This document shows, piece after piece, positions 1 through 64,000 of a stretch of DNA of 64,000 bases. Within the stretch, counting starts at the first letter, position 1. Each line of letters opens with the position of its first letter. The stretch comes from Longimicrobiales bacterium. GTDB taxonomy: Bacteria; Gemmatimonadota; Gemmatimonadetes; Longimicrobiales; Gaopeijiaceae. The DNA lies in the NCBI GenBank assembly GCA_965197725.1, contig CBDANQ010000061.1, forward strand, positions 192,001 through 256,000, written 5' to 3'. Below the pieces are notes generated by a model. The model saw only the letters and a program-made list of their open reading frames with translations, was not told the origin of the DNA and did not search any database. Both the position numbers and the translations under genes were made by a program.

Positions 1-1
1 C

Positions 2-85
2 AAGGTCTACCTGGCCGACGACCTCAGGCACGAACGCAAGGTCGCGCTCAAGGTGCTGAAGCCAGAGCTCGCGGCCGTAGTCGGA
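2..85 (+). pseudogene. Fragment of Hanks-type Ser/Thr protein kinase (subdomains I-II), runs off window start, broken at ~85
   Basis: Frame from nt 2 reads KVYLADDLRHERKVALKVLKPELAAVVG (VAxK motif), then loses similarity and stops at ~136. Confidence 0.75.
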
Positions 86-290
86 AGGGCCAGCCCATCA
101 AGTACCTTCGCGACGCTTGGAACAGCGCATGTGTGAAGGCTGGCAACCCCGGCGCGTGGTTCCATGACCTCCGCCGGTCCGCCGTCCGCAACATGGAGCG
201 GGCTGGTGTGTGGAGGTCTGTCGCGATGAAGGTGACCGGCCACAAGACGGAGAGCATCTACAAACGCTACGCGATCGCTGACGTGGTGTC
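82..290 (+). pseudogene. C-terminal fragment of phage/ICE-type tyrosine recombinase (integrase remnant)
   Basis: RKGQPIKYLRDAWNSACVKAG..WFHDLRRSAVRNMERAGV..VAMKVTGHKTESIYKRY: HxLRR, GH and catalytic Y motifs; N-terminal part absent; lies next to the tRNA 3' end. Confidence 0.8.
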
Positions 291-366
291 GCTAGGGCTC
301 CGAGCACTCTCGATTCGGGAGAGACTCAGAGCCCTAATTCCTTGTAGCAACAATACCTTACACCCC

Positions 367-463
367 TGGCGGGAACGTGTGGGAATCGAACCCACCTACC
401 CGGGTTCTAGCCGGGCCGCACGGTTTTGAAGACCGCCGGAGACACCAGTCTCCCTCCGCCCCC
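367..463 (-). tRNA. selC: tRNA-Sec (anticodon UCA)
   Basis: Reverse complement GGGGGCGGAGGGAGACTGGTGTCTCCGGCGGTCTTCAAAACCGT...GTGGGTTCGATTCCCACACGTTCCCGCCA: 6-bp D stem with 4-nt loop, CTTCAAA anticodon loop, long variable arm, TTCGA T loop, G73 and encoded CCA. Confidence 0.93.
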
Positions 464-581
464 CCTCGAGGTGGTCGCCAGCCGTGTGACTGTCCAGCGA
501 CGGGGTCGGACGTTAGGGGCTAGCGCCGTCGCGGCCAAGGGGGCGGGCCGGTGACTTCTGCCTCCTCCTTAGTCCCCGTCC

Positions 582-1931
582 TCACGCGCCTTCGCGGTCG
601 ACCTGCCACGCTGCGGTCACCTCATCGAAGGTTTCGACCAGCGCGGCTCGCTGCTCGAGTAGCCGGTCGCGCCCGGGGCGGTGCCTCATCGCGCGCAAGA
701 ACACTCGAACGTCCTGGCGAACTTGGGCCTGTCGCTCCCGCCACGCGATCGCAGCAAGGCCCGCCACGGGAAGCGCGGCTGTGACCACGGCTGCCGTGGG
801 GAGCCCCCACTGGAACCACGTCGCCAAGGCCAGGAGTCCCCACCACAAGGGAAACGCGAGGATGGCCGTCCCGAGCTTGTAGGTGGCTACCTGATCGAGC
901 TTGGCCCGAAACTTCGGCGCAACGTGGCGCGTCAGCATGAACGGGAAACCCCAGATGGCCACCCCCAGTAGCGCCACCGGCAGCACCAACGTGAGCATGA
1001 AGAGCTGGCGCGCCACGTACCTCAGCACGATGCCGACCCGGTAGGTGGGCGGCACGTCTCCGTCGCTGGCACCGAGCAGCGTGAGCAACCGCAGGTAGCG
1101 CCGCACCGAATATCGCAGCTCGGTCAGTCGCGCGGGATCGGTTGTCCGCAACCACCGGATCCCACTGGCGAAGGCCCGCAACCGCGGAAGCCGGTCGGCC
1201 ATGCGGTCCTTCTCGCGCCAGCGTACGAGCTTCTTCTGGCGCGAGTATAGGCGCTCGGCGACCTCCACCAGTTCGCGATCGTCCGGATGGTCGAAGTTCA
1301 GCGTGACCGACTCGAGATTGTGCCGGATCCTGTCGGTGAGTTGGCGTACAGCGGCCCGGTCATCCTCTTCGTACCGAGCCCGGAGATCCGAGATCGAGAA
1401 CGGCTCCCCGAAGGCGGCGACGACCCGGCCCCGGAAGAGATGCTTACGCGTGTACGTGAGCCCCACTGCCTGCACACGCACCTCGAGCGTCCAGTCGCTC
1501 TGCGCCGCGGCCTGCAGGGCTATGCGAGCCGCCCCGGTCCGGATCGGCGTGAGCGAAGGCTCCGAATGACTCTGTCCCTCTGGATAGATCTGCACCGCCT
1601 CACCGGCCTGGAGAGCGCCGATCGCGGCATCAAAGGTGCGGTCATTCAGGTGCACCGAGGCGGGGTCGTCCTGACGCCGATACACGGGCAAGCCACCGAG
1701 CCCACGAAGGAGGGTTCCCGTGAGGGCCTGATCGAAGAGAGGGGCCTTTGCGAGAGGCCTCGAGGGGCGCCCACCGGTGCGGAAGATCACCAGCGGATCG
1801 ACGAGCGCGTTGGGGTGGTTCGCCGTAACGAGCACAGGGCCGGCCACGAGTGAGGGACCCGTCCGCTCCACGTCGTAGAAGACCGAGACGGCCCAACCGA
1901 CGAGCTTCGTGATGATGCGTGGCAGCAGCAA
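582..1931 (-). CDS. Lysophospholipid/glycerol acyltransferase (PlsC-like) with C-terminal membrane helices
   Basis: ANHPNALVD (HxxxxD) and YPEGQSH motifs; TTG start after GGAG chosen by eye. Confidence 0.8.
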   Translation of the reverse strand: MLLPRIITKLVGWAVSVFYDVERTGPSLVAGPVLVTANHPNALVDPLVIFRTGGRPSRPLAKAPLFDQALTGTLLRGLGGLPVYRRQDDPASVHLNDRTFDAAIGALQAGEAVQIYPEGQSHSEPSLTPIRTGAARIALQAAAQSDWTLEVRVQAVGLTYTRKHLFRGRVVAAFGEPFSISDLRARYEEDDRAAVRQLTDRIRHNLESVTLNFDHPDDRELVEVAERLYSRQKKLVRWREKDRMADRLPRLRAFASGIRWLRTTDPARLTELRYSVRRYLRLLTLLGASDGDVPPTYRVGIVLRYVARQLFMLTLVLPVALLGVAIWGFPFMLTRHVAPKFRAKLDQVATYKLGTAILAFPLWWGLLALATWFQWGLPTAAVVTAALPVAGLAAIAWRERQAQVRQDVRVFLRAMRHRPGRDRLLEQRAALVETFDEVTAAWQVDREGA

Positions 1932-2069
1932 GCGTACTCCCGTTTTGGAAGTCCCTCCGCACCCGCGAGCGAAGATGGGTCCCGGAAAGGGCCGTGGGAA
2001 AGGCCCTCGGCTGTCATCCCTATCCGCTCGTTGGTAGTTTCCCCACCGCATTCACCGCGCATCACCGAC

Positions 2070-3104
2070 ATGAAGACCCAAGACTCCATCGCGAGGGACC
2101 GCGCCGCGAGATATCCAGCGACACCGGGTTCGGTGAGCCCCATAGACCTAATCGAAGGAGCCCGGAACCCCGGAATGCCGTTGGAGCTGGACTGGATCCG
2201 GGAGATTCGCGTGAATCGGAGCGCGGTCGAGCGTCGCACGGCCACGCTAGGCGCGCGCCGGAGCGTGAAGAAGGAGTGGCAGGCGGCATGGTTGCTCAAA
2301 GCGATCACGTTGATCGACCTGACGACGCTCGCGGGTGACGACACGCCCGGTCGTGTTCGAAGACTCTGCGCGAAAGCGCGGCAGCCGGTGCGCCGCGACC
2401 TCCTCCAGGCGCTCGGCATGGGAGACGACTCCGTGCGCACGGGCTCGGTGTGTGTCTACCACGCGATGGTCCCGACCGCCGTCGAGGCGCTCGCTGGAAG
2501 TGACATCCCGGTGGCCGCCGTATCGACCGGCTTCCCCCACGGGCTGAACCCACTCCCGCAGCGTATCGCGGAGATCGAGGCCTCCGTGGCGGCTGGCGCG
2601 AAGGAGATCGACATCGTCGTGACCCGAGCGCACGTGCTCACCGGGAACTGGCAGGCGCTGTACGCCGAAGTGCGTGCGTTCCGGGACACGTGCGGCGACG
2701 CCCACATCAAGACGATCCTCGCGACCGGCGAGCTCGCGATGCTCCGCAACGTGCAAAAGGCGAGCCTCGTCTGCATGATGGCGGGGGCGGACTTCGTGAA
2801 GACGTCCACCGGAAAGGAGAGCGTGAACGCCACGCTTCCCGTGGGCCTGACGATGGCGCGCGCGATACGCGCCTACGCTGAGCGTACGGGGTACGCGATC
2901 GGTTTCAAGCCCGCGGGTGGAATCAGAACCGCCAAGGATGCCCTCTCCTGGCTGATCCTGATGAAGGAAGAGCTCGGAACCGGGTGGCTGCGGCCCAACC
3001 TGTTCCGGTTTGGCGTTTCGTCGCTGCTGGCGGACATCGAGCGGCAGCTCGAACATCACGTAACCGGGCGCTACTCCGCCCTTCACCGGCATCCGCTGGC
3101 ATGA
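2070..3104 (+). CDS. deoC: Deoxyribose-phosphate aldolase
   Basis: IDLTTL, EIDIV, ADFVKTSTGK, GFKPAGGIR motifs. Confidence 0.93.
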   Translation: MKTQDSIARDRAARYPATPGSVSPIDLIEGARNPGMPLELDWIREIRVNRSAVERRTATLGARRSVKKEWQAAWLLKAITLIDLTTLAGDDTPGRVRRLCAKARQPVRRDLLQALGMGDDSVRTGSVCVYHAMVPTAVEALAGSDIPVAAVSTGFPHGLNPLPQRIAEIEASVAAGAKEIDIVVTRAHVLTGNWQALYAEVRAFRDTCGDAHIKTILATGELAMLRNVQKASLVCMMAGADFVKTSTGKESVNATLPVGLTMARAIRAYAERTGYAIGFKPAGGIRTAKDALSWLILMKEELGTGWLRPNLFRFGVSSLLADIERQLEHHVTGRYSALHRHPLA

Positions 3105-5488
3105 GCAAGGTCGCCGAAGTCTTCGAGACGCTCGAATACGGCCCGGCTCCGGAGAGCACCCAGTTCGTCAACGAGTGGCTCGGGAAGCACGATCGTGCCT
3201 TCGGGCACTTCATCGGCGGCAGCTGGACTGACCCTTCGATAGGCGTGTCGTTCGAGACGGCGAATCCGGCGACCGCCGAACCGATCGCCAGGGTCAGCCA
3301 GGGTACCGTCGAGCACGTCCAATTGGCTGTGGCCGCCGCGCGTGCCGCCCAGCCGGGTTGGTGGGACCTCGGCTCGCACGGGCGTGCGCGCTATCTGTAC
3401 GCGATCGCCCGCAGGGTCCAGAAGTACGCGCGGCTGCTGGCCGTGCTCGAGAGCATGGACAGTGGCAAGCCGATCCGGGAGTCCCGCGACCTCGATATTC
3501 CGCTGGTCGCACGGCACTTCTACCACCACGCCGGGTGGGCGCAGTTGATGGAGGATGAACTCCCCGACTACGAACCCCTGGGCGTTGTCGGTCAGATCAT
3601 CCCGTGGAACTTCCCGCTGCTGATGCTCGCCTGGAAGATCGCGCCCGCGCTCGCGACGGGTAACACTCTGGTGCTCAAGCCGGCGGAGTTTACGCCGCTC
3701 ACCGCACTGCTCTTCGCCGAGCTGTGCCAGGAAGTGGGGCTACCTACCGGCGTCGTGAACATCGTCACCGGCGACGGGGAGACCGGCGCCGCCCTGGTCG
3801 ATCACCCCGACGTAGACAAGATCGCCTTCACCGGTTCGACCGACGTGGGGCGCGTCATCCGGGAGGCAACCGCTGGAAGCGGGAAGCGACTATCGCTGGA
3901 GCTGGGTGGCAAGTCCCCGTTCGTGGTCTTCGAAGACGCCGATCTCGACTCGGTCGTGGAAGGCGTCGTCGACGCGATCTGGTTCAATCAGGGCCAGGTG
4001 TGCTGCGCTGGTTCACGCATCCTCGTCCAGGAGGGTGTGGCCGAGGCTCTGGAGCGGAAGCTGCGCGCACGCATGGAGACCCTACGCATGGGCGACCCAC
4101 TCGACAAAGCCGTCGACATGGGCGCAATCGTGGCCCCCGTCCAGCTCGAGAGGATCAAGAGCCTCGTCGAGCAGGGTCGCTCGGAGGGTGCGGAAGTGTG
4201 GCAGCCCTCGTGGAGCGCTCCCCGTGACGGCTGGTTCTATCCCCCAACGCTGTGCACGAACGTGGCGCCGTCCGGCACCCTGGCGCAGATCGAGGTGTTC
4301 GGCCCCGTCGTCGTGATGATGACGTTCCGGACCCCCTCGGAAGCCGTCGCGCTCGCGAACGACACCCGCTACGGTCTCGCTGCGTCGATCTGGTCCGAGA
4401 ACATCAACCTCGCGCTCGACGTCGCGCCGAAGATCAAGGCCGGAACGGTGTGGGTGAACTGCACGAACCTCTTCGATGCGGCCTCCGGCTTCGGTGGCTA
4501 CCGCGAGAGCGGCTACGGCCGAGAGGGCGGTGAGGAAGGGCTCCTGGATTACGTGCGGCCCGCGTGGCAGCGCAGAGCCCCACTCGAACAGGAGCCCGTC
4601 CCGCACGAAGGGGTCGCGCAGGAGCCGACTGACGGCACGCCGGCCATCGACCGCACCGCAAAGTTGTACATCGGTGGCAAGCAGAGCCGGCCAGACGGGA
4701 ACTACAGCTGGCCCGTGTACGCCGCGGACGGCTCCGCCCTTGGCGAGGTCGGCCGAGGCAACCGCAAAGACGTTCGCAACGCGGTGGAGGCGGCACGTAA
4801 AGCGCAAGCGGGATGGGCCGCTCGGTCCGCCCACAATCGAGCGCAGGTTCTGTACTACTTTGCCGAGAACCTCGAGGCGCGCCGGGATGAACTGAGCGGA
4901 CGGCTGGCGGCGCTCTCCGGAGACGCCGAGAGCGCGCGCGGGGAATTCGAAGCCACCATCGACGGGATCTTCAGCTACGCTGCGTGGGCGGATAAGTGGG
5001 AGGGCCGCGTCCACCACACCCCCTTCCGCAACGTCACGCTCGCGATGAAAGAACCGATCGGGGTCATGGGCGCGGTATGTCCGCAGGCGCATCCCCTGCT
5101 CGGTTTCGTTTCGTGTGTCACGCCGCTCATCGCCGTCGGAAACGCTGTCGTAGTGGTTCCGTCAGAGGTCGGGCCGGTGCTCGCAACCGACCTGTATCAG
5201 GTCCTGGACACTTCGGACGTGCCCGGTGGGGTGGTGAACATCGTGACGGGTTTGAGGTCCGAGGTCGTGCCGACGCTCGAGAGCCACGACGACGTGGACG
5301 GAATCTGGCACTTCGGGAGCGCCGAAGATGCGCGCGCGGTCGAGAGCGCTTCCACCGGAAACATGAAGCGCACGTGGGTCAGTTACGGACGCGCGCGGGA
5401 CTGGTTCGATCGCCGGCAAGGTCAGGGGGACGAGTTCCTCCGCGAGGCGACCCAAGTCAAGAACATGTGGGTGCCGTACGGTGAGTAG
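3101..5488 (+). CDS. Two-domain aldehyde dehydrogenase (ALDH16-like), coupled to deoC
   Basis: IPWNFP, FTGST, LELGGKSP, GQVCCAG, EVFGP in first domain; second degenerate ALDH domain; ATGA overlap with deoC. Confidence 0.88.
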   Translation: MSKVAEVFETLEYGPAPESTQFVNEWLGKHDRAFGHFIGGSWTDPSIGVSFETANPATAEPIARVSQGTVEHVQLAVAAARAAQPGWWDLGSHGRARYLYAIARRVQKYARLLAVLESMDSGKPIRESRDLDIPLVARHFYHHAGWAQLMEDELPDYEPLGVVGQIIPWNFPLLMLAWKIAPALATGNTLVLKPAEFTPLTALLFAELCQEVGLPTGVVNIVTGDGETGAALVDHPDVDKIAFTGSTDVGRVIREATAGSGKRLSLELGGKSPFVVFEDADLDSVVEGVVDAIWFNQGQVCCAGSRILVQEGVAEALERKLRARMETLRMGDPLDKAVDMGAIVAPVQLERIKSLVEQGRSEGAEVWQPSWSAPRDGWFYPPTLCTNVAPSGTLAQIEVFGPVVVMMTFRTPSEAVALANDTRYGLAASIWSENINLALDVAPKIKAGTVWVNCTNLFDAASGFGGYRESGYGREGGEEGLLDYVRPAWQRRAPLEQEPVPHEGVAQEPTDGTPAIDRTAKLYIGGKQSRPDGNYSWPVYAADGSALGEVGRGNRKDVRNAVEAARKAQAGWAARSAHNRAQVLYYFAENLEARRDELSGRLAALSGDAESARGEFEATIDGIFSYAAWADKWEGRVHHTPFRNVTLAMKEPIGVMGAVCPQAHPLLGFVSCVTPLIAVGNAVVVVPSEVGPVLATDLYQVLDTSDVPGGVVNIVTGLRSEVVPTLESHDDVDGIWHFGSAEDARAVESASTGNMKRTWVSYGRARDWFDRRQGQGDEFLREATQVKNMWVPYGE

Positions 5489-5568
5489 CGGCCGGTGCCG
5501 TCGGCGGCGGGGCCAAGGAATAACTCGTGCTGCGTCCGCCGCCGGGATGCTTCTTCAAGGCGCCGCGC

Positions 5569-5982
5569 TCAACCGACCGAGCGACGTCGCGCTTGGTTTT
5601 CCACCCGCGCGATGCACTCGATCTCGACGTCACAGAACTTGGGGAGCGCCGCCGCCTGCACCGTGGCGCGCGCCGGCCGATGGTCCCCGAAGTGCCGCGC
5701 ATAGACCTCGTTCATCTCCGCGAACGTGTTCATGTCGGAGAGGAACACCGTGGTCTTCACCACGCTCTGGAGCGACGAGCCTGCGGCCTTGAGCACGTGC
5801 GCGAGGTTCTTGAGGCACAGGTCGGTCTGGTTGGCGACGTCACCACGGTTGACTTCACCGGACGCCGCATCGAGCGCAATCTGACCCGAACAGAAAACCC
5901 ATCCGTCGCTGATGACCGCCTGTGAGTACGGACCGATCGCGGCCGGGGCCCGGTCGGTGTGGACGCGCTTGAGCTCGCTCAT
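5569..5982 (-). CDS. ridA: RidA/YjgF/UK114 reactive intermediate deaminase
   Basis: APAAIGPYSQA, SGQI, PARATV, VEIECIA. Confidence 0.9.
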   Translation of the reverse strand: MSELKRVHTDRAPAAIGPYSQAVISDGWVFCSGQIALDAASGEVNRGDVANQTDLCLKNLAHVLKAAGSSLQSVVKTTVFLSDMNTFAEMNEVYARHFGDHRPARATVQAAALPKFCDVEIECIARVENQARRRSVG

Positions 5983-6015
5983 CTTGGGTGCTCCGTATTG
6001 TGTAGGCGCACGGCT

Positions 6016-7008
6016 CTATTCGGGGCCGTGACGCGCGACGTGTGCGCGCAACTCATCAGGTGAAACGGTCGCCACGCCGGCCTTGCCGACTTCGATAGCG
6101 GCGGCGTGGTTGGCGAGGATCGCGGCTTCCGTGGGGGTGCCACCGGCCGCGAGTACGACCGCCACGACGCCCGTGACGGTGTCCCCCGCACCCGACACAT
6201 CGTACACGCCGCGCGCTGCTGTCGGAATCCTCACCGACGTGCCCTCCGCGGTCTGCAACGCCATGCCGTGTTCACCGAGGGTGAGCAGCAGGTTCTGGCA
6301 GCCGAGTCTCTCGCGCGTGGCCTCCATCCAATCCGTGTCGTCCGCGTGAATGAAGTCCCCGAGCGTGTCGCCGAGCTCCTTGGCGTTGGGCTTGAAGACG
6401 GTCACGCCCCCGTAGTACGAGAAATTGCGTCGCTTGGGATCGACCACCGTGGGCAATCCCAGTCGCACGCCGGCCTCGACCACCGACGAGATGACCGACG
6501 GCGTGAGGACTCCCTTGTTGTAGTCTTGCATGACCAGCACATCGCTGTCCGCGGCGAGCTGCTCGACCTTGTCGCAAAGTGATCGCGCGAGGCTGACGCT
6601 CACGTCGCCGTCGTCCTCCACGTCGAAGCGCACGATCTGCTGGCGGAGCGCCAGGACCCGCGTCTTCTCGGTGGTTGGTCGCTCATCGGTCCTGACGAGG
6701 CCGTCGGTCCGCAGCCCGAGTTGGGAGAGCTTGGCCTCGATTAGCTCGCCAGCCGAATCAACTCCGACACAAGCCACAACGCAGCAGGTGGCGCCCAGGG
6801 CAGCGACGTTGGCCGCTACGTTGCCGGCTCCCCCGACCGCGGCGGTGGTCTCGGCTACACGCACGACAGGCACCGGGGCTTCTGGTGATACGCGGTTTAC
6901 GGGACCGGAGATGTACCGATCGAGCATCAGGTCGCCGACCACGAGCACGCGCCGGCCGGCGGCGGTAGCGAGGACCTCCTCGAGACGCTCTGGGCTCAGC
7001 CGATCCAC
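6016..7008 (-). CDS. rfaE1: D-glycero-beta-D-manno-heptose-7-phosphate kinase (HldE kinase domain, PfkB family)
   Basis: VGDLMLDRY, RVSPEAPVPV, DYNKG, VYDVSGAGDTV; start approximate. Confidence 0.85.
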   Translation of the reverse strand: MDRLSPERLEEVLATAAGRRVLVVGDLMLDRYISGPVNRVSPEAPVPVVRVAETTAAVGGAGNVAANVAALGATCCVVACVGVDSAGELIEAKLSQLGLRTDGLVRTDERPTTEKTRVLALRQQIVRFDVEDDGDVSVSLARSLCDKVEQLAADSDVLVMQDYNKGVLTPSVISSVVEAGVRLGLPTVVDPKRRNFSYYGGVTVFKPNAKELGDTLGDFIHADDTDWMEATRERLGCQNLLLTLGEHGMALQTAEGTSVRIPTAARGVYDVSGAGDTVTGVVAVVLAAGGTPTEAAILANHAAAIEVGKAGVATVSPDELRAHVARHGPE

Positions 7009-7022
7009 GGACCGCGCCCCCC

Positions 7023-7532
7023 TCAACCTAGAGCGTCCTCCAGAGCCTCTCGGAACTCCGAGTCCGCCTCGCTCAGCGGCCCGTACTGCATCCAGCGCAG
7101 GACACCCTCGCGGTCGATCAGAAACGTCGCGGGAAGCCCCAACACCTGATAGCTATCCATGCCGCGCATCTGCGGATCGAGCAGGACCGTGTAGGTAACG
7201 CCATACTCCTCCATGAACATCTCGACCTGGTCGGCGGCGTTGCCGGTGTCCATGGAGGCGCCGACGATCCGGAACCCTTCCCCCTCGTGCCGCTCGAAGA
7301 GCTCCTGGAGGAAGGGCGTCTCTTGGCGGCAGGGGGCACACCAGGTGGCCCACATGTTCAAGAGCACGACGTTACCCCTGAGCGACTCGAGCGAGACTGT
7401 CTCGCCTTGCATATCCACCGCCTCGTAGCTGGGCGCCGGCGAGCCCGGCCTGGGCGGCTCGGGAGCGTCCGCCTGTGCGCACGCCACGGTCAAGGCCGCC
7501 GGCACCATGGCGGTCATAAGTCTGATATTCAT
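7023..7532 (-). CDS. TlpA/ResA-type thiol:disulfide oxidoreductase lipoprotein
   Basis: Lipobox VAC, NMWATWCAPC, GLPATFLIDREG. Confidence 0.88.
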   Translation of the reverse strand: MNIRLMTAMVPAALTVACAQADAPEPPRPGSPAPSYEAVDMQGETVSLESLRGNVVLLNMWATWCAPCRQETPFLQELFERHEGEGFRIVGASMDTGNAADQVEMFMEEYGVTYTVLLDPQMRGMDSYQVLGLPATFLIDREGVLRWMQYGPLSEADSEFREALEDALG

Positions 7533-7735
7533 CGGTCTTCCATGTGCAATCGTGTCACGCGTACCAGCGAGCTCAGTTACACGGCGTCCTCAGACGCGGA
7601 CAGAAACGGCTCGCCGCTGTCACCTCCAGCTGGCGACACCATGGCCTCGAACGACAGTGCCAACGCCGGTGGGCCGGCTTCCTGGCACGCTGCCAGGACC
7701 GTCAGAAAGGCCAGAACAGAAAGCGGGGTCACCAT
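7529..7735 (-). pseudogene. Collapsed lipoprotein gene remnant upstream of TlpA (internal TAA and probable large deletion)
   Basis: MVTPLSVLAFLTVLAAC (lipobox)...SPAGGDSGEPFLSASEDAV*LS..VRVTRLHMEDR*; TAA at 7577-7579; final TGA overlaps the TlpA ATG. Confidence 0.55.
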
Positions 7736-8003
7736 CGCCGCCTAGGTTGTTATGAGTTCGACGCACTACCGCAGGACACGGGAGGCAGGGATCTTGCTTG
7801 CATCCCCATCCTGAAGTCGAGAGAATTTCACTAGGGTTCCCCCCGGCGGTCAATACAGGGGAACCTAGTCGTCGGACCGAGGGGTTACCAATCGTTGGCA
7901 GCGGCCGGTAACGAAACCCCCGAGGCGGGACTCGGTATGTGTGGTTTCGCCGACGGCGACCGTCGTAATGGATGGGTCGGGCGGTGGCAATTCAATTTAG
8001 GCG

Positions 8004-11000
8004 GTGATGAAGATGCAATGCTCGAAGCTCGCGTCGATCTGGCGCCGGACAATGCTGGGCGCGGCGCTCGCCGCGGCGGCGCTCGCATCGATTCCCGAGC
8101 CCGGATCAGCGCAGTACTTCGGTCGCAACAAAGTCCAATTCGACGACTTCGATTTCCACATCCTTCGAACCGATCATTTCGACTTCCACTTCTATCCGGA
8201 AGAGACTGAGGCGGTCCACGACGCGGCCCGCATGGGCGAGCGCTGGTATGAGCGCTTCGCGCGTACGTTCCAGCACGAGTTCGAGCAAACCAAGCCGGTC
8301 ATTCTGTACGCGGACCATCCGGACTTCGAGCAGACGAACACGTTGTCCGGGTTCATCGGCGAAGGCGTCGGTGGTGTGACCGAATCGCTGAAGAATCGGG
8401 TGATCATGCCTCTTGCGGGCTCGTATTCGGATACGGACCACGTGCTCGGACACGAGCTCGTGCACGCGTTCCAGTACAACATCGCCCAATCGAGACGTGG
8501 CGGCGGCCTTCAGGGTCTCGCAGGTCTGCCGCTCTGGCTCATCGAGGGCATGGCCGAATACCTCTCGGTCGGCCGTGACGACCCACTCACCGCGATGTGG
8601 ATTCGCGACGCCATCCGCCGGGATGAGCTGCCGACGATCCAGCAGATGACTCGCGAGCGAAAATTCTTCCCGTACCGGTTCGGCCAGGCTCTGTGGGCCT
8701 ACATCGGTGGAACCTACGGAGACGACGCGGTCATCCAGGTCTATCGGCGTTCGCTGCGCGTCGGGTTCGAGGGTGCGATCCGCCAGGTGTTGGGACTCTC
8801 AACGGACACGCTGTCGGTGCGCTGGAGGGACAAGACCGCCGAAGAGTACCTTCCGATCATGGAGGGGCGAAGCGCGCCGCAGGACCAAGGCACACTGATT
8901 CTCGCACCGAGCACCGGCTCCGGGCGCACCAACATCTCCCCGGCGATCAGCCCGGACGGCCGCTTCGTGGCCTTCCTGTCCGAAAAGGACCTCTTCTCCG
9001 TGGATCTGTTCATGGCGGAGGTGGCGACCGGACGGATCATCCGAAAGCTCTCCAGCGCCAACTCCGATCCCCACATCGAGGCGCTCCGTTACATCGACTC
9101 TTCCGGTACGTGGTCGCCGGACTCCGAGCGCTTCGCGTACGTAGTAACCGCGGGCGGAGACCAGGAGATCGTCATCGTCGGTACGGACAACGGGCAGGTA
9201 GCGCGGAGGATCCCCTTCGACGGGATCGGTGCCGTGAGCAATCCCGCCTGGTCGCCGGACGGCAGGTATCTGGCCTTCTCCGGTTCGGTGGGAGGCATCA
9301 CCGACCTCTACATGTACGACCTGGACTCCGACGAGACCACCAGGCTGACGAACGACAAGTATGCCGACCTCCAGCCCTCGTGGGCGCCGGATGGTCGGAC
9401 GATCGCGTTCACGAGTGACCGCGGAGCGGAGACCAACTTCGAGCGCCTCACGTACAGCAAGTTCCAGCTCGCGACAATCGACGTCGCGACCAACCAGGTT
9501 CGCGTCATCCCGGTCTTCGGCAACGTCAAGCACATCAACCCTCAGTACGGCGCGGACAACGACAAGCTGTACTTCCTGTCCGACCAGGACGGGGTCACCG
9601 ACGTGTATGAGCTCAACTTTCAGAACGGAGACGTCCGCAGGATCACCGACCTCGCCACCGGAGTGAGCGGGCACACCTATCTGTCGCCCGCAATGACGGT
9701 GGCCCGGGACGGAACGGTGGCATACACGGTCTTCGACGAGCTCGAATTCCACATCTACACGAAGCTGATCGACGACGAGGCCCCGTCGGTCGAGATCGTC
9801 ACCAACGCCGAGGATCAGCAGGGCCGCAAGCTCCCGCCGGCCAATCCGGACCGCTTCAGCCGGATCGCGACCTACCTCGTGGACTCGGAGACCGGGTTGC
9901 TGCCCTCCAACACGTGGTCGGACGCGGATACCGAGGAGTACGAGTCCGAGCTGTCATTGGACTTCGTGGGACAGCCCTCCATCGGCGTCGGCACCGACAA
10001 CTTCGGCAACTACATCGGAGGCGGCGCTTCGGCGTTTTTCAGCGACATGCTGGGCGACCACGTGCTCGGTGTCTCGGCGCAGGCCCAGGGCACTTTCAAA
10101 GACATCGGCGCACAAGCGTTCTACGCCGATCTGTCGGACCGGTGGAACTGGGGCGTGGGTGCGGGCCATATTCCGTTGTTGTTCGGCTTTTACGACTTCG
10201 GACAGGACCAACGAGGCGCCTACACGGGGCTGGTCCGCTACCGGATCATCCAGTCTTCGCTGTCCGGCCAGGTTTCCTACCCGTTTTCGTCGACGCAGCG
10301 CTTCGAAATGGCGGCGGGAGTAAGGCGGATCGGCTACGACATCGAAGTGGACAAGTTCTACATGGACGGGTTTGGGCGAGTTTTCGACTTCAGCCGTGAG
10401 GGTCAGGACGAGCTATGCCGGTCCCCCGGTGATCAGTTGTGCTCACCGGAGGCGATCACCATGGCGACAGCATCCGCGGCGCTCGTGGGTGACAACGCAT
10501 TTTTCGGGTTCGTATCCCCGATCCGCGGCGGCCGATATCGCTTCTCAGTGGAGCAGACGGCAGGCACCGTGGGGTTCACGACTGTCACCGGGGACTGGCG
10601 CCGGTACTTCTCCCCAACGAGGAATCTCACGGTCGCGGTTCGCGCGCTACACTTCGGTCGGTACGGTCTCACGCGTGAAGAGAACGCCACGTCGGTAGGG
10701 ACGCTTGGGCAGTTTAGCCGACAGAATGTCCGGATCCAGCCTCTGTTCCTCGGTTACGAGACGTTCATCCGTGGCTACGCGTTCGAGAGCTTCGAGGCGA
10801 CCGAGTGCGGTACGCGGACGGAGGGTTCACCGGCCGGTAGCTCCTGCCCGACGTTCGATCGTTTGTTCGGGCAGCGGCTCGCCGTCGGTAGTTTCGAGCT
10901 CCGAATTCCGTTCATCGGGGTCGAGCAGTTCGGAATCATCAACTTCCCGTTGCTGCCGACCGAGCTCGTGCTCTTCGCCGACGCTGGCTTGGCCTGGGAC

Positions 11001-11186
11001 CCGGACAATCCACCAACGCTCGAGTTCAGTCGCTCTTCGAGCGAGCGTGTGCCGGTCTTCTCGACCGGTATCTCCGCCCGGTTCAACGTGCTCGGTTTCT
11101 TGATTCTCGAGCCGTACTACGTGTATCCTTGGCAGAGGCCGGACAAGGGATGGCACTGGGGCTTCAACATCGCCCCGGGCTGGTAG
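8004..11186 (+). CDS. Secreted/outer-membrane protein: gluzincin-like peptidase domain, PD40/TolB-like propeller and Omp85 (BamA/TamA-like) barrel
   Basis: Signal peptide; HELVH...EGMAEY; repeated P(A/S)WSPDG; IRGY motif and aromatic C-terminus WHWGFNIAPGW. Confidence 0.8.
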   Translation: MMKMQCSKLASIWRRTMLGAALAAAALASIPEPGSAQYFGRNKVQFDDFDFHILRTDHFDFHFYPEETEAVHDAARMGERWYERFARTFQHEFEQTKPVILYADHPDFEQTNTLSGFIGEGVGGVTESLKNRVIMPLAGSYSDTDHVLGHELVHAFQYNIAQSRRGGGLQGLAGLPLWLIEGMAEYLSVGRDDPLTAMWIRDAIRRDELPTIQQMTRERKFFPYRFGQALWAYIGGTYGDDAVIQVYRRSLRVGFEGAIRQVLGLSTDTLSVRWRDKTAEEYLPIMEGRSAPQDQGTLILAPSTGSGRTNISPAISPDGRFVAFLSEKDLFSVDLFMAEVATGRIIRKLSSANSDPHIEALRYIDSSGTWSPDSERFAYVVTAGGDQEIVIVGTDNGQVARRIPFDGIGAVSNPAWSPDGRYLAFSGSVGGITDLYMYDLDSDETTRLTNDKYADLQPSWAPDGRTIAFTSDRGAETNFERLTYSKFQLATIDVATNQVRVIPVFGNVKHINPQYGADNDKLYFLSDQDGVTDVYELNFQNGDVRRITDLATGVSGHTYLSPAMTVARDGTVAYTVFDELEFHIYTKLIDDEAPSVEIVTNAEDQQGRKLPPANPDRFSRIATYLVDSETGLLPSNTWSDADTEEYESELSLDFVGQPSIGVGTDNFGNYIGGGASAFFSDMLGDHVLGVSAQAQGTFKDIGAQAFYADLSDRWNWGVGAGHIPLLFGFYDFGQDQRGAYTGLVRYRIIQSSLSGQVSYPFSSTQRFEMAAGVRRIGYDIEVDKFYMDGFGRVFDFSREGQDELCRSPGDQLCSPEAITMATASAALVGDNAFFGFVSPIRGGRYRFSVEQTAGTVGFTTVTGDWRRYFSPTRNLTVAVRALHFGRYGLTREENATSVGTLGQFSRQNVRIQPLFLGYETFIRGYAFESFEATECGTRTEGSPAGSSCPTFDRLFGQRLAVGSFELRIPFIGVEQFGIINFPLLPTELVLFADAGLAWDPDNPPTLEFSRSSSERVPVFSTGISARFNVLGFLILEPYYVYPWQRPDKGWHWGFNIAPGW

Positions 11187-11213
11187 CGCTACAGGAGGCG
11201 TTCTCGGACGGAT

Positions 11214-11794
11214 TCACGCCGGCTCGACGACGAATTCGTGGATCACCTGTCCCGCCTGATTCACGAACTCGACCGTCGCCTGCTCGGGGCGTACGGTGAG
11301 GCGGCCGTGTCCTGAATCCGGCCAATACTTCCGGTACCCCGTGACCTCACGGCCGACCTTCCATGGAGCTCCGCAGCTACCCGGGAGCGCATAGTGGATG
11401 CCGTCCACGACCTCGTCCAGGAAGACGTGATCGTGCCCGAAGAAGAGGATCTGGACCCCGAACTCGCGCATCATCTCGTGAACCAGGCGCTGTTCACCGA
11501 CCGTAGCCGCTCTCGGCCCGCCTCGACCGTACAGCGTCTCGATGGAAGCACTCTGATCCGCTCCGGCCGAGCTCCACTGTGTTGCCACCCGCGACCTGAT
11601 CTCGAGCCGTGCCGCGGCGTCCACGGGGCCGCTTCGAACGCTCACCAGAATCGACTCGGTAGTCGGCCTGGCGAGAAGAGGAAGGCGTGAGAGCTGCGGG
11701 ACGACTTGGCCGCCGGGTGCGTATCGGGGGAGCCCTAAGGCCGCCGCGCCGGTGAGCCCGCCAAGAACGACCTCCGCGAAAGATCTCCTCCCAC
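11214..11794 (-). pseudogene. Tat-exported metallophosphoesterase remnant (two frameshifts and large internal deletion)
   Basis: GTG at 11794 gives VGGDLSRRSFL (Tat motif), shifts to GGLTGAAALGLP, shifts again to TESILVSVRS; C-terminal part has FFGHDHVF...GIHYALPGS; middle of enzyme absent. Confidence 0.65.
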
Positions 11795-11797
11795 GTC

Positions 11798-13534
11798 TCA
11801 GCCCCTACCTCGGATGTAGCCTTCCTTCTCCAGGTGCAGAACGATACCGTGCGCAGCCTCCTCTGGGCTGACCTCCGTCGTGTCGATCACGACTTCGGCA
11901 TCCTCGGGCGCCTCGTAGGGATCGGATATGCCGGTGAACTCCTTGATGATGCCCGCCCGTGCCTTTGCGTAGAGGCCTTTGCGGTCCCGTTGCTCGCACA
12001 CGTCGAGCGGCGTGGCCACGTGGACCAGAATGAAGCCGCCGCCCGACTGGACCGTCGCGCGCACTTCCTGCCGCACCGCCTCGTAGGGCGCGATCGGCGC
12101 ACATACGGCGATGCCGCCGTTCTTGGTGATCTCGCTCGCCACGAAGCCGATGCGGCGGATGTTGATGTCTCGGTGCTCCTTGGAGAAGCCCAACTCGCTG
12201 GAGAGGTTCTTGCGCACCAGGTCACCATCCAGGAGCGTGACCGGCCGGCCGCCCATTTCCAGCAGCTTGACCATCAACGCGCTGGCGATCGTGCTCTTGC
12301 CTGAACCTGACAGCCCGGTGAAGAAGACGGTGAAGCCCTGTTGGTGCCGCGACGGGGACGACCTACGCAGCTCCGCTTCTACGTCCGGGAACGTGAACCA
12401 GGAGGGCAACTCGATGCCGAGTTGGAGCCGGCGCCGTTGCTCCGTGCCGGAGATGTTGATTGTCTCCACGCCCTCGGGCACCTCATCCACCGGGTAGTAC
12501 GTGTCATGCTCCGGCGCGTACACCATGAGCTTGAACGGCACCATCGCGATGCCGAGCTCCTCCTCGTGCTTCTGGAGCAACTCCTGGGCGTCGTAGGGAC
12601 CGTAAAACGGCGTGTCCTTCGAGTCGCTTCCTGGGCCCGCGTGGTCGCGGCCGACGATCAGGTGCGTGCACCCGTGGTTCCTCCTGATGATCGCGTGCCA
12701 CACGGCCTCCCTCGGCCCTCCCATACGCATCGCCAGAGGAAGGAGCGAGAGCATGGCCGTGTTCTTCGGGTACGTCGGCAGGAGCGCCTGATAGCAGCGC
12801 ACACGCGTGTAGTGGTCCACGTCGCCGGGCTTCGTCATCCCCACCACAGGGTGGATGAGCAGGCTCGCCTCGACCTCTTTGGCGGCGATGAGCGTCAGCT
12901 CCTGGTGCGCCCGGTGCATGGGGTTGCGCGTCTGGAACGCCACGACCTTCCGCCATCCGAGCTTGGTGAAGCGCGCCCGCATCTCGGCGGGCGTCAGGCG
13001 CAGCATCGCGAAGTCGTAATGGACCGGGGGCTGGAGGCCCTCCACGCGCCCGCCCACATAGACCGGGTGGGAATGTTCGAGCACATACGAGGCGCCCGGA
13101 TGCTCCTCGATGGCTGCCCCAGTCGCGCTTCCGAAAATCGCCTCTGCCTCCCGGTGAAGGTCCGGGCTCCAGATGTCCTCAACGTGGATGGCCGCGAGCA
13201 TTATTCCTTCGGGATCCCGCAGCGCGAGCGTGTCCCCCTCTTGGAGCGTCTCCGCCAACTCCTCCGTCACGTCGAGCGTAATCGGAATGGGCCAAAGCGT
13301 GCCGTCCGCGAGACGCATTCGCTCGAGGACCCGGTCGTAGCTCGCGCGGTCCATGAAGCCCACAAGAGGCGAGAAGGCCCCGTTCAGCAGGAGCTCGAGG
13401 TCGCAGATCTGGCGCTCGGTGAGGTCCCAGGACGGCCAATCCCGCGAAGCCTCCTTCAGCTTTTGGGCGCGGGCGTCGGACGCGATGAGGTTGCGCAGCA
13501 CACCACCGTGAGGCGTGATGAGATGATCTGGCAT
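11798..13534 (-). CDS. sat-cysC: Bifunctional sulfate adenylyltransferase / adenylylsulfate kinase
   Basis: FQTRNPMHRAH, IVGRDHAG, FFTGLSGSGKST, LDGD, FTGISDPYE. Confidence 0.93.
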   Translation of the reverse strand: MPDHLITPHGGVLRNLIASDARAQKLKEASRDWPSWDLTERQICDLELLLNGAFSPLVGFMDRASYDRVLERMRLADGTLWPIPITLDVTEELAETLQEGDTLALRDPEGIMLAAIHVEDIWSPDLHREAEAIFGSATGAAIEEHPGASYVLEHSHPVYVGGRVEGLQPPVHYDFAMLRLTPAEMRARFTKLGWRKVVAFQTRNPMHRAHQELTLIAAKEVEASLLIHPVVGMTKPGDVDHYTRVRCYQALLPTYPKNTAMLSLLPLAMRMGGPREAVWHAIIRRNHGCTHLIVGRDHAGPGSDSKDTPFYGPYDAQELLQKHEEELGIAMVPFKLMVYAPEHDTYYPVDEVPEGVETINISGTEQRRRLQLGIELPSWFTFPDVEAELRRSSPSRHQQGFTVFFTGLSGSGKSTIASALMVKLLEMGGRPVTLLDGDLVRKNLSSELGFSKEHRDINIRRIGFVASEITKNGGIAVCAPIAPYEAVRQEVRATVQSGGGFILVHVATPLDVCEQRDRKGLYAKARAGIIKEFTGISDPYEAPEDAEVVIDTTEVSPEEAAHGIVLHLEKEGYIRGRG

Positions 13535-13677
13535 CGCATGTCGAGGGGTGGGGTGAACGCGGAGGGAAATGGAGCGGGGAAACTAGCGAAAACGCGGAGC
13601 TGGAGGCCAGAGGGTACGCGAAGTCCTTGATGCGAGGGCCGACCCGAGGACTCGCGCTGGAAGGGAACCTCCTCCCT

Positions 13678-13710
13678 CCGGCCGGAGGGGCCGGTCACCC
13701 CCTCCGGCCG
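13678..13710. terminator. 13-bp perfect GC-rich hairpin, possible terminator
   Basis: CCGGCCGGAGGGG-ccggtca-CCCCTCCGGCCGG; no U-tract. Confidence 0.4.
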
Positions 13711-13725
13711 GCGAGCCGAAAGACG

Positions 13726-13870
13726 CTAGCGGGAATCCACGGGGATCATCAGATGCGCGTACGGAGTCTCGGGCCACATCACCCACGGGCCGCCATTGAG
13801 ATGATCGGTTGAGACGCCCTCCAGATCGGACCGGTCGGGAACCAGCATCATCAGGTGCGCGGCGAGGTCG
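13726..13870 (-). pseudogene. C-terminal remnant of an uncharacterised protein
   Basis: HLMMLVPD..LEGVSTDHLNGGPWVMWPETPYAHLMIPV looks like a real protein C-terminus but has no credible N-terminus or start. Confidence 0.45.
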
Positions 13871-13982
13871 GTCTGGGCTTGGTCTGATCTATGTACGCGT
13901 CGAGGAAATTGAGCCAGGGTCCGTTCACGCACCACGGATCATTGCCCTCCGTGTCCGGACGATCGGGCGAGGACAGCCCACC

Positions 13983-14942
13983 CTAGAAGAGCGAAATATT
14001 GATGTACTTCTTCGGGTTGTCCCGGAAGTCCTGAAGCAGGCTCAAGAACTGTTCGCTCGCGTTGGTGAGGCTCGCGTACAGGGCGTCGTCGTTCACCAAC
14101 ATGCCCAGCGTTCCCTGACCACCGTCGATCTTGTCGAGCACGGACCGGAGCGTCGTGATCGTGCCGTCGAGCGTGGCGCTGGTCTCGTTGAGGGTCAACA
14201 TGACGGAGTCGGCGCGGGCGATCGCCCTGGTTACGTCGGGACCGGCGGCAACGGCCCCCTCGATGCCCTCGGCGGACGCCTGCAACGTCTCGATGAGCGT
14301 ACTCAAGGCCCCGCGCTGTTCGCGCACGATGCCCGACAGATCGGTCAGCAGGCCCTCGAACTCGCTCGCGCTCCCCTGCACCGACCCGATGGCCTCGTCG
14401 CTGAGAAACGACTCCATCTGAGTCAGAACCGTAGCGGCCTGACCGCTCAAGTCGTCCATCGACCCGAGCATGCCCCCTGCTCTTCCACCCACTCCGGGAA
14501 TGGTATCGCCCTCCACGTGGAACGTCGTCTGCAAGGTGGGAACCACTTCGACCGTCCGGCCACCGAACATGCCCGCCGCGCCGAGGCGCGTACTCGAGCC
14601 ATGAGGGACCGCCCATCCCCTCTCGATCTCGAGCGCGATCGTCACGAGACCATCGGCGCCCATCCCGAAGGCATCGATTTGACCAATGTTGACGCCACGC
14701 ATCTGGATCGGGTCGCCGGGCCGCACCCCACCGGCATCATCAACCACGGTGTACAGTATGTGGCGCCCCCGAAGCATCGCGGGAGACGTCAGCATGAACA
14801 GTACCACGACGAACGAGAGCAGGCCGAAGATCACGAAGATGCCCAGCCGGGCCTCGCGACCGCGCGTGACATGAGGTACGTGGTCGGCGAGCTCTTTGTC
14901 GGACGGCGGCCGCCGTCTCGAACCTTGAGGCGCGTCAGTCAT
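13983..14942 (-). CDS. mlaD: MCE/MlaD family substrate-binding protein
   Basis: N-terminal TM helix, AGGVRPGDPIQMRGVNIG, helical tail, GTLGMLVNDDALY, NPKKY. Confidence 0.85.
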   Translation of the reverse strand: MTDAPQGSRRRPPSDKELADHVPHVTRGREARLGIFVIFGLLSFVVVLFMLTSPAMLRGRHILYTVVDDAGGVRPGDPIQMRGVNIGQIDAFGMGADGLVTIALEIERGWAVPHGSSTRLGAAGMFGGRTVEVVPTLQTTFHVEGDTIPGVGGRAGGMLGSMDDLSGQAATVLTQMESFLSDEAIGSVQGSASEFEGLLTDLSGIVREQRGALSTLIETLQASAEGIEGAVAAGPDVTRAIARADSVMLTLNETSATLDGTITTLRSVLDKIDGGQGTLGMLVNDDALYASLTNASEQFLSLLQDFRDNPKKYINISLF

Positions 14943-15708
14943 AAGACTCCGAAACCATGTCGAGCGCGGCCTCGGCGGCCGCGCGGTCCACGAACGCCTG
15001 GACCACCGGGTCTTGGCAAGCCCGGAATTCGTCTGGCGTTCCACAGAAACGAATGGTGCCGCTGTCGAGCATGGCAACCCGGTCACAAATCATTAGTCCG
15101 CCTTCGACGTCGTGAGTCACGAGTAGGGACGTCACTTCGAGTTCCCTAGACAGCCGCTGGATGAGCCGCTCGACCGCCGCTGTGTTGATCGGGTCGAGCC
15201 CTGTCGTGGGTTCGTCCCACAGCAGAACCTCCGGGCGCCCGATGATCGCCCGGGCAATGCCGACACGCTTCTTCATGCCGCCGGAGAGCTCCGAGGGAAT
15301 CTTCGAGAGGATCTCCCGCGGTTCCAAATTCACCAGATCGAGCGCCTCCCAGACCTTTGCCGCCGTCTCTTTGCGCGGCGAGCGCGCAAGTACGTCCTCC
15401 GGAAGTCCCATTCCTACGTTGTCGAAGACGTTGAGCGAGTCGAAAAGGGCCGACTGCTGAAAGACGTAGCCGACTTTCTTGCGAACGAGGTCTACGGCCC
15501 GGCGCCCCCCCCGGAACACCGATACTCCGCAGACCTCGACGTCCCCGATGTCGGGGATGATGAGGCCGATGGTCGCCTTGAGCAGCACGCTCTTGCCGGT
15601 ACCCGAGGGTCCGAAGAGCGCAAACATCTCTCCGGTCTCTACACGCATGTCGACCCCCGTGAGCACCGGCAGGTCGAACCCCTTGTGGATATTTCGATAC
15701 TCGATCAC
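14935..15708 (-). CDS. mlaF: MlaF-type ABC ATPase
   Basis: GPSGTGKS, LSGGMKKRVGIARA, DEPTTGLDP. Confidence 0.9.
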   Translation of the reverse strand: MIEYRNIHKGFDLPVLTGVDMRVETGEMFALFGPSGTGKSVLLKATIGLIIPDIGDVEVCGVSVFRGGRRAVDLVRKKVGYVFQQSALFDSLNVFDNVGMGLPEDVLARSPRKETAAKVWEALDLVNLEPREILSKIPSELSGGMKKRVGIARAIIGRPEVLLWDEPTTGLDPINTAAVERLIQRLSRELEVTSLLVTHDVEGGLMICDRVAMLDSGTIRFCGTPDEFRACQDPVVQAFVDRAAAEAALDMVSESYD

Positions 15709-15734
15709 GTCGCGCGCCTCTTCAGGTTCTGCAC

Positions 15735-16550
15735 TCAGTTCAACATGAGCGGCGGGAAGAGCGCGTCGAGAATCAGAATCGTGAGCGTCATGAACATCAC
15801 GGCCTGCGTGGTCGTGATACCGACGCCCTCCGCCCCACCCTTGGTCTTCAGACCCATGTGAACCGAGATGAGGGGGATAGAGAGCCCGAAAACCACCGCC
15901 TTCGTCAACGAGTAGAGGAGGTCCCAGCTGTGCCAGAAGAGGCGCGCCCCGTAGAAGAACGACTCCGCACCGAGCCCGACGGTCAGATCGGCCGACACGA
16001 GGCCCGCGAGGATCCCGATCAAGTCCGCGATGCCGACGAGCATGGGCAATACGAGCACTCCGGCTATGACCCGGGGCGCGGCGAGAATCGCGACCGGGTC
16101 CCGGCCCAACGATTTGAACGCGTCAATCTGCTCGGAGACGACCATCGTGCCGAGCTCGGCCGTGATGCGAGCGCCGATTCGGCCCACGAGCACGAGAGCG
16201 GTCAGCACAGGACCCATCTCTAGCACGACCGTTTCCACGACCAAGCTGCCCAAGACGTAGCTGGGCATGGCGCTCGTCATCTGATACCCGCCCTGCTGAC
16301 TCGTCACGATACCGGCGAGCGATCCCGTGACGATCACGATGGGTAGAGACTGGATCCCCATGATGTACATCTGATTGAGGATCGAGCGGATGGAGACCTT
16401 GAGCCGCACCGTGACGTGTACGATCTGCCACGAGAGAATGCCCAACCCGCCTGCGTGCTCGAGCGTGAGACGCGTCGTACGCCATACGCCCACGAACCAC
16501 TGGACGATCGGGTTGGGGAGTGGGAGAGCCCCGAGAGATTGGTGGTTCAC
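15735..16550 (-). CDS. mlaE: MlaE-type ABC permease
   Basis: EMGPVLTALVLVGRIGARITAELGTM, GAEGVG; start uncertain. Confidence 0.87.
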   Translation of the reverse strand: MNHQSLGALPLPNPIVQWFVGVWRTTRLTLEHAGGLGILSWQIVHVTVRLKVSIRSILNQMYIMGIQSLPIVIVTGSLAGIVTSQQGGYQMTSAMPSYVLGSLVVETVVLEMGPVLTALVLVGRIGARITAELGTMVVSEQIDAFKSLGRDPVAILAAPRVIAGVLVLPMLVGIADLIGILAGLVSADLTVGLGAESFFYGARLFWHSWDLLYSLTKAVVFGLSIPLISVHMGLKTKGGAEGVGITTTQAVMFMTLTILILDALFPPLMLN

Positions 16551-16801
16551 CGTCGATGGTGCTCCGGCGTGAACGAGCCCGTCGAGACGACGGTCGGTCG
16601 CAGGGAAAGTGGGCCGAACCTTCGATGAAAGCAGTACGCAAATCAAGCAGGTTCAGTTCCGTTCTGGCCCGATTCCTGCGGTTTTCCGTGACGAGGCCGG
16701 GGTGGAGCAACGCTCGACCGGCTTTCGGTAGCTATCTTCCCCACGGCCGGTTTTATGGCCACACTGGCTGCGGACACGACAGCTCATGGAGCGTGGGCCC
16801 G

Positions 16802-18097
16802 ATGACGGCATTCGGACAAAAGACCTTTCTCATACTCGCTGGAGCCCTTCTCGGCGTTCCAACCGCGGGCGACGCCCAAGAGGCGGACTACCAGGACGAG
16901 CTGGCCGCGCTGGCTGCGAGTCCCGCGGTGGTCCGTGCCCTGCGCCTGGTGGAGGAGCGGGACGCGCGCACGATGGCAGACCTGCTCGAACTCACCGAGA
17001 TTCCGGCGCCGTCCTTCAAGGAACAGGCCCGTGGAGCTCGCTTCTTGCAGATGTTGATCGATCTGGGCGTCGACTCTGCTTGGATCGACACGGAGGGCAA
17101 CGTGCTCGGTTTACGGCGCGGAACAGGATCGGACGAGGTCATCGCGGTTGCGGGGCACCTCGACACCGTCTTCCCAGAGGGGACCGACGTCACCGTGCGT
17201 CAGCGAGGCGATACGCTGTTCGCTCCGGGTATCGCGGACGATACTCGTGGCCTCGTCACCGTGCTCGCGCTGCTGCGGGTGCTCAACGAGTCCGACATTC
17301 AGACGAACGCCAACCTGCTCTTCATCGCAACGGTGGGGGAGGAAGGCCTCGGCGATCTGCGTGGCGTGAAGCATCTGTTCCGGGACGGCGGCCCGCGGAT
17401 CGATTCGTTCATGTCGATCGACGGCGCGGGGCACGAGCGCATCACGCACAAGGGGCTCGGCTCCCACCGATACCGCGTCACCGTTCGTGGACCGGGCGGC
17501 CACTCCTGGGGCGATTTCGGAGCCCCGAATCCTGCCCACGCACTCGGACGTGCGATCGACTACCTCGACCTGGCTGCCGACGCGATCACGAGGTCTGGTC
17601 CCGCTACGAGCTACAACGTCGGGCGTCTTGGCGGCGGCACCTCCGTAAACTCCATTCCGTTCGAGGCGTGGATGGAAGTCGACATGCGGTCCGAAAGCCC
17701 CGAGAGCCTCACGAGAATCGATGAGGTCTTCCAGCGGGCGATGAACAGGGCGGTCGACGAAGCGAACGCACAGCGCCGGGATGGCGACGAGCTCACGCTC
17801 GACCTCGAGTTGATCGGGGACCGGCCCTCGGGTGAGATCGCCGAGTCCGATCCGCTCGTCCAGCGAGCGATCGCGGCGAGCCTCATGCTGGGTATCGAAC
17901 CCAGCCTCAACCGGAGCTCGACCGACGCCAACATCCCGATTTCGCTCGGCATCCCGTCGATCACGATCGGCGGTGGTGGTGAGGCCAGCGCGGTGCACGC
18001 GCCGGGAGAGTGGTTCCTCAACCGGAACGGTACCCTGGGCATCAAGCGCGCGCTGCTGATTATGCTCGCCCAGGCCCGTACCTTGATCGCGAGCTGA
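16802..18097 (+). CDS. M20/M25/M40 family metallopeptidase/hydrolase, secreted
   Basis: Signal peptide; GHLDTVF, GIADD, GEEGLGDL, GGHSWG, STDAN, H.PGEW. Confidence 0.87.
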   Translation: MTAFGQKTFLILAGALLGVPTAGDAQEADYQDELAALAASPAVVRALRLVEERDARTMADLLELTEIPAPSFKEQARGARFLQMLIDLGVDSAWIDTEGNVLGLRRGTGSDEVIAVAGHLDTVFPEGTDVTVRQRGDTLFAPGIADDTRGLVTVLALLRVLNESDIQTNANLLFIATVGEEGLGDLRGVKHLFRDGGPRIDSFMSIDGAGHERITHKGLGSHRYRVTVRGPGGHSWGDFGAPNPAHALGRAIDYLDLAADAITRSGPATSYNVGRLGGGTSVNSIPFEAWMEVDMRSESPESLTRIDEVFQRAMNRAVDEANAQRRDGDELTLDLELIGDRPSGEIAESDPLVQRAIAASLMLGIEPSLNRSSTDANIPISLGIPSITIGGGGEASAVHAPGEWFLNRNGTLGIKRALLIMLAQARTLIAS

Positions 18098-18107
18098 TAG
18101 TTGCTGC

Positions 18108-20811
18108 CTAGGGACGGCTGTCCGCCGCCCCGTAGTAAATCCCGTTGAAGAGGAAGCCAAACGTCCCGTGCGGCTGTGCCCGGAAGGTGATGCTCGGGCC
18201 GAAGATGAAGAGCTTACCCTGACCGTAGTCGGCCTCGATCGCGCCGACACCGTCTTGCAGGTACCGCTCACCCCACGCCCACCCGCTTTTGAGCGGGCTC
18301 TCCGTGTCGTACCACCCGATGCGGCGCACACCCTGCGCTTCCGCACCTGCCATCAGCGCGAATGTTGGGCTATGGCTGAAGAGTACATTCACGCGTTCGC
18401 CGAAGCCGTGCGTGAGCGGGCTCCCATGGTCGACTTTCATATCCAGGACCGAGCCGGGCGTGAAGTACTGCTCGCGCGTGAGTGGGCTTCCGTTCTCGAT
18501 GAGGTGGTTGCTCACCGGGCAAGCCGGCGTGCCGCGCGAGGCTGGCCGAGGAGCCGATCGTGATCGCCGCACCCCCGTTTCGCACGTAGTCCAGAATCCG
18601 CGGCACCGTGCCGTCGACCGAGACGTTCCCCATGCGGCCGCGGTACTCTTCGGGAATCGTACTCGGATCAGGGCCGGGACCGCGCCCGTCGCGACCGTCC
18701 TCTTCGGCTGGGATGGCTCCGTCCTCGAACACGAGCACGTCGTACTGGGAGAGGTCGGCATTGTCCAGGTCCGGCGGATACAACACGTCGAAGTCGAACT
18801 CGAAGTCCTCGAGGATCATGCGTGTCCACCCCGACGGCATCGACCCTCCGTATTGATCCCACAGTCCGATCTTCACCGGCTCGAGCTCCATCGTGTTCCC
18901 GGCGGGGCGGTCGGCCACACCGACGAAGCTGAGCCCCTTCTCTACCGCTAGCGACTCTACGGTGGCGTGATCGGTCTCGAGGTAGAACGCGCCGGCGCTG
19001 AAGCTCCGCCCGCCCACATCAAGCTCGTCCGTATACCAATGCGCGCTGCCGCCCGCCGCGAGCACTCGATTCACCGCGGTGAAGGCGTCGTTGATGTGGT
19101 CCACCACGTAGCCGCGAGCGTTGGCGGCTCCGGCCACCATGCCGGCCGCGGGAGCCGAGATGATGTCGTCGATGAGGTCGAAGGGGCCGTCGAAGCCCTC
19201 CATGATGCGATCGAACTCGACGCCCATCTGCCAGGCCAGCGTCCAACCGGTGTTGTCGTACGGCGCGGTCGGCGGCGCGCCCGGGTAGGCGAAGTCGTTC
19301 GGATGCTGCTGCTTCTCGAACATGTCGAGCACGTGCGGCCGGAACGCCTGAGCGCCCTTCACCACGTAGGATCCCTGCGCGTACCGAGTGCCGGTGACCG
19401 TGAAATCCGCGCTCGCTCGGTGCACGTCCACGCCGTTGTAGAGCAGCGCGTTGACGAATTTCGTCGCGGTCAGGAAGTCACGCTGATCCGACGGAATGAT
19501 GAAGCCACGCGGGTCGCGATCCGCCGGATCGTGCAGGACCCGCTCCCAATCCGCCCGAGTGCCCTCCTCAATCACTTCAGCGGCGTCGTCGATCTCGAAG
19601 GGAAACGTAGTCCACGAGTCGGTGTTTCCGCGCTCGATGGCGTTGGTGCCCATCTGCCAGATGTTGAACAGCAGGTGGTCCGAGTTCCGCGACGCGAAGT
19701 CCAGAACCGCCCAGTTTGCGGTCTGCGAGTACTCGATCGACTGGCGAAAATGCCACGGACCGGGCTCTACGGGCAGAGGGAGATCCGCCCTCGGCATCTG
19801 TTGCCTGGGGAGGAACTGAATCTCGATCGGGGTCGGGTGGCCCTTCGTTTCGGTGAGCAGACCGATCATGTTCTTGAAGTACGGCGTGGTGCGCAGGCCA
19901 CCGTTCCACCACGTGGAGTAGCTTGCGCCGGAACGCATCGTGGTGCCGCCCTTGCCCTCGCGTACGAAGCGCTGGTGCATCGCCGAGCCGACCTGGTCGA
20001 GCCCCGTGATGATGAGCGGGTCGAGGTAGTGGTTCGGAGGATCTCGGAAGGGCGGCGCGAACATTATCGTGCCGTCCGGGCCCGTCTGGTGGTGGTTGTA
20101 CACGATCTGCGGGTACCAGACGCGATAAATCGACGTGTTGATGTTCTGTGACTCGGCCAGCGCGGCCATATAGAAATCGCGGTTGTTGTCGTGCCCGGCG
20201 TACTTGTTGTAGAGCACCGGCACCGCCCGTGTGCTGCGTGCCATCGGGTCGTCTTGCCGCATATACCAATTCGCGACGAGCGCGTGGCCGTCGGGGTTCG
20301 CGTGCGTCGCAAGAAGGATGACCTTGTCGAGGATGCGCATCGTCTCGGCATCGGTGTAGTCGCTCAGCCGATACACGAGCTCCATGAGCTGCTGGGCCCC
20401 GAGCACCTCGGTGGCATGCAGACCGCCGTCGATCCAGACCGTCGCCTTCCCCTCCAAGGCCATGGCGCGCGCCTGAGCCTCGCTGACTCCTTCAGCTTTT
20501 GCCATCGCGCGCGCGATCTCGCGATAGCGGTCGATGCGCGCATGGTTCTCGGGAGAGGTGATGATCGCCTGTAGATGCGGCCGACCCTCCTCGGTATAGC
20601 CGATGGTGTCCAGGATCATCCGGTCGGACTCGCCGGCCAGCTTGATCCAGTACGCGTGTAGGGCTTCGTAGTTGGGCAGCATGTAGTCTGCGCCGATCTC
20701 GTGCCCAAACTGCTCTTCCGGCGTCGTAACCCGGTACTGGGCCCAGGCGGGCATCGCGAAGAGAAGACCTGCGACCGTCAGGAGCGCAGACCGGAATAAG
20801 CGCTTCGTCAT
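18108..20811 (-). pseudogene. M14 zinc carboxypeptidase-like secreted protein with +1 frameshift near 18518
   Basis: GGLHATE, NNRDF, HHQT motifs; ...ARHAGLP continues as VSNHLIENG... only in another frame (CCC run at 18517-18519); real mutation or assembly error. Confidence 0.75.
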
Positions 20812-20863
20812 GCTTCGTTCCTCTCCCATCTTGTTGGGCGACTCAAGGGGTTTGAGCAGTCAA

Positions 20864-22675
20864 TTAGTAGTCGACCGGCCTGAGATAGAACTCGCCGATC
20901 GCGCTGGAGGACAGTACCGCGACAGTCGGGAGCTCCCGCTTCCAGTGCGTGCTCTGCAGACGCCGCCGAACGACCTCGACCGCCTCGGGGTCGAACGCGA
21001 CGCGGACGAGCTCCTTCGCGCTGTAGCCGCGCACCATGGCGTTCAGGATTGGATCCGCGTCGTGATAGGACACTCCGATCTCATCCTCGTCGCTGACGCC
21101 CTTCACGAGATCAGCCGTAGCCGGCTTCTCGACGATCACATCGGGCACACCGAGGTGGCGCGCCAGCGCCCACACCTGCGTCTTGAACAGGTCCCCCAGC
21201 GGGTTGATCGGAGGCGAGTCGTCGGCATGCCACGTGAAGTACCCGAGCAGCCGTTCGCTCTTGTTGCCGGTACCGAGCGGAAGCGCACTCAGGCGGGCCG
21301 ATTGATCGAAGAGGATCACGGCGCGGAGGCGTGCCATCAGATTGCCCTTGCGCAGCGGCGAGATATCGGGCTCGTACTTCTCGACGTACCGGTCGATCGG
21401 ATCCGAGATCTCGATCGTGCGGGCGTGCGCGCCGGTCGCCTCGAGCGCCATCGCCGCGTGCTCGAGACTCTCGTCGCTGGATGTTCGGTACGGCAGCCGG
21501 AAGCCGTACACGTTGTCAGCGCCCAGTGCCCTACAGGCTAGGAAGAGTGAGACCGCCGAGTCGACCCCTCCGCTAACGCCCACGACGACGCGCTCGAAGC
21601 GACGTCGCCGCCGCACCTCCTCGCGGATGAACTCCACCAGCGTGCGTTCGACGAGCTCGAGGTCGAGTTCCAGCTCGGAAGGGTTCTTGAGCGCCGCGTC
21701 GTCCGTGGGGATCGGTCCGCGCCCCACCAGCGCCGATGTCGGGTCTTCTGGGTCCCGTTCGGCCTCCGGGTCGTCCTCGACCTCAGAAGCACCCGCCCTC
21801 GGGCGTGTCGCTTCCAGTGACCGCTGGAGGTGGGGCAACATTTGTTCGAGGTCGGACAGGAGCGGTGAAACGACGCGGGCCCGGTCGATCGACGAAGCGT
21901 CGAGGGAGGCGATCGTCACGGCCTCGTCGAGGAGGGGTCCGCGTGCGAGCACCCCCCCGTCCGGTGCGACCGCAATCGACCCGCCGGGGAAAAGCTTGCC
22001 GCCCTCGGACCCGACAAGCTGAGCGACGACCACGAATACCCCGTGCTCGATCGCAGCGCCGGGGGCGACCTGCTCCCACCGCTCGAGGTTGGCGGGACGT
22101 CCGCCCGAACCCGCGGTGAAGTCTCGAGCAGGCGAAGCGCTGACGACCACCAGAAGCTCAGCGCCACCCAGTGCCAGGATCGTCGCAGGCAGCGAGTGCC
22201 ACATCTCCTCGCATATCATGATGCCGACGCGCCCGAACCGCGTATCGAAGGCCCGAATCTCCGCGCCCGTCTCCACGAACCGAGCCTCGTCGAAGACACC
22301 GTACGTGGGCAGAAACATCTTCCGATGCACGTGTCGCACGGCCCACGCGCCGTCGCCCGCCTCGAGGTAGACGGCGCTGTTGTGCAAGCGCCGGCGCCAG
22401 CGCTCGTAAAAGCCGATCACGACGTCGGGCCCGCCTGCTGGCGGTGGGCCGAGCCTCTCGATCAACCGCTCGACCGTCAGCGCGGCCTCTGCGACACCAC
22501 CCTCGAGGAAGTATCCGCTGAGCGCCGCCTCGGGAAAAACCATCAGGTCGGTCTGGTTCGCATGGGCCCCGATAATATCGCATGCGGCCTGAATATTCCG
22601 GGCGATATCAGCCTTCGTGGGCTTGAACTGTACCAGCGCCACCCGGAGCGGAGGGCGGGCCTCGGTTGGGCTCAT
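20864..22675 (-). CDS. nadE: Glutamine-dependent NAD+ synthetase (nitrilase domain + NAD synthase domain)
   Basis: FPE, HRKMFLP, ICEEMW triad; VSGGVDSA, GTGNKSE, KPATADL. Confidence 0.9.
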   Translation of the reverse strand: MSPTEARPPLRVALVQFKPTKADIARNIQAACDIIGAHANQTDLMVFPEAALSGYFLEGGVAEAALTVERLIERLGPPPAGGPDVVIGFYERWRRRLHNSAVYLEAGDGAWAVRHVHRKMFLPTYGVFDEARFVETGAEIRAFDTRFGRVGIMICEEMWHSLPATILALGGAELLVVVSASPARDFTAGSGGRPANLERWEQVAPGAAIEHGVFVVVAQLVGSEGGKLFPGGSIAVAPDGGVLARGPLLDEAVTIASLDASSIDRARVVSPLLSDLEQMLPHLQRSLEATRPRAGASEVEDDPEAERDPEDPTSALVGRGPIPTDDAALKNPSELELDLELVERTLVEFIREEVRRRRRFERVVVGVSGGVDSAVSLFLACRALGADNVYGFRLPYRTSSDESLEHAAMALEATGAHARTIEISDPIDRYVEKYEPDISPLRKGNLMARLRAVILFDQSARLSALPLGTGNKSERLLGYFTWHADDSPPINPLGDLFKTQVWALARHLGVPDVIVEKPATADLVKGVSDEDEIGVSYHDADPILNAMVRGYSAKELVRVAFDPEAVEVVRRRLQSTHWKRELPTVAVLSSSAIGEFYLRPVDY

Positions 22676-22867
22676 GGACGGTGGATCTCGTTTGAGTCTC
22701 GGCCTCATGCCTCCGACCCTTTTCTGGACCGATGGGTGAAAAGTATCCCTTCGGTCCATATGTTGCAGGGGTGGGTCCCGCAGGCCCTGGTAATGCACGG
22801 AACGCGGTCCCGTACGCGGGGGTTAGAGGACACATATGACGACTACGCCGACGCCGAGGGCGCCCGC

Positions 22868-24682
22868 ATGAGATACCGTTTCGCAACGTTGACGCTGATC
22901 CTGGCGCTCACCGCCCCGAGTCTGGGCGGGAGTCTGGGCGCGCAAGACACCGCGACCCGTCCGAACTCGAGGGTTGAGACACCGCCCGAGCTCGAGATCC
23001 TCGCGCAGGCCGTGGAAGCGATCACGACGATGCACATGGACGGCTTCAGCGACTCCACTCTGTGGGGGGCGGCGCTCGAGGGCCTCACGCTGCTGATTCG
23101 GCGCAACTCGGACGAGGCGCTCGAAGAGCCGCTCGTGTTGGCCGACCTCCTCACCCCAGTTGAGCAGGTCGGGCAGTCGACTGAGCCCGAGATCCTGGCA
23201 CAAACCGTGGCTAGGATCTCCCGGCTGCGCATGGACGGTGTCAGCGACTCCACGCTGTGGGAGGCGGCGATCGACGGCCTCATCAGGGCGCTCGATGACC
23301 CCTATGCGGAGCTCTTCACCGAGGGCGAGTCGGATGCGTGGGAAGAGGAGACGACCGGCAACTACTCCGGCATCGGCCTCCAGATTACTCAACTCAACGA
23401 AGAGGTCACCGTCACGGCCGTCTTCCGTAGCACGCCCGCCAATCAAGTGGGGATCATCGTCGGCGACGTCATCGTAGGCGTGAACACGAACGATGCGTCG
23501 GACTGGACGACGGGCATGGCCGCGGACTCGATCCGGGGTCCGGTGGGTACCGTTGTGCTCGTGAAGATCAAGCGCGCTGGGTTCGAGGAGCCCATCGGGT
23601 TCGACATTACGCGCGCGCAGGTGCACGTACCGGCCGTTCACTACGGCGTTCTCGAGAGTGGCATCGGCTACATCTTGCTCGACCGGGTGGCGCGGAACGC
23701 CGCCCGGGAGATGAACTCCGCGCTCGCTGAGCTCGCCAATACGCGGGGGCTCGTCATCGACCTGCGTAGGAACCCCGGCGGCTTCCTCGACGAGTCGCTC
23801 ATGTTGGCCGACCTCTTCCTGAAGCCCGGCTCGACGCTCGCCAGCACCGTGCAGCGTATACCGGACGCCGAGGCGTATGAAACGGGGATCGACTCCTACA
23901 ACGACCGTTGGCCTCAGTTGGTTCCGGATCTCCCGATCGTGGTGCTGGTCGACCGCTTCACCGCGTCCGGAGCCGAGATTCTCGCCGGCGCCCTCCAGGA
24001 CTACGATCGCGCGCTCGTTCTGGGTGAACGCTCGTTCGGCAAGGGCGTCGTACAGACCGTAATGCGACTACCGTACAACCGACGCCTGCGTTTCACGACC
24101 GGCCGATGGCACACGCCGCTCGGCCGCTCGCTTCAGCGGGCAAGAGACTCACACTTCCGTCCGATCGCGGAGGACTTGGACACGTTCCCACGTGTCACGA
24201 CCGCTCAGGGGCACTCGCTCATCAACGGCGGTGGGATCTTTCCCGATCTCGCGGTGGGGGACGACACGACCACGGTTGTCGAGCGGGAGCTGATCAAGGC
24301 CGTGAACGACCACGAGGTTCCGCTGGGGCTCCGCCTCGCCGAACTCGGCTTCAAGGCCGCCAGCGCCCGCCGGGAAGACGCTGAGGGCCTGCGTCTCACC
24401 GATGCGGAGTTCGATCGTTTTATGACTCTTCTCGCGGAAGAGGGCCTCGCCGAGGACCAGCTCTCCGATTCCGGCGTCCGAAAATACTTGCGCTGGCGGG
24501 GTCGTATCAACGTGGCTCAGCGCATGGATGATCTGGGTGCGGAAGCCGACATCCGAATGGAGCGGGACCCTGTCCTGGCCGAAGCTGTGCGTCTGCTACG
24601 GACCTCGACCTCTCAGGCGCAGCTCTTCCAGGCTGCCGACGCCGAGGGGGTGCGCCGGGGTCAGGGGGCGGGAGGGCTTTAG
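22868..24682 (+). CDS. S41A carboxy-terminal processing protease (PDZ + catalytic domain)
   Basis: Signal peptide; LDDPY, YSGIG, DLRRNPGG, TASGAEI.AGALQD, SFGKG. Confidence 0.9.
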   Translation: MRYRFATLTLILALTAPSLGGSLGAQDTATRPNSRVETPPELEILAQAVEAITTMHMDGFSDSTLWGAALEGLTLLIRRNSDEALEEPLVLADLLTPVEQVGQSTEPEILAQTVARISRLRMDGVSDSTLWEAAIDGLIRALDDPYAELFTEGESDAWEEETTGNYSGIGLQITQLNEEVTVTAVFRSTPANQVGIIVGDVIVGVNTNDASDWTTGMAADSIRGPVGTVVLVKIKRAGFEEPIGFDITRAQVHVPAVHYGVLESGIGYILLDRVARNAAREMNSALAELANTRGLVIDLRRNPGGFLDESLMLADLFLKPGSTLASTVQRIPDAEAYETGIDSYNDRWPQLVPDLPIVVLVDRFTASGAEILAGALQDYDRALVLGERSFGKGVVQTVMRLPYNRRLRFTTGRWHTPLGRSLQRARDSHFRPIAEDLDTFPRVTTAQGHSLINGGGIFPDLAVGDDTTTVVERELIKAVNDHEVPLGLRLAELGFKAASARREDAEGLRLTDAEFDRFMTLLAEEGLAEDQLSDSGVRKYLRWRGRINVAQRMDDLGAEADIRMERDPVLAEAVRLLRTSTSQAQLFQAADAEGVRRGQGAGGL

Positions 24683-24712
24683 CTCTAGCCGAGCGAGACG
24701 TACAATCGCCCC

Positions 24713-25621
24713 TCAGTTTCGGGGGTGAAATCGTCGGTGCACGTCTCGGAGATATTCGCGGTCGACGTGGGTGTAGATCTGTGTGGTCGAGATGTCGGCG
24801 TGACCCAACAGCTCCTGAATCGCAGCCAGGTCCGCCCCGCCTTCCACCAGGTGGGTCGCGAAGGTGTGCCTGAGGGTGTGTGGAGAGACGTTCTTCACGA
24901 TTCCCGCTCGCCTCGCCGACTTCTTGACGAGCTTCCACACGGACTCCCGCCTCATCCGAGTCCCCCGGGCGTTGAGGTACACACGGCCCTCGCCGCGGCC
25001 CTTGTCGAGTCGCGGGCGCACCTCTCGGAGGTAGCGCTCCAGTGTCGTCACCGCCGGACCACCCATGGGCACGATTCGTTCCTTGGAGCCCTTGCCGAAC
25101 ACGGTCACGAACGCTTCATCCAGATCGAGGCCGGACAGCGGCAGGTCGACCAGTTCGGAGACTCGGAGCCCGGAGGCGTAGAGCAGCTCGAGGATCGCCC
25201 GGTCCCGCCAGAAAAGTGGTCTCTCGGAATCTGGGGCATCGAGTAGGCGCAACACCTCGGTGAGCGTCAGGAAGTCCGGCAGCTTCCGGGCAACGCGCGG
25301 ACTCTCCAAACGCTCGGTCGGATCGACCTCGAGTAGGCCTTCCGACAACAGGAAGCGGAAGTACGTGCGAACCGCGGACTGCGCCCTGCGGATCGACGTC
25401 GCGGCGAGTCCGGCGTCGTTCAATCCGAAAATCCACTCGCGGAGCAGGTCCGGGGTCACTTCCCCGGGGTCGCCCACTCCCCTCTCTGACACGGACCTCC
25501 ACCAGCGGGTGAGATCCCGTTCGTAGGCGGACACCGTGCGCGCGGAAAGTCCTCGCTCGAAGGTGATGTAGTCGTTGAACTGCTCGAACCGAAACGGGCT
25601 CGGAATCGACGACTCATTCAC
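24713..25621 (-). CDS. xerD: Site-specific tyrosine recombinase XerD
   Basis: RDRAILELLYASGLRVSEL, GKGSKER, SPHTLRHTFATHL, LLGHADISTTQIYTH. Confidence 0.9.
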   Translation of the reverse strand: MNESSIPSPFRFEQFNDYITFERGLSARTVSAYERDLTRWWRSVSERGVGDPGEVTPDLLREWIFGLNDAGLAATSIRRAQSAVRTYFRFLLSEGLLEVDPTERLESPRVARKLPDFLTLTEVLRLLDAPDSERPLFWRDRAILELLYASGLRVSELVDLPLSGLDLDEAFVTVFGKGSKERIVPMGGPAVTTLERYLREVRPRLDKGRGEGRVYLNARGTRMRRESVWKLVKKSARRAGIVKNVSPHTLRHTFATHLVEGGADLAAIQELLGHADISTTQIYTHVDREYLRDVHRRFHPRN

Positions 25622-26267
25622 CGAGGTCGCGCTCCGATGCTGTCCCGGAGTGCGGGGACGCCTCCCGCGGATGCCGCGTGCGCCACCACCAGAGGGCCAA
25701 CGGCACCGCGACCGCCACCGCGACGACGAGCAGGACGCCGTTGATGCGCCCGAGCAGCGCGCGCAGCACGTCCAGGTTGTGCCCCGCCAGCGCCCCGAGC
25801 CAGATGAGCGCACCGTACCAGATGGCGGAAGCCAAGGCGATCGGAATCGCTACGAGGATCAACGGCTGGTGGCTAACCCCTGCGAAGACCGGAACGATGG
25901 AGCGGAGCCCCGGCAAGAACCGAGTGAGGAAGATCGCCGCGGTCCCAAAGCGATCGTAGAACCTGGCCATGCGCTCCATCTGATGAGGTCTCAAGACTCG
26001 CCTCCCCCAGCCGGCCTCGAAGAACGGCTGGCCATGAATATAGCCGAGCCGATACATGGCGAGCGCGGACCCCACGTTCAACGACCACGTGGACACGAAG
26101 ATCCACCGCGGGTCCAGCTCTCCGACCGCCGAGAGGAATCCACCCAGCGCCACGAACGTATCCGCCGGGATCGCCGGCAACACGTTCTCCAACGCGGCGC
26201 CGACGCCCAACAAGACATAGACCACCGCAGCCGGAACACCCTCTACCCAGCTCAGGAAGTTGGCCAC
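25614..26267 (-). CDS. DedA family membrane protein
   Basis: LENVLPAIP, RFLPGLRS, hydrophobic helices. Confidence 0.85.
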   Translation of the reverse strand: MANFLSWVEGVPAAVVYVLLGVGAALENVLPAIPADTFVALGGFLSAVGELDPRWIFVSTWSLNVGSALAMYRLGYIHGQPFFEAGWGRRVLRPHQMERMARFYDRFGTAAIFLTRFLPGLRSIVPVFAGVSHQPLILVAIPIALASAIWYGALIWLGALAGHNLDVLRALLGRINGVLLVVAVAVAVPLALWWWRTRHPREASPHSGTASERDLGE

Positions 26268-26270
26268 GCG

Positions 26271-26771
26271 TCACACGCCTTGCGCCGAGCCACCACCGAC
26301 CTGGGACTCGATCAGCGCGACCGCGTGCACCGCGATGCCCTCCCCCGCGCCGATCCAGCCCATGCCTTCATTGCTCTTACCCTTGATCGAGATCAACGTC
26401 GACGAGATCCGCAACACCTCACCGAGACGCAAGCGCATGGCCTCCGCGTGGGGTCCGATCTCGGGGCTCTCGCAGATCACGGTGACGTCCACGTTCACCA
26501 CCCTGTAGTCTCGCGCTTCCAGGACCTGCCCGGCTCGAGCGAGCAGATCCATGGAGTCGGCATCCTTCCACTCGTCGTCGTCGGAAGGGAAATGACTGCC
26601 GACGTTTCCGGCGGCGGCCGCGCCCAGCATCGCGTCGATGATCGCGTGCGCGACCGCGTCACCATCCGAGTGCCCGGAGAGGCCGGCGTGATCAGGAATA
26701 TGCACACCGCCCAGGACGAGCTCCCTACCCTCTTCAAAGCGATGTGAGTCGTACCCGGTCCCGATTCTCAT
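26271..26771 (-). CDS. ispF: 2-C-methyl-D-erythritol 2,4-cyclodiphosphate synthase
   Basis: MRIGTGYDSH, GHSDGD, GEGIA. Confidence 0.92.
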   Translation of the reverse strand: MRIGTGYDSHRFEEGRELVLGGVHIPDHAGLSGHSDGDAVAHAIIDAMLGAAAAGNVGSHFPSDDDEWKDADSMDLLARAGQVLEARDYRVVNVDVTVICESPEIGPHAEAMRLRLGEVLRISSTLISIKGKSNEGMGWIGAGEGIAVHAVALIESQVGGGSAQGV

Positions 26772-26781
26772 GCCGCCCGCG

Positions 26782-28059
26782 TCAGTCGTCCCAGCGCCGG
26801 ATCGCCAGGCAGACGTTGTGCCCACCGAAGCCGAAGGAGTTGCTGAGCGCCAGCTCGACGGGGCGCTTGATCATGCCTCCGTGCGCGTACTCCAGATCGC
26901 AGTCAGGGTCCGGGCCCTGATAGTTGATGGTCGGCGGGATCCGGCCGGTCCGGCACGCCTGGATGCAAGCGATCGCCTCGAGCGCCCCCGCGGCTCCGAG
27001 CAGGTGTCCGGTCATGGACTTCGTGGAGCCCACGACGGTGTTGTACGCGTGATCACCGAGCACCGCCTTGATCGCCGCGGTCTCAATCGCATCGGCCATG
27101 GTCGAGGTTCCGTGGGCGTTCACGTAGTCCACTTCGTCCGGCGCCGCACCCGCGTCCTCGAGCGCCATGCGCATGGCGTTCTGAGCCCCGAACCCGTCGG
27201 GCGGCGGCGCCGTGAGGTGGTACGCATCCGCCGAAAGACCGTACCCGACGATCTCCGCGAGAATCTCGACGCCGCGCGCCTCGGCATGGTCCAGACCCTC
27301 CAATACCAGAGCGGCAGCGCCCTCACCCATCACGAACCCGTCCCGGTCGGCGGAGAACGGTCGGCTCGCACCGGCCGGGTCGTCGTTGCGAGTCGACAGC
27401 GCCCTCATGGAGGAAAAGCCAGCGAACGTCATTGGGGTAAAAGTCGCCTCACCACCCCCCGCAATCATGATGTCGGCATCGCCGTGGCTGATGTGGCGCA
27501 CGGCGTCTCCGATCGCGTGCGCCGAGGAAGCGCACGCCGACACGGTGGCGTAGTTCGGACCCTGCAGATTCCACCGTATGGAGATGAGCCCGGCCGAAAT
27601 GTCCGGGATGAACATCGGGATGAAAAACGGGCTCACACGCTTGGGGCCGCCCTCGAGCAGGCGCCTGTGCTGCTCCTCGAAGGTCCCGACCCCACCGATG
27701 CCGCTGCCGAAGATGACCCCGAAGCGGCTCGGATCCATTCCGTCTGGCACGCCGTCCGCGAGTCCGGCCGAGGGGAGCGCCTGCGCAGAGGCCGCGATCG
27801 AGAAGAGCAACACGCGGTCGAACCGCTTCGCTTCGCGCCTTTCCACGTAGTCCATCGGATCGAAACCCTTCACTTCACACCCGATCCGACAGGGGAACTC
27901 ATCGGTCGTCTCCCAGAGCGTGACGGGGCCACCACCGCTGGTGCCTGCGAGCAGCGCGTCCCACGTGCTCGGTAGGTCGTTTCCTACGGGCGATACCACG
28001 CCCATCCCGGTGACGACCACGCGTCGAGCTCGATGCCCCGGCTCCTGCCCCGTAGTCAT
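26782..28059 (-). CDS. fabF: 3-oxoacyl-ACP synthase II
   Basis: RRVVVTG, SACASSAH, NAHGTST, KSMTGHLLG, SNSFGFGG. Confidence 0.93.
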   Translation of the reverse strand: MTTGQEPGHRARRVVVTGMGVVSPVGNDLPSTWDALLAGTSGGGPVTLWETTDEFPCRIGCEVKGFDPMDYVERREAKRFDRVLLFSIAASAQALPSAGLADGVPDGMDPSRFGVIFGSGIGGVGTFEEQHRRLLEGGPKRVSPFFIPMFIPDISAGLISIRWNLQGPNYATVSACASSAHAIGDAVRHISHGDADIMIAGGGEATFTPMTFAGFSSMRALSTRNDDPAGASRPFSADRDGFVMGEGAAALVLEGLDHAEARGVEILAEIVGYGLSADAYHLTAPPPDGFGAQNAMRMALEDAGAAPDEVDYVNAHGTSTMADAIETAAIKAVLGDHAYNTVVGSTKSMTGHLLGAAGALEAIACIQACRTGRIPPTINYQGPDPDCDLEYAHGGMIKRPVELALSNSFGFGGHNVCLAIRRWDD

Positions 28060-28083
28060 GCTGCCTTTACGGCGCACAGCGAC

Positions 28084-28326
28084 TCAGTCTTCGCGGTTTT
28101 CCTTCAGATATGTGATCGCATCGCCAACGGTCCGCATCTTCTCCGCATCCTCATCCGGAATGTCCAGTCCGAATTCCTCCTCGAACGCCATCACGAGCTC
28201 GACCGTGTCCAGGGAGTCGGCACCCAGATCCTCAACGAACGAAGCGTCGTCCGTGACCTTCTCAGGCTCGAGACCCAACTCGTTTATGATGATCTCGCGC
28301 ACACGGGCCTCGATGGGCTCGCTCAT
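28084..28326 (-). CDS. acpP: Acyl carrier protein
   Basis: [14 protein letters not shown]. Confidence 0.95.
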
Positions 28327-28365
28327 GTCCCCTCCTGTTCGTTACGAAAAGGGCGGTGTGGCCAA

Positions 28366-29109
28366 CTACATGACCATGCCGCCATCGACCGCCAAGACCT
28401 GGCCGGTAATGTAGCGCGCAGCAGGGCTCACGAGAAACCGCACGACGCCCGAAATATCGTCCGTCTCACCGAGCCGCCCGAGGGGGATCTGGCCCTGTAG
28501 GCCCTCGATCTGATCCTCGGTCAGCTGCGCGGTCATGTCGGTGCGAATGAAGCCGGGCGCGAGCGCGTTACAACGGACCCCCCTGGAAGCCAATTCCCTG
28601 GCCACGCTCTTGGTCATCCCGATCATACCAGCCTTGGATGCGGCGTAGTTGGTCTGCCCCGCGTTGCCGACGAGCCCCACGACGGACGCGATGTTCAGGA
28701 TCACGCCGTCGCGCTTCTTCATCATGCCACGCGTTACAGAACGAGTGAAGTTGAACGCACCCTTTAGGTTAGCGGCTATCACCTCATCGAACTCCTCATC
28801 TTTCATGCGCAGTAGGATGTTGTCCCGCGTGAGGCCTGCGTTGTTGATGAGGATGTCGATCGGGCCCAGGTCTTCCTGGACAGCCGCTACGGTGTCCGAG
28901 ACCTGCGTCGAGTCCGCCACGTCACACGCGAAGCCTCGGTGTCCCTCGCCCGACAGGGCGGCCGCGGCCTCCTTGGCGCGCTCACCGTTGCGGCCGATCA
29001 CGGCGATCTTGGCTCCCGCGTCCGCGAGCGACTCCGCGATCGCGAGTCCGATCCCCCGCGATCCACCTGTGACGATGGCGACCTTGTCTTCGAGCTCTCG
29101 CGCGCTCAT
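28366..29109 (-). CDS. fabG: 3-oxoacyl-ACP reductase
   Basis: TGGSRGIG, NNAG, YAASK. Confidence 0.93.
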   Translation of the reverse strand: MSARELEDKVAIVTGGSRGIGLAIAESLADAGAKIAVIGRNGERAKEAAAALSGEGHRGFACDVADSTQVSDTVAAVQEDLGPIDILINNAGLTRDNILLRMKDEEFDEVIAANLKGAFNFTRSVTRGMMKKRDGVILNIASVVGLVGNAGQTNYAASKAGMIGMTKSVARELASRGVRCNALAPGFIRTDMTAQLTEDQIEGLQGQIPLGRLGETDDISGVVRFLVSPAARYITGQVLAVDGGMVM

Positions 29110-29138
29110 CTCGTCAAAGCTCCCGTTGTGAAGCGCCT

Positions 29139-30062
29139 TCAGGCGCCCTCTTGTAGTGGCGCAAGGTCCTCAGGCTCCCCGATGGAACCGCACGGGACTC
29201 CCTTCGCGTTGAGCCGATTCAAGCCACGCAAGACGGAGCCGGGTCCGACCTCGAGGAAGCGGTCCGCACCCGCTTCGACCATCGCAGCCACCGAGGCGCT
29301 CCACCGCACCGGCAACGTGAGTTGCTCGACCAGCAGCTTCCGTGCCTCGGCGCCGCTCGTGACCGGCCTCGCCGTGACGTTGGAGAACACTGGGTATGCC
29401 GGATCCTGAAAGTCGATCGATTCGAGCTTGTCTCTCAGGCCGTCCGCGGCGGGCTCCATGAGCGAAGAATGGAACGCCCCGGACACGTTCAAGAGCACAA
29501 CCCTCCTCGCACCAGCCGCCAGCGCGCGCTCCATCCCCTGCTTCACGCCGGCGACGTCGCCGCTGATGACGACCTGACCGCTCGCGTTGAAGTTGGCGGG
29601 CACGCAGACACCGACATCGACCGCCGCACACAGCGCCTCGATCTCGTCGTCACTCAGACCGAGCACCGCGGCCATGGTTCCCGGCCGTTCCTGGCCCGCT
29701 CGGAACATCAGCTCACCTCTGAGACGAACCGCATCAAGCGCGTCTGTGTACCTGAGCGTACCTGCAGCCACGTGCGCGCTGAACTCGCCCAACGAGTGCC
29801 CGGCGGCGAAAGCTACGGGACCGAGCTCGTCTGCGACGACCCGCAGCACGGCCACCGAGTGGGCGAGGATCGCCGGCTGAGCGTTCTTGGTTGCGGTGAG
29901 CTCATCCTCGGGGCCCTCCGCCATGAGACCGGAGAGTGAGAAGCCCAGGACCTCGTCTGCCGTGGCAAACACGGCGTCGGCCCTGGCATCTGAAAGGGCG
30001 AGCGCACGGCCCATACCCACCGCCTGTGAGCCCTGCCCGGGGAAGATCAGTGCGAGAGACAC
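29139..30062 (-). CDS. fabD: Malonyl-CoA:ACP transacylase
   Basis: FPGQGSQ, GHSLGEF, VSGAFHS. Confidence 0.93.
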   Translation of the reverse strand: MSLALIFPGQGSQAVGMGRALALSDARADAVFATADEVLGFSLSGLMAEGPEDELTATKNAQPAILAHSVAVLRVVADELGPVAFAAGHSLGEFSAHVAAGTLRYTDALDAVRLRGELMFRAGQERPGTMAAVLGLSDDEIEALCAAVDVGVCVPANFNASGQVVISGDVAGVKQGMERALAAGARRVVLLNVSGAFHSSLMEPAADGLRDKLESIDFQDPAYPVFSNVTARPVTSGAEARKLLVEQLTLPVRWSASVAAMVEAGADRFLEVGPGSVLRGLNRLNAKGVPCGSIGEPEDLAPLQEGA

Positions 30063-30078
30063 GTTCGGCCCCTTTCCG

Positions 30079-31074
30079 CTACCAGCGGAGCGCCATCGCG
30101 CCCCATGTGAAGCCCGCGCCAAATGCGACGAGGAGCACGTTGGAGCCCGGTGCGACGAGCCCCTTCTCCACTGCTTCATCGACCGCGATGGGGACCGTCG
30201 CGGAGCTCATGTTCCCGTATCGGTCGACGTTGACGTAGACCCGGTCCATCGGGACGCCGGCGTGTTTGGCGGTTGACTCGATGATCCTCATGTTCGCCTG
30301 GTGCGGGATGAGAATATCGACGTCGTCCGAAGTCAGGCCCGCGGTTTGCAGCGCGTGATCGCACGCCTCAGCCATGTTTCGAACAGCATGCTTGAAGACC
30401 TCCCGGCCCTTCATGCGAACCAGGTGGCTCTTGTCGTCGAGCACGGCTTGACTCATTGGGTGCAAAGCTCCACCGGCCGGTCGATACAACAGCTCGCCGA
30501 GATTCCCGTCCGACCGGAGGTGGCTCGACAGGATTCCACGCCCCGAGGCGTTGGCGGGGCGAACGACAGCCGCTCCACCGCCGTCGCCGAAGAGCACGCA
30601 GGTGGAGCGGTCCTCCCAATCGACGATCGAGCTCATCTTCTCGGCAGAGACGACGAGAGCCACTTCCCCTCGACCAGCGGTCAGGTACCCCTCTGCCAGG
30701 GTCAGGCCGTATATGAAACCCGTACAGGCCGCCACCAGGTCGAAGGCCACCGCGTTGCTGCACCCGAGCTGGGCCTGAATGTCACACGCGGTCGACGGCA
30801 GAAACCGGTCCGGCGTCGATGTGGCAACGATGAGCACGTCGACCTCGCCCGGCTCGACGCCGGCGCTTCGCATCGCGTGCCTAGCGGCGCCGGTTCCCAT
30901 ATCGGCGGCACCCATGTCGTCCGGCGCGATGCGACGCTCCCGGATCCCGGTGCGAGTGCGGATCCACTCGTCCGAGGTATCGAGCGTTTTGGCGAGGTCC
31001 TCGTTGGTCACGACCTTGTCCGGAAGGAACCGGCCGGTGCCCGCGATCTCGACCAGCGGTTTCGGCTTTCTCAT
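30079..31074 (-). CDS. fabH: 3-oxoacyl-ACP synthase III
   Basis: AACTGF, PHQAN, YGNMS, FGAGFTWG. Confidence 0.93.
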   Translation of the reverse strand: MRKPKPLVEIAGTGRFLPDKVVTNEDLAKTLDTSDEWIRTRTGIRERRIAPDDMGAADMGTGAARHAMRSAGVEPGEVDVLIVATSTPDRFLPSTACDIQAQLGCSNAVAFDLVAACTGFIYGLTLAEGYLTAGRGEVALVVSAEKMSSIVDWEDRSTCVLFGDGGGAAVVRPANASGRGILSSHLRSDGNLGELLYRPAGGALHPMSQAVLDDKSHLVRMKGREVFKHAVRNMAEACDHALQTAGLTSDDVDILIPHQANMRIIESTAKHAGVPMDRVYVNVDRYGNMSSATVPIAVDEAVEKGLVAPGSNVLLVAFGAGFTWGAMALRW

Positions 31075-32075
31075 GACGCCTCCATCGAGGAGGGTCCAAG
31101 CGCCAGGGCGACCTCCTGAGCACTGTGCCTGACCATGTCCGAGCGGACCGCCTTCGCGGCTAGCGCGAGCGCGTTACGGATAGCCTTCGGAGTCGACTTT
31201 CCGTGGCAGATCACCGAGACGCCTCCGACACCCAGGAGGGGTGCTCCCCCTGTCTCCGCGTAGTCGAGAACCCGGAACGTGCGATCGAGGTCGAGGCCGT
31301 CCTCGGCCTTCCCTTTTCGCTCCGCCTCGACCAGACCGATGATGAACTGCGCGACCGACTCATAGAACTTCAAGAGTACGTTCCCCACGAAACCGTCGCA
31401 CACCACCACGTCACAGACACCGTTGATGATGTCCCGCCCCTCGACGTTGCCCACGAAGTTGAGCCCCGCCTCTCGGCTCAAGAGTCGATGGGTTTCAGAC
31501 GTGAGCTCGTCACCCTTGCCCGGCTCCTCTCCGATGTTCAGCAGCGCGATTCTCGGGTCCGACCGTCCCATCATGTCCTGGGCGTAGATGTTGCCGAGAT
31601 GAGCGAACTGGACGAGGTGGTGGGGCTTGCAGTCGACGTTCGCACCCGCGTCGAGCAGGAGAACTGGGGCGCCGGATGACGGCAACGTCGTCGCGACCGA
31701 AGGACGATCCACGCCGGGCAGTGGACGCAGCGTGAAGAGCGACGTCGCCATGATCGCTCCGGTGGAGCCGGCGCTGACGAAGGCATGCCCCGCGCCGTCC
31801 CCGTGGAGCTTGAGCCCCACCACCAGCGAAGAATCGGGATTGCGGCGGATCACTTTCGAAGGCGACTCCTCCGGCGTGACCCGGTTCGGCGCGTGGTGGA
31901 TCGATAGCCGATCGGGAATCTCGTCGTGCTGTCGGAACTCCGCCTCGATCGTCTCCCGATCGCCCACGAGAACGATCTCGACGTCGGAGTCGAGTTCCTT
32001 CAATGCCTCGAGTGCCCCCGCCACTTCAGACCGCGGGGCGTGATCGGTGCCCATGGCATCGAGGATGATCCGCAT
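31071..32075 (-). CDS. plsX: Phosphate acyltransferase
   Basis: LDAMGTDHAP, SAGSTGA, DGFVGN, GGAPLLG, CHGKS. Confidence 0.93.
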   Translation of the reverse strand: MRIILDAMGTDHAPRSEVAGALEALKELDSDVEIVLVGDRETIEAEFRQHDEIPDRLSIHHAPNRVTPEESPSKVIRRNPDSSLVVGLKLHGDGAGHAFVSAGSTGAIMATSLFTLRPLPGVDRPSVATTLPSSGAPVLLLDAGANVDCKPHHLVQFAHLGNIYAQDMMGRSDPRIALLNIGEEPGKGDELTSETHRLLSREAGLNFVGNVEGRDIINGVCDVVVCDGFVGNVLLKFYESVAQFIIGLVEAERKGKAEDGLDLDRTFRVLDYAETGGAPLLGVGGVSVICHGKSTPKAIRNALALAAKAVRSDMVRHSAQEVALALGPSSMEAS

Positions 32076-32120
32076 GGGCTCTAGGACCGGAACCGCGACA
32101 TCGCTCGGGAGACCCCCGAC

Positions 32121-32303
32121 CTAGTCGCTCTCGACTTCGAGAACCAGCTCCCCCCGATAATGTCCACAGTTGGGGCACACCCGATGCGGGACCTTGGGGT
32201 CACCACAGTTCGGGCAATCGTGGACGGTCACACCGTCGGCTTTGTAATGGGTGCGACGCTTCCGCTTGCGCTGTTTCGAGATCCGCTTTTTTGGAACGGC
32301 CAT
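32121..32303 (-). CDS. rpmF: 50S ribosomal protein L32 (zinc-binding type)
   Basis: [15 protein letters not shown]...HRVCPNCG. Confidence 0.95.
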
Positions 32304-32310
32304 TACCGAT

Positions 32311-32820
32311 TCACTTGTTCTTGAGCGCCCTGAGCGCCTCCCACCTGGGGTCGGCCTCCTCCACCGTGCACGTGCACGAATCGGTATTCCGATTCACGCC
32401 GCACGTCGGACACAGACCTCGGCAATCAGGATCACAAACGACGTATTGATCGACCGCGAGGATCAGCTCCTCGCGCACCGCGTTGCTCATATCAAACTCA
32501 GCACCCAGATCGAACACGTGAGTGCCGTCGTCTTCTTCGAACCCCGGAGCGTCCGAGGATACGAAAACCAATGTTACAGCGTGTTCGAGACTGCTCTGCA
32601 CGGGCTCGAGGCAGCGCCTGCACGCCCGCGCCAACGCTCCCTCGATGACACCTCGCACCACCACCTGTCCGGTGCCTGCATGCGAAGCCTTGAGCCGTAT
32701 ATCGACCGGGCCAGCCCACCCGATGCCGCTCTCATCCCAGAGTGGTGCAGTGGCAGGAAGTCGAGCCTCGACCAGGACGTAGTCCTCGCGTCCCAGGCGA
32801 CCGAGATCGAGACTTAGCAT
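32311..32820 (-). CDS. YceD/DUF177 family protein
   Basis: [25 protein letters not shown]; canonical position upstream of rpmF. Confidence 0.9.
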
Positions 32821-32858
32821 AACCCTGAAAGCTAGCCAGGGGCTGGGAGTTGTCCAGG

Positions 32859-33281
32859 CTACCCGAGGCCGAGTCGCTCGTGCCCGGAGAAGAAGAAAGC
32901 GATCTCGTTGGCGGCGTTCTCCTCGGAGTCGGAGGCGTGGATGGCGTTCCTGCCCCTCGACTCGGCGAAGAGCTTGCGCACCGTGCCCTCCGCGGCTTCG
33001 GCCGGGTCGGTGGCGCCAATCTCGTCGCGTAGCTTTGCCACCGCGTCGTCCGCCTCAAGCACCATCGGAATCACTGGGCCCGAGGTCATGAACTCGACCA
33101 GTTCATCATAGAATGGTTGCCCCGCGTGAACGGCATAGAACGCACCCGCCTGGCCCCGGCCGAGCACGGTGAGCTTCAAGGAGGTCACCGCAAAGCCCGC
33201 GTTCTCCAGGTGCGCAAGAATCTTCCCAGCCTTCCCGGCATCGATGGCATCTGGTTTGATGATCGCCAGAGTTTGGCTCAT
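32859..33281 (-). CDS. ndk: Nucleoside diphosphate kinase
   Basis: TLAIIKPDA, FMTSGP, GATDP, NAIHASDS. Confidence 0.94.
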   Translation of the reverse strand: MSQTLAIIKPDAIDAGKAGKILAHLENAGFAVTSLKLTVLGRGQAGAFYAVHAGQPFYDELVEFMTSGPVIPMVLEADDAVAKLRDEIGATDPAEAAEGTVRKLFAESRGRNAIHASDSEENAANEIAFFFSGHERLGLG

Positions 33282-33292
33282 GAGTCGGTTTC

Positions 33293-33715
33293 TTATTCGC
33301 TGTTCATTCGAATGATACCCTCGTGGAGGGTGCGCAGAATCGTGTCGCGCGTGACAAAGCCGATGAACTCTCCGTCGCGCACCACCGGGAGTTGCTCGAC
33401 GTCCCGGTTCACGATCGTATTGGCTGCCTCGACCAGCGGCTGGTCCTCCGACACGCAAAGCACAGCACGCGTCATCACATCCCTGGCGAGCAACTCCTCC
33501 CGGTCGGGCGCGACCGGGCGCTCGTTCAGCACGCGGTCCAGCGCGTCGCCCGAGGTGATGATCCCCAACACCTCGTACTGTTCACCGACGACGGGCACCG
33601 CGCGCACTTCACGCCGGACCATCAAGTCCACCACTTCAGCGAGCGGAGTATCCGGACAGACCCGGTACTGCGCCCGCTTCAGGGCATCTTCGACTAGCAG
33701 TGGTTGGTCTTCCAT
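33293..33715 (-). CDS. CBS-pair domain protein (possibly N-terminally truncated)
   Basis: Two CBS motifs (AVPVV..VLGIIT; QLPVV..FIGFVTRD). Confidence 0.75.
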   Translation of the reverse strand: MEDQPLLVEDALKRAQYRVCPDTPLAEVVDLMVRREVRAVPVVGEQYEVLGIITSGDALDRVLNERPVAPDREELLARDVMTRAVLCVSEDQPLVEAANTIVNRDVEQLPVVRDGEFIGFVTRDTILRTLHEGIIRMNSE

Positions 33716-33738
33716 GGCATCCCTGAGGCTGCGTGGGC

Positions 33739-33763
33739 CTAGTGTCCTGTCCCAGGACACTAG
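33739..33763. repeat. Perfect 11-bp inverted repeat bounded by CTAG
   Basis: CTAGTGTCCTG-tcc-CAGGACACTAG, overlapping the sucD stop codon. Confidence 0.8.
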
Positions 33764-34644
33764 TTCAGCGCGTCCTGGATCAACCCCACGAGGTCCGCAG
33801 GACGCTTTGCCACCGCGATCCCGTTTTCCTCGAAGGCCTTCATCTTCTCCTCCGCCGTGCCGGCCGAGCCGCTGATGATCGCACCGGCATGTCCCATTCG
33901 GCGTCCCGGGGGGGCCGTCTGGCCGGCGATGAATCCTACCACCGGCTTGCACATGTTGGCGCTGACATACGATGCAGCTTCCTGTTCGTCGGTGCCACCG
34001 ATCTCCCCGAGCATGACTACTCCCGTGGTTTCGGGGTCGGCCTCGAACGCCTCGAGGCAGTCGATGAAGTTCGTCCCGATGAGCGGATCTCCGCCGATAC
34101 CCACACAGGTTGTCTGCCCCAGGCCCACGCTGGTGAGCTGGAAGACCGCCTCGTAGGTGAGCGTGCCGGATCGCGAGACGAGCCCGATCGGTCCCTCGGT
34201 GACGATCTGGCCGGGCAGGATGCCGACTTTCGACTGCCCGGGGGAGATCAGCCCAGGACAGTTCGGGCCGAGCACACGCACCCCCTTGTCGCGCGCGAAT
34301 GCATGCGCTCTCGCCATATCGAGCACGGGCACGCCCTCGGTGATCGCGACGACGAGCGCGACGCCCGAATCGGCCGCTTCCAGGATCGCGCCCGCCGCGA
34401 ACGCCGGGGGCACGTAGATCACCGAGGTGTTGGCGCCGGTCTGGGCGACCGCTTCGTCCATGGCGTTGAAGATCGGCACCGTCTCGCCGTCTGGGCCCTC
34501 GAAGGTCTGGCCACCTTTACCCGGGGTTACGCCGGCGACGACCTCGGTGCCGTACTCCATCATTTGCAGCGTGTGGAAGGAGCCGTCCCGCCCGGTGATC
34601 CCTTGTACCACGAGCTTGGTGTCGTTGTCGATGAAGATCGACAT
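33760..34644 (-). CDS. sucD: Succinyl-CoA synthetase alpha subunit
   Basis: QGITG, GPNCPG, SRSGTL, RMGHAGA. Confidence 0.95.
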
Positions 34645-34647
34645 GGC

Positions 34648-35787
34648 TTACGCGCCGCCCGCTGCCAGCTCGACCGCTTTCTCTACGACCGCGTCCATCG
34701 ACGTATAGGCGGAGAAACCCGCTTCCTCGAGGATCTCGAGCGCCAACTCTTCGTTGGTGCCGGTGAGACGGATCACGATCGGGGGCTTGACGTCGATGCA
34801 CCCGGTCGCCTCTACAATGCCCCTCGCAACGTCATCGCACCGGGTAATGCCGCCGAAAATGTTGAAGAGGATCGCCTTCACGTTCGCATCCGATGTGATG
34901 ATCTCCAGCGCGGCGACGACTTTGTCGGGGTTGGACGAGCCTCCGATGTCCAGGAAGTTCGCAGGCTCGCCGCCGTAGTACTTCACCAGGTCCATCGTCG
35001 CCATCGCCAGTCCTGCCCCGTTGACGCAGCACCCGACATCCCCGTCGAGCTTCACGTACGAGAGGTCCGCCTCACGTGCCTTGATCTCCGACGCCGGTTC
35101 GGACGACATGTCCCGCATCGCTTCGACGTCGGGACGACGAAACAGCTCCGAGTCGTCGATGCTCATCTTGGCGTCGATCGCCTTGACCTCACCGGCAGAC
35201 GTCGTGATGAGTGGGTTAATCTCGGCCATCGAGGCTCCCGAACTCACGAACGCGTCGTAGAGCTGCGCGATGATCTTACTCGCCTGCTTGATCAAGCTGG
35301 GATCGTCGTACAGGAAATTGGCAAGCCAAAACGCTTGGTGAGGGAGGATCCCATAGCGGGGATCAACCGTCAGCTTCCGAATCAGCTCAGGCGTCTCGGC
35401 GGCAACATGCTCGATGTCCACGCCGCCTTCGGCGGAGACCATGAACGTCGCCGCTTGTTTCTTGCGGTCTACGAGCACGCCGACGTACGCCTCGGTGTCG
35501 ATATTCTCGGCGGGCGACACCAGCACCTTTTCTACGGTGAGGCCCTTGATCTCCATTCCAAGGATAGCCGTGGCGTGTTCCTTCGCCTCGGCCGCGTCCT
35601 TGGCGAGCTTCACGCCGCCGGCCTTGCCCCGGCCGCCCGAGTGTACCTGCGCCTTCACCACGACCGTGCCGCCGTACTTGGCCGCGATCACTTTGGCCTC
35701 CTCGGGGGTCGTGGCGATCTCGCCCGGCGGAACCGCGATGCCAGCCGCGCGGAAGCGCTCCTTGGCCTGATATTCGTGGATGTCCAT
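34648..35787 (-). CDS. sucC: Succinyl-CoA synthetase beta subunit
   Basis: MDIHEYQAK, GGRGKAGG, NGAGLAMATMD, NIFGGITRCD. Confidence 0.95.
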   Translation of the reverse strand: MDIHEYQAKERFRAAGIAVPPGEIATTPEEAKVIAAKYGGTVVVKAQVHSGGRGKAGGVKLAKDAAEAKEHATAILGMEIKGLTVEKVLVSPAENIDTEAYVGVLVDRKKQAATFMVSAEGGVDIEHVAAETPELIRKLTVDPRYGILPHQAFWLANFLYDDPSLIKQASKIIAQLYDAFVSSGASMAEINPLITTSAGEVKAIDAKMSIDDSELFRRPDVEAMRDMSSEPASEIKAREADLSYVKLDGDVGCCVNGAGLAMATMDLVKYYGGEPANFLDIGGSSNPDKVVAALEIITSDANVKAILFNIFGGITRCDDVARGIVEATGCIDVKPPIVIRLTGTNEELALEILEEAGFSAYTSMDAVVEKAVELAAGGA

Positions 35788-35819
35788 AATGATTTGAAAA
35801 GGAGGAAACCTAGAAGCTA

Positions 35820-38591
35820 TTAGAAGGTCCCGCCCGACCCCAGGCGCTGAAGCAACGCGCGTAGCTCGTTCAATGCCTCGCCGTAAGCCTGCCAGTCCCC
35901 TGCCCGGGCGCTGCCCTCCGCCCGCTCGAGAAGAGCTAGTGCGGTCGAGGACCAAACCACCTCGCCGCCAGCCCGCGCGTCGAGCGTCGGCACCGCCGTA
36001 TCCGTGCCGGGCGCCGGCACGGTGAGGCCGGCGAGCTCGCTGATCGCGCCGGCCAAGTCCTCGGTCATCGCTACGCGGACACCGTCACTGACCACGAATC
36101 GTCTGAGCTCCGGAATCGCGTCCGCCTCGGCGGCGAGGAAGACGGGCTCCATGTACAGGATCCGGTTCCCCGCCGAAACGAGGTGAAGGTGTCCCGTCCA
36201 GACCTCGCTTCCCCCCGTTCGCCAAAGTGAGAACTGCTGCGAAATCTGCGGATCCTGTTCGACCAGGGCCTCGATCTGACGGGGCCCGGGCACCTGGTCC
36301 GTTACCGGCACATCGTAGAGGATCAACTCGGGCACCCCACGCTCATCCGTGCGAGCGGCGAGGATCGCGGTGAGGTTCTGTCGGTCCCTCGGTACGAACA
36401 CCGTCGTCAAGTGGAAGCGTGCCTCACTTTCGCCCGGCAGCGCGTAGAGGCCGAACTCGGGCTGGTATGCGACCGGGGACGGGCCCTCTGCGAGCTCCTG
36501 CGGGGAATCCCAGACATCCTGCTGGCCGTGGAACGCCGGCGCCGTCTCCTGGTGGTACTGGAGGAGAACACGACTCTGCAGGTCCAGCATGGCTCTGGAA
36601 TAGCGGACGTGGGCCCGGACCTCGTCCGGCATCTCTTCCAGAGGCTGAAGTAACCCGGGAAACGCACGCTCGTACGCGTCGAGTAGTGGGTCGTCGATCG
36701 GTACGCGGTAGAAGTCCACCTCGCCGGTTACCGCGTCCACGGTGACCTTCACCGAGTTGCGTGCGTACCTCACCCGCGATCGGATCGTGCCGAATTGCTG
36801 CACCGTCGAGAGCGGGAAGGCACCGGTCGCGGTGAAGCCCTCGAGAATCCACACGACCCGCCCGTCCACAACGACCGGGTAGGGTGTCTCCGGGAACCGG
36901 AAGAACGGTGCGATCGCGCGCACTCGCTCGGTGACTTGGCGTCGGTAGATGAAGCGACTGTCATCCGTGAGCTCGGACGAGAAGATGAGGTTCAGTTCGC
37001 CGAACCGCCAAGCGATCAGCGCGGTTCGCAGCCACCCGGCGAGCTCGATCCCAGCCGGAAAGTCCGTACCCGGTACGCCTGGCTCCCCGTTCGGGGCGAG
37101 GAACTGGCCGCTGCCGCCATCGACGACTGCATATTCCTGAGCCCGCGTCCCGAAGAACACCTCCGAGCGAGCGAGGCTGAGAGCGGGAACCGCCAGCGGG
37201 TCGGACGCCGACTCCGGCGGGATGCCCGAGACGAGCATCGGCGGGCGCCCCTCCGGAGTTTTCTGGCTCGCGAGGCTCGCGACCACGCCCATCCCTTCCA
37301 CATAGAGCTCGCGCAGATGCATGTTCTGCCAATTACGATCCTGAATCCCGCGCGGCTCAACCTCCCGAACCGACATCGCAACCGCTACCGGTCCGTCCGC
37401 GGTCTCGTAGCGGTCGATCGTGACGTCCCGAAAGTCGTAGTAGGGGTAGCGAGCCTCGAGCTCGCGGTAGGTCGCGAGCAACGGGCCCCTGTTCCAAACC
37501 GGCAACCCCGCGAACTGCCGTGCCGCGGTCGACCAATCGATCTCTTCGTCCTGCGCATACTCGAAGGGACGCCGCTCCATCTGGTCCAGAGCGAAGCCCA
37601 TTCGTGTGAATTCGAGATTGTTTTCGATGAACGGCGTCTCCCGCTCCAGTTCATTGGGCTCGACCCGCAGCGACTGGATCAGGCCGGGGTAGAGCTGCCC
37701 GATCATGAGCATCGCGAGCACCACCGCAATGAGCGCGCTCACGATCGCCGCGCCTCGGTTCTTCCAGGCTCCCCAGAACGCTGCCACACCCGAAACGACG
37801 CAGATAATCGTGAGCGTCTGCAGTGCCGGCAGCCTCGCCTCGGCGTCCGCGAACCCGAAAATCCCACGCACATCGGAGGTGCCGTCGAGGATGAGCTGGT
37901 ACCGGCTCAGCCAGAGCCGGGCGCCCAGCAGAATCAGGAACACCCCGAGAAGCGCTCCGAGGTGCAGGCGCGCAAGGTCCTGGGCTTCCACGCGGCCGCC
38001 GCCCCAGCGCAACGCTCCGGTGGCCGCGTATCCCGCCGTCGCGAGCGTGAATACGAGGAAGGCAACGACCAACGCATAGACGACGAGCTGCAGGAGCGCC
38101 GGGACCCAGAAGACGTAGAAGCCAACATCGTGGTTCAGCATCGGTTCGGCGATGCCCCACGCTTCCGCGTGGCGGATCAAAAGCATCTGCAAGCCCAAAT
38201 TCTGAGGTATGGATCCGCCGAACCAAAGCGCGAGCAGCGCCGAAGTACCTGCCATGCCCCAGAGCACGTAGCTCTTCGGCAACTGCTCCGAGATCTCGAG
38301 ATTCCCGAAACGACGTTTGATCTGAATGCCGCTCAGCGTCTCGGACACGATGCGCAAGTTCAGGAATACGAGGGCCCCAACCGCGATACCGGCCACGACT
38401 CGCACACTCGATTGCCACAGCACGCGTAGCCAGAACACGTCGCTGTACCCGCTCTGCGCATGCCAGAGGATCTCGACGTACATCGTGGACGCGAGCCGTC
38501 CAAGGCCCACTACGACGGCCACCACCACGGCAATCGTGACCAGGGCGCGTCCCCCTCGAAGGGTGGGCATCGGTGTGCCGTTGCTCGACAT
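35820..38591 (-). CDS. UPF0182 family membrane protein
   Basis: N-terminal TM helices, DVTIDRY, YARNSVKVTVDAVTG, PELRRFVV, GDWQAYGE. Confidence 0.85.
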   Translation of the reverse strand: MSSNGTPMPTLRGGRALVTIAVVVAVVVGLGRLASTMYVEILWHAQSGYSDVFWLRVLWQSSVRVVAGIAVGALVFLNLRIVSETLSGIQIKRRFGNLEISEQLPKSYVLWGMAGTSALLALWFGGSIPQNLGLQMLLIRHAEAWGIAEPMLNHDVGFYVFWVPALLQLVVYALVVAFLVFTLATAGYAATGALRWGGGRVEAQDLARLHLGALLGVFLILLGARLWLSRYQLILDGTSDVRGIFGFADAEARLPALQTLTIICVVSGVAAFWGAWKNRGAAIVSALIAVVLAMLMIGQLYPGLIQSLRVEPNELERETPFIENNLEFTRMGFALDQMERRPFEYAQDEEIDWSTAARQFAGLPVWNRGPLLATYRELEARYPYYDFRDVTIDRYETADGPVAVAMSVREVEPRGIQDRNWQNMHLRELYVEGMGVVASLASQKTPEGRPPMLVSGIPPESASDPLAVPALSLARSEVFFGTRAQEYAVVDGGSGQFLAPNGEPGVPGTDFPAGIELAGWLRTALIAWRFGELNLIFSSELTDDSRFIYRRQVTERVRAIAPFFRFPETPYPVVVDGRVVWILEGFTATGAFPLSTVQQFGTIRSRVRYARNSVKVTVDAVTGEVDFYRVPIDDPLLDAYERAFPGLLQPLEEMPDEVRAHVRYSRAMLDLQSRVLLQYHQETAPAFHGQQDVWDSPQELAEGPSPVAYQPEFGLYALPGESEARFHLTTVFVPRDRQNLTAILAARTDERGVPELILYDVPVTDQVPGPRQIEALVEQDPQISQQFSLWRTGGSEVWTGHLHLVSAGNRILYMEPVFLAAEADAIPELRRFVVSDGVRVAMTEDLAGAISELAGLTVPAPGTDTAVPTLDARAGGEVVWSSTALALLERAEGSARAGDWQAYGEALNELRALLQRLGSGGTF

Positions 38592-38604
38592 CGGCGCTTA
38601 CACG

Positions 38605-39978
38605 CTACGCGAACGGAACACCGTTCTCGGTGAGCCAGTCCGCGATGTGCGCCCGAATCTCCGCAAGACGCGGCTCGGTGCGCGCCTCGAAGCGCGCGAC
38701 GATGACCGGCTGCGTGTTGGAGGCCCGCAGGAGCGCCCATCCGTCTCCGAAGAGCACGCGCACGCCGTCGACCTCGATGATGTCATGTGTCGTCCTGAAG
38801 TGCGATACGGCGTCTGCTACCACGGCCCACTTCTGTTCCTCCGTCACGTCGATCCGAATTTCGGCCGTCGATACGTACACCGGAAAATCGGAAACCATCT
38901 CCGACAGGGACCTGCCGGATCGGCTCACGAGCTCGATGAGACGGCACGCGTCGTACGGCGCGTCGTCGAAGCCGAGGTAGTTGTCAGCGATCATGATATG
39001 CCCCGACAACTCACCCGCAACAAGTGCACCGGTCTCCTTCATCCGCTCCTTGATGAGCGAATGGCCTGTCTGCCACATGATCGGCTCTCCGCCGGCGGCC
39101 TCGAAAACCTCCGGGAGCGCCTGACTGCACTTCACGTCGAAAACGAGCTTCTGGCCGGGGCCGTGCTTGTCGAGCACATCGAGTCCGTACAGCAGCAGCA
39201 GCGTGTCCCCGCGAATGACGTCACCATTCTCGTCGACGGCCCCGATGCGGTCGGCGTCGCCATCGAAGGCCACCCCCATGTCGTGCGGCATGTCACGCAC
39301 CGCTCGGATGAGGTCCTCCAGGTTTGCGTCGACCGCCGGATCGGGATGGTGGTTGGGGAACGTCGGGTCGGAGTCGCAGAAGAGTGCAGTCACCTCGACA
39401 CCGATCGCCTCGAGCAACTGAACCGCGACCAGCGAGCCGGTCCCGTTGCCGCAGTCCACCGCGACCTTCATGGGACGTGCGAGCTGGAAGCGTCGTGCGA
39501 CATCCACCACGTACTGGTCAATGACGTCGAGTTGTTCCTCCGCGCCCTGTCCGGACTCGAAGTCGCCTTCCTTGATGCGCCGGAAGAGGTCCTGGATCGT
39601 ATCCCCGTACAGGGCCCCCCCGCCGAGCGTCATCTTGATGCCGTTCCACTCAGGCGGGTTGTGCGACCCCGTGACCTGTACCGCACCGTCGGTCTCGAGG
39701 GTCACCTCGGACCAGTAGAGAACGGGCGTCGGCACCGTACCCACATCGAGCACATGGCAGCCCGTGGAGAGCAGGCCGCGGATGAGACCTCCGACGAGCT
39801 CGGGAGACGTGAGCCGATTGTCGTGGCCTACCGCGACTCTCGGCGCCTCGAGCCCGGTCGCCACCCTCATGTGGGAGCCGAACGCTCGGCCCACCAGCTC
39901 CGTTACATCGGCATCGAAATCCTCTCCCACGATGCCGCGGATGTCATACTGCCGAAAGATCTGGTCCGAGAGAGCCAT
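38605..39978 (-). CDS. Phosphomannomutase/phosphoglucomutase
   Basis: FRQYDIRG, TGSHNP, FDGDADR, GELSGH, RASNT. Confidence 0.92.
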   Translation of the reverse strand: MALSDQIFRQYDIRGIVGEDFDADVTELVGRAFGSHMRVATGLEAPRVAVGHDNRLTSPELVGGLIRGLLSTGCHVLDVGTVPTPVLYWSEVTLETDGAVQVTGSHNPPEWNGIKMTLGGGALYGDTIQDLFRRIKEGDFESGQGAEEQLDVIDQYVVDVARRFQLARPMKVAVDCGNGTGSLVAVQLLEAIGVEVTALFCDSDPTFPNHHPDPAVDANLEDLIRAVRDMPHDMGVAFDGDADRIGAVDENGDVIRGDTLLLLYGLDVLDKHGPGQKLVFDVKCSQALPEVFEAAGGEPIMWQTGHSLIKERMKETGALVAGELSGHIMIADNYLGFDDAPYDACRLIELVSRSGRSLSEMVSDFPVYVSTAEIRIDVTEEQKWAVVADAVSHFRTTHDIIEVDGVRVLFGDGWALLRASNTQPVIVARFEARTEPRLAEIRAHIADWLTENGVPFA

Positions 39979-39981
39979 ATC

Positions 39982-40012
39982 GTGGTCTGCTAGTGGTCTG
40001 CTAGTGGTCTGC
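39982..40012. repeat. 11-bp tandem repeat (GTGGTCTGCTA, about 2.8 copies)
   Basis: GTGGTCTGCTA GTGGTCTGCTA GTGGTCTGC directly upstream of the phosphohexomutase start. Confidence 0.85.
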
Positions 40013-40029
40013 CGCACAGGCTATCCCTA

Positions 40030-41565
40030 CTACGGCGCGATCCCGAGCATCCCATCCCCGATCGCTCCCAGCCCCTGCACGCTCTCGCGCGCGAACTCGA
40101 GCGCCGCACCAGGGAAGATGCCCGTGTACAGGATGAGCCCAACGCTGACGAGCAGCGCAATACGCATAGGGAACGGCGTGATGACGAGATCGTGCTGGCC
40201 CTCACCGGTCGCGTTCTTCATCCACATGACCCACGCGACGCGCAGGTAGTACCAGTACGACGCCACGGTCGTGAGGACGAGGATGACCGAGAGCACCCAC
40301 AGCTCGGAGTCGGCAGCGCCCTGAAGCAGATAGATCTTGCCCACGAAGCCTCCCGTGCCCGGGAAGCCCGCGAGCGAGAGCAGGAAGATCGTCAGGAAGA
40401 CGCCCAGCGTCGGGTTCGCCCAGCCGAAGCCGGCGTAGTCGTCAACGTACAGGCGCTCTTCAGACTGGTGCGCCACACTGATCACGATCGCGAACGCGCC
40501 GATGTTCATGAGCGTGTACACGAGCAGGTAGAAGAGCATGCCGGCCGCGGCGCTCTCGTTCGCCGCGGTCACGGCGACGAGAAGATACCCCCCATGCGCG
40601 ATACTCGAGTACGCGAGCATCCGCTTCACGTTCGTTTGCACGAGAGCGATGAGGTTCGCCGAGACCATGGTGATCGCGGCGAGCCACCACAGGATCGGGA
40701 ACCAGGTGGCGTACGCATCGTCGAAGGCGACCAGGAAGACGCGCAGGAATGCTACGAAGGCGGCCGCCTTTACCACCGCGGACATGAACGCGGTCACCGG
40801 CGCCGGCGCACCCTCATACACGTCGGGCGTCCACATGTGGAAGGGAACGGCCGAGACCTTGAACGAGAAGCCGATCGCCACGAGCGCAATGGCGATAGCC
40901 AAGAGGCCGGGCGCGGCAGCGCCGCTCGCGACGCTCGCCCCCATGACCGCGACGTTCGTACTGCCCGTGGCGCCGTAGGTGAGCGCGATGCCATAGAGGA
41001 AGAAGCCCGTGGCGAACGCACCGAGCAGGAAGTACTTGAGGCCGGCCTCGGCGGACTTGCGATCGCGGCGGTTGAAGGCGGTGAGCGCGTACACGGCGAT
41101 CGACATGACCTCGAGCCCGAGGAACATGACGATCAGGTCGCGCGTGCCCGCCATGAACATCGCGCCGGCCGTTGCGAACAGAATCAGCGCGTAGAACTCA
41201 CCCGCCTGGAGCCGCTGGCGATACACGTAGGTGAACGAAATCAGAATGGTGAGCGCGGCGGCGAGCAGGAAGATCCAGTTGGCGAAGAGCCGGAAACGAT
41301 CCAGTGCGATCATGGAGTCCTGCCCGACCTCCGTGATGCCATAGAGCCACCCGTTCGCGCCGGCCGCCGCAAGCACACCGACCAGGGAGAGCCATCCAAG
41401 GTCGGCCATGGTTCCGAAGCTCGGGTCACCCGAGGGCGCCTTGTCGGCATCCTTGTACTTGCCCGAAACGCCGGCGACGAGAACCACCATGCCGAACGTG
41501 CACAGCACGATCTCGGGCAGGAGCGCCCAGAAGAAGTGGAGCTGCCGGCTGAAGTCGAGTTCCAT
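40030..41565 (-). CDS. nuoN: NADH-quinone oxidoreductase subunit N
   Basis: EAGLKYF, FKVSAVPFHMWTPDVYEGAP, KRMLAYSSIAH. Confidence 0.9.
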   Translation of the reverse strand: MELDFSRQLHFFWALLPEIVLCTFGMVVLVAGVSGKYKDADKAPSGDPSFGTMADLGWLSLVGVLAAAGANGWLYGITEVGQDSMIALDRFRLFANWIFLLAAALTILISFTYVYRQRLQAGEFYALILFATAGAMFMAGTRDLIVMFLGLEVMSIAVYALTAFNRRDRKSAEAGLKYFLLGAFATGFFLYGIALTYGATGSTNVAVMGASVASGAAAPGLLAIAIALVAIGFSFKVSAVPFHMWTPDVYEGAPAPVTAFMSAVVKAAAFVAFLRVFLVAFDDAYATWFPILWWLAAITMVSANLIALVQTNVKRMLAYSSIAHGGYLLVAVTAANESAAAGMLFYLLVYTLMNIGAFAIVISVAHQSEERLYVDDYAGFGWANPTLGVFLTIFLLSLAGFPGTGGFVGKIYLLQGAADSELWVLSVILVLTTVASYWYYLRVAWVMWMKNATGEGQHDLVITPFPMRIALLVSVGLILYTGIFPGAALEFARESVQGLGAIGDGMLGIAP

Positions 41566-41581
41566 GAGCCTTTTCGTAAGC

Positions 41582-41710
41582 CTAGAAGGCTGTTGAAGAA
41601 GTACAGCGGGCCGCCACCCGTGCTAACGCACGGGTCCCCGGGATGCCACGGCCCCAGAGGGCACCCGTGCATAGCACGGGTCGCGGAGCTTCGAAGGCAT
41701 AGCCGTCGCT
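41582..41710. mobile_element. IS/MITE-end-like insert with two palindromes, replacing the 3' part of nuoM
   Basis: CTAG-AAGGCTGTTGAAGAAGT resembles IS5/IS1182-type termini; ACCCGTGC-N3/4-GCACGGGT at 41616-41635 and 41663-41681. Confidence 0.5.
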
Positions 41711-42604
41711 GCCGATGACCGCGAGCACCAGCATGACGGACACCACCGTCGGGTGCAGCGCCGCGACCGGAAACAGCGGCAGCAGGAACCGGAGAAAGCC
41801 GTACGTGCCCATCTTCAGGAGCACCGCGGCCAAGACCACCGAGCCCGGCGTCGGGGCCTCGACGTGGGCGTCCGGAAGCCAAGTGTGCAGCGGGAAGACA
41901 GGCACCTTCACGCTGAACGCCAGCGCGAAGGCCGTGAAGAGCCAGAGCTGCTCGGTCCCCGTGAGCGGCAGCTGGAGCATGTCCGAATAGGCGAAAGTCG
42001 AGATGCCTAGCAGCGTCTTCGCCTTGTAGAACAAGTAGAGAATCCCGACCAGCATCAGTAGAGACCCGAACGCCATGTACAGGAAGAACTTGATCGCGGC
42101 GTAGATACGGCGCTCCCCGCCCCACACACCCACGATGAAATACATGGGGACGAGCGTGAGCTCGAAGAACACGTAGAAGAGGAGGAGGTCCGTCGCGACG
42201 AAGACGCCGACCACACCGGCTTCCAGGAGCAGCATCAGCGCATAGAACGCACGCTGCTTCTCCGTGATGTAGTTGAACGACCCGAGGATCGCGAGCGCGC
42301 TGGTGGACGTGGTCAGGATCACCATGAACAGGCTGATGCCGTCGATCCCGAGCGAGTAGCTCACCCCCCAAGTCTCGATCCATGGCCTGGTGCTCTCCAT
42401 CTGCATGCCGCCCTGCGTGGGATCGAAGGCCCACCAGAGCCCGAAGCTCAGCACCATCACGCCCATCGACCACCAGAATGCCACCCTCTTGGCCGTTTCC
42501 CCCTCGGCCCAGAGCACGAGCCCCACGCCCAGGATGGGCAGCCAGATGAGCGCGTGCAGCGCCCACCCCGTGTAGCCGATCGATTCGAGCATCGAATTCA
42601 TCAT
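41711..42604 (-). pseudogene. nuoM: NADH-quinone oxidoreductase subunit M, truncated after ~298 codons
   Basis: FFELTLVPMY, KVPVFPLHTWLPDAHVEAP, LLKMGTYG present; similarity ends at LAVIG, followed by unrelated sequence to a stop at 41582. Confidence 0.85.
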
Positions 42605-42614
42605 CGCCCGCCCA

Positions 42615-44771
42615 CTAGAAGATCGACACGCCGAGGATGACCAGGACGCCGACGGTGAGAACGAATGCGTAGGTGTTCACCGTCCCGGTCTGGAACACGC
42701 TGACGACGAAGCCCAAGGCTCGCGCCATGCAGCCGACACCGTTCACGACGCCGTCGATGATCCCCGCGTCGATCACCTTCCAGCAGAACCGGGATAGGGC
42801 CAAAACCGGCTGAACGATGACGCGGTCGTAGAGCTCGTCGACGTAGCACTTGTCGTGGAGCACCTTGGCGATGCCGGTCGGCTCGACGTCCTCCGCGGCC
42901 GGCACGACCTTCTGGCCGCCGACGAATCGGAACGAAGCGACGACGACCGCGAGCCCAGCCAGACCCGAGAGAACGGCCCAGACGACTTCGCCCCCACCCG
43001 TGGGCGCGGTCTCGGCAAGCACACCCAGGTTGACCTCCTGGATGTGCTGGGCCTGCTCCGTAATCGGGTGCAGCCATTCGTGGAGCCAGCCGCTGGTCAG
43101 CGGCCCGAGACCAAGTAGCGTATCTCGGATGTGCCCAGAAACGTTGACCCATCCGCTGACCGCGGCGAGGACGGCCAGCACCGCGAGCGGCGCCCACATG
43201 ACCGCAGGCGCCTCGTGCAGCGACTTCTCCTCTTCGCCCCCGGTGCGGTTCTCACCGTGGAAGGTCATGACCATCATGCGGGTCATGTAAAACGCCGTGA
43301 GCATCGCCGCGGCTGATGCGGTTACCCAGTACACCGTGTAGAGCACTGGATAGGGGGCGTTCGCCGCCCCACCGAATGCGGCGGCCTGCCAGATGATCTC
43401 GTCCTTGGAGAAGAAGCCTGCGAATGGCCAGATGCCGGCGATAGCGAGGGTGGCGATCCACATGGTCGCCCACGTGATCGGCATGTGCTTCTTCAGCCCA
43501 CCCATGTTCCGCATGTCCTGCGCATCTTCATCGCTGTGCGTGCTGTGATACGCCACGTGCATCGAGTGGATCACGGCACCCGCACCGAGAAATAGCAGCG
43601 CCTTGAAGAACGCGTGCGTCATGAGATGGAAGACGCCGGCGCTGTACGCACCAACCCCGACGCCGACGAACATGTAGCCGAGCTGAGAGACCGTGGAGTA
43701 CGCGAGCAGCTTCTTGATGTCGTTCTGCTTGAGCGCGATCGTCGCGGCGAACAGCGCGGTCAGAACACCGACGCCCGCCACCGTCGCGCTCGCGATCGGC
43801 GAGAGCGCGAAGAGCACCGACGAGCGCGCGACGAGGTACACGCCGGCCGTGACCATGGTGGCCGCGTGGATGAGGGCAGAGACCGGCGTGGGGCCCGCCA
43901 TCGCGTCGGGCAACCAAACGTAGAGCGGCATCTGAGCGCTCTTGCCCGCCGCGCCCAAGAAGAAGAAGAGCGTGATGGCCGTCACGAGCCCACCGCCGTA
44001 GACGAGGGCTCCTTCGGCTCCCGCGAAGATCGGCACGAAATCCAACGTGCCGAACGTCGTGAACAGGAAGAACATCGCGACCAGGAAGCCGAGGTCGCCA
44101 ACGCGATTGACGATGAACGCCTTCTTGCCCGCGTCCGACTTCTCACGGTCACTGAACCAGAATCCGATCAGCAGGTACGAGCAAAGCCCAACACCTTCCC
44201 AGCCCACGAACATGAGCGGGTAGCTCGCGCCCATCACGAGCACGAGCATGAAGAAGATGAAGAGGTTCAGGTAGGCGAAGTAGCGGGGATAACCCGCATC
44301 GTCCTTCATGTAGCCGACGCTGAACACGTGGATCAGGAACCCCACGCCCGTGACGATCATCATCATGATCATCGACAGTTGATCGAGCTGCAGCGCCGCC
44401 TCGACGCTGAAGGTAGCCGTCGCCATCCACGTCCAATACTCGACGACGAAGGGCTCTTCGAGATGCGCGCCGGACATGCGCCCGAAGTTCACCAGCGTGA
44501 TCACAAAGGCCAGCAGCAACACACCCGGGCCAATCAGACTCGGGAGCGTGTGCGTCAACGGCCGACCGCCCTCGTCGAGATCGAGCTCGCCGCCGGAGCG
44601 GACGGCGGCAGCCGACGTCGACGCATGCCGGAGCGCGAGCACACCGTTGAGCACGAAGCCGAGCAGTGGCAACAGGACGATGACTCCGGGAAGGAACGCC
44701 TCGAAGTGCGCGCCGCCCTCGGCGGCCGTCTGGCCGCCCTGGAACAGGAGCGCTGCTAAGGAAGCGTGCAT
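42615..44771 (-). CDS. nuoL: NADH-quinone oxidoreductase subunit L
   Basis: GWEGVGLCSY, GKSAQ.PL.VWLPDAMAGPTPVSALIHAATMV, HAFFKALLF. Confidence 0.9.
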   Translation of the reverse strand: MHASLAALLFQGGQTAAEGGAHFEAFLPGVIVLLPLLGFVLNGVLALRHASTSAAAVRSGGELDLDEGGRPLTHTLPSLIGPGVLLLAFVITLVNFGRMSGAHLEEPFVVEYWTWMATATFSVEAALQLDQLSMIMMMIVTGVGFLIHVFSVGYMKDDAGYPRYFAYLNLFIFFMLVLVMGASYPLMFVGWEGVGLCSYLLIGFWFSDREKSDAGKKAFIVNRVGDLGFLVAMFFLFTTFGTLDFVPIFAGAEGALVYGGGLVTAITLFFFLGAAGKSAQMPLYVWLPDAMAGPTPVSALIHAATMVTAGVYLVARSSVLFALSPIASATVAGVGVLTALFAATIALKQNDIKKLLAYSTVSQLGYMFVGVGVGAYSAGVFHLMTHAFFKALLFLGAGAVIHSMHVAYHSTHSDEDAQDMRNMGGLKKHMPITWATMWIATLAIAGIWPFAGFFSKDEIIWQAAAFGGAANAPYPVLYTVYWVTASAAAMLTAFYMTRMMVMTFHGENRTGGEEEKSLHEAPAVMWAPLAVLAVLAAVSGWVNVSGHIRDTLLGLGPLTSGWLHEWLHPITEQAQHIQEVNLGVLAETAPTGGGEVVWAVLSGLAGLAVVVASFRFVGGQKVVPAAEDVEPTGIAKVLHDKCYVDELYDRVIVQPVLALSRFCWKVIDAGIIDGVVNGVGCMARALGFVVSVFQTGTVNTYAFVLTVGVLVILGVSIF

Positions 44772-44775
44772 GCCG

Positions 44776-45069
44776 CTACCACCTCAGCAGTTTGAAGTTG
44801 TCCACATTCACCGTCTCGTAGTGCCGGAAGATCGAGATGATGATGGCGAGACCGACGGCCGCCTCCGCGGCCGCGACCGTCATCACGAAGAAGACGAATA
44901 TCTGCCCGTCGATGCCGTGCAGCCGGGAGAACGCGACAAACGTGAGGTTCACCGCGTTGAGCTGAAGCTCGATGCATAGGAACATGATGATCGCGTTCCG
45001 ACGCACGAGCACACCAAAAGTGCCGAGCACGAACAGAAAGGCACTGAGAACGAGCGCTTCGGTGATCAT
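44776..45069 (-). CDS. nuoK: NADH-quinone oxidoreductase subunit K
   Basis: [19 protein letters not shown]. Confidence 0.92.
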
Positions 45070-45584
45070 GCGACGTTCTGCTTGGCAAGGAGGAGCGCGC
45101 CCACGATTGCGACGAGCAGCAGGATACCCGTGATCTCGAAGGGCACGACGTAAGTCGTGTAGAGCGGTTCCGCGATCGCACCGACAACGCCGTGGTCGGC
45201 CATCGCCGCGTCGATCGCAGCCCCGCCGGGAGCGCCCTCGGCGAGAGCGGCGCCGCGCAGCTGGATCGACAGGAAGGCCGCCATCGCGCCGACGGTCACG
45301 GCGGAGACCAGCGCAAACATGCCGGCCTTGAGATCCTTCTGATAATCGTGCCCCAGACTCAGCAGCATGATCACGAAGAGAAAGAGCACCATAATCGCGC
45401 CGGCGTACACAATGATCTGGATCGCCGCCAAAAAGTGCGCCTCCAGCATCACGAAGATCGCCGCCATACTGCCCAGCGTCACCACCATCGAGAGAAGGCT
45501 ACCCACCGGATTCTTCGACATCACGACGCCGAGCGCACCAGCCAGCGTAACCGCCGCAAAGACGTAGAAAAGGACGGTGATCAC
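45066..45584 (-). CDS. nuoJ: NADH-quinone oxidoreductase subunit J
   Basis: [29 protein letters not shown]. Confidence 0.92.
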
Positions 45585-46081
45585 TCGGACCTCGGGTCCG
45601 ATGGATCCCACAAAAGCGTCGTCGGGTGGTCTTGTTCCATCAGTCGGTCCAAATCGTAAACAAACCGGTCGCGTGTATACTCAGCATTCTCGAAGTGCCG
45701 CCCCACATGGATCGCCTCGACCGGGCAGACCTCCTGGCACATGCCGCAGAAAATGCACCGGAACTCGTCGATCTCGTACACGATCGGGTATCGATTTCCC
45801 TGGTCGTCCTCGCCACCTACCAGGCGGATGCAGTTGGCGGGACACACGGTGGGGCAGAGGCCGCACGCAACGCATTTTGGACGTCCGTCTGCGTGAACTT
45901 CCATGCGATGCGTGCCACGCCAGCGCGGGCTCAGGTCGGTCTGCTCCTCGGGATATTGCTGCGTCACCTTGGCCGGGTTGACCATGTGCTTGAAGGTGAG
46001 CGCCATGCCGCGGAGCGCGGCGCGGAGGTAGGAGGTCGACTCCGACTCCGGTCGGTGCATGACTTTGACTGAAATGGCCAT
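45581..46081 (-). CDS. nuoI: NADH-quinone oxidoreductase subunit I
   Basis: CVACGLCPTVCP and CIFCGMCQEVCP. Confidence 0.93.
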   Translation of the reverse strand: MAISVKVMHRPESESTSYLRAALRGMALTFKHMVNPAKVTQQYPEEQTDLSPRWRGTHRMEVHADGRPKCVACGLCPTVCPANCIRLVGGEDDQGNRYPIVYEIDEFRCIFCGMCQEVCPVEAIHVGRHFENAEYTRDRFVYDLDRLMEQDHPTTLLWDPSDPRSE

Positions 46082-46093
46082 GGACTGGACGCC

Positions 46094-47377
46094 TCAATCC
46101 CCCGCGGGAGCGGCTTGAGAGATGGTCTTGACCTCGACTCTCTGCGCGTATTGGGCAGCGGCGCCGGTGATCGTACGACCGCGGTCCAAGAAGAACACGA
46201 AGCCAACGGTGGCGGCCGTGCTAACCGCGGTGAGCGCGGCGCCGTAGCTGAAACCCCACGCCACTCCGACCTCGTCGAGCACGAGGATCGTAGCACCGAT
46301 CAGCATCACATAGGCGAGGGCGGTAGGCAGCATGACCTTCCATCCCAGCGCCATCACCTGGTCGTAGCGGAAGCGTGGGAGCGTCCACCGGATCCAGATG
46401 AAGAGCAACAGAAAGAAACCGGTCTTGGCCGCAAAGCCGGCGAAGGTGGCTAGCGTCTTCCACAGTGCCGGGCTCGCTAGGACCACGGTGCCGTCGGCCG
46501 CGAAGCCTCGGATGAGCCGTCCGTCGTACCAGAAGGCGTTGTCCCAGGTGCCGGGCAGATCCCAGCCACCGAGGAAGAGCGTAGCCATGAGGGCCGATGC
46601 AGTCGCCATGTGTCCGAACTCGGCGATCATGAAAGCCGAGAACTTCATCGCCGAGTACTCGGTGTGGTACCCGGTGATGAGCTCCGACTCGGCCTCCGCC
46701 ATGTCGAAGGGTAGCCGGTTCGTCTCCGCGAACGCCGAGATCACGAAAAGAATGAACGCCAACGACAGCGGGAACGCGAACCACATGCCAAGCTGCTGCT
46801 GTTGCCAGATGATCTCGGTGAGCGTCACGTTGCCGGCCATCATCAGCACTGCGATGAGCGAGAGGCCGAGCGCGACTTCGTAGCTCACCATCTGGGCCGA
46901 CGCGCGCAACGCGCCCAGGAAGGCGTACTTGTTGTTCGACGCCCATCCGCCGAGCACGACGCCATACACCGCGAGCGAGCTGAGGGCGAGCACGTAGAGA
47001 ATCCCGATCGGCACGTCCGCGATAATCATGTCGACGACGCCAGCGGCCGTGGGCAGCGGAGCGGCAAACGGGATGACGGCGAACGTCACCAACGCCGGCG
47101 CGAGTACCAGCATCGGGGCCATGACGAAGAACGCCTTCGAAGCGGTCGCCGGAACCGTCTCTTCCTTCAGGAGGCTCTTGATGCCATCCGCGATCGGCTG
47201 AAGCAGCCCGAACGGACCCACTCGGTTGGGACCGTGGCGGTCCTGGATCCAGGCCGACACACGACGCTCCGCGAGCGTTGTGTACGCCACGACGAGCATC
47301 AGCACGGTGAACGTCACCGTGACCTTGAGGCTCATCGCCACGAGCGCCCAAATCCCCGAGATGGGTTGGAATTCCAT
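46094..47377 (-). CDS. nuoH: NADH-quinone oxidoreductase subunit H
   Basis: QDRHGPNRVG, QMVSYE, AETNRLPFD..EAESEL, PRFRYDQ. Confidence 0.92.
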   Translation of the reverse strand: MEFQPISGIWALVAMSLKVTVTFTVLMLVVAYTTLAERRVSAWIQDRHGPNRVGPFGLLQPIADGIKSLLKEETVPATASKAFFVMAPMLVLAPALVTFAVIPFAAPLPTAAGVVDMIIADVPIGILYVLALSSLAVYGVVLGGWASNNKYAFLGALRASAQMVSYEVALGLSLIAVLMMAGNVTLTEIIWQQQQLGMWFAFPLSLAFILFVISAFAETNRLPFDMAEAESELITGYHTEYSAMKFSAFMIAEFGHMATASALMATLFLGGWDLPGTWDNAFWYDGRLIRGFAADGTVVLASPALWKTLATFAGFAAKTGFFLLLFIWIRWTLPRFRYDQVMALGWKVMLPTALAYVMLIGATILVLDEVGVAWGFSYGAALTAVSTAATVGFVFFLDRGRTITGAAAQYAQRVEVKTISQAAPAGD

Positions 47378-47381
47378 CCGG

Positions 47382-48968
47382 TCAGTCTCCCGCGAGCGAC
47401 ACGGGGTTGTTCACGACCGCACCGCGGGTGCCGATGTCGTCATAGGTCAGGCCACTGAAAGCGGGGACCCCGGTCACGAGTGTCGTGAACGCGTCCGCCG
47501 CACTGCGCGGGGCGTCGGTGTCCATCAGCTCGGCGACCAGCGCTCCCAGAATGAGCCATGCCGGACGCGCCATGCCGGGCGCTTGCAGGCCCGGCCAGAA
47601 GCGCTGCACACGCCCAGCCACGTTCGTGAACGTGCCCTCCTGCTCCGCGAAGGTCGTCACGGGAAGCACGAAGCGGGCGGTGGCGGCAGCCTCCGACTCG
47701 TGGCTGCCGAGGAACACGTAGAGCGCTGCGTTCTTGCCGAAGTCCGCGGCCTGGTCCTCGAGCGCATCCCCGAGCACCATGAGCACCCCATCGTGGCTGG
47801 CCGCATCCTCCAGGCCGCCGGTCGCGTCATCGGCGCCCGCCCGCTCCAGGCCGATGAGCTCGGCGCCCGTCGTGTTCGCCGCGAGGTCCCGTCGACGCGC
47901 TAGCGACGGGAAGCCTTTGAGTACGATCTCATGCTCAGCCCGGGCGGAGCGGTACACGGTATCACCACCACCGAGCGCCTCGATGAGCGCCCTGAGCGCG
48001 CCGAGATCCTCGTTCGAGGCGAGCGGCGAAGCGACGGCTTTCACCGAACCGGCACCGTTCGCCTCTTCGAGCAACGCGCTGAGCGCGTCCTTCCAACCGA
48101 CAGCCTTGCAGCCACCATCGCCGTCCCTCACCAGGGGTGCCTCGATGCGAACGCCCTGGTTGATCCACTCGTAGTTTTCGCGACCCTGGTCGCACATCCA
48201 CCAACCGTTGACGTCGAGGTCTTCGCGTGGCTTGAGGCGCTGAACCAGGTTGTCTCGCGTGTGCAGATCGATGTTGCAGCCTTGCGAGCAGCTCGTGCAG
48301 ATCGAGGGCGTGTGTTCGAGGTCCCACGCACGCGCCTTGTGCAGAAAGTCCTTCGAGACCAGGGCGCCTACCGGGCAGATATCGACGATGTTGCCGTGCC
48401 AATGTGTGCCGTCGAGGCCTTCCTCGAAGAACGTGTCGATGACGGAGCGGTTGCCTCGGTCCACGACGGTCAGCCGAGGGTCCCGTTCCACTTCGCTCAT
48501 GAAGCGGACACAGCGCGTGCACATGACACAGCGGTCGCCGTAGAAGAGCACATCACCACCGAAGTCGTCTCGCCCGAAAACCCTCTTTGGCTCACGCGAG
48601 CGCCCGCTTTCCCGGCCTTCCTCGTGCACGTAGTCCTGAAGGTCGCACTCACCGGACATGTCGCAGATCGGGCAGTCGAGCGGATGGTTCACCAGGTAGA
48701 ACTCGAGCACGCCCTGGCGACTCGCCTTGGCCTGCTCGGACTGCGTGTGCACCACCTGGCCGTCCATCACCGTCGTCACGCATCCAGGCATCGGCTTGGG
48801 GGCACCCTCGATCTCGACGAGGCAGAGGCGACACATCGCGGGAGACGACATGCCCGGGTGATAGCAATAGTGTGGGACCTCCTGGCCGATCGTCTTCGCG
48901 GCTTCGAGGATCGTGGTTCCCGTGGAGACCGTGACCTCGTGGCCATCAATGGTGAGCGTGACCGCCAT
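47382..48968 (-). CDS. nuoG: NADH-quinone oxidoreductase subunit G (short form)
   Basis: HYCYHP, CRLC, NHPLDCPICD, CVMCTRCVRF, DICPVGAL. Confidence 0.88.
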   Translation of the reverse strand: MAVTLTIDGHEVTVSTGTTILEAAKTIGQEVPHYCYHPGMSSPAMCRLCLVEIEGAPKPMPGCVTTVMDGQVVHTQSEQAKASRQGVLEFYLVNHPLDCPICDMSGECDLQDYVHEEGRESGRSREPKRVFGRDDFGGDVLFYGDRCVMCTRCVRFMSEVERDPRLTVVDRGNRSVIDTFFEEGLDGTHWHGNIVDICPVGALVSKDFLHKARAWDLEHTPSICTSCSQGCNIDLHTRDNLVQRLKPREDLDVNGWWMCDQGRENYEWINQGVRIEAPLVRDGDGGCKAVGWKDALSALLEEANGAGSVKAVASPLASNEDLGALRALIEALGGGDTVYRSARAEHEIVLKGFPSLARRRDLAANTTGAELIGLERAGADDATGGLEDAASHDGVLMVLGDALEDQAADFGKNAALYVFLGSHESEAAATARFVLPVTTFAEQEGTFTNVAGRVQRFWPGLQAPGMARPAWLILGALVAELMDTDAPRSAADAFTTLVTGVPAFSGLTYDDIGTRGAVVNNPVSLAGD

Positions 48969-50263
48969 CAGGCAGCCCCCACGGGCTCACCGCGCCGGAT
49001 CAAGGCGAGATACTCATCTCCGAACTTCTCGATCGACGATTGCACCGGAGCTGCCACGGAGTCTGACAGCAAGCAGATCGTCGTGCCGACCATGTTCTGG
49101 GTCATCTCCATCAGCGTATCGAGATCGCCCTCGGTCCCCTTCCCATTCTCGATCCGCCGGAGGATCTGAGCGGTCCACGCCGTCCCCTCACGACACGGCG
49201 TGCACTGTCCGCACGACTCGTGCGCATAGAAGTCGACCATGCGGCGGACCTGCTTCACGATGTCCGCGGTCTCGTCCATCACGATGACTGAGGCGCAGCC
49301 GAGCATCGTTCCGACCTCGACGCAGCCCTCGTAGTCGAGCTTGCACGCATTTGCCTCCTCGGCATTGATGAGAGGGACCGAAGACCCGCCCGGGATCACT
49401 GCCTTCAATGCGTTGCCGCCCCTCATGCCCCCGCAAACGTCTTCAATGAGCTCGATGAGCGGGAAGCCGAGCGGGAGCTCGTAGCTGCCGGGCTTGTTCA
49501 CGTGACCACTCACGCAGAACAGTTTCGTGCCCGGACTCTTTTCGGTCCCATACTGCCGGTACCACTCGCCTCCGTTTTTTACGATGTGAGGAATGGCGGA
49601 CAGAGTCTCCACGTTGTTGATCGTGGACGGCTGGCCGAACGCACCGACGGCAGCCGGGAACGGCGGCTTGATCCGAGGCTCGCCGCGGCGGCCCTCCAGC
49701 GAGTTCATCAGGCCGGTCTCTTCGCCACATATGTACGCGCCAGCCCCCTGGTGAACCGTGACGTCGATCGTGGAGCCGGAGCCGAGGATGTTCTCGCCGA
49801 CGTAGCCCTTCGCGTAGGCGTCTTCGACCGCGCGCGCAAGAACCTGGTTCGCCTCGAAGAACTCACCTCGGCAATAATAGATGTAGACGTGCTGGGCGCG
49901 GATCGCGTGGGCGCCGATCAGGCAGCCCTCGATGAGCTGATGGGGGTCCCAGCGAATGAGCTCACGGTCCTTGAAGGTGCCCGGCTCTGATGCGTCAGCG
50001 TTGCACACGAGGTAGTGGGGCTTCCTCGGCTCCTTCGGCATGAAGGACCACTTCACACCCGTGGGAAATCCAGCGCCGCCACGTCCCCGAAGCCCCGAGG
50101 ACTTCACGACCTCGACGACGTCGTCCGGGCCCATTCCAAGCGCATTCTCGAGCGCCTTGTAGCCGCCGCGCTTCACATAGGCGCCGATGCGCCGCTGTTT
50201 CGGGTCGCCGAAATAGGTGCTGAGAATGCGAACCTCTCTATCCGACACGTAGGGGTAAGCCAT
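48968..50263 (-). CDS. nuoF: NADH-quinone oxidoreductase subunit F (altered NADE motif, one extra codon)
   Basis: GLRGRGGAGF, GAYICGEET, ESCGQCTPCREG; NADASEPG instead of NADExEPG. Confidence 0.88.
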   Translation of the reverse strand: MAYPYVSDREVRILSTYFGDPKQRRIGAYVKRGGYKALENALGMGPDDVVEVVKSSGLRGRGGAGFPTGVKWSFMPKEPRKPHYLVCNADASEPGTFKDRELIRWDPHQLIEGCLIGAHAIRAQHVYIYYCRGEFFEANQVLARAVEDAYAKGYVGENILGSGSTIDVTVHQGAGAYICGEETGLMNSLEGRRGEPRIKPPFPAAVGAFGQPSTINNVETLSAIPHIVKNGGEWYRQYGTEKSPGTKLFCVSGHVNKPGSYELPLGFPLIELIEDVCGGMRGGNALKAVIPGGSSVPLINAEEANACKLDYEGCVEVGTMLGCASVIVMDETADIVKQVRRMVDFYAHESCGQCTPCREGTAWTAQILRRIENGKGTEGDLDTLMEMTQNMVGTTICLLSDSVAAPVQSSIEKFGDEYLALIRRGEPVGAA

Positions 50264-50893
50264 TTAGTGTCCCTCGGACTGTGCCTTAAGGTGCTCGACG
50301 ATCTTTGGCACTTCGGTTGGAGCCACGTTCTCGTAGTAGCGCGAGTTGATCTGGACGCAGGTCGGAAAGCCGCACGCCGCGAGGCACTCGGAGGTCTCAC
50401 CCAACTCGGTGTCGGTGTAGCACAGAAACGCCTCGACCACGTCGTCGGCGCCGCACAGGCTGCACGAGATGTTCGTGCATACCTGGACCAGATGCCGGCC
50501 GACCGGTCGCTTGTTGTACATCGTGTAGAACGTCGTGACCCCACGAACGTAGGCCCGGGGCAGCTCGAGCAACTCGGCGACTCGATCCATCGATTCGGGG
50601 CTCACGTATCCTCGCAGCTCTTGCGCAAGTGCGAGTGCGGGCAGTAAAGCCGCCTGCCTATCCGGATAGCGGGTCAGGATCTTGTCGAACCTGTCCAGAT
50701 ACTCTCCCTCGAAGAGCTGCGCCTCGGGATTCGTTTCGGACAGCATGAAAGGCATCGTCCCCGCTCCCGAGGCATGTCCACCGTGCTTCGGACGCACACC
50801 GACGAAGTCGTCGCCCCGGACCTGCTCTTCCGTGAGATCGAACTCGCCGCTATTGCCGGCCCATCCGGGGTTCCTGAACGGAACGTCGCTCAC
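50264..50893 (-). CDS. nuoE: NADH-quinone oxidoreductase subunit E (internal ~10-aa deletion)
   Basis: TFYTMY, CTNISC...ECLAAC; GTG start overlapping the nuoD stop. Confidence 0.82.
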   Translation of the reverse strand: MSDVPFRNPGWAGNSGEFDLTEEQVRGDDFVGVRPKHGGHASGAGTMPFMLSETNPEAQLFEGEYLDRFDKILTRYPDRQAALLPALALAQELRGYVSPESMDRVAELLELPRAYVRGVTTFYTMYNKRPVGRHLVQVCTNISCSLCGADDVVEAFLCYTDTELGETSECLAACGFPTCVQINSRYYENVAPTEVPKIVEHLKAQSEGH

Positions 50894-52172
50894 CGATCGA
50901 TCTCCCCGAGCACGATGTCGAGGCTCGCGTTGATCATGATCAGATCGGAAAGCAGATGACCCTCGGCAAGCTTCGCGATTACCGACAGGTTGACGAACGA
51001 GGGCGGGCGCACGCGCCAGCGTACTGGCTTGGTGCCCCCTTCTTCCGCCACCAAATACATGCCGAGCTCGCCCTTGGAGCCTTCGATCGCGAAGTAGCAG
51101 TCGCCCTCGGGCGCCCGAATCCCGTCGGTGATCACCTTGAAGTGATGGATCATGCTCTCCATGTCGGACATCGTGTCCGTCTTGGAGGGCAGCGAGATGT
51201 TCGGGTCCTCGACGTTGATGGGTCCGTCCGGCAAACGCTCGAGCGCCTGGCGGAGGATGCCCACGCTCTGCTCCATCTCTTCCATGCGGCACAGATAACG
51301 GTCGTAGCAGTCCCCGTGCTCTCCGATCGGTATCTCGAAGTCGTAGGTCTCGTAGTCGTAGTACGGCCGGTCCCTACGCACGTCGTAGTCGACGCCGGCG
51401 GCGCGCAGGTTCGGTCCCGTGAAGCCGCAGTTGATGGCGTCTGGGCCGTTGATCCCGCCTATTTCCTTGCGTACGCCCAATGTGGATCTGATTCCCGGTA
51501 AGGAGGTGGTGTACCTCCGCGAGCGTGTTTGGGAACGTGTCCAGGAACTCGCGCAGCGCGTCGGTCCACCCCTCCGGAAGATCCGCCATCATCCCCGCCG
51601 ACGCGCGTGGCCGACGTCGTGATGCGGGCCCCCGTAAGCGACTCGTGCAGCTTGTAGATGCGTTCCCGTTCCTGGAAGGAGTACAGAAACGGTGTAAACG
51701 CACCTACGTCGATGGCGGTCGTACCGAGCCAGAGCAGATGCCCGAAAATCCGGTCCATCTCCATGAGAATCACGCGGACGACCTTGCACCGTTCGGTGAC
51801 CTCGATGCCCATGAGTTTCTCGACGGACATCACGTAGGCGCAGTTATAGATCAGCGGCGCCAGATAATCCATGCGATCCGTGAGCGTGACGATCTGATTC
51901 CACGTGCGGTACTCGCCGAGCTTCTCGAAGGAAGAGTGCAGATACCCGATGTGCGGGACGACCTTCTTCACAGTCTCGCCGTCGAGCTCGCAGACCAACC
52001 GGAGCACGCCGTGCGTGGCCGGATGCTGCGGCCCGATGTTGATGAGCATGTGCTCGGTGCTCAGGTCCGGCTCGGCGATGTCGAACGGAGCGATCGGGCT
52101 GAGTGCGGGGTTTCCATCCACCCCCATCTCACGCCCGCGCCCGACTTCGAGCTCTATCGTCTTCCGCGCCAT
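50890..52172 (-). pseudogene. nuoD: NADH-quinone oxidoreductase subunit D with two +1 frameshifts
   Basis: GPQHPATHGVLR in frame 1; MMADLPEGW... in frame 2 after the G run at 51593-51596; GFTGPNLRA...DIVLGEIDR in frame 3 after the A run at 51462-51464. Confidence 0.88.
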
Positions 52173-52882
52173 CAGGCGTCTCCCTCGGTCTCATCCGAAG
52201 CGAGCGTGCCGACTTCGGCGGGTGCGACCTCCTGCGGGTCGTGTCCAGCACTCAGGTCCTCGGCGAGGTAGAAGCGCTCGACATCCTGGTTGAGCGCCCG
52301 GCGAGTCTGTTCCGCCCGAGAGAAGCGGCCGCGCAGCGGGAAGTCCTTCCTGAGCGGGTGACCCTCGGCGTAGTCGTCCGGCATGAGGATGCGGCGAAGA
52401 TCCGGGTGGCCCTTGAAGGTCACGCCGAAGAGATCGAAGACCTCACGCTCCAACCAGTCCGCGACTTTCCAGAGGTCGACGATCGAATCGATCTCGAGCG
52501 TATCGAGCGGAAGCTCACACCGGACACGCAGCTCGCGCTTGTGCACCGTCGAGAACATCTGGTAGACCACGTTCACCGGCCGGCCGCCCCCATAGTCCAC
52601 CGCGGTCACGTCCGACATCATGTCAAATTGATGATCCGGATCCGCCTGCAGCCAGCTCAGGATCTCGTGGCTCTTGTCAGGCGCGATCCAGACGACGTGT
52701 TGACCGCCCGCATATACGCGGTGCCGTACCACCGCATCGCCGAAGCGCTCCATGAGCGCGGCGACCGAAGTGTGCTCGCTCGGATCGCCCTCTGGGCCGC
52801 TGTGGTGTGCACCGGATACGTCAGAGGAGACCGGACCGTCGTCGACCGCATCCAGTCCGTTCTCGTCTTTCTCGTCTGTCAT
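52172..52882 (-). CDS. nuoC: NADH-quinone oxidoreductase subunit C
   Basis: WLEREVFDLFG.F.GHPDLRRIL, GHPLRKDFPL. Confidence 0.92.
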   Translation of the reverse strand: MTDEKDENGLDAVDDGPVSSDVSGAHHSGPEGDPSEHTSVAALMERFGDAVVRHRVYAGGQHVVWIAPDKSHEILSWLQADPDHQFDMMSDVTAVDYGGGRPVNVVYQMFSTVHKRELRVRCELPLDTLEIDSIVDLWKVADWLEREVFDLFGVTFKGHPDLRRILMPDDYAEGHPLRKDFPLRGRFSRAEQTRRALNQDVERFYLAEDLSAGHDPQEVAPAEVGTLASDETEGDA

Positions 52883-53573
52883 AGGCTAAGGGGGGGGTGT
52901 CCTCGGAGGTCGACCCCGCACGCACCTCCTCCCCGCTCGACAGCTGATCCTGCTGCGTCGAATTCCCAAACGGACCCGAGAGCTCGGCCACTTCCAGGTC
53001 GCTCGCCCGCGGCTTCGCCACGAGTGTCGGGTCCTCGGCGCGGTGCTCGAAGTGACGCGTGAGCGACTCCTGGCGGATCTTCTCCTGGATCATCATCAGC
53101 CCATAGATCAAGCCTTCCGGACGCGGCGGGCACCCCGGGATGTAGACGTCGACTGGAACGATCGTATCGATTCCCTGCACCATCGAATACACGTCGAACA
53201 CACCGCCCGAGCTCGCACACGCGCCCATCGAGATGCACCACTTGGGTTGCGGCATCTGATCCCAAACTCGGCGCAGGACCGGAGCGAGCTTGTACGGCAC
53301 TCGCCCCGCGCAGATGAGCACGTCGGCCTGACGCGGGCTGAACGACATGCGCTCCATACCGAAGCGAGCGAGGTCGAAATTGGACGCCGCTGACGCCATC
53401 ATCTCGATCGCGCAGCAGGCGGTGCCGAAGGGCATCGGCCAGAGCGAATTCCTCCGGCCCCAGTTGACGATCCAGTCGACCTTGCTGGTCAGGAAGGTCG
53501 GGCTACCCGCTCCCAAGATTCCACCCGTCGTCGCGCTCGTGCCTCCGCCTGGCAGAATATCTTTCAGTCCCAT
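52821..53573 (-). CDS. nuoB: NADH-quinone oxidoreductase subunit B (3' end possibly extended by a homopolymer slip)
   Basis: GTACCAIEM, SPRQAD, GACA, PGCPPRPE; C8 run at 52890-52897 skips a TAG just before nuoC. Confidence 0.9.
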   Translation of the reverse strand: MGLKDILPGGGTSATTGGILGAGSPTFLTSKVDWIVNWGRRNSLWPMPFGTACCAIEMMASAASNFDLARFGMERMSFSPRQADVLICAGRVPYKLAPVLRRVWDQMPQPKWCISMGACASSGGVFDVYSMVQGIDTIVPVDVYIPGCPPRPEGLIYGLMMIQEKIRQESLTRHFEHRAEDPTLVAKPRASDLEVAELSGPFGNSTQQDQLSSGEEVRAGSTSEDTPPLAYDRRERRERTGCGRRRSGLL

Positions 53574-53920
53574 TCGAGACCTCCCTTCTTCCATTCATAG
53601 AGGAGACCGACGGCGAGAACGACGACGAACATGCTCATCGCCAGGAAGGCGCTCCAACCCAACTCGCGCATCTGCACCGCCCAGGGAATCAGGAAGATCG
53701 TCTCCAAATCGAACACGATGAAGCTGATCGCAACCACGTAGAACTTCACGGAGAAACGTGCCCGCGTACTCCCGAGCGGGATCATGCCCGACTCGTAGGG
53801 CATCAGCTTCTGGGGCGTGTCGCGGCGCGGGTTCAGGATGTGCGATGCAACCACCATCCCGATTGCGTTCACGATGGAAACGCCGACCAGCAGAAGGAGG
53901 GGGAGGTAGGCTCCCGACAT
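53564..53920 (-). CDS. nuoA: NADH-quinone oxidoreductase subunit A
   Basis: PYESG, FIVFDLE, YEWKKGGLEW. Confidence 0.93.
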   Translation of the reverse strand: MSGAYLPLLLLVGVSIVNAIGMVVASHILNPRRDTPQKLMPYESGMIPLGSTRARFSVKFYVVAISFIVFDLETIFLIPWAVQMRELGWSAFLAMSMFVVVLAVGLLYEWKKGGLEWD

Positions 53921-53933
53921 GGTGCCGGTGGGG

Positions 53934-53951
53934 TTGTGAAATAGTTCACTA
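53934..53951. promoter_or_regulatory. Rex-type operator upstream of nuoA
   Basis: TTGTGAA-ATAG-TTCACTA versus Rex consensus TTGTGAA-N4-TTCACAA (1 mismatch). Confidence 0.7.
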
Positions 53952-53960
53952 AGACGCGAA

Positions 53961-53990
53961 AAGTTACCCGGCGCGCCTCTGGAGTGTCAA
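53961..53990 (-). promoter_or_regulatory. sigma70-like promoter of the nuo operon
   Basis: Minus strand TTGACA-N18-TAACTT. Confidence 0.65.
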
Positions 53991-54090
53991 CCTGACGATC
54001 GGCGGTTTTGCGTTATTTTTCGCCGGTTTGCGAGACCTTCCGTGACCCGTGTATGTTGGGCGCTCCGGAGCGCCCACGCAGCGAGCCTAG

Positions 54091-54645
54091 ATGCCCATCA
54101 AGAGCGACAAGTGGATCCGCCGCATGTGCGAAGAGCACCGCATGATCGAGCCCTTCGAGACCGGTCAGGTCCGGGAGGGAAAGATCTCCTACGGCATGTC
54201 CTCGTACGGCTACGACATCCGAGTATCGTCCGAGTTCAAGGTGTTCACGAACGTGCACAACTCGATCGTGGACCCGAAGAACTTCGACGACCGCTCCTTC
54301 GTCGACATCGTCGGAGGGGAGTGCGTCATCCCGCCCAACTCGTTCGCGCTCGCTCGAACCGAGGAGTACTTCCGGATTCCACGTGATGTGCTCGTCTTGT
54401 GCGTGGGAAAATCGACTTATGCGCGCTGTGGTTTGATCGTGAACGTGACGCCGCTCGAGCCGACGTGGGAGGGGTACCTCACGCTCGAGATCTCGAACAC
54501 GACCCCCCTACCGGCGAAAGTCTACGGGGGCGAGGGGATCGCGCAGCTACTCTTCTTCGAGGGGGACGAGGAGCCCGAGGTGGCTTATGCGGACCGACAG
54601 GGCAAGTACATGAAGCAGGTCGGGGTCACGCTCCCGAAGATGTAG
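54091..54645 (+). CDS. dcd: dCTP deaminase
   Basis: [29 protein letters not shown]. Confidence 0.93.
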
Positions 54646-54891
54646 GTGGGAGGTGGGCAGCTCCAGCCGAAGAAGTCCCCCCGCCGACCGCCGATATTGT
54701 CGGCCCACGTCGCCGGGGGGAGGACGGCGGACCGATCAGGCCGCCGGAAATCGGTTCCACATCGATCGGTACCGACTGATTGGCCGACTTTTCCCCTTCC
54801 TGAGGTGGCGGCATAGGTCCCGACCGCGTATGATGACTGAGTCTCCCAACGAAACCTTTCCTGGGGTCGGTCCACGGGAGAAGGGGGAGTC

Positions 54892-55317
54892 ATGTTGGTA
54901 GGCAGACTGGTGGCCCTGATCGAGGACCACGCGGACGAACTGACCGCGAGGGTCGTCCAAAAGCTGCGGGAGGACCCACGGACGCAGGAGTATCGCCGTT
55001 TCGATGCCAGCGAACTCGACGCACGCGCCCGTAGCGTCTACGCGAACCTAGGCGGCTGGCTCGAGGTGACGTCCGAGGACACGGTCGAGGGGGAGTACTT
55101 CCGCCTGGGCCAGATCAGGCGCGAGGAGGGCGTGCCGCTCTCTCAAGTTGTGATGGCGCTTCTCCTGACGCGTCGCAACCTCTGGCAGTTCGTGGAGTCC
55201 CAGGGTGCCGATTCCATGCTGGAGCTCCGCCAGCAGCTGGATCTCGAACTGCTCGTGGTACGCTTCTTCGACCGGGCCATCCACCATACCGTCCGCGGCT
55301 ACGAGTCGGGGGCCTAG
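54892..55317 (+). CDS. RsbRD N-terminal-like helical sensor domain protein
   Basis: LIEDHADEL, LGQIRREEGVPLSQV, FFDRAIHH.V.GYE; GGAG RBS. Confidence 0.6.
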   Translation: MLVGRLVALIEDHADELTARVVQKLREDPRTQEYRRFDASELDARARSVYANLGGWLEVTSEDTVEGEYFRLGQIRREEGVPLSQVVMALLLTRRNLWQFVESQGADSMLELRQQLDLELLVVRFFDRAIHHTVRGYESGA

Positions 55318-55334
55318 CTGCGGGTAAGGTGTCG

Positions 55335-55439
55335 GTCGCAAACAGTCTGCTCTTCGGAAACGTCGCCCAGCTAGCGGTGCAGATCACCTCGGTCGCCACG
55401 GTCTTCGTCTACAGTGCGGTGCTCACGTTCCTCATCCTT
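55335..55439 (+). pseudogene. Ammonium transporter (AmtB) C-terminal helix remnant
   Basis: VANSLLFGNVAQLAVQITSVATVFVYSAVLTFLIL matches the GLLxGNxxQLxxQ...YS.v.TfiIL segment of Amt; no start and no rest of gene. Confidence 0.6.
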
Positions 55440-55519
55440 GTACTTCCTATGCGTGGAGTCAGGAATTAGCTTGGTCAGGTCCGAGTGAATGAGGAACCTT
55501 CCTGTAGCGAGGGCGGGCA

Positions 55520-56077
55520 GTGACAACGTCGTCAACGTTGTACGGAATCGGGGTGGCCGCGCTGGCCATCGTTTCCACCGGGTGCGTTTCCTACATCCCC
55601 ACCGAGCTAGAGACCGTGGCGGCGGGTGCGGACGTGCGGGTCTACCTGACGCCTGAAAGAATGGCGGAGCTTAGGGCAGTTGACGAGCTAGGCCTGCCGC
55701 AGGAGGCGGCTTCTACTTTGCTCAACGGCACCCTCGTGCGACGGGGCGGCGCTGGACTCGGCCTCAGGATCCCGATTGCAAGCCGTGAGATCGGGTTTCT
55801 AAGGAGCCCGATCCTCCGAGAGCTCAACATTTCTCCAAGCGACATTCTCCGAATCCAGCTGCGGGAGCTTGATCGGGGCAGGAGTGCGCTGGCCATAGCC
55901 GGCTCCGCAGGACTTCTGGCAGCCTTGCTGGTCGCCATGCTCAGCGGAGCAGAGAATAGGGTGCCGCCGTCATCCGGGCCGGATCCAGAGGCCAGCCGCA
56001 TTCCCCTTTTGCTCTCCTCGCTGTTTCAGCTGTTTCACATAGGCGATCCGAGTCGGAGCTTTCCGGCAATCAGGTAG
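55520..56077 (+). CDS. Hypothetical lipoprotein with C-terminal hydrophobic segment
   Basis: Signal peptide with lipobox STGC; 185-aa ORF. Confidence 0.6.
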   Translation: MTTSSTLYGIGVAALAIVSTGCVSYIPTELETVAAGADVRVYLTPERMAELRAVDELGLPQEAASTLLNGTLVRRGGAGLGLRIPIASREIGFLRSPILRELNISPSDILRIQLRELDRGRSALAIAGSAGLLAALLVAMLSGAENRVPPSSGPDPEASRIPLLLSSLFQLFHIGDPSRSFPAIR

Positions 56078-56094
56078 GCTACTCGACGCTACCG

Positions 56095-56127
56095 AACGGC
56101 CCCCCTGGATGATCCAGGGGGGCCGTT
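56095..56127. repeat. 33-bp perfect palindrome, copy A (possible terminator)
   Basis: AACGGCCCCCCTGGAT-G-ATCCAGGGGGGCCGTT. Confidence 0.85.
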
Positions 56128-56217
56128 GGCATACGGCCTTCCACTTCTGTTGGGGTACCGGCCCCTATCTATGGGCACCCTTCGCCATCGACGGTGATGC
56201 CATCTGACATCCGGCAG

Positions 56218-57960
56218 TCAGCACGTTATGCACATGTGGTTGTTCCTGACACCTATGCCCTCGAGCAGCGCGATGGTCTCCGGATAGGGCTGCGTGCGCT
56301 GCATGGGGCCGTTGGCCACGTCCACCGTGGTCCGTCCCCGGCGGTCCACAGCGAACGGATCGGCGCCTTGTTCCAACAGGTACAGGACCATCTCATTGTC
56401 GCCCCTGGACGCTGCATTGTGGAGCGGCGTCATGCCGTAGTAGTCCGGCTGAAGTACGTCGGCGCCCAACTCCTCTACCAGGTACTTCACGGCCGCGATC
56501 CAGCCATTCTCCACATGCCGGTGGGCGTTACCCACCCAGGCATCGGCGTACGAATATCCTGTGACCACGTTGATGGGGAAGACCGCGGGCGCCCCGACGG
56601 GCACCTCCGCCACGTCCACTGTCGGTGGCGGGTAGCTGAGGAACGCCGCATCGCGGGCCCTGCGGCGGCCCGCGGGTCTCTTGATCGGGATATGCGGGTC
56701 GGCTCCGGACCGGACCAGCAGCTTCATGGCGTCCACGTCCAGGGCATGAGCCGCCCGTATGAACGCTGTCGCACCCACCCAGTCGAGCCGTAGGAGGTTG
56801 GCGCCCAGTTCCATGTGCCAGATGTTGTACTCGAGACGCGCGTTCACATCCGCCCCAGCCTCCAGCAGCGCTTCCATGAGCTCCAGATAAGTCGTCTGCT
56901 GCTGCAGGTGTGCCGCTGAATGAGGAAACTTGCCCTCCGGCAGCCACTGGCGGCTGATCGTGGCAAAAAGCGGGTTGTCACCCGACGCACTGACCAGGTT
57001 GGGATCCGCACCCCGCTCCAGCAGCATCATCGCGATATTAAACTGGCCGTTGATCGCCGCCATCAGAAGGGGAGAGCTATGGTCTCCGGCAGTCACGTGG
57101 TTGACATCGGCACCCCCAGCCAGGAGGGCCTTGACCGCCTCGATGTTTCCGTCCCGGGCGGCGACGGTGAGCGCTGTCAGACCGCCGTAATCGCCGATCC
57201 AGTCCGTCATCCTCATGACCGGAAGAGCACCGGCACCAGGCAGATCGGGCAGTGAGTCCCTCCCCCTGAGCGAACCCCGACCGCCACGACCCTGCGAGGA
57301 AGAACCGGGGAATTCCGCCAGGCCCAACCTCTCGTTGCGCGCCTTCTGCTCCGCTCTGTCGCCCTCGTTGCGCGCGGCGATGTCGATCACGCGCCCGGTG
57401 ACCACCGGGTCGGCACCGCTATGGAGCAGCGCCGTGACCGCCTCGGCCCGGTTCTTCGCGGCCGCAAAGATCAGCGGCGTGTGCCCCCACACGCTCTCCG
57501 TCTTGTCCAGCTCAGCACCGTGTTCCACCAGCGCTTTGATGGCCTCCACGTCGCCGGCAGCAGCGGAAAAATGCAGGGCCGAGACCCCACCCGTCGAGGT
57601 CAGGGCGTTAACGTCGACGCCCGCAGCCAGCAGCGACTTCAACACCTCTGCATGCCCTTCCCTACTGGCCAGATGCAGCGGCGTATAACTGCCGAGGCGT
57701 GTCTGAGCGTCCACGCCAGCACCGGCGTAGATCAGGATCTCCGCTGTCTCGACATCGCCGTTCACCGCCGCCCAGTGGAGCGCGGTCATGCCATCGCCCT
57801 GGGCCGCGTTCACGTCTGCGCCATGCTTGAGCAGCGAGCGCACTGACTCCACATCGCCTCTCATGGCCGCGTCTGCCACCGGGGAATCCGGAGCCATGGC
57901 CCACAACACCCCCGTCAGAGCCAGAGCCGCGGTCACGTTCACGCGCAAGGTGTTGCTCAT
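56218..57960 (-). CDS. Secreted ankyrin-repeat protein, paralog 1 (C-terminal CITC)
   Basis: Signal peptide; multiple G.T(A/P)LH.A...LL..GAD repeats. Confidence 0.9.
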   Translation of the reverse strand: MSNTLRVNVTAALALTGVLWAMAPDSPVADAAMRGDVESVRSLLKHGADVNAAQGDGMTALHWAAVNGDVETAEILIYAGAGVDAQTRLGSYTPLHLASREGHAEVLKSLLAAGVDVNALTSTGGVSALHFSAAAGDVEAIKALVEHGAELDKTESVWGHTPLIFAAAKNRAEAVTALLHSGADPVVTGRVIDIAARNEGDRAEQKARNERLGLAEFPGSSSQGRGGRGSLRGRDSLPDLPGAGALPVMRMTDWIGDYGGLTALTVAARDGNIEAVKALLAGGADVNHVTAGDHSSPLLMAAINGQFNIAMMLLERGADPNLVSASGDNPLFATISRQWLPEGKFPHSAAHLQQQTTYLELMEALLEAGADVNARLEYNIWHMELGANLLRLDWVGATAFIRAAHALDVDAMKLLVRSGADPHIPIKRPAGRRRARDAAFLSYPPPTVDVAEVPVGAPAVFPINVVTGYSYADAWVGNAHRHVENGWIAAVKYLVEELGADVLQPDYYGMTPLHNAASRGDNEMVLYLLEQGADPFAVDRRGRTTVDVANGPMQRTQPYPETIALLEGIGVRNNHMCITC

Positions 57961-58064
57961 CCTACGCCTCCTCTTGGGCCAGGGACATCACTCGACTCCG
58001 TGGCGACGCGCTGCCCGTGAGACTCCTGGATGCCGGGCGCAACGCCAGCATGCACGTCGCATTT

Positions 58065-58093
58065 ACTTTAGATCCACGGTCCTGTCGCCGCAA
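58065..58093 (-). promoter_or_regulatory. sigma70-like promoter for ankyrin paralog 1
   Basis: Minus strand TTGCGG-N17-TAAAGT, conserved in the sister spacer. Confidence 0.55.
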
Positions 58094-58266
58094 TGCTAAA
58101 GGTTCGGATCCCTGGCGTCGGCCTGAAGCCGCGCAACGAGAGTCAGCGACCACTGTTGCCGCAGCACGCTCGGCATTGCCCGGTTCTGGAGGCCGGCAGC
58201 GGGACAGGCCCTCATTACACCCGCCAGAGCCGGGCTCATCGTGACGAGAAGCGGCGTACGCTACCG

Positions 58267-58299
58267 AACGGCCCCCCTGGATGATCCAGGGGGGCCGTT
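58267..58299. repeat. 33-bp perfect palindrome, copy B
   Basis: Identical to 56095-56127. Confidence 0.85.
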
Positions 58300-58393
58300 G
58301 GCCTTCCACTCTGTCGGTACCGGCCCCTATTCTATGGCACGATCTATGGCACGCCCATCGCCATCGACGGTGATCCCGTCTCACATCCAGCGG

Positions 58394-60133
58394 TCAGCAC
58401 GTAAGGCACATGTGGTTGTTCCTGACACCCATGCCCTCGAGCAGCGCCATGGTCTCCGGGTAGGGCTGCATGCGCTGATGGGGGCCGTTGGCCACGTCCA
58501 CCGTGGTCCGTCCCCGACGGTCAAAAGCGTGCGGATCGGCGCCTTGTTTCAATAGGTACAGGACCATCTCATTGTCGCCCCTGGACGCTGCATTGTGGAG
58601 CGGCGTCATGCCGTAGTAGTCCGGCTGAAGCACGTCGGCGCCCAACTCCTCTACCAGGTACTTCACGGCCGGCATCCAGCCATTCTCCACATGCCGGTGG
58701 GCGTTACCCACAAAGGAATCGGCGTACGAATATCCTGTGACCACGTGGATGGGGAAGACTCCCGGCGCCCCGATGGGCACCTCCTCCAGCTGCTCCACTC
58801 CATCTTGCTGGTAGTTGAAGGACGTCGCATCGCGGGCCCCGCGGCGGCGCGCAGGTCTCTTGATCGCGATATGCGGGTCGGCTCCGGACCGGACCAGCAG
58901 CTTCATGGCGTCCACGTCCAGGGCATGAGCCGCCCGTATGAACGCTGTCGCACCCACCCAGTCGAGCCGTAGGAGGTTGGCGCCCAGTTCCATGTGCCAG
59001 ATGTTATACTCGAGACGCGCGTTCACATCCGCCCCAGCCTCCAGCAGCGCTTCCATGAGCTCCAGATGAGTCGTCTGCTGCTGCAGGTGCGCCGCTGAAT
59101 GAGGGAACTTGCCCTCCGGCAGCCACTGGCGGCTGATCGTGGCAAAAAGCGGGTTGTCACCCGACGCACTGACCAGGTTGGGATCCGCACCCCGCTCCAG
59201 CAGCATCATCGCGATACCGAACTGGCCGTTGATCGCCGCCATCAGAAGGGGGGAGCTATGGTCTCCGGCAGTCACCTGGTTGATGTCGGCGCCCCCATCC
59301 AGGAGGGCCTCGACCGTCTCAACGCTTCCGTCCCGGGCGGCGACGGTGAGCGCTGTCAGACCGCCGTAATCGCCGATCCAGTCCGGCATCCTCATGACCG
59401 GAAGAACACCGGCACCAGGCAGATCGGGCGTTGAGTCCCTCCGCGAACCCCGACCGCCACGACCCTGCGCGGAAGAACCAGGAAACGCATCCAGGCCCAA
59501 CCTCTCGTTGCGCGCCTTCTGCTCCGCTCTGTCGCCCTCGTTGCGCGCGGCGATGTCGATCACGCGCCCGGTGACCACCGGGTCGGCACCGCTATGGAGC
59601 AGCGCCGTGACCGCCTCGGCCCGGTTCTTCGCGGCCGCAAAGATCAGCGGTGTGTGCCCCCAAACGCTCTCCGTCTTGTCCAGCTCGGCACCGTGTTCCA
59701 CCAGCGCTTTGATGGCCTCCACGTCGCCGGCAGCAGCGGAAAAATGCAGGGCCGCTACCCCACCCGTCGAGGTCAGGGCGTTAACGTCGACGCCCGCAGC
59801 CAGCAGCGACTTCAACACCTCTGCATGCCCTTCCCTGCTGGCCAGATGCAGCGGCGTATAACTGCCGAGGCGTGTCTGAGCGTCCACGCCAGCACCGGCG
59901 TAGATCAGGATCTCCGCCGTCTCGACATCGCCGTTCACCGCCGCCCAGTGGAGCGCGGTCATGCCATCGCCCTGGGCCGCGTTCACGTCTGCGCCATGCT
60001 TGAGCAGCGAGCGCACTGACTCCACATCGCCTCTCATGGCCGCGTCCGCCACCGGGGAATCCGGAGCCATGGCCCACAACACCCCCGTCAGAGCCAGAGC
60101 CGCGGTCACGTTCACGCGCAAGGTGTTGCTCAT
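58394..60133 (-). CDS. Secreted ankyrin-repeat protein, paralog 2 (C-terminal CLTC)
   Basis: As paralog 1; N-terminal ~210 aa near-identical. Confidence 0.9.
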   Translation of the reverse strand: MSNTLRVNVTAALALTGVLWAMAPDSPVADAAMRGDVESVRSLLKHGADVNAAQGDGMTALHWAAVNGDVETAEILIYAGAGVDAQTRLGSYTPLHLASREGHAEVLKSLLAAGVDVNALTSTGGVAALHFSAAAGDVEAIKALVEHGAELDKTESVWGHTPLIFAAAKNRAEAVTALLHSGADPVVTGRVIDIAARNEGDRAEQKARNERLGLDAFPGSSAQGRGGRGSRRDSTPDLPGAGVLPVMRMPDWIGDYGGLTALTVAARDGSVETVEALLDGGADINQVTAGDHSSPLLMAAINGQFGIAMMLLERGADPNLVSASGDNPLFATISRQWLPEGKFPHSAAHLQQQTTHLELMEALLEAGADVNARLEYNIWHMELGANLLRLDWVGATAFIRAAHALDVDAMKLLVRSGADPHIAIKRPARRRGARDATSFNYQQDGVEQLEEVPIGAPGVFPIHVVTGYSYADSFVGNAHRHVENGWMPAVKYLVEELGADVLQPDYYGMTPLHNAASRGDNEMVLYLLKQGADPHAFDRRGRTTVDVANGPHQRMQPYPETMALLEGMGVRNNHMCLTC

Positions 60134-60237
60134 CCTACGCCTCCTCTTCGGCCAGGAACATCACTCGACTCCGTGGCGACGCGCTCCCCGTGAAACTCGT
60201 GGATGCCGGGGGCAACGCCAGAATCCACATTGCATCT

Positions 60238-60266
60238 ATGTTAGATTCACGGTCCTGTCGCCGCAA
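60238..60266 (-). promoter_or_regulatory. sigma70-like promoter for ankyrin paralog 2
   Basis: Minus strand TTGCGG-N17-TAACAT. Confidence 0.55.
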
Positions 60267-60331
60267 TGCTACGCGCGATCACCACCCGCCAGAGCCGGGC
60301 TCATCGTGACGAGAAGCGGCGTACGCTACCG

Positions 60332-60364
60332 AACGGCCCCCCTGGATGATCCAGGGGGGCCGTT
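60332..60364. repeat. 33-bp perfect palindrome, copy C
   Basis: Identical to 56095-56127. Confidence 0.85.
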
Positions 60365-60469
60365 GGCCTTCCACTCTGTCGGTACCGGCCCCTATTCTAT
60401 GGCACGTCTATGGCACGATCTATGGCACGCCCATCGCCATCGACGGTGATCCCGTCTCACATCCAGCGG

Positions 60470-62179
60470 TCAGCACGTGACGCAAGTGTGGTTGTTCTTG
60501 ACACCCATGCCCTCGAGCAGCGCCATGGTCTCCGGGTAGGGCCGCGTGCGCTGCACGGGGCCGTTGGCCACGTCCACCGTGGTCCGTCCCCGGCGGTCTA
60601 CAGCGAACGGATCGGCGCCATGCTTCAACAGGTACAGGACCATCTCATTGTCGCCCCTGGACGCCGCATTGTGGAGCGGCGTCATGCCGTAGTAGTCCGG
60701 CTGAAGCACGTCGGCGCCCAACTCCTCTACTAGGTACTTCACGGCCGGCATCCAGCCATTCTCCACATGCCGGTGGGCGTTACCCACCCAGCCATCGGCG
60801 TACGCATGTCCTGTGGCCACGTGGATGGGGAATATTCCCGGCGCCCCGACGGGCACCGGCTCCACGTCCACTTTGATCTGGTTCAACCAGTGGGGCTCGC
60901 CGGCCGTCACCGGGTTGGGGTCGCCCGCGGGTCTCTTGATCGCGATATGCGGGTCGGCTCCGGACCGGACCAGCAGCTTCATGGCGTCCACGTCCAGGGC
61001 ATGAGCCGCCCGTAGGAACGCTGTCGCACCCACCCAGTCGAGCCGTAGGAGGTCGGCGCCCAGTTCCATGTGCCAGATGTTGTACTCGAGACGCGCGTTC
61101 ACATCCGCCCCAGCCTCCAGCATCGCTTCCATGAGCTCCAGATGAGTCGTCTGCTGCTGCAGGTGCGCCGCTGAATGAGGGAACTTGCCCTCCGGCAGCC
61201 ACTGGCGGCTGATCGTGGCAAAAAGCGGGTTGTCACCCGACTCACTGACCAGGTTGGGATCCGCACCCCGCTCCAGCAGCATCATCGCGATACCGAACTG
61301 GCCGTTGATCGCCGCCATCAGAAGGGGGGAGCTATGGTCTCCGGCAGTCACGTGGTTGACATCGGCACCCCCAGCCAGGAGGGCCTTGACCGTCTCAACG
61401 CTTCCGTCCCGGGCGGCGACGGTGAGCGCTGTCAGACCACCGTAATCGCCGATCCAGTCCGTCATCCTCATGACCGGAAGAGCACCTGCACCAGGAGGAT
61501 CGGGCACGGCGTCCCTGTACGACCGGTACACCGGCGTCAGGCCCAACCTCTCGTTGCGCGCCTTCTGCTCCGCTCTGTCGCCCTCGTTGCGCGCGGCGAT
61601 GTCGATCACGCGCCCGGTGACCACCGGGTCGGCACCGCTATGGAGCAGCGCCGTGACCGCCTCGGCCCGGTTCTTCGCGGCCGCAAAGATCAGCGGTGTG
61701 TGCCCCCAAACGCTCTCCGTCTTGTCCAGCTCGGCACCGTGTTCCACCAGCGCTTTGATGGCCTCCACGTCGCCGGCAGCAGCGGAAAAATGCAGGGCCG
61801 CTACCCCACCCGTCGAGGTCAGGGCGTTAACGTCGACGCCCGCAGCCAGCAGCGACTTCAACACCTCTGCATGCCCTTCCCTGCTGGCCAGATGCAGCGG
61901 CGTATAACTGCCGAGGCGCGTCTGAGCGTCCACGCCAGCACCGGCGTAGATCAGGATCTCCGCCGTCTCGACATCGCCGTTCACCGCCGCCCAGTGGAGC
62001 GCGGTCATGCCATCGCCCTGGGCCGCGTTCACGTCTGCGCCATGCTTGAGCAGCGAGCGCACTGACTCCACATCGCCTCTCATGGCCGCGTCTGCCACCG
62101 GGGAATCCGGAGCCATGGCCCACAACACCCCCGTCAGAGCCAGAGCCGCGGTCACGTTCACGCGCAAGGTGTTGCTCAT
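60470..62179 (-). CDS. Secreted ankyrin-repeat protein, paralog 3 (C-terminal CVTC), translationally coupled to DUF1552 gene
   Basis: ATGA overlap with the upstream gene; ankyrin repeats. Confidence 0.9.
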   Translation of the reverse strand: MSNTLRVNVTAALALTGVLWAMAPDSPVADAAMRGDVESVRSLLKHGADVNAAQGDGMTALHWAAVNGDVETAEILIYAGAGVDAQTRLGSYTPLHLASREGHAEVLKSLLAAGVDVNALTSTGGVAALHFSAAAGDVEAIKALVEHGAELDKTESVWGHTPLIFAAAKNRAEAVTALLHSGADPVVTGRVIDIAARNEGDRAEQKARNERLGLTPVYRSYRDAVPDPPGAGALPVMRMTDWIGDYGGLTALTVAARDGSVETVKALLAGGADVNHVTAGDHSSPLLMAAINGQFGIAMMLLERGADPNLVSESGDNPLFATISRQWLPEGKFPHSAAHLQQQTTHLELMEAMLEAGADVNARLEYNIWHMELGADLLRLDWVGATAFLRAAHALDVDAMKLLVRSGADPHIAIKRPAGDPNPVTAGEPHWLNQIKVDVEPVPVGAPGIFPIHVATGHAYADGWVGNAHRHVENGWMPAVKYLVEELGADVLQPDYYGMTPLHNAASRGDNEMVLYLLKHGADPFAVDRRGRTTVDVANGPVQRTRPYPETMALLEGMGVKNNHTCVTC

Positions 62180-63627
62180 CCTACGCCTCCCTTTCCACCA
62201 CCACTCGATTCCGTAGCAAGGTTGCCCGTGCTGCCGAGATACAACTCGCCCGAGCTGTCGCCGAAGCCCTCCATGTCGTCCAGTCCGATCTTGTGCAGGA
62301 GGGTGAGCATCGCATTCGCCATCGGTGTCCCGTCGGAAGCCTTCACGTGCAGGTTGCCCTCCAACTGCCCGTTAGCTCCACCAAGCATGAGCAGCGGGGC
62401 CCGCCTGTGGTTGTGGATGTTCGGATCAGCCATCGGGGAGCCATACAAGATCACCGTCTTGTCCAGCAGGTGTGTGTCGCCCTCCATGTGGTCCTTCAGC
62501 TTGTCCATCAGATAGGTCAGAGTGCCCACATGGTAGCGATTGATCGTGTTCAGGTTGAGAAGGGCGTCCTCATTGTTACCATGATGCGATGCCGGATGGA
62601 ACGGGGTCTCCGTTCCGCTCTCCGGGTACACACGCCCCGTGGCGTCCCGCGACATCTTGAGCGAGAAGACCCGCGTCACATCCGACTGGAACGCCAGCAC
62701 TTGCAGGTCGTACATCAGCTTGATGTGCTGGTCGAACGAGTCGGGGACGCCCGAAGGCGCCTCGGGCAACTCCCTCATCTCGCCGCTGGTGTTACGCGCT
62801 TCGACCGCTTGGATCCGGCGCTCAAGCTCCCGTATATTCTCCAGGTACCGATCCATGCGAAGCCGGTCCTCCGCCTCAAGCTCACGCGTCAAGCGCGCCG
62901 TGTCATTCATGATCCAGTCCAGGATACTGCTACGCGACCTGCGGATCTTGGCCCGCTCCTCCGCGGTCCCACCCGCCCCGAACAGCTGATCGAACGCCAA
63001 GCGCGGATCGCGGGTCGGCGGCAGCGGCTGCGTCGGCGACGCCCAACTGGTCGCATCCGTGTACGCGCAGGCGTACTTGTATGGGCATCCGCCCGCCACA
63101 TCCACGTTCTCGATGGCCAGCTGCATCGACGGGATCGGCGAATCCTGTCCGAACCGCTGAGCGTAGTACTGGTCCAGCGACTTCCCCACGAACACGTCCG
63201 AGCTCTGCGTTTGCCTCGGATGAGACTGAGTGAGAAAGGTAGCACTCGAGCGGGGGTGGTCGCCCCCGATTTCGGACGGAGTGTACGCCTCCGCCATGCG
63301 CACGTCCGTGTTGCTGACGATGGTGAGATACTCTCGGTAGTCCTCTAACGGGCTCAGCGCGCTCAGGCTGTTGAACTCGAAGCCACGCCCTATCTGCTCA
63401 GGCGCCCACAGATACTGTTGCGCGCCCCACTCGTTGCACCCCGCCGCTCCGTGCACGTTTTCGATGCAGATGAGGCGCGTGCGGTCAATCGCCTGTGACG
63501 CCTCCGTCCACGCGCCGCGGCGGCGGCCGGCAGGCACCATGGCGTCCAGGAAGGGCAGGGCCACCGTAGCGCCCATCCCCCGCAAGAAGGTCCTCCGCGG
63601 CAGGTGCTTTGTCGTGATGAAACGCAT
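62176..63627 (-). CDS. DUF1552 family protein with Tat-like signal
   Basis: LPRRTFLRGMGATVALPFLDAM, GGDH, YACAY, PRLAFDQLFG, SILD, D.TRV, HPASHH, H.H...P. Confidence 0.8.
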   Translation of the reverse strand: MRFITTKHLPRRTFLRGMGATVALPFLDAMVPAGRRRGAWTEASQAIDRTRLICIENVHGAAGCNEWGAQQYLWAPEQIGRGFEFNSLSALSPLEDYREYLTIVSNTDVRMAEAYTPSEIGGDHPRSSATFLTQSHPRQTQSSDVFVGKSLDQYYAQRFGQDSPIPSMQLAIENVDVAGGCPYKYACAYTDATSWASPTQPLPPTRDPRLAFDQLFGAGGTAEERAKIRRSRSSILDWIMNDTARLTRELEAEDRLRMDRYLENIRELERRIQAVEARNTSGEMRELPEAPSGVPDSFDQHIKLMYDLQVLAFQSDVTRVFSLKMSRDATGRVYPESGTETPFHPASHHGNNEDALLNLNTINRYHVGTLTYLMDKLKDHMEGDTHLLDKTVILYGSPMADPNIHNHRRAPLLMLGGANGQLEGNLHVKASDGTPMANAMLTLLHKIGLDDMEGFGDSSGELYLGSTGNLATESSGGGKGGVG

Positions 63628-63655
63628 GTTCCCTCCTTTCTGCTCTGGCTAAGGC

Positions 63656-64000
63656 TTACTGTTGATTGACGTCTTGGGAACCGTCGCTCACAACTATGGG
63701 CTTCCGCTTCTGGAACGCGTCACTGCTCGCCACCCCCATGACGAAGGAGGACATGCGGTAATCATTCGCCTCGGCCGAATCAACGATCGCCCGGACGGTT
63801 GGCATGTCGTAGTACTCGACTCGACGGCCGAGGGCATAGGCCATCAGGTTCACCGTGAAGTTCCGGAGGATCGGGATCGAGAGGCCCAGCAGCGCGCTCT
63901 GCAACTCGGCCGCACTCGTCACTCGAGTGCCGTCGTACAGCTCGCCCCGAGTGTCCAGGGGCATCCCGTTCTCACGAATTCGCCACTGGCCGACCACGTC
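63656..64000 (-). CDS. C-terminus of a DUF1592/DUF1588/DUF1585-type protein (partial, runs off window)
   Basis: VGQWR..ENG.PLD..GEL.DG, NLMAYALGR, S.AFQ; usual partner upstream of DUF1552. Confidence 0.72.
   Translation of the reverse strand, partial: DVVGQWRIRENGMPLDTRGELYDGTRVTSAAELQSALLGLSIPILRNFTVNLMAYALGRRVEYYDMPTVRAIVDSAEANDYRMSSFVMGVASSDAFQKRKPIVVSDGSQDVNQQ

Follow-up and report, generated by a model that had tools for sequence, protein, structure and literature searches.

Tandem ankyrin genes behind a single di-haem/DUF1552 gene pair in a Longimicrobiales genome: uniform fronts, fixed loop types and type-specific C-terminal thirds

At one locus of a Longimicrobiales genome (G000), a single pair of genes is followed by three tandem copies of an ankyrin gene, which raises the question of what several such copies do for one pair. 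The locus lies at the end of the window, the 64,000-nucleotide stretch analysed here, and its features are on the minus strand unless stated otherwise. The 3' end of the PSD/PSCyt3 di-haem gene (DUF1587/1595/1592/1588/1585) occupies positions 63656-64000, the rest being beyond the window; it is followed by the gene of a DUF1552 (HXXSHH) protein with a twin-arginine-type N-terminus (62176-63627), and by ankyrin copies C (60470-62179, 569 aa), B (58394-60133, 579 aa) and A (56218-57960, 580 aa). Copy C comes first after DUF1552, and its start overlaps the DUF1552 stop. The three paralogous ankyrin open reading frames described by an earlier, sequence-only reading were borne out, Pfam Ank repeats being above cut-off in all of them, and every copy is intact and has its own ribosome-binding site. 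SusD and SusC genes are present upstream of the PSD gene, outside the window, which places the array downstream of a SusC/SusD pair.

In front of both B and A stands a copied vestige of the 3' end of the DUF1552 gene, ribosome-binding site included (60134-60177 and 57961-58004); it marks the left edge of the unit that was duplicated. Each copy is followed, some 100 nt downstream, by a 15-bp perfect hairpin (60332-60364, 58267-58299 and 56095-56127); a U tail was looked for at these hairpins and is absent, and a promoter scan gave nothing exceeding chance. With no occurrence in G000 outside these three places, the hairpin does not qualify as a genome-wide REP element. A fragment of a 275-aa gene with a weak DUF6065 match lies on the plus strand at 58111-58203; the sister species (G002) has an intact version of this gene, located between its first two ankyrin copies. 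A small lipoprotein-like gene (55520-56077, plus strand) is convergent with the array, occupies the equivalent position in G002, and also adjoins the single-copy sister locus described below.

Because the array could have been made by tandem joining of strain alleles, or its N-termini equalized by polishing, its reality was examined by comparison with G002 and with other contigs. In G002, four ankyrin copies are present on a 1.87 Mb contig, with spacers distinct from those of G000 and in the order B-A-C-D instead of C-B-A; copy D combines an A-type loop 1 with a new loop 2. Members of the cluster were found on contigs of nine sizes, from 64 kb to 3.8 Mb, with two to four copies apiece and the same loop types recurring. 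The collapsed or mis-joined alleles named beforehand as the refuting case are therefore not what is seen. Moreover, genome-specific substitutions are common to all copies within each species. Points on the other side are that single-base insertions split neighbouring genes in G000, and that three of the five proteins on contigs shorter than 4 kb are loop hybrids, possibly chimeras; the loop hybrids from three contigs shorter than 3 kb were left out of account. Taken together, an assembly artefact is highly improbable. Contigs of runs X1 and X2 showed no difference to loop 2 of A, loop 2 of B or the junction of the B end with its spacer, a match that is not independent, as these runs may be the source sample. 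RNA-library contigs span type-specific segments of A, B and C, such coverage not amounting to proof of transcription. RNA contig X15 record 18 seemed to point to a third array order; this was rejected, as the record covers only a loop-1 part that is also present in P0130, a natural A/B hybrid protein; similarly, the joint 57263-59450 in X3 and X16 does not need a new hybrid, as it fits the B allele of the sister species.

An array of ankyrin genes only was found in 2 of 151 genomes of the family. The array clade is monophyletic (support 100), and its sister is a single-copy, syntenic locus (L113, support 90), showing that one ancestral copy was multiplied before the G000/G002 split.

Residues 1-214 of the three copies differ only at S/A127, and the corresponding 642 nt differ by 8, 8 and 2 nt, which confirms the near identity of the N-termini noted earlier. 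This segment comprises the signal-like N-terminus and repeats 1-5 (C, 61538-62179; B, 59492-60133; A, 57319-57960). In the DNA-level comparison, which covers two species, codons 1-214 group by genome and trees by type were rejected (AU test, p<1e-7). For loop 1 and for codons 429-490, 456-490 and 491-581, grouping is by type and the genome tree was rejected (AU test, p<1e-6); for codons 241-428 neither grouping was favoured. The proposed homogenization of the scaffold thus holds for its front part, and we conclude from these tests that codons 1-214 are homogenized within genomes, apparently by gene conversion. A converted segment that groups by species together with a protected one that groups by paralogue is the pattern of concerted evolution with islands shielded by selection.

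Loop 1 was located at 57241-57318 (type A), 59420-59491 (type B) and 61496-61537 (type C, 12 residues shorter than type A), and loop 2 at 56599-56676, 58775-58855 and 60851-60931 (types A, B and C), in agreement with the sequences and coordinates first reported for them. Divergence is not confined to the two loops, as had been proposed: the whole C-terminal third, from codon 429 onwards, is type-specific. Nor are the loops hypervariable at the population level, because, when the two species are compared, loop 1 and codons 429-581 cluster according to type. Among 34 proteins there are three loop-1 types and four loop-2 types, many or strain-specific loop alleles were not found, and the same type differs by 1-13 nt between the two species. 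The genes called around the array include no recombinase or reverse transcriptase, silent donors or single expression site. The comparison with a binder library consequently did not survive: there are three or four conserved types and no dedicated diversifying gene was found beside them.

We defined as type-defining those codons that are the same within a type in both species and different between types. Beyond the loops there are 19 replacement and 2 silent codons of this kind, whereas the remaining variable codons stand at 46:45 (p=0.001) and those within codons 241-581 at 35:23 (p=0.013), an excess that holds relative to other variable sites only. Codons 456-476, which cover repeat 10 and its insertion (58712-58774 in B, 56536-56598 in A, 60788-60850 in C), contribute nine replacement and no silent changes; inside the loops the ratio is 25:2. 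This excess is what would be expected if selection maintains differences between copies that undergo conversion; divergence peaks under gene conversion are a published mark of such selection (PMC3924837). In no segment was pN significantly higher than pS (best p=0.08), and 2 silent changes of 21 are compatible with the expectation for no constraint (p=0.13). Loops of the same type gave a between-species pN/pS of 0.45, lower than 1 but not significantly so (p=0.10). The median of a background pN/pS list was left out, as that list contains wrong-frame ORFs. The entire operon has a high pN/pS (0.42-0.50), and the array clade departs from the family at 12-15 of 181 conserved positions (family median 6), observations which fit relaxed constraint too. 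Type C shows little silent divergence between the species, which may be due to recent interspecies exchange rather than long retention.

The structure predicted for copy B is a helix-turn-helix solenoid of 12 helix pairs (pLDDT 88.9), with a TM score of 0.86 by target length to repeats 13-24 of ankyrin-B and with DARPins among its top Foldseek matches. The model places both loops on ankyrin hairpin positions, between repeats 5 and 6 and between repeats 9 and 10, a placement that presumably agrees with LoopDARPin design. Both loops have a pLDDT below 50. Family-wide, the two positions carry low-complexity insertions of 39-126 and 21-47 residues; such length-variable, low-complexity insertions are as expected of tolerant linkers. 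With surface placement judged from repeat positions alone, type sites outside the loops were not enriched in the groove or insertions (9/118 versus 12/188, p=0.82). They cluster beside the loops, and loop indels could hinder conversion of adjacent sites. Across 70 triads, repeats 9-12 are the least divergent (mean distance 0.49 versus 0.65). Of the 162 ankyrin proteins of the family, 160 have a C-terminal CxxC and none has a Tat motif.

The array belongs to a widespread module, represented by thousands of proteins over Gemmatimonadota, Acidobacteriota and Gammaproteobacteria. The array locus has both the arrangement of the module, with PSD, DUF1552 and ankyrin genes following one another on the same strand, and its signature: two CxxCH in PSD (both in one protein in G002, 1+1 across a frameshift in G000), a Tat motif in DUF1552 and a C-terminal CxxC in the ankyrin protein. 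Among 145 full-length family ankyrin genes, 112 directly follow a full DUF1552 gene and none follows another full-length ankyrin gene. Related lineages gain comparable variety through repetition of the whole three-gene unit; the array lineage repeats the ankyrin gene alone. In agreement with the sequence-only reading, a single PSD/DUF1552 pair is present with three ankyrins in G000 and four in G002. Mirror-distance correlations singled out neither DUF1552 nor PSD as the ankyrin partner. For the DUF1552 model, all Foldseek matches listed were members of the alkaline phosphatase/sulfatase superfamily, a distant and weak similarity (E 3e-5, TM 0.35-0.39, about 10% identity); DUF1552 sequence searches against PDB, Pfam and a sulfatase fragment from the genome gave no enzyme link, and an ESM Atlas search returned the same families only. 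Four of six PSD loci in G000 are within 5 kb of a SusC match, compared with 2.5% of the genome, a figure biased upward as the query was taken from such a cassette.

We propose, with a probability of about one half, that the copies serve the single di-haem/DUF1552 pair as alternative partner subunits, with uniform fronts and with loops and C-terminal thirds kept as fixed variants. Recombination between copies (conversion, unequal exchange) would homogenize them, and selection would block conversion where types differ functionally. The ankyrin proteins would be Sec-exported to the periplasm and dock there on the haem/DUF1552 pair, repeats 9-12 and the loops tuning the choice of substrate or partner; the substrates handled would plausibly be solutes imported by the adjacent SusC/SusD. 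A stronger form is tentative: one periplasmic di-haem/sulfatase-fold enzyme, fed by SusC/SusD, might switch substrate via three or four exchangeable ankyrins, conversion unifying the docking half, selection guarding the substrate-facing half, and recombination occasionally making new types such as copy D.

The copies might instead merely supply more of one accessory protein, with indels in tolerant linkers blocking conversion locally and the differences functionally meaningless. The poorly modelled, length-variable loops, the position of the type sites beside them without groove enrichment, the ribosome-binding site of each copy and the report that large indels disrupt conversion (PMC3924837) all suit this account. 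Yet a passive barrier should keep silent differences too, and the 19:2 ratio differs from the 35:23 ratio of the same region; grouping by type extends to codons 491-581, remote from all indels, and the same types are found in two species despite reordering. We regard it as possible but doubtful. It is unlikely that the copies are maturation or haem-handling chaperones which assemble or load a di-haem or metal enzyme, the variants suiting conditions rather than substrates. In favour of such a role are the fixed place of the ankyrin gene behind a two-CxxCH protein (122 of 125), the conserved His, Arg and Trp residues and C-terminal CxxC of the family, and the report that catalase activity depends on ankyrin proteins, probably via haem binding (PMC7567364); those ankyrins, however, adjoin catalases, none of which is in this operon, and a single client gives little reason for four diverged types. 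Ankyrin proteins are reported to be enriched in sponge-associated Gemmatimonadota and to affect phagocytosis (PMC8163846), so that the replacement-rich differences between copies might be directed at a host or grazers independently of the enzyme pair. This is quite unlikely, as the family is tied to the operon in free-living soil, freshwater and seawater lineages, the types are stable between species rather than fast-changing, and its sequences give no sign of export past the periplasm.

Several known systems resemble the array in part. A PSCyt3/PSD gene beside a gene of unknown family was described in Planctomycetes and Verrucomicrobia (PMC5615132), with the same domain string (DUF1587, DUF1595, DUF1592, DUF1588, DUF1585) and a DUF1552 neighbour; the main text of that report has no ankyrin, whereas here an ankyrin gene is third and the sole one multiplied. 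A literature search found nothing on DUF1552 with ankyrin and no title about a tandem ankyrin array in Gemmatimonadota, subscription papers being outside its reach. In red/green opsins, as described in PMC3924837, converted parts likewise group by species and functional parts by paralogue, with replacement-rich islands; here the array is bacterial, with three or four reordered copies, and the islands are known from sequence. DARPins and LoopDARPins (PMC4384111) also combine an ankyrin solenoid with extra loops, but the natural array has only three or four types without randomization, and more insertions and a CxxC tail in its scaffold. The catalase accessory ankyrins AnkB and Cj1386 (cited in PMC7567364) are likewise exported and co-encoded with a haem protein; here the partner is a di-haem c-type/DUF1552 pair, and the ankyrin has 12 repeats with insertions and several types.

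In conclusion, the array is a new variant of an uncharacterized module, shaped by a known process, and a natural experiment rather than a binder library. It also offers a clear example in bacteria of tandem copies whose differences selection probably protects from gene conversion. As the enzyme pair is constant and only the ankyrin varies, in two loops and some 20 marked residues, the array points to the positions that matter, and its types make a compact panel of constructs with which the role of the third subunit can be sought directly.

Three ankyrin ORFs lie in tandem on the minus strand, 3' of a DUF1552 gene (62176-63627): copy C (60470-62179, 569 aa), copy B (58394-60133, 579 aa) and copy A (56218-57960, 580 aa). 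The first 45 nt or so of each repeat unit derive from the DUF1552 3' end and include the ribosome-binding site; the unit ends past a 15-bp hairpin. The PSD/PSCyt3 (DUF1592-type di-haem protein) and SusD/SusC genes are upstream of the array, outside the window; they are broken by single-base insertions in the assembly of this genome (G000) and unbroken in G002, a sister species of the same genus. Splits were observed in nuoD, PSD, SusD and SusC (window 50264-52172 and locus L001 7656-14780); that of PSD stems from single-base insertions when compared with G002, as is typical of long-read error. A small lipoprotein-like gene that has no Pfam family (window 55520-56077) also occurs next to PSD-DUF1552-ankyrin triads or SusC/SusD cassettes in seven other loci of those retrieved.

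The sequence-only reading had considered that the copies might be collapsed or mis-joined strain alleles. The evidence was against an artefact: G002 carries four copies, arranged B-A-C-D, at the orthologous site (gene order being established for G000 and G002 only), and nine contigs of 64 kb-3.8 Mb, each taken as one assembly, carry 2-4 copies apiece. It is very improbable that faulty assembly created the array. Matches of >90% DNA identity to the array were found only in G000 and G002 among five genus genomes. The ankyrin family was present in 88 of the 151 family genomes, and >80% identity was confined to the same two among the matches listed (234 weaker ones lay beyond these). Across 158 loci the genes generally run PSD-DUF1552-ankyrin, and repeats mostly involve the entire three-gene unit; 112 of 145 full-length ankyrin genes directly follow a full DUF1552 gene and none comes after another full-length ankyrin gene. 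One cut locus (L100) has two ankyrin genes in tandem. In a quick-method tree of 41 proteins, the array formed a single clade (support 100), with the single-copy, syntenic locus L113 as its sister (support 90). We show that the array is a real, lineage-restricted expansion of the ankyrin gene alone.

Of the 8000 candidates that were scored, at least 6890 were relatives; the named records belong to Gemmatimonadota, Acidobacteriota and Gammaproteobacteria. The N-terminus looks, by eye, like a Sec signal; among 162 family ankyrin proteins none had a Tat motif and two had a lipobox-like motif. RNA-library contigs from four runs covered B-specific parts and some reached A and C, although such contigs are no proof of transcription. 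The available text of PMC5615132 reports PSCyt3 genes adjoining a gene of unknown family and function; DUF1552 together with ankyrin gave no match in the literature searched.

The two divergent loops described previously were present when A, B and C were compared. They are not highly variable, as had been proposed, and instead form fixed types, three for loop 1 and four for loop 2 in 34 aligned proteins (33 cluster proteins, one cluster being represented by 15 of its 18 members, and one G002 copy). Same-type loops differ by 1-13 nt between G000 and G002, and unlike types by 17-58 (gaps counted). On long contigs the loop 1/loop 2 pairings were A/A, B/B, C/C and A/D, with P0130 the sole within-loop A/B hybrid; three further hybrids, confined to contigs <3 kb, were left out. 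The proposed homogenisation of the scaffold was borne out: over codons 1-214 the copies within G000 are 2-8 nt and a single residue apart, as against 0-16 nt within G002 and 14-26 nt between genomes, and AU tests on the seven genes (three from G000, four from G002) rejected grouping by type for this segment. Grouping by genome was rejected for loop 1 and for codons 429-490, 456-490 and 491-581; neither grouping was decided for codons 241-428. The front half is under concerted evolution and the rear part is protected: the front has been converted, and loops and tail are fixed by type.

Further observations concern G000. A family ankyrin gene lacking an upstream PSD/DUF1552 of its own is present on two different contigs (C23:28541-30436 and C32:54961-56856, 99.6% identical over 2241 bp). 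C58:103272-104169 is a remnant of the array 3' end and spacer adjoining another SusC/SusD-ankyrin cassette, and also holds a reverse-strand 256-aa gene located between copies 1 and 2 in G002; this remnant suggests that cassettes exchanged material in the past. At C61:178564-182588, an intact SusC/SusD pair comes after a decayed triad represented by fragments of PSD and ankyrin; the G002 counterpart of this cassette (L030) is intact. In L193:1189-3405, a sulfatase-family gene is apparently disrupted by an insertion-sequence transposase, to which it also appears to be fused. Silent divergence of DUF1552 (window 62176-63627) from G002 is patchy, 0-0.14 per 60 codons (excluding the last 3-codon bin), and below that of dcd (0.17), which hints that the two species recombined in this operon.

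Copy B, predicted from 119 input sequences, is an ankyrin solenoid of 12 repeats (mean pLDDT 88.9; <50 at residues 220-241 and 432-440), closest to ankyrin-B repeats 13-24 and DARPins. The hairpin of repeats 5/6 contains loop 1 and that of repeats 9/10 contains loop 2; ankyrin hairpins line the concave binding face. The corresponding sites in 115 more distant family members are occupied by insertions of low complexity, 39-126 and 21-47 residues long, respectively. Across 70 triads, conservation is highest in repeats 9-12, where Trp, Arg, Asp, Asn and Cys residues are invariant. The array clade deviates at 12-15 of 181 family-conserved positions and has lost the loop 2 DPSG motif found in 102 of the 115 members. 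The DUF1552 model (pLDDT 82.6) weakly resembles sulfatases and alkaline-phosphatase-family proteins (E 3e-5, TM about 0.37).

Among the six A/B/C genes of both species, 21 codons outside the loops are identical within type and differ between types; 19 are replacement and 2 silent, vs 46:45 for the remaining variable codons (p=0.001), or 35:23 when only codons 241-581 are considered (p=0.013). These sites were not enriched at hairpin/binding-face positions (9/118 vs 12/188), with positions classed as in DARPins. Several results count against selection: pN significantly exceeded pS in no segment of the array genes, 2 silent sites of 21 fit absence of constraint (p=0.13), pN/pS of same-type loops was 0.45 (p=0.10 vs neutrality), and G000/G002 orthologs gave 0.42 for DUF1552, 0.50 for PSD and 0.11 for dcd. 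Dosage amplification with passive barriers is an unlikely alternative; the available text of PMC3924837, which offers a framework for such divergence islands under conversion, lists large indels as a neutral barrier. That the ankyrins act as maturation chaperones is less likely, and a host-facing role is slightly less probable still.

The evolutionary process has been described before and the module occurs commonly; what is new is the expansion of one gene alone. With a probability of about one half, we infer that selection maintains functionally distinct, putative partner subunits of one periplasmic di-haem/DUF1552 system.
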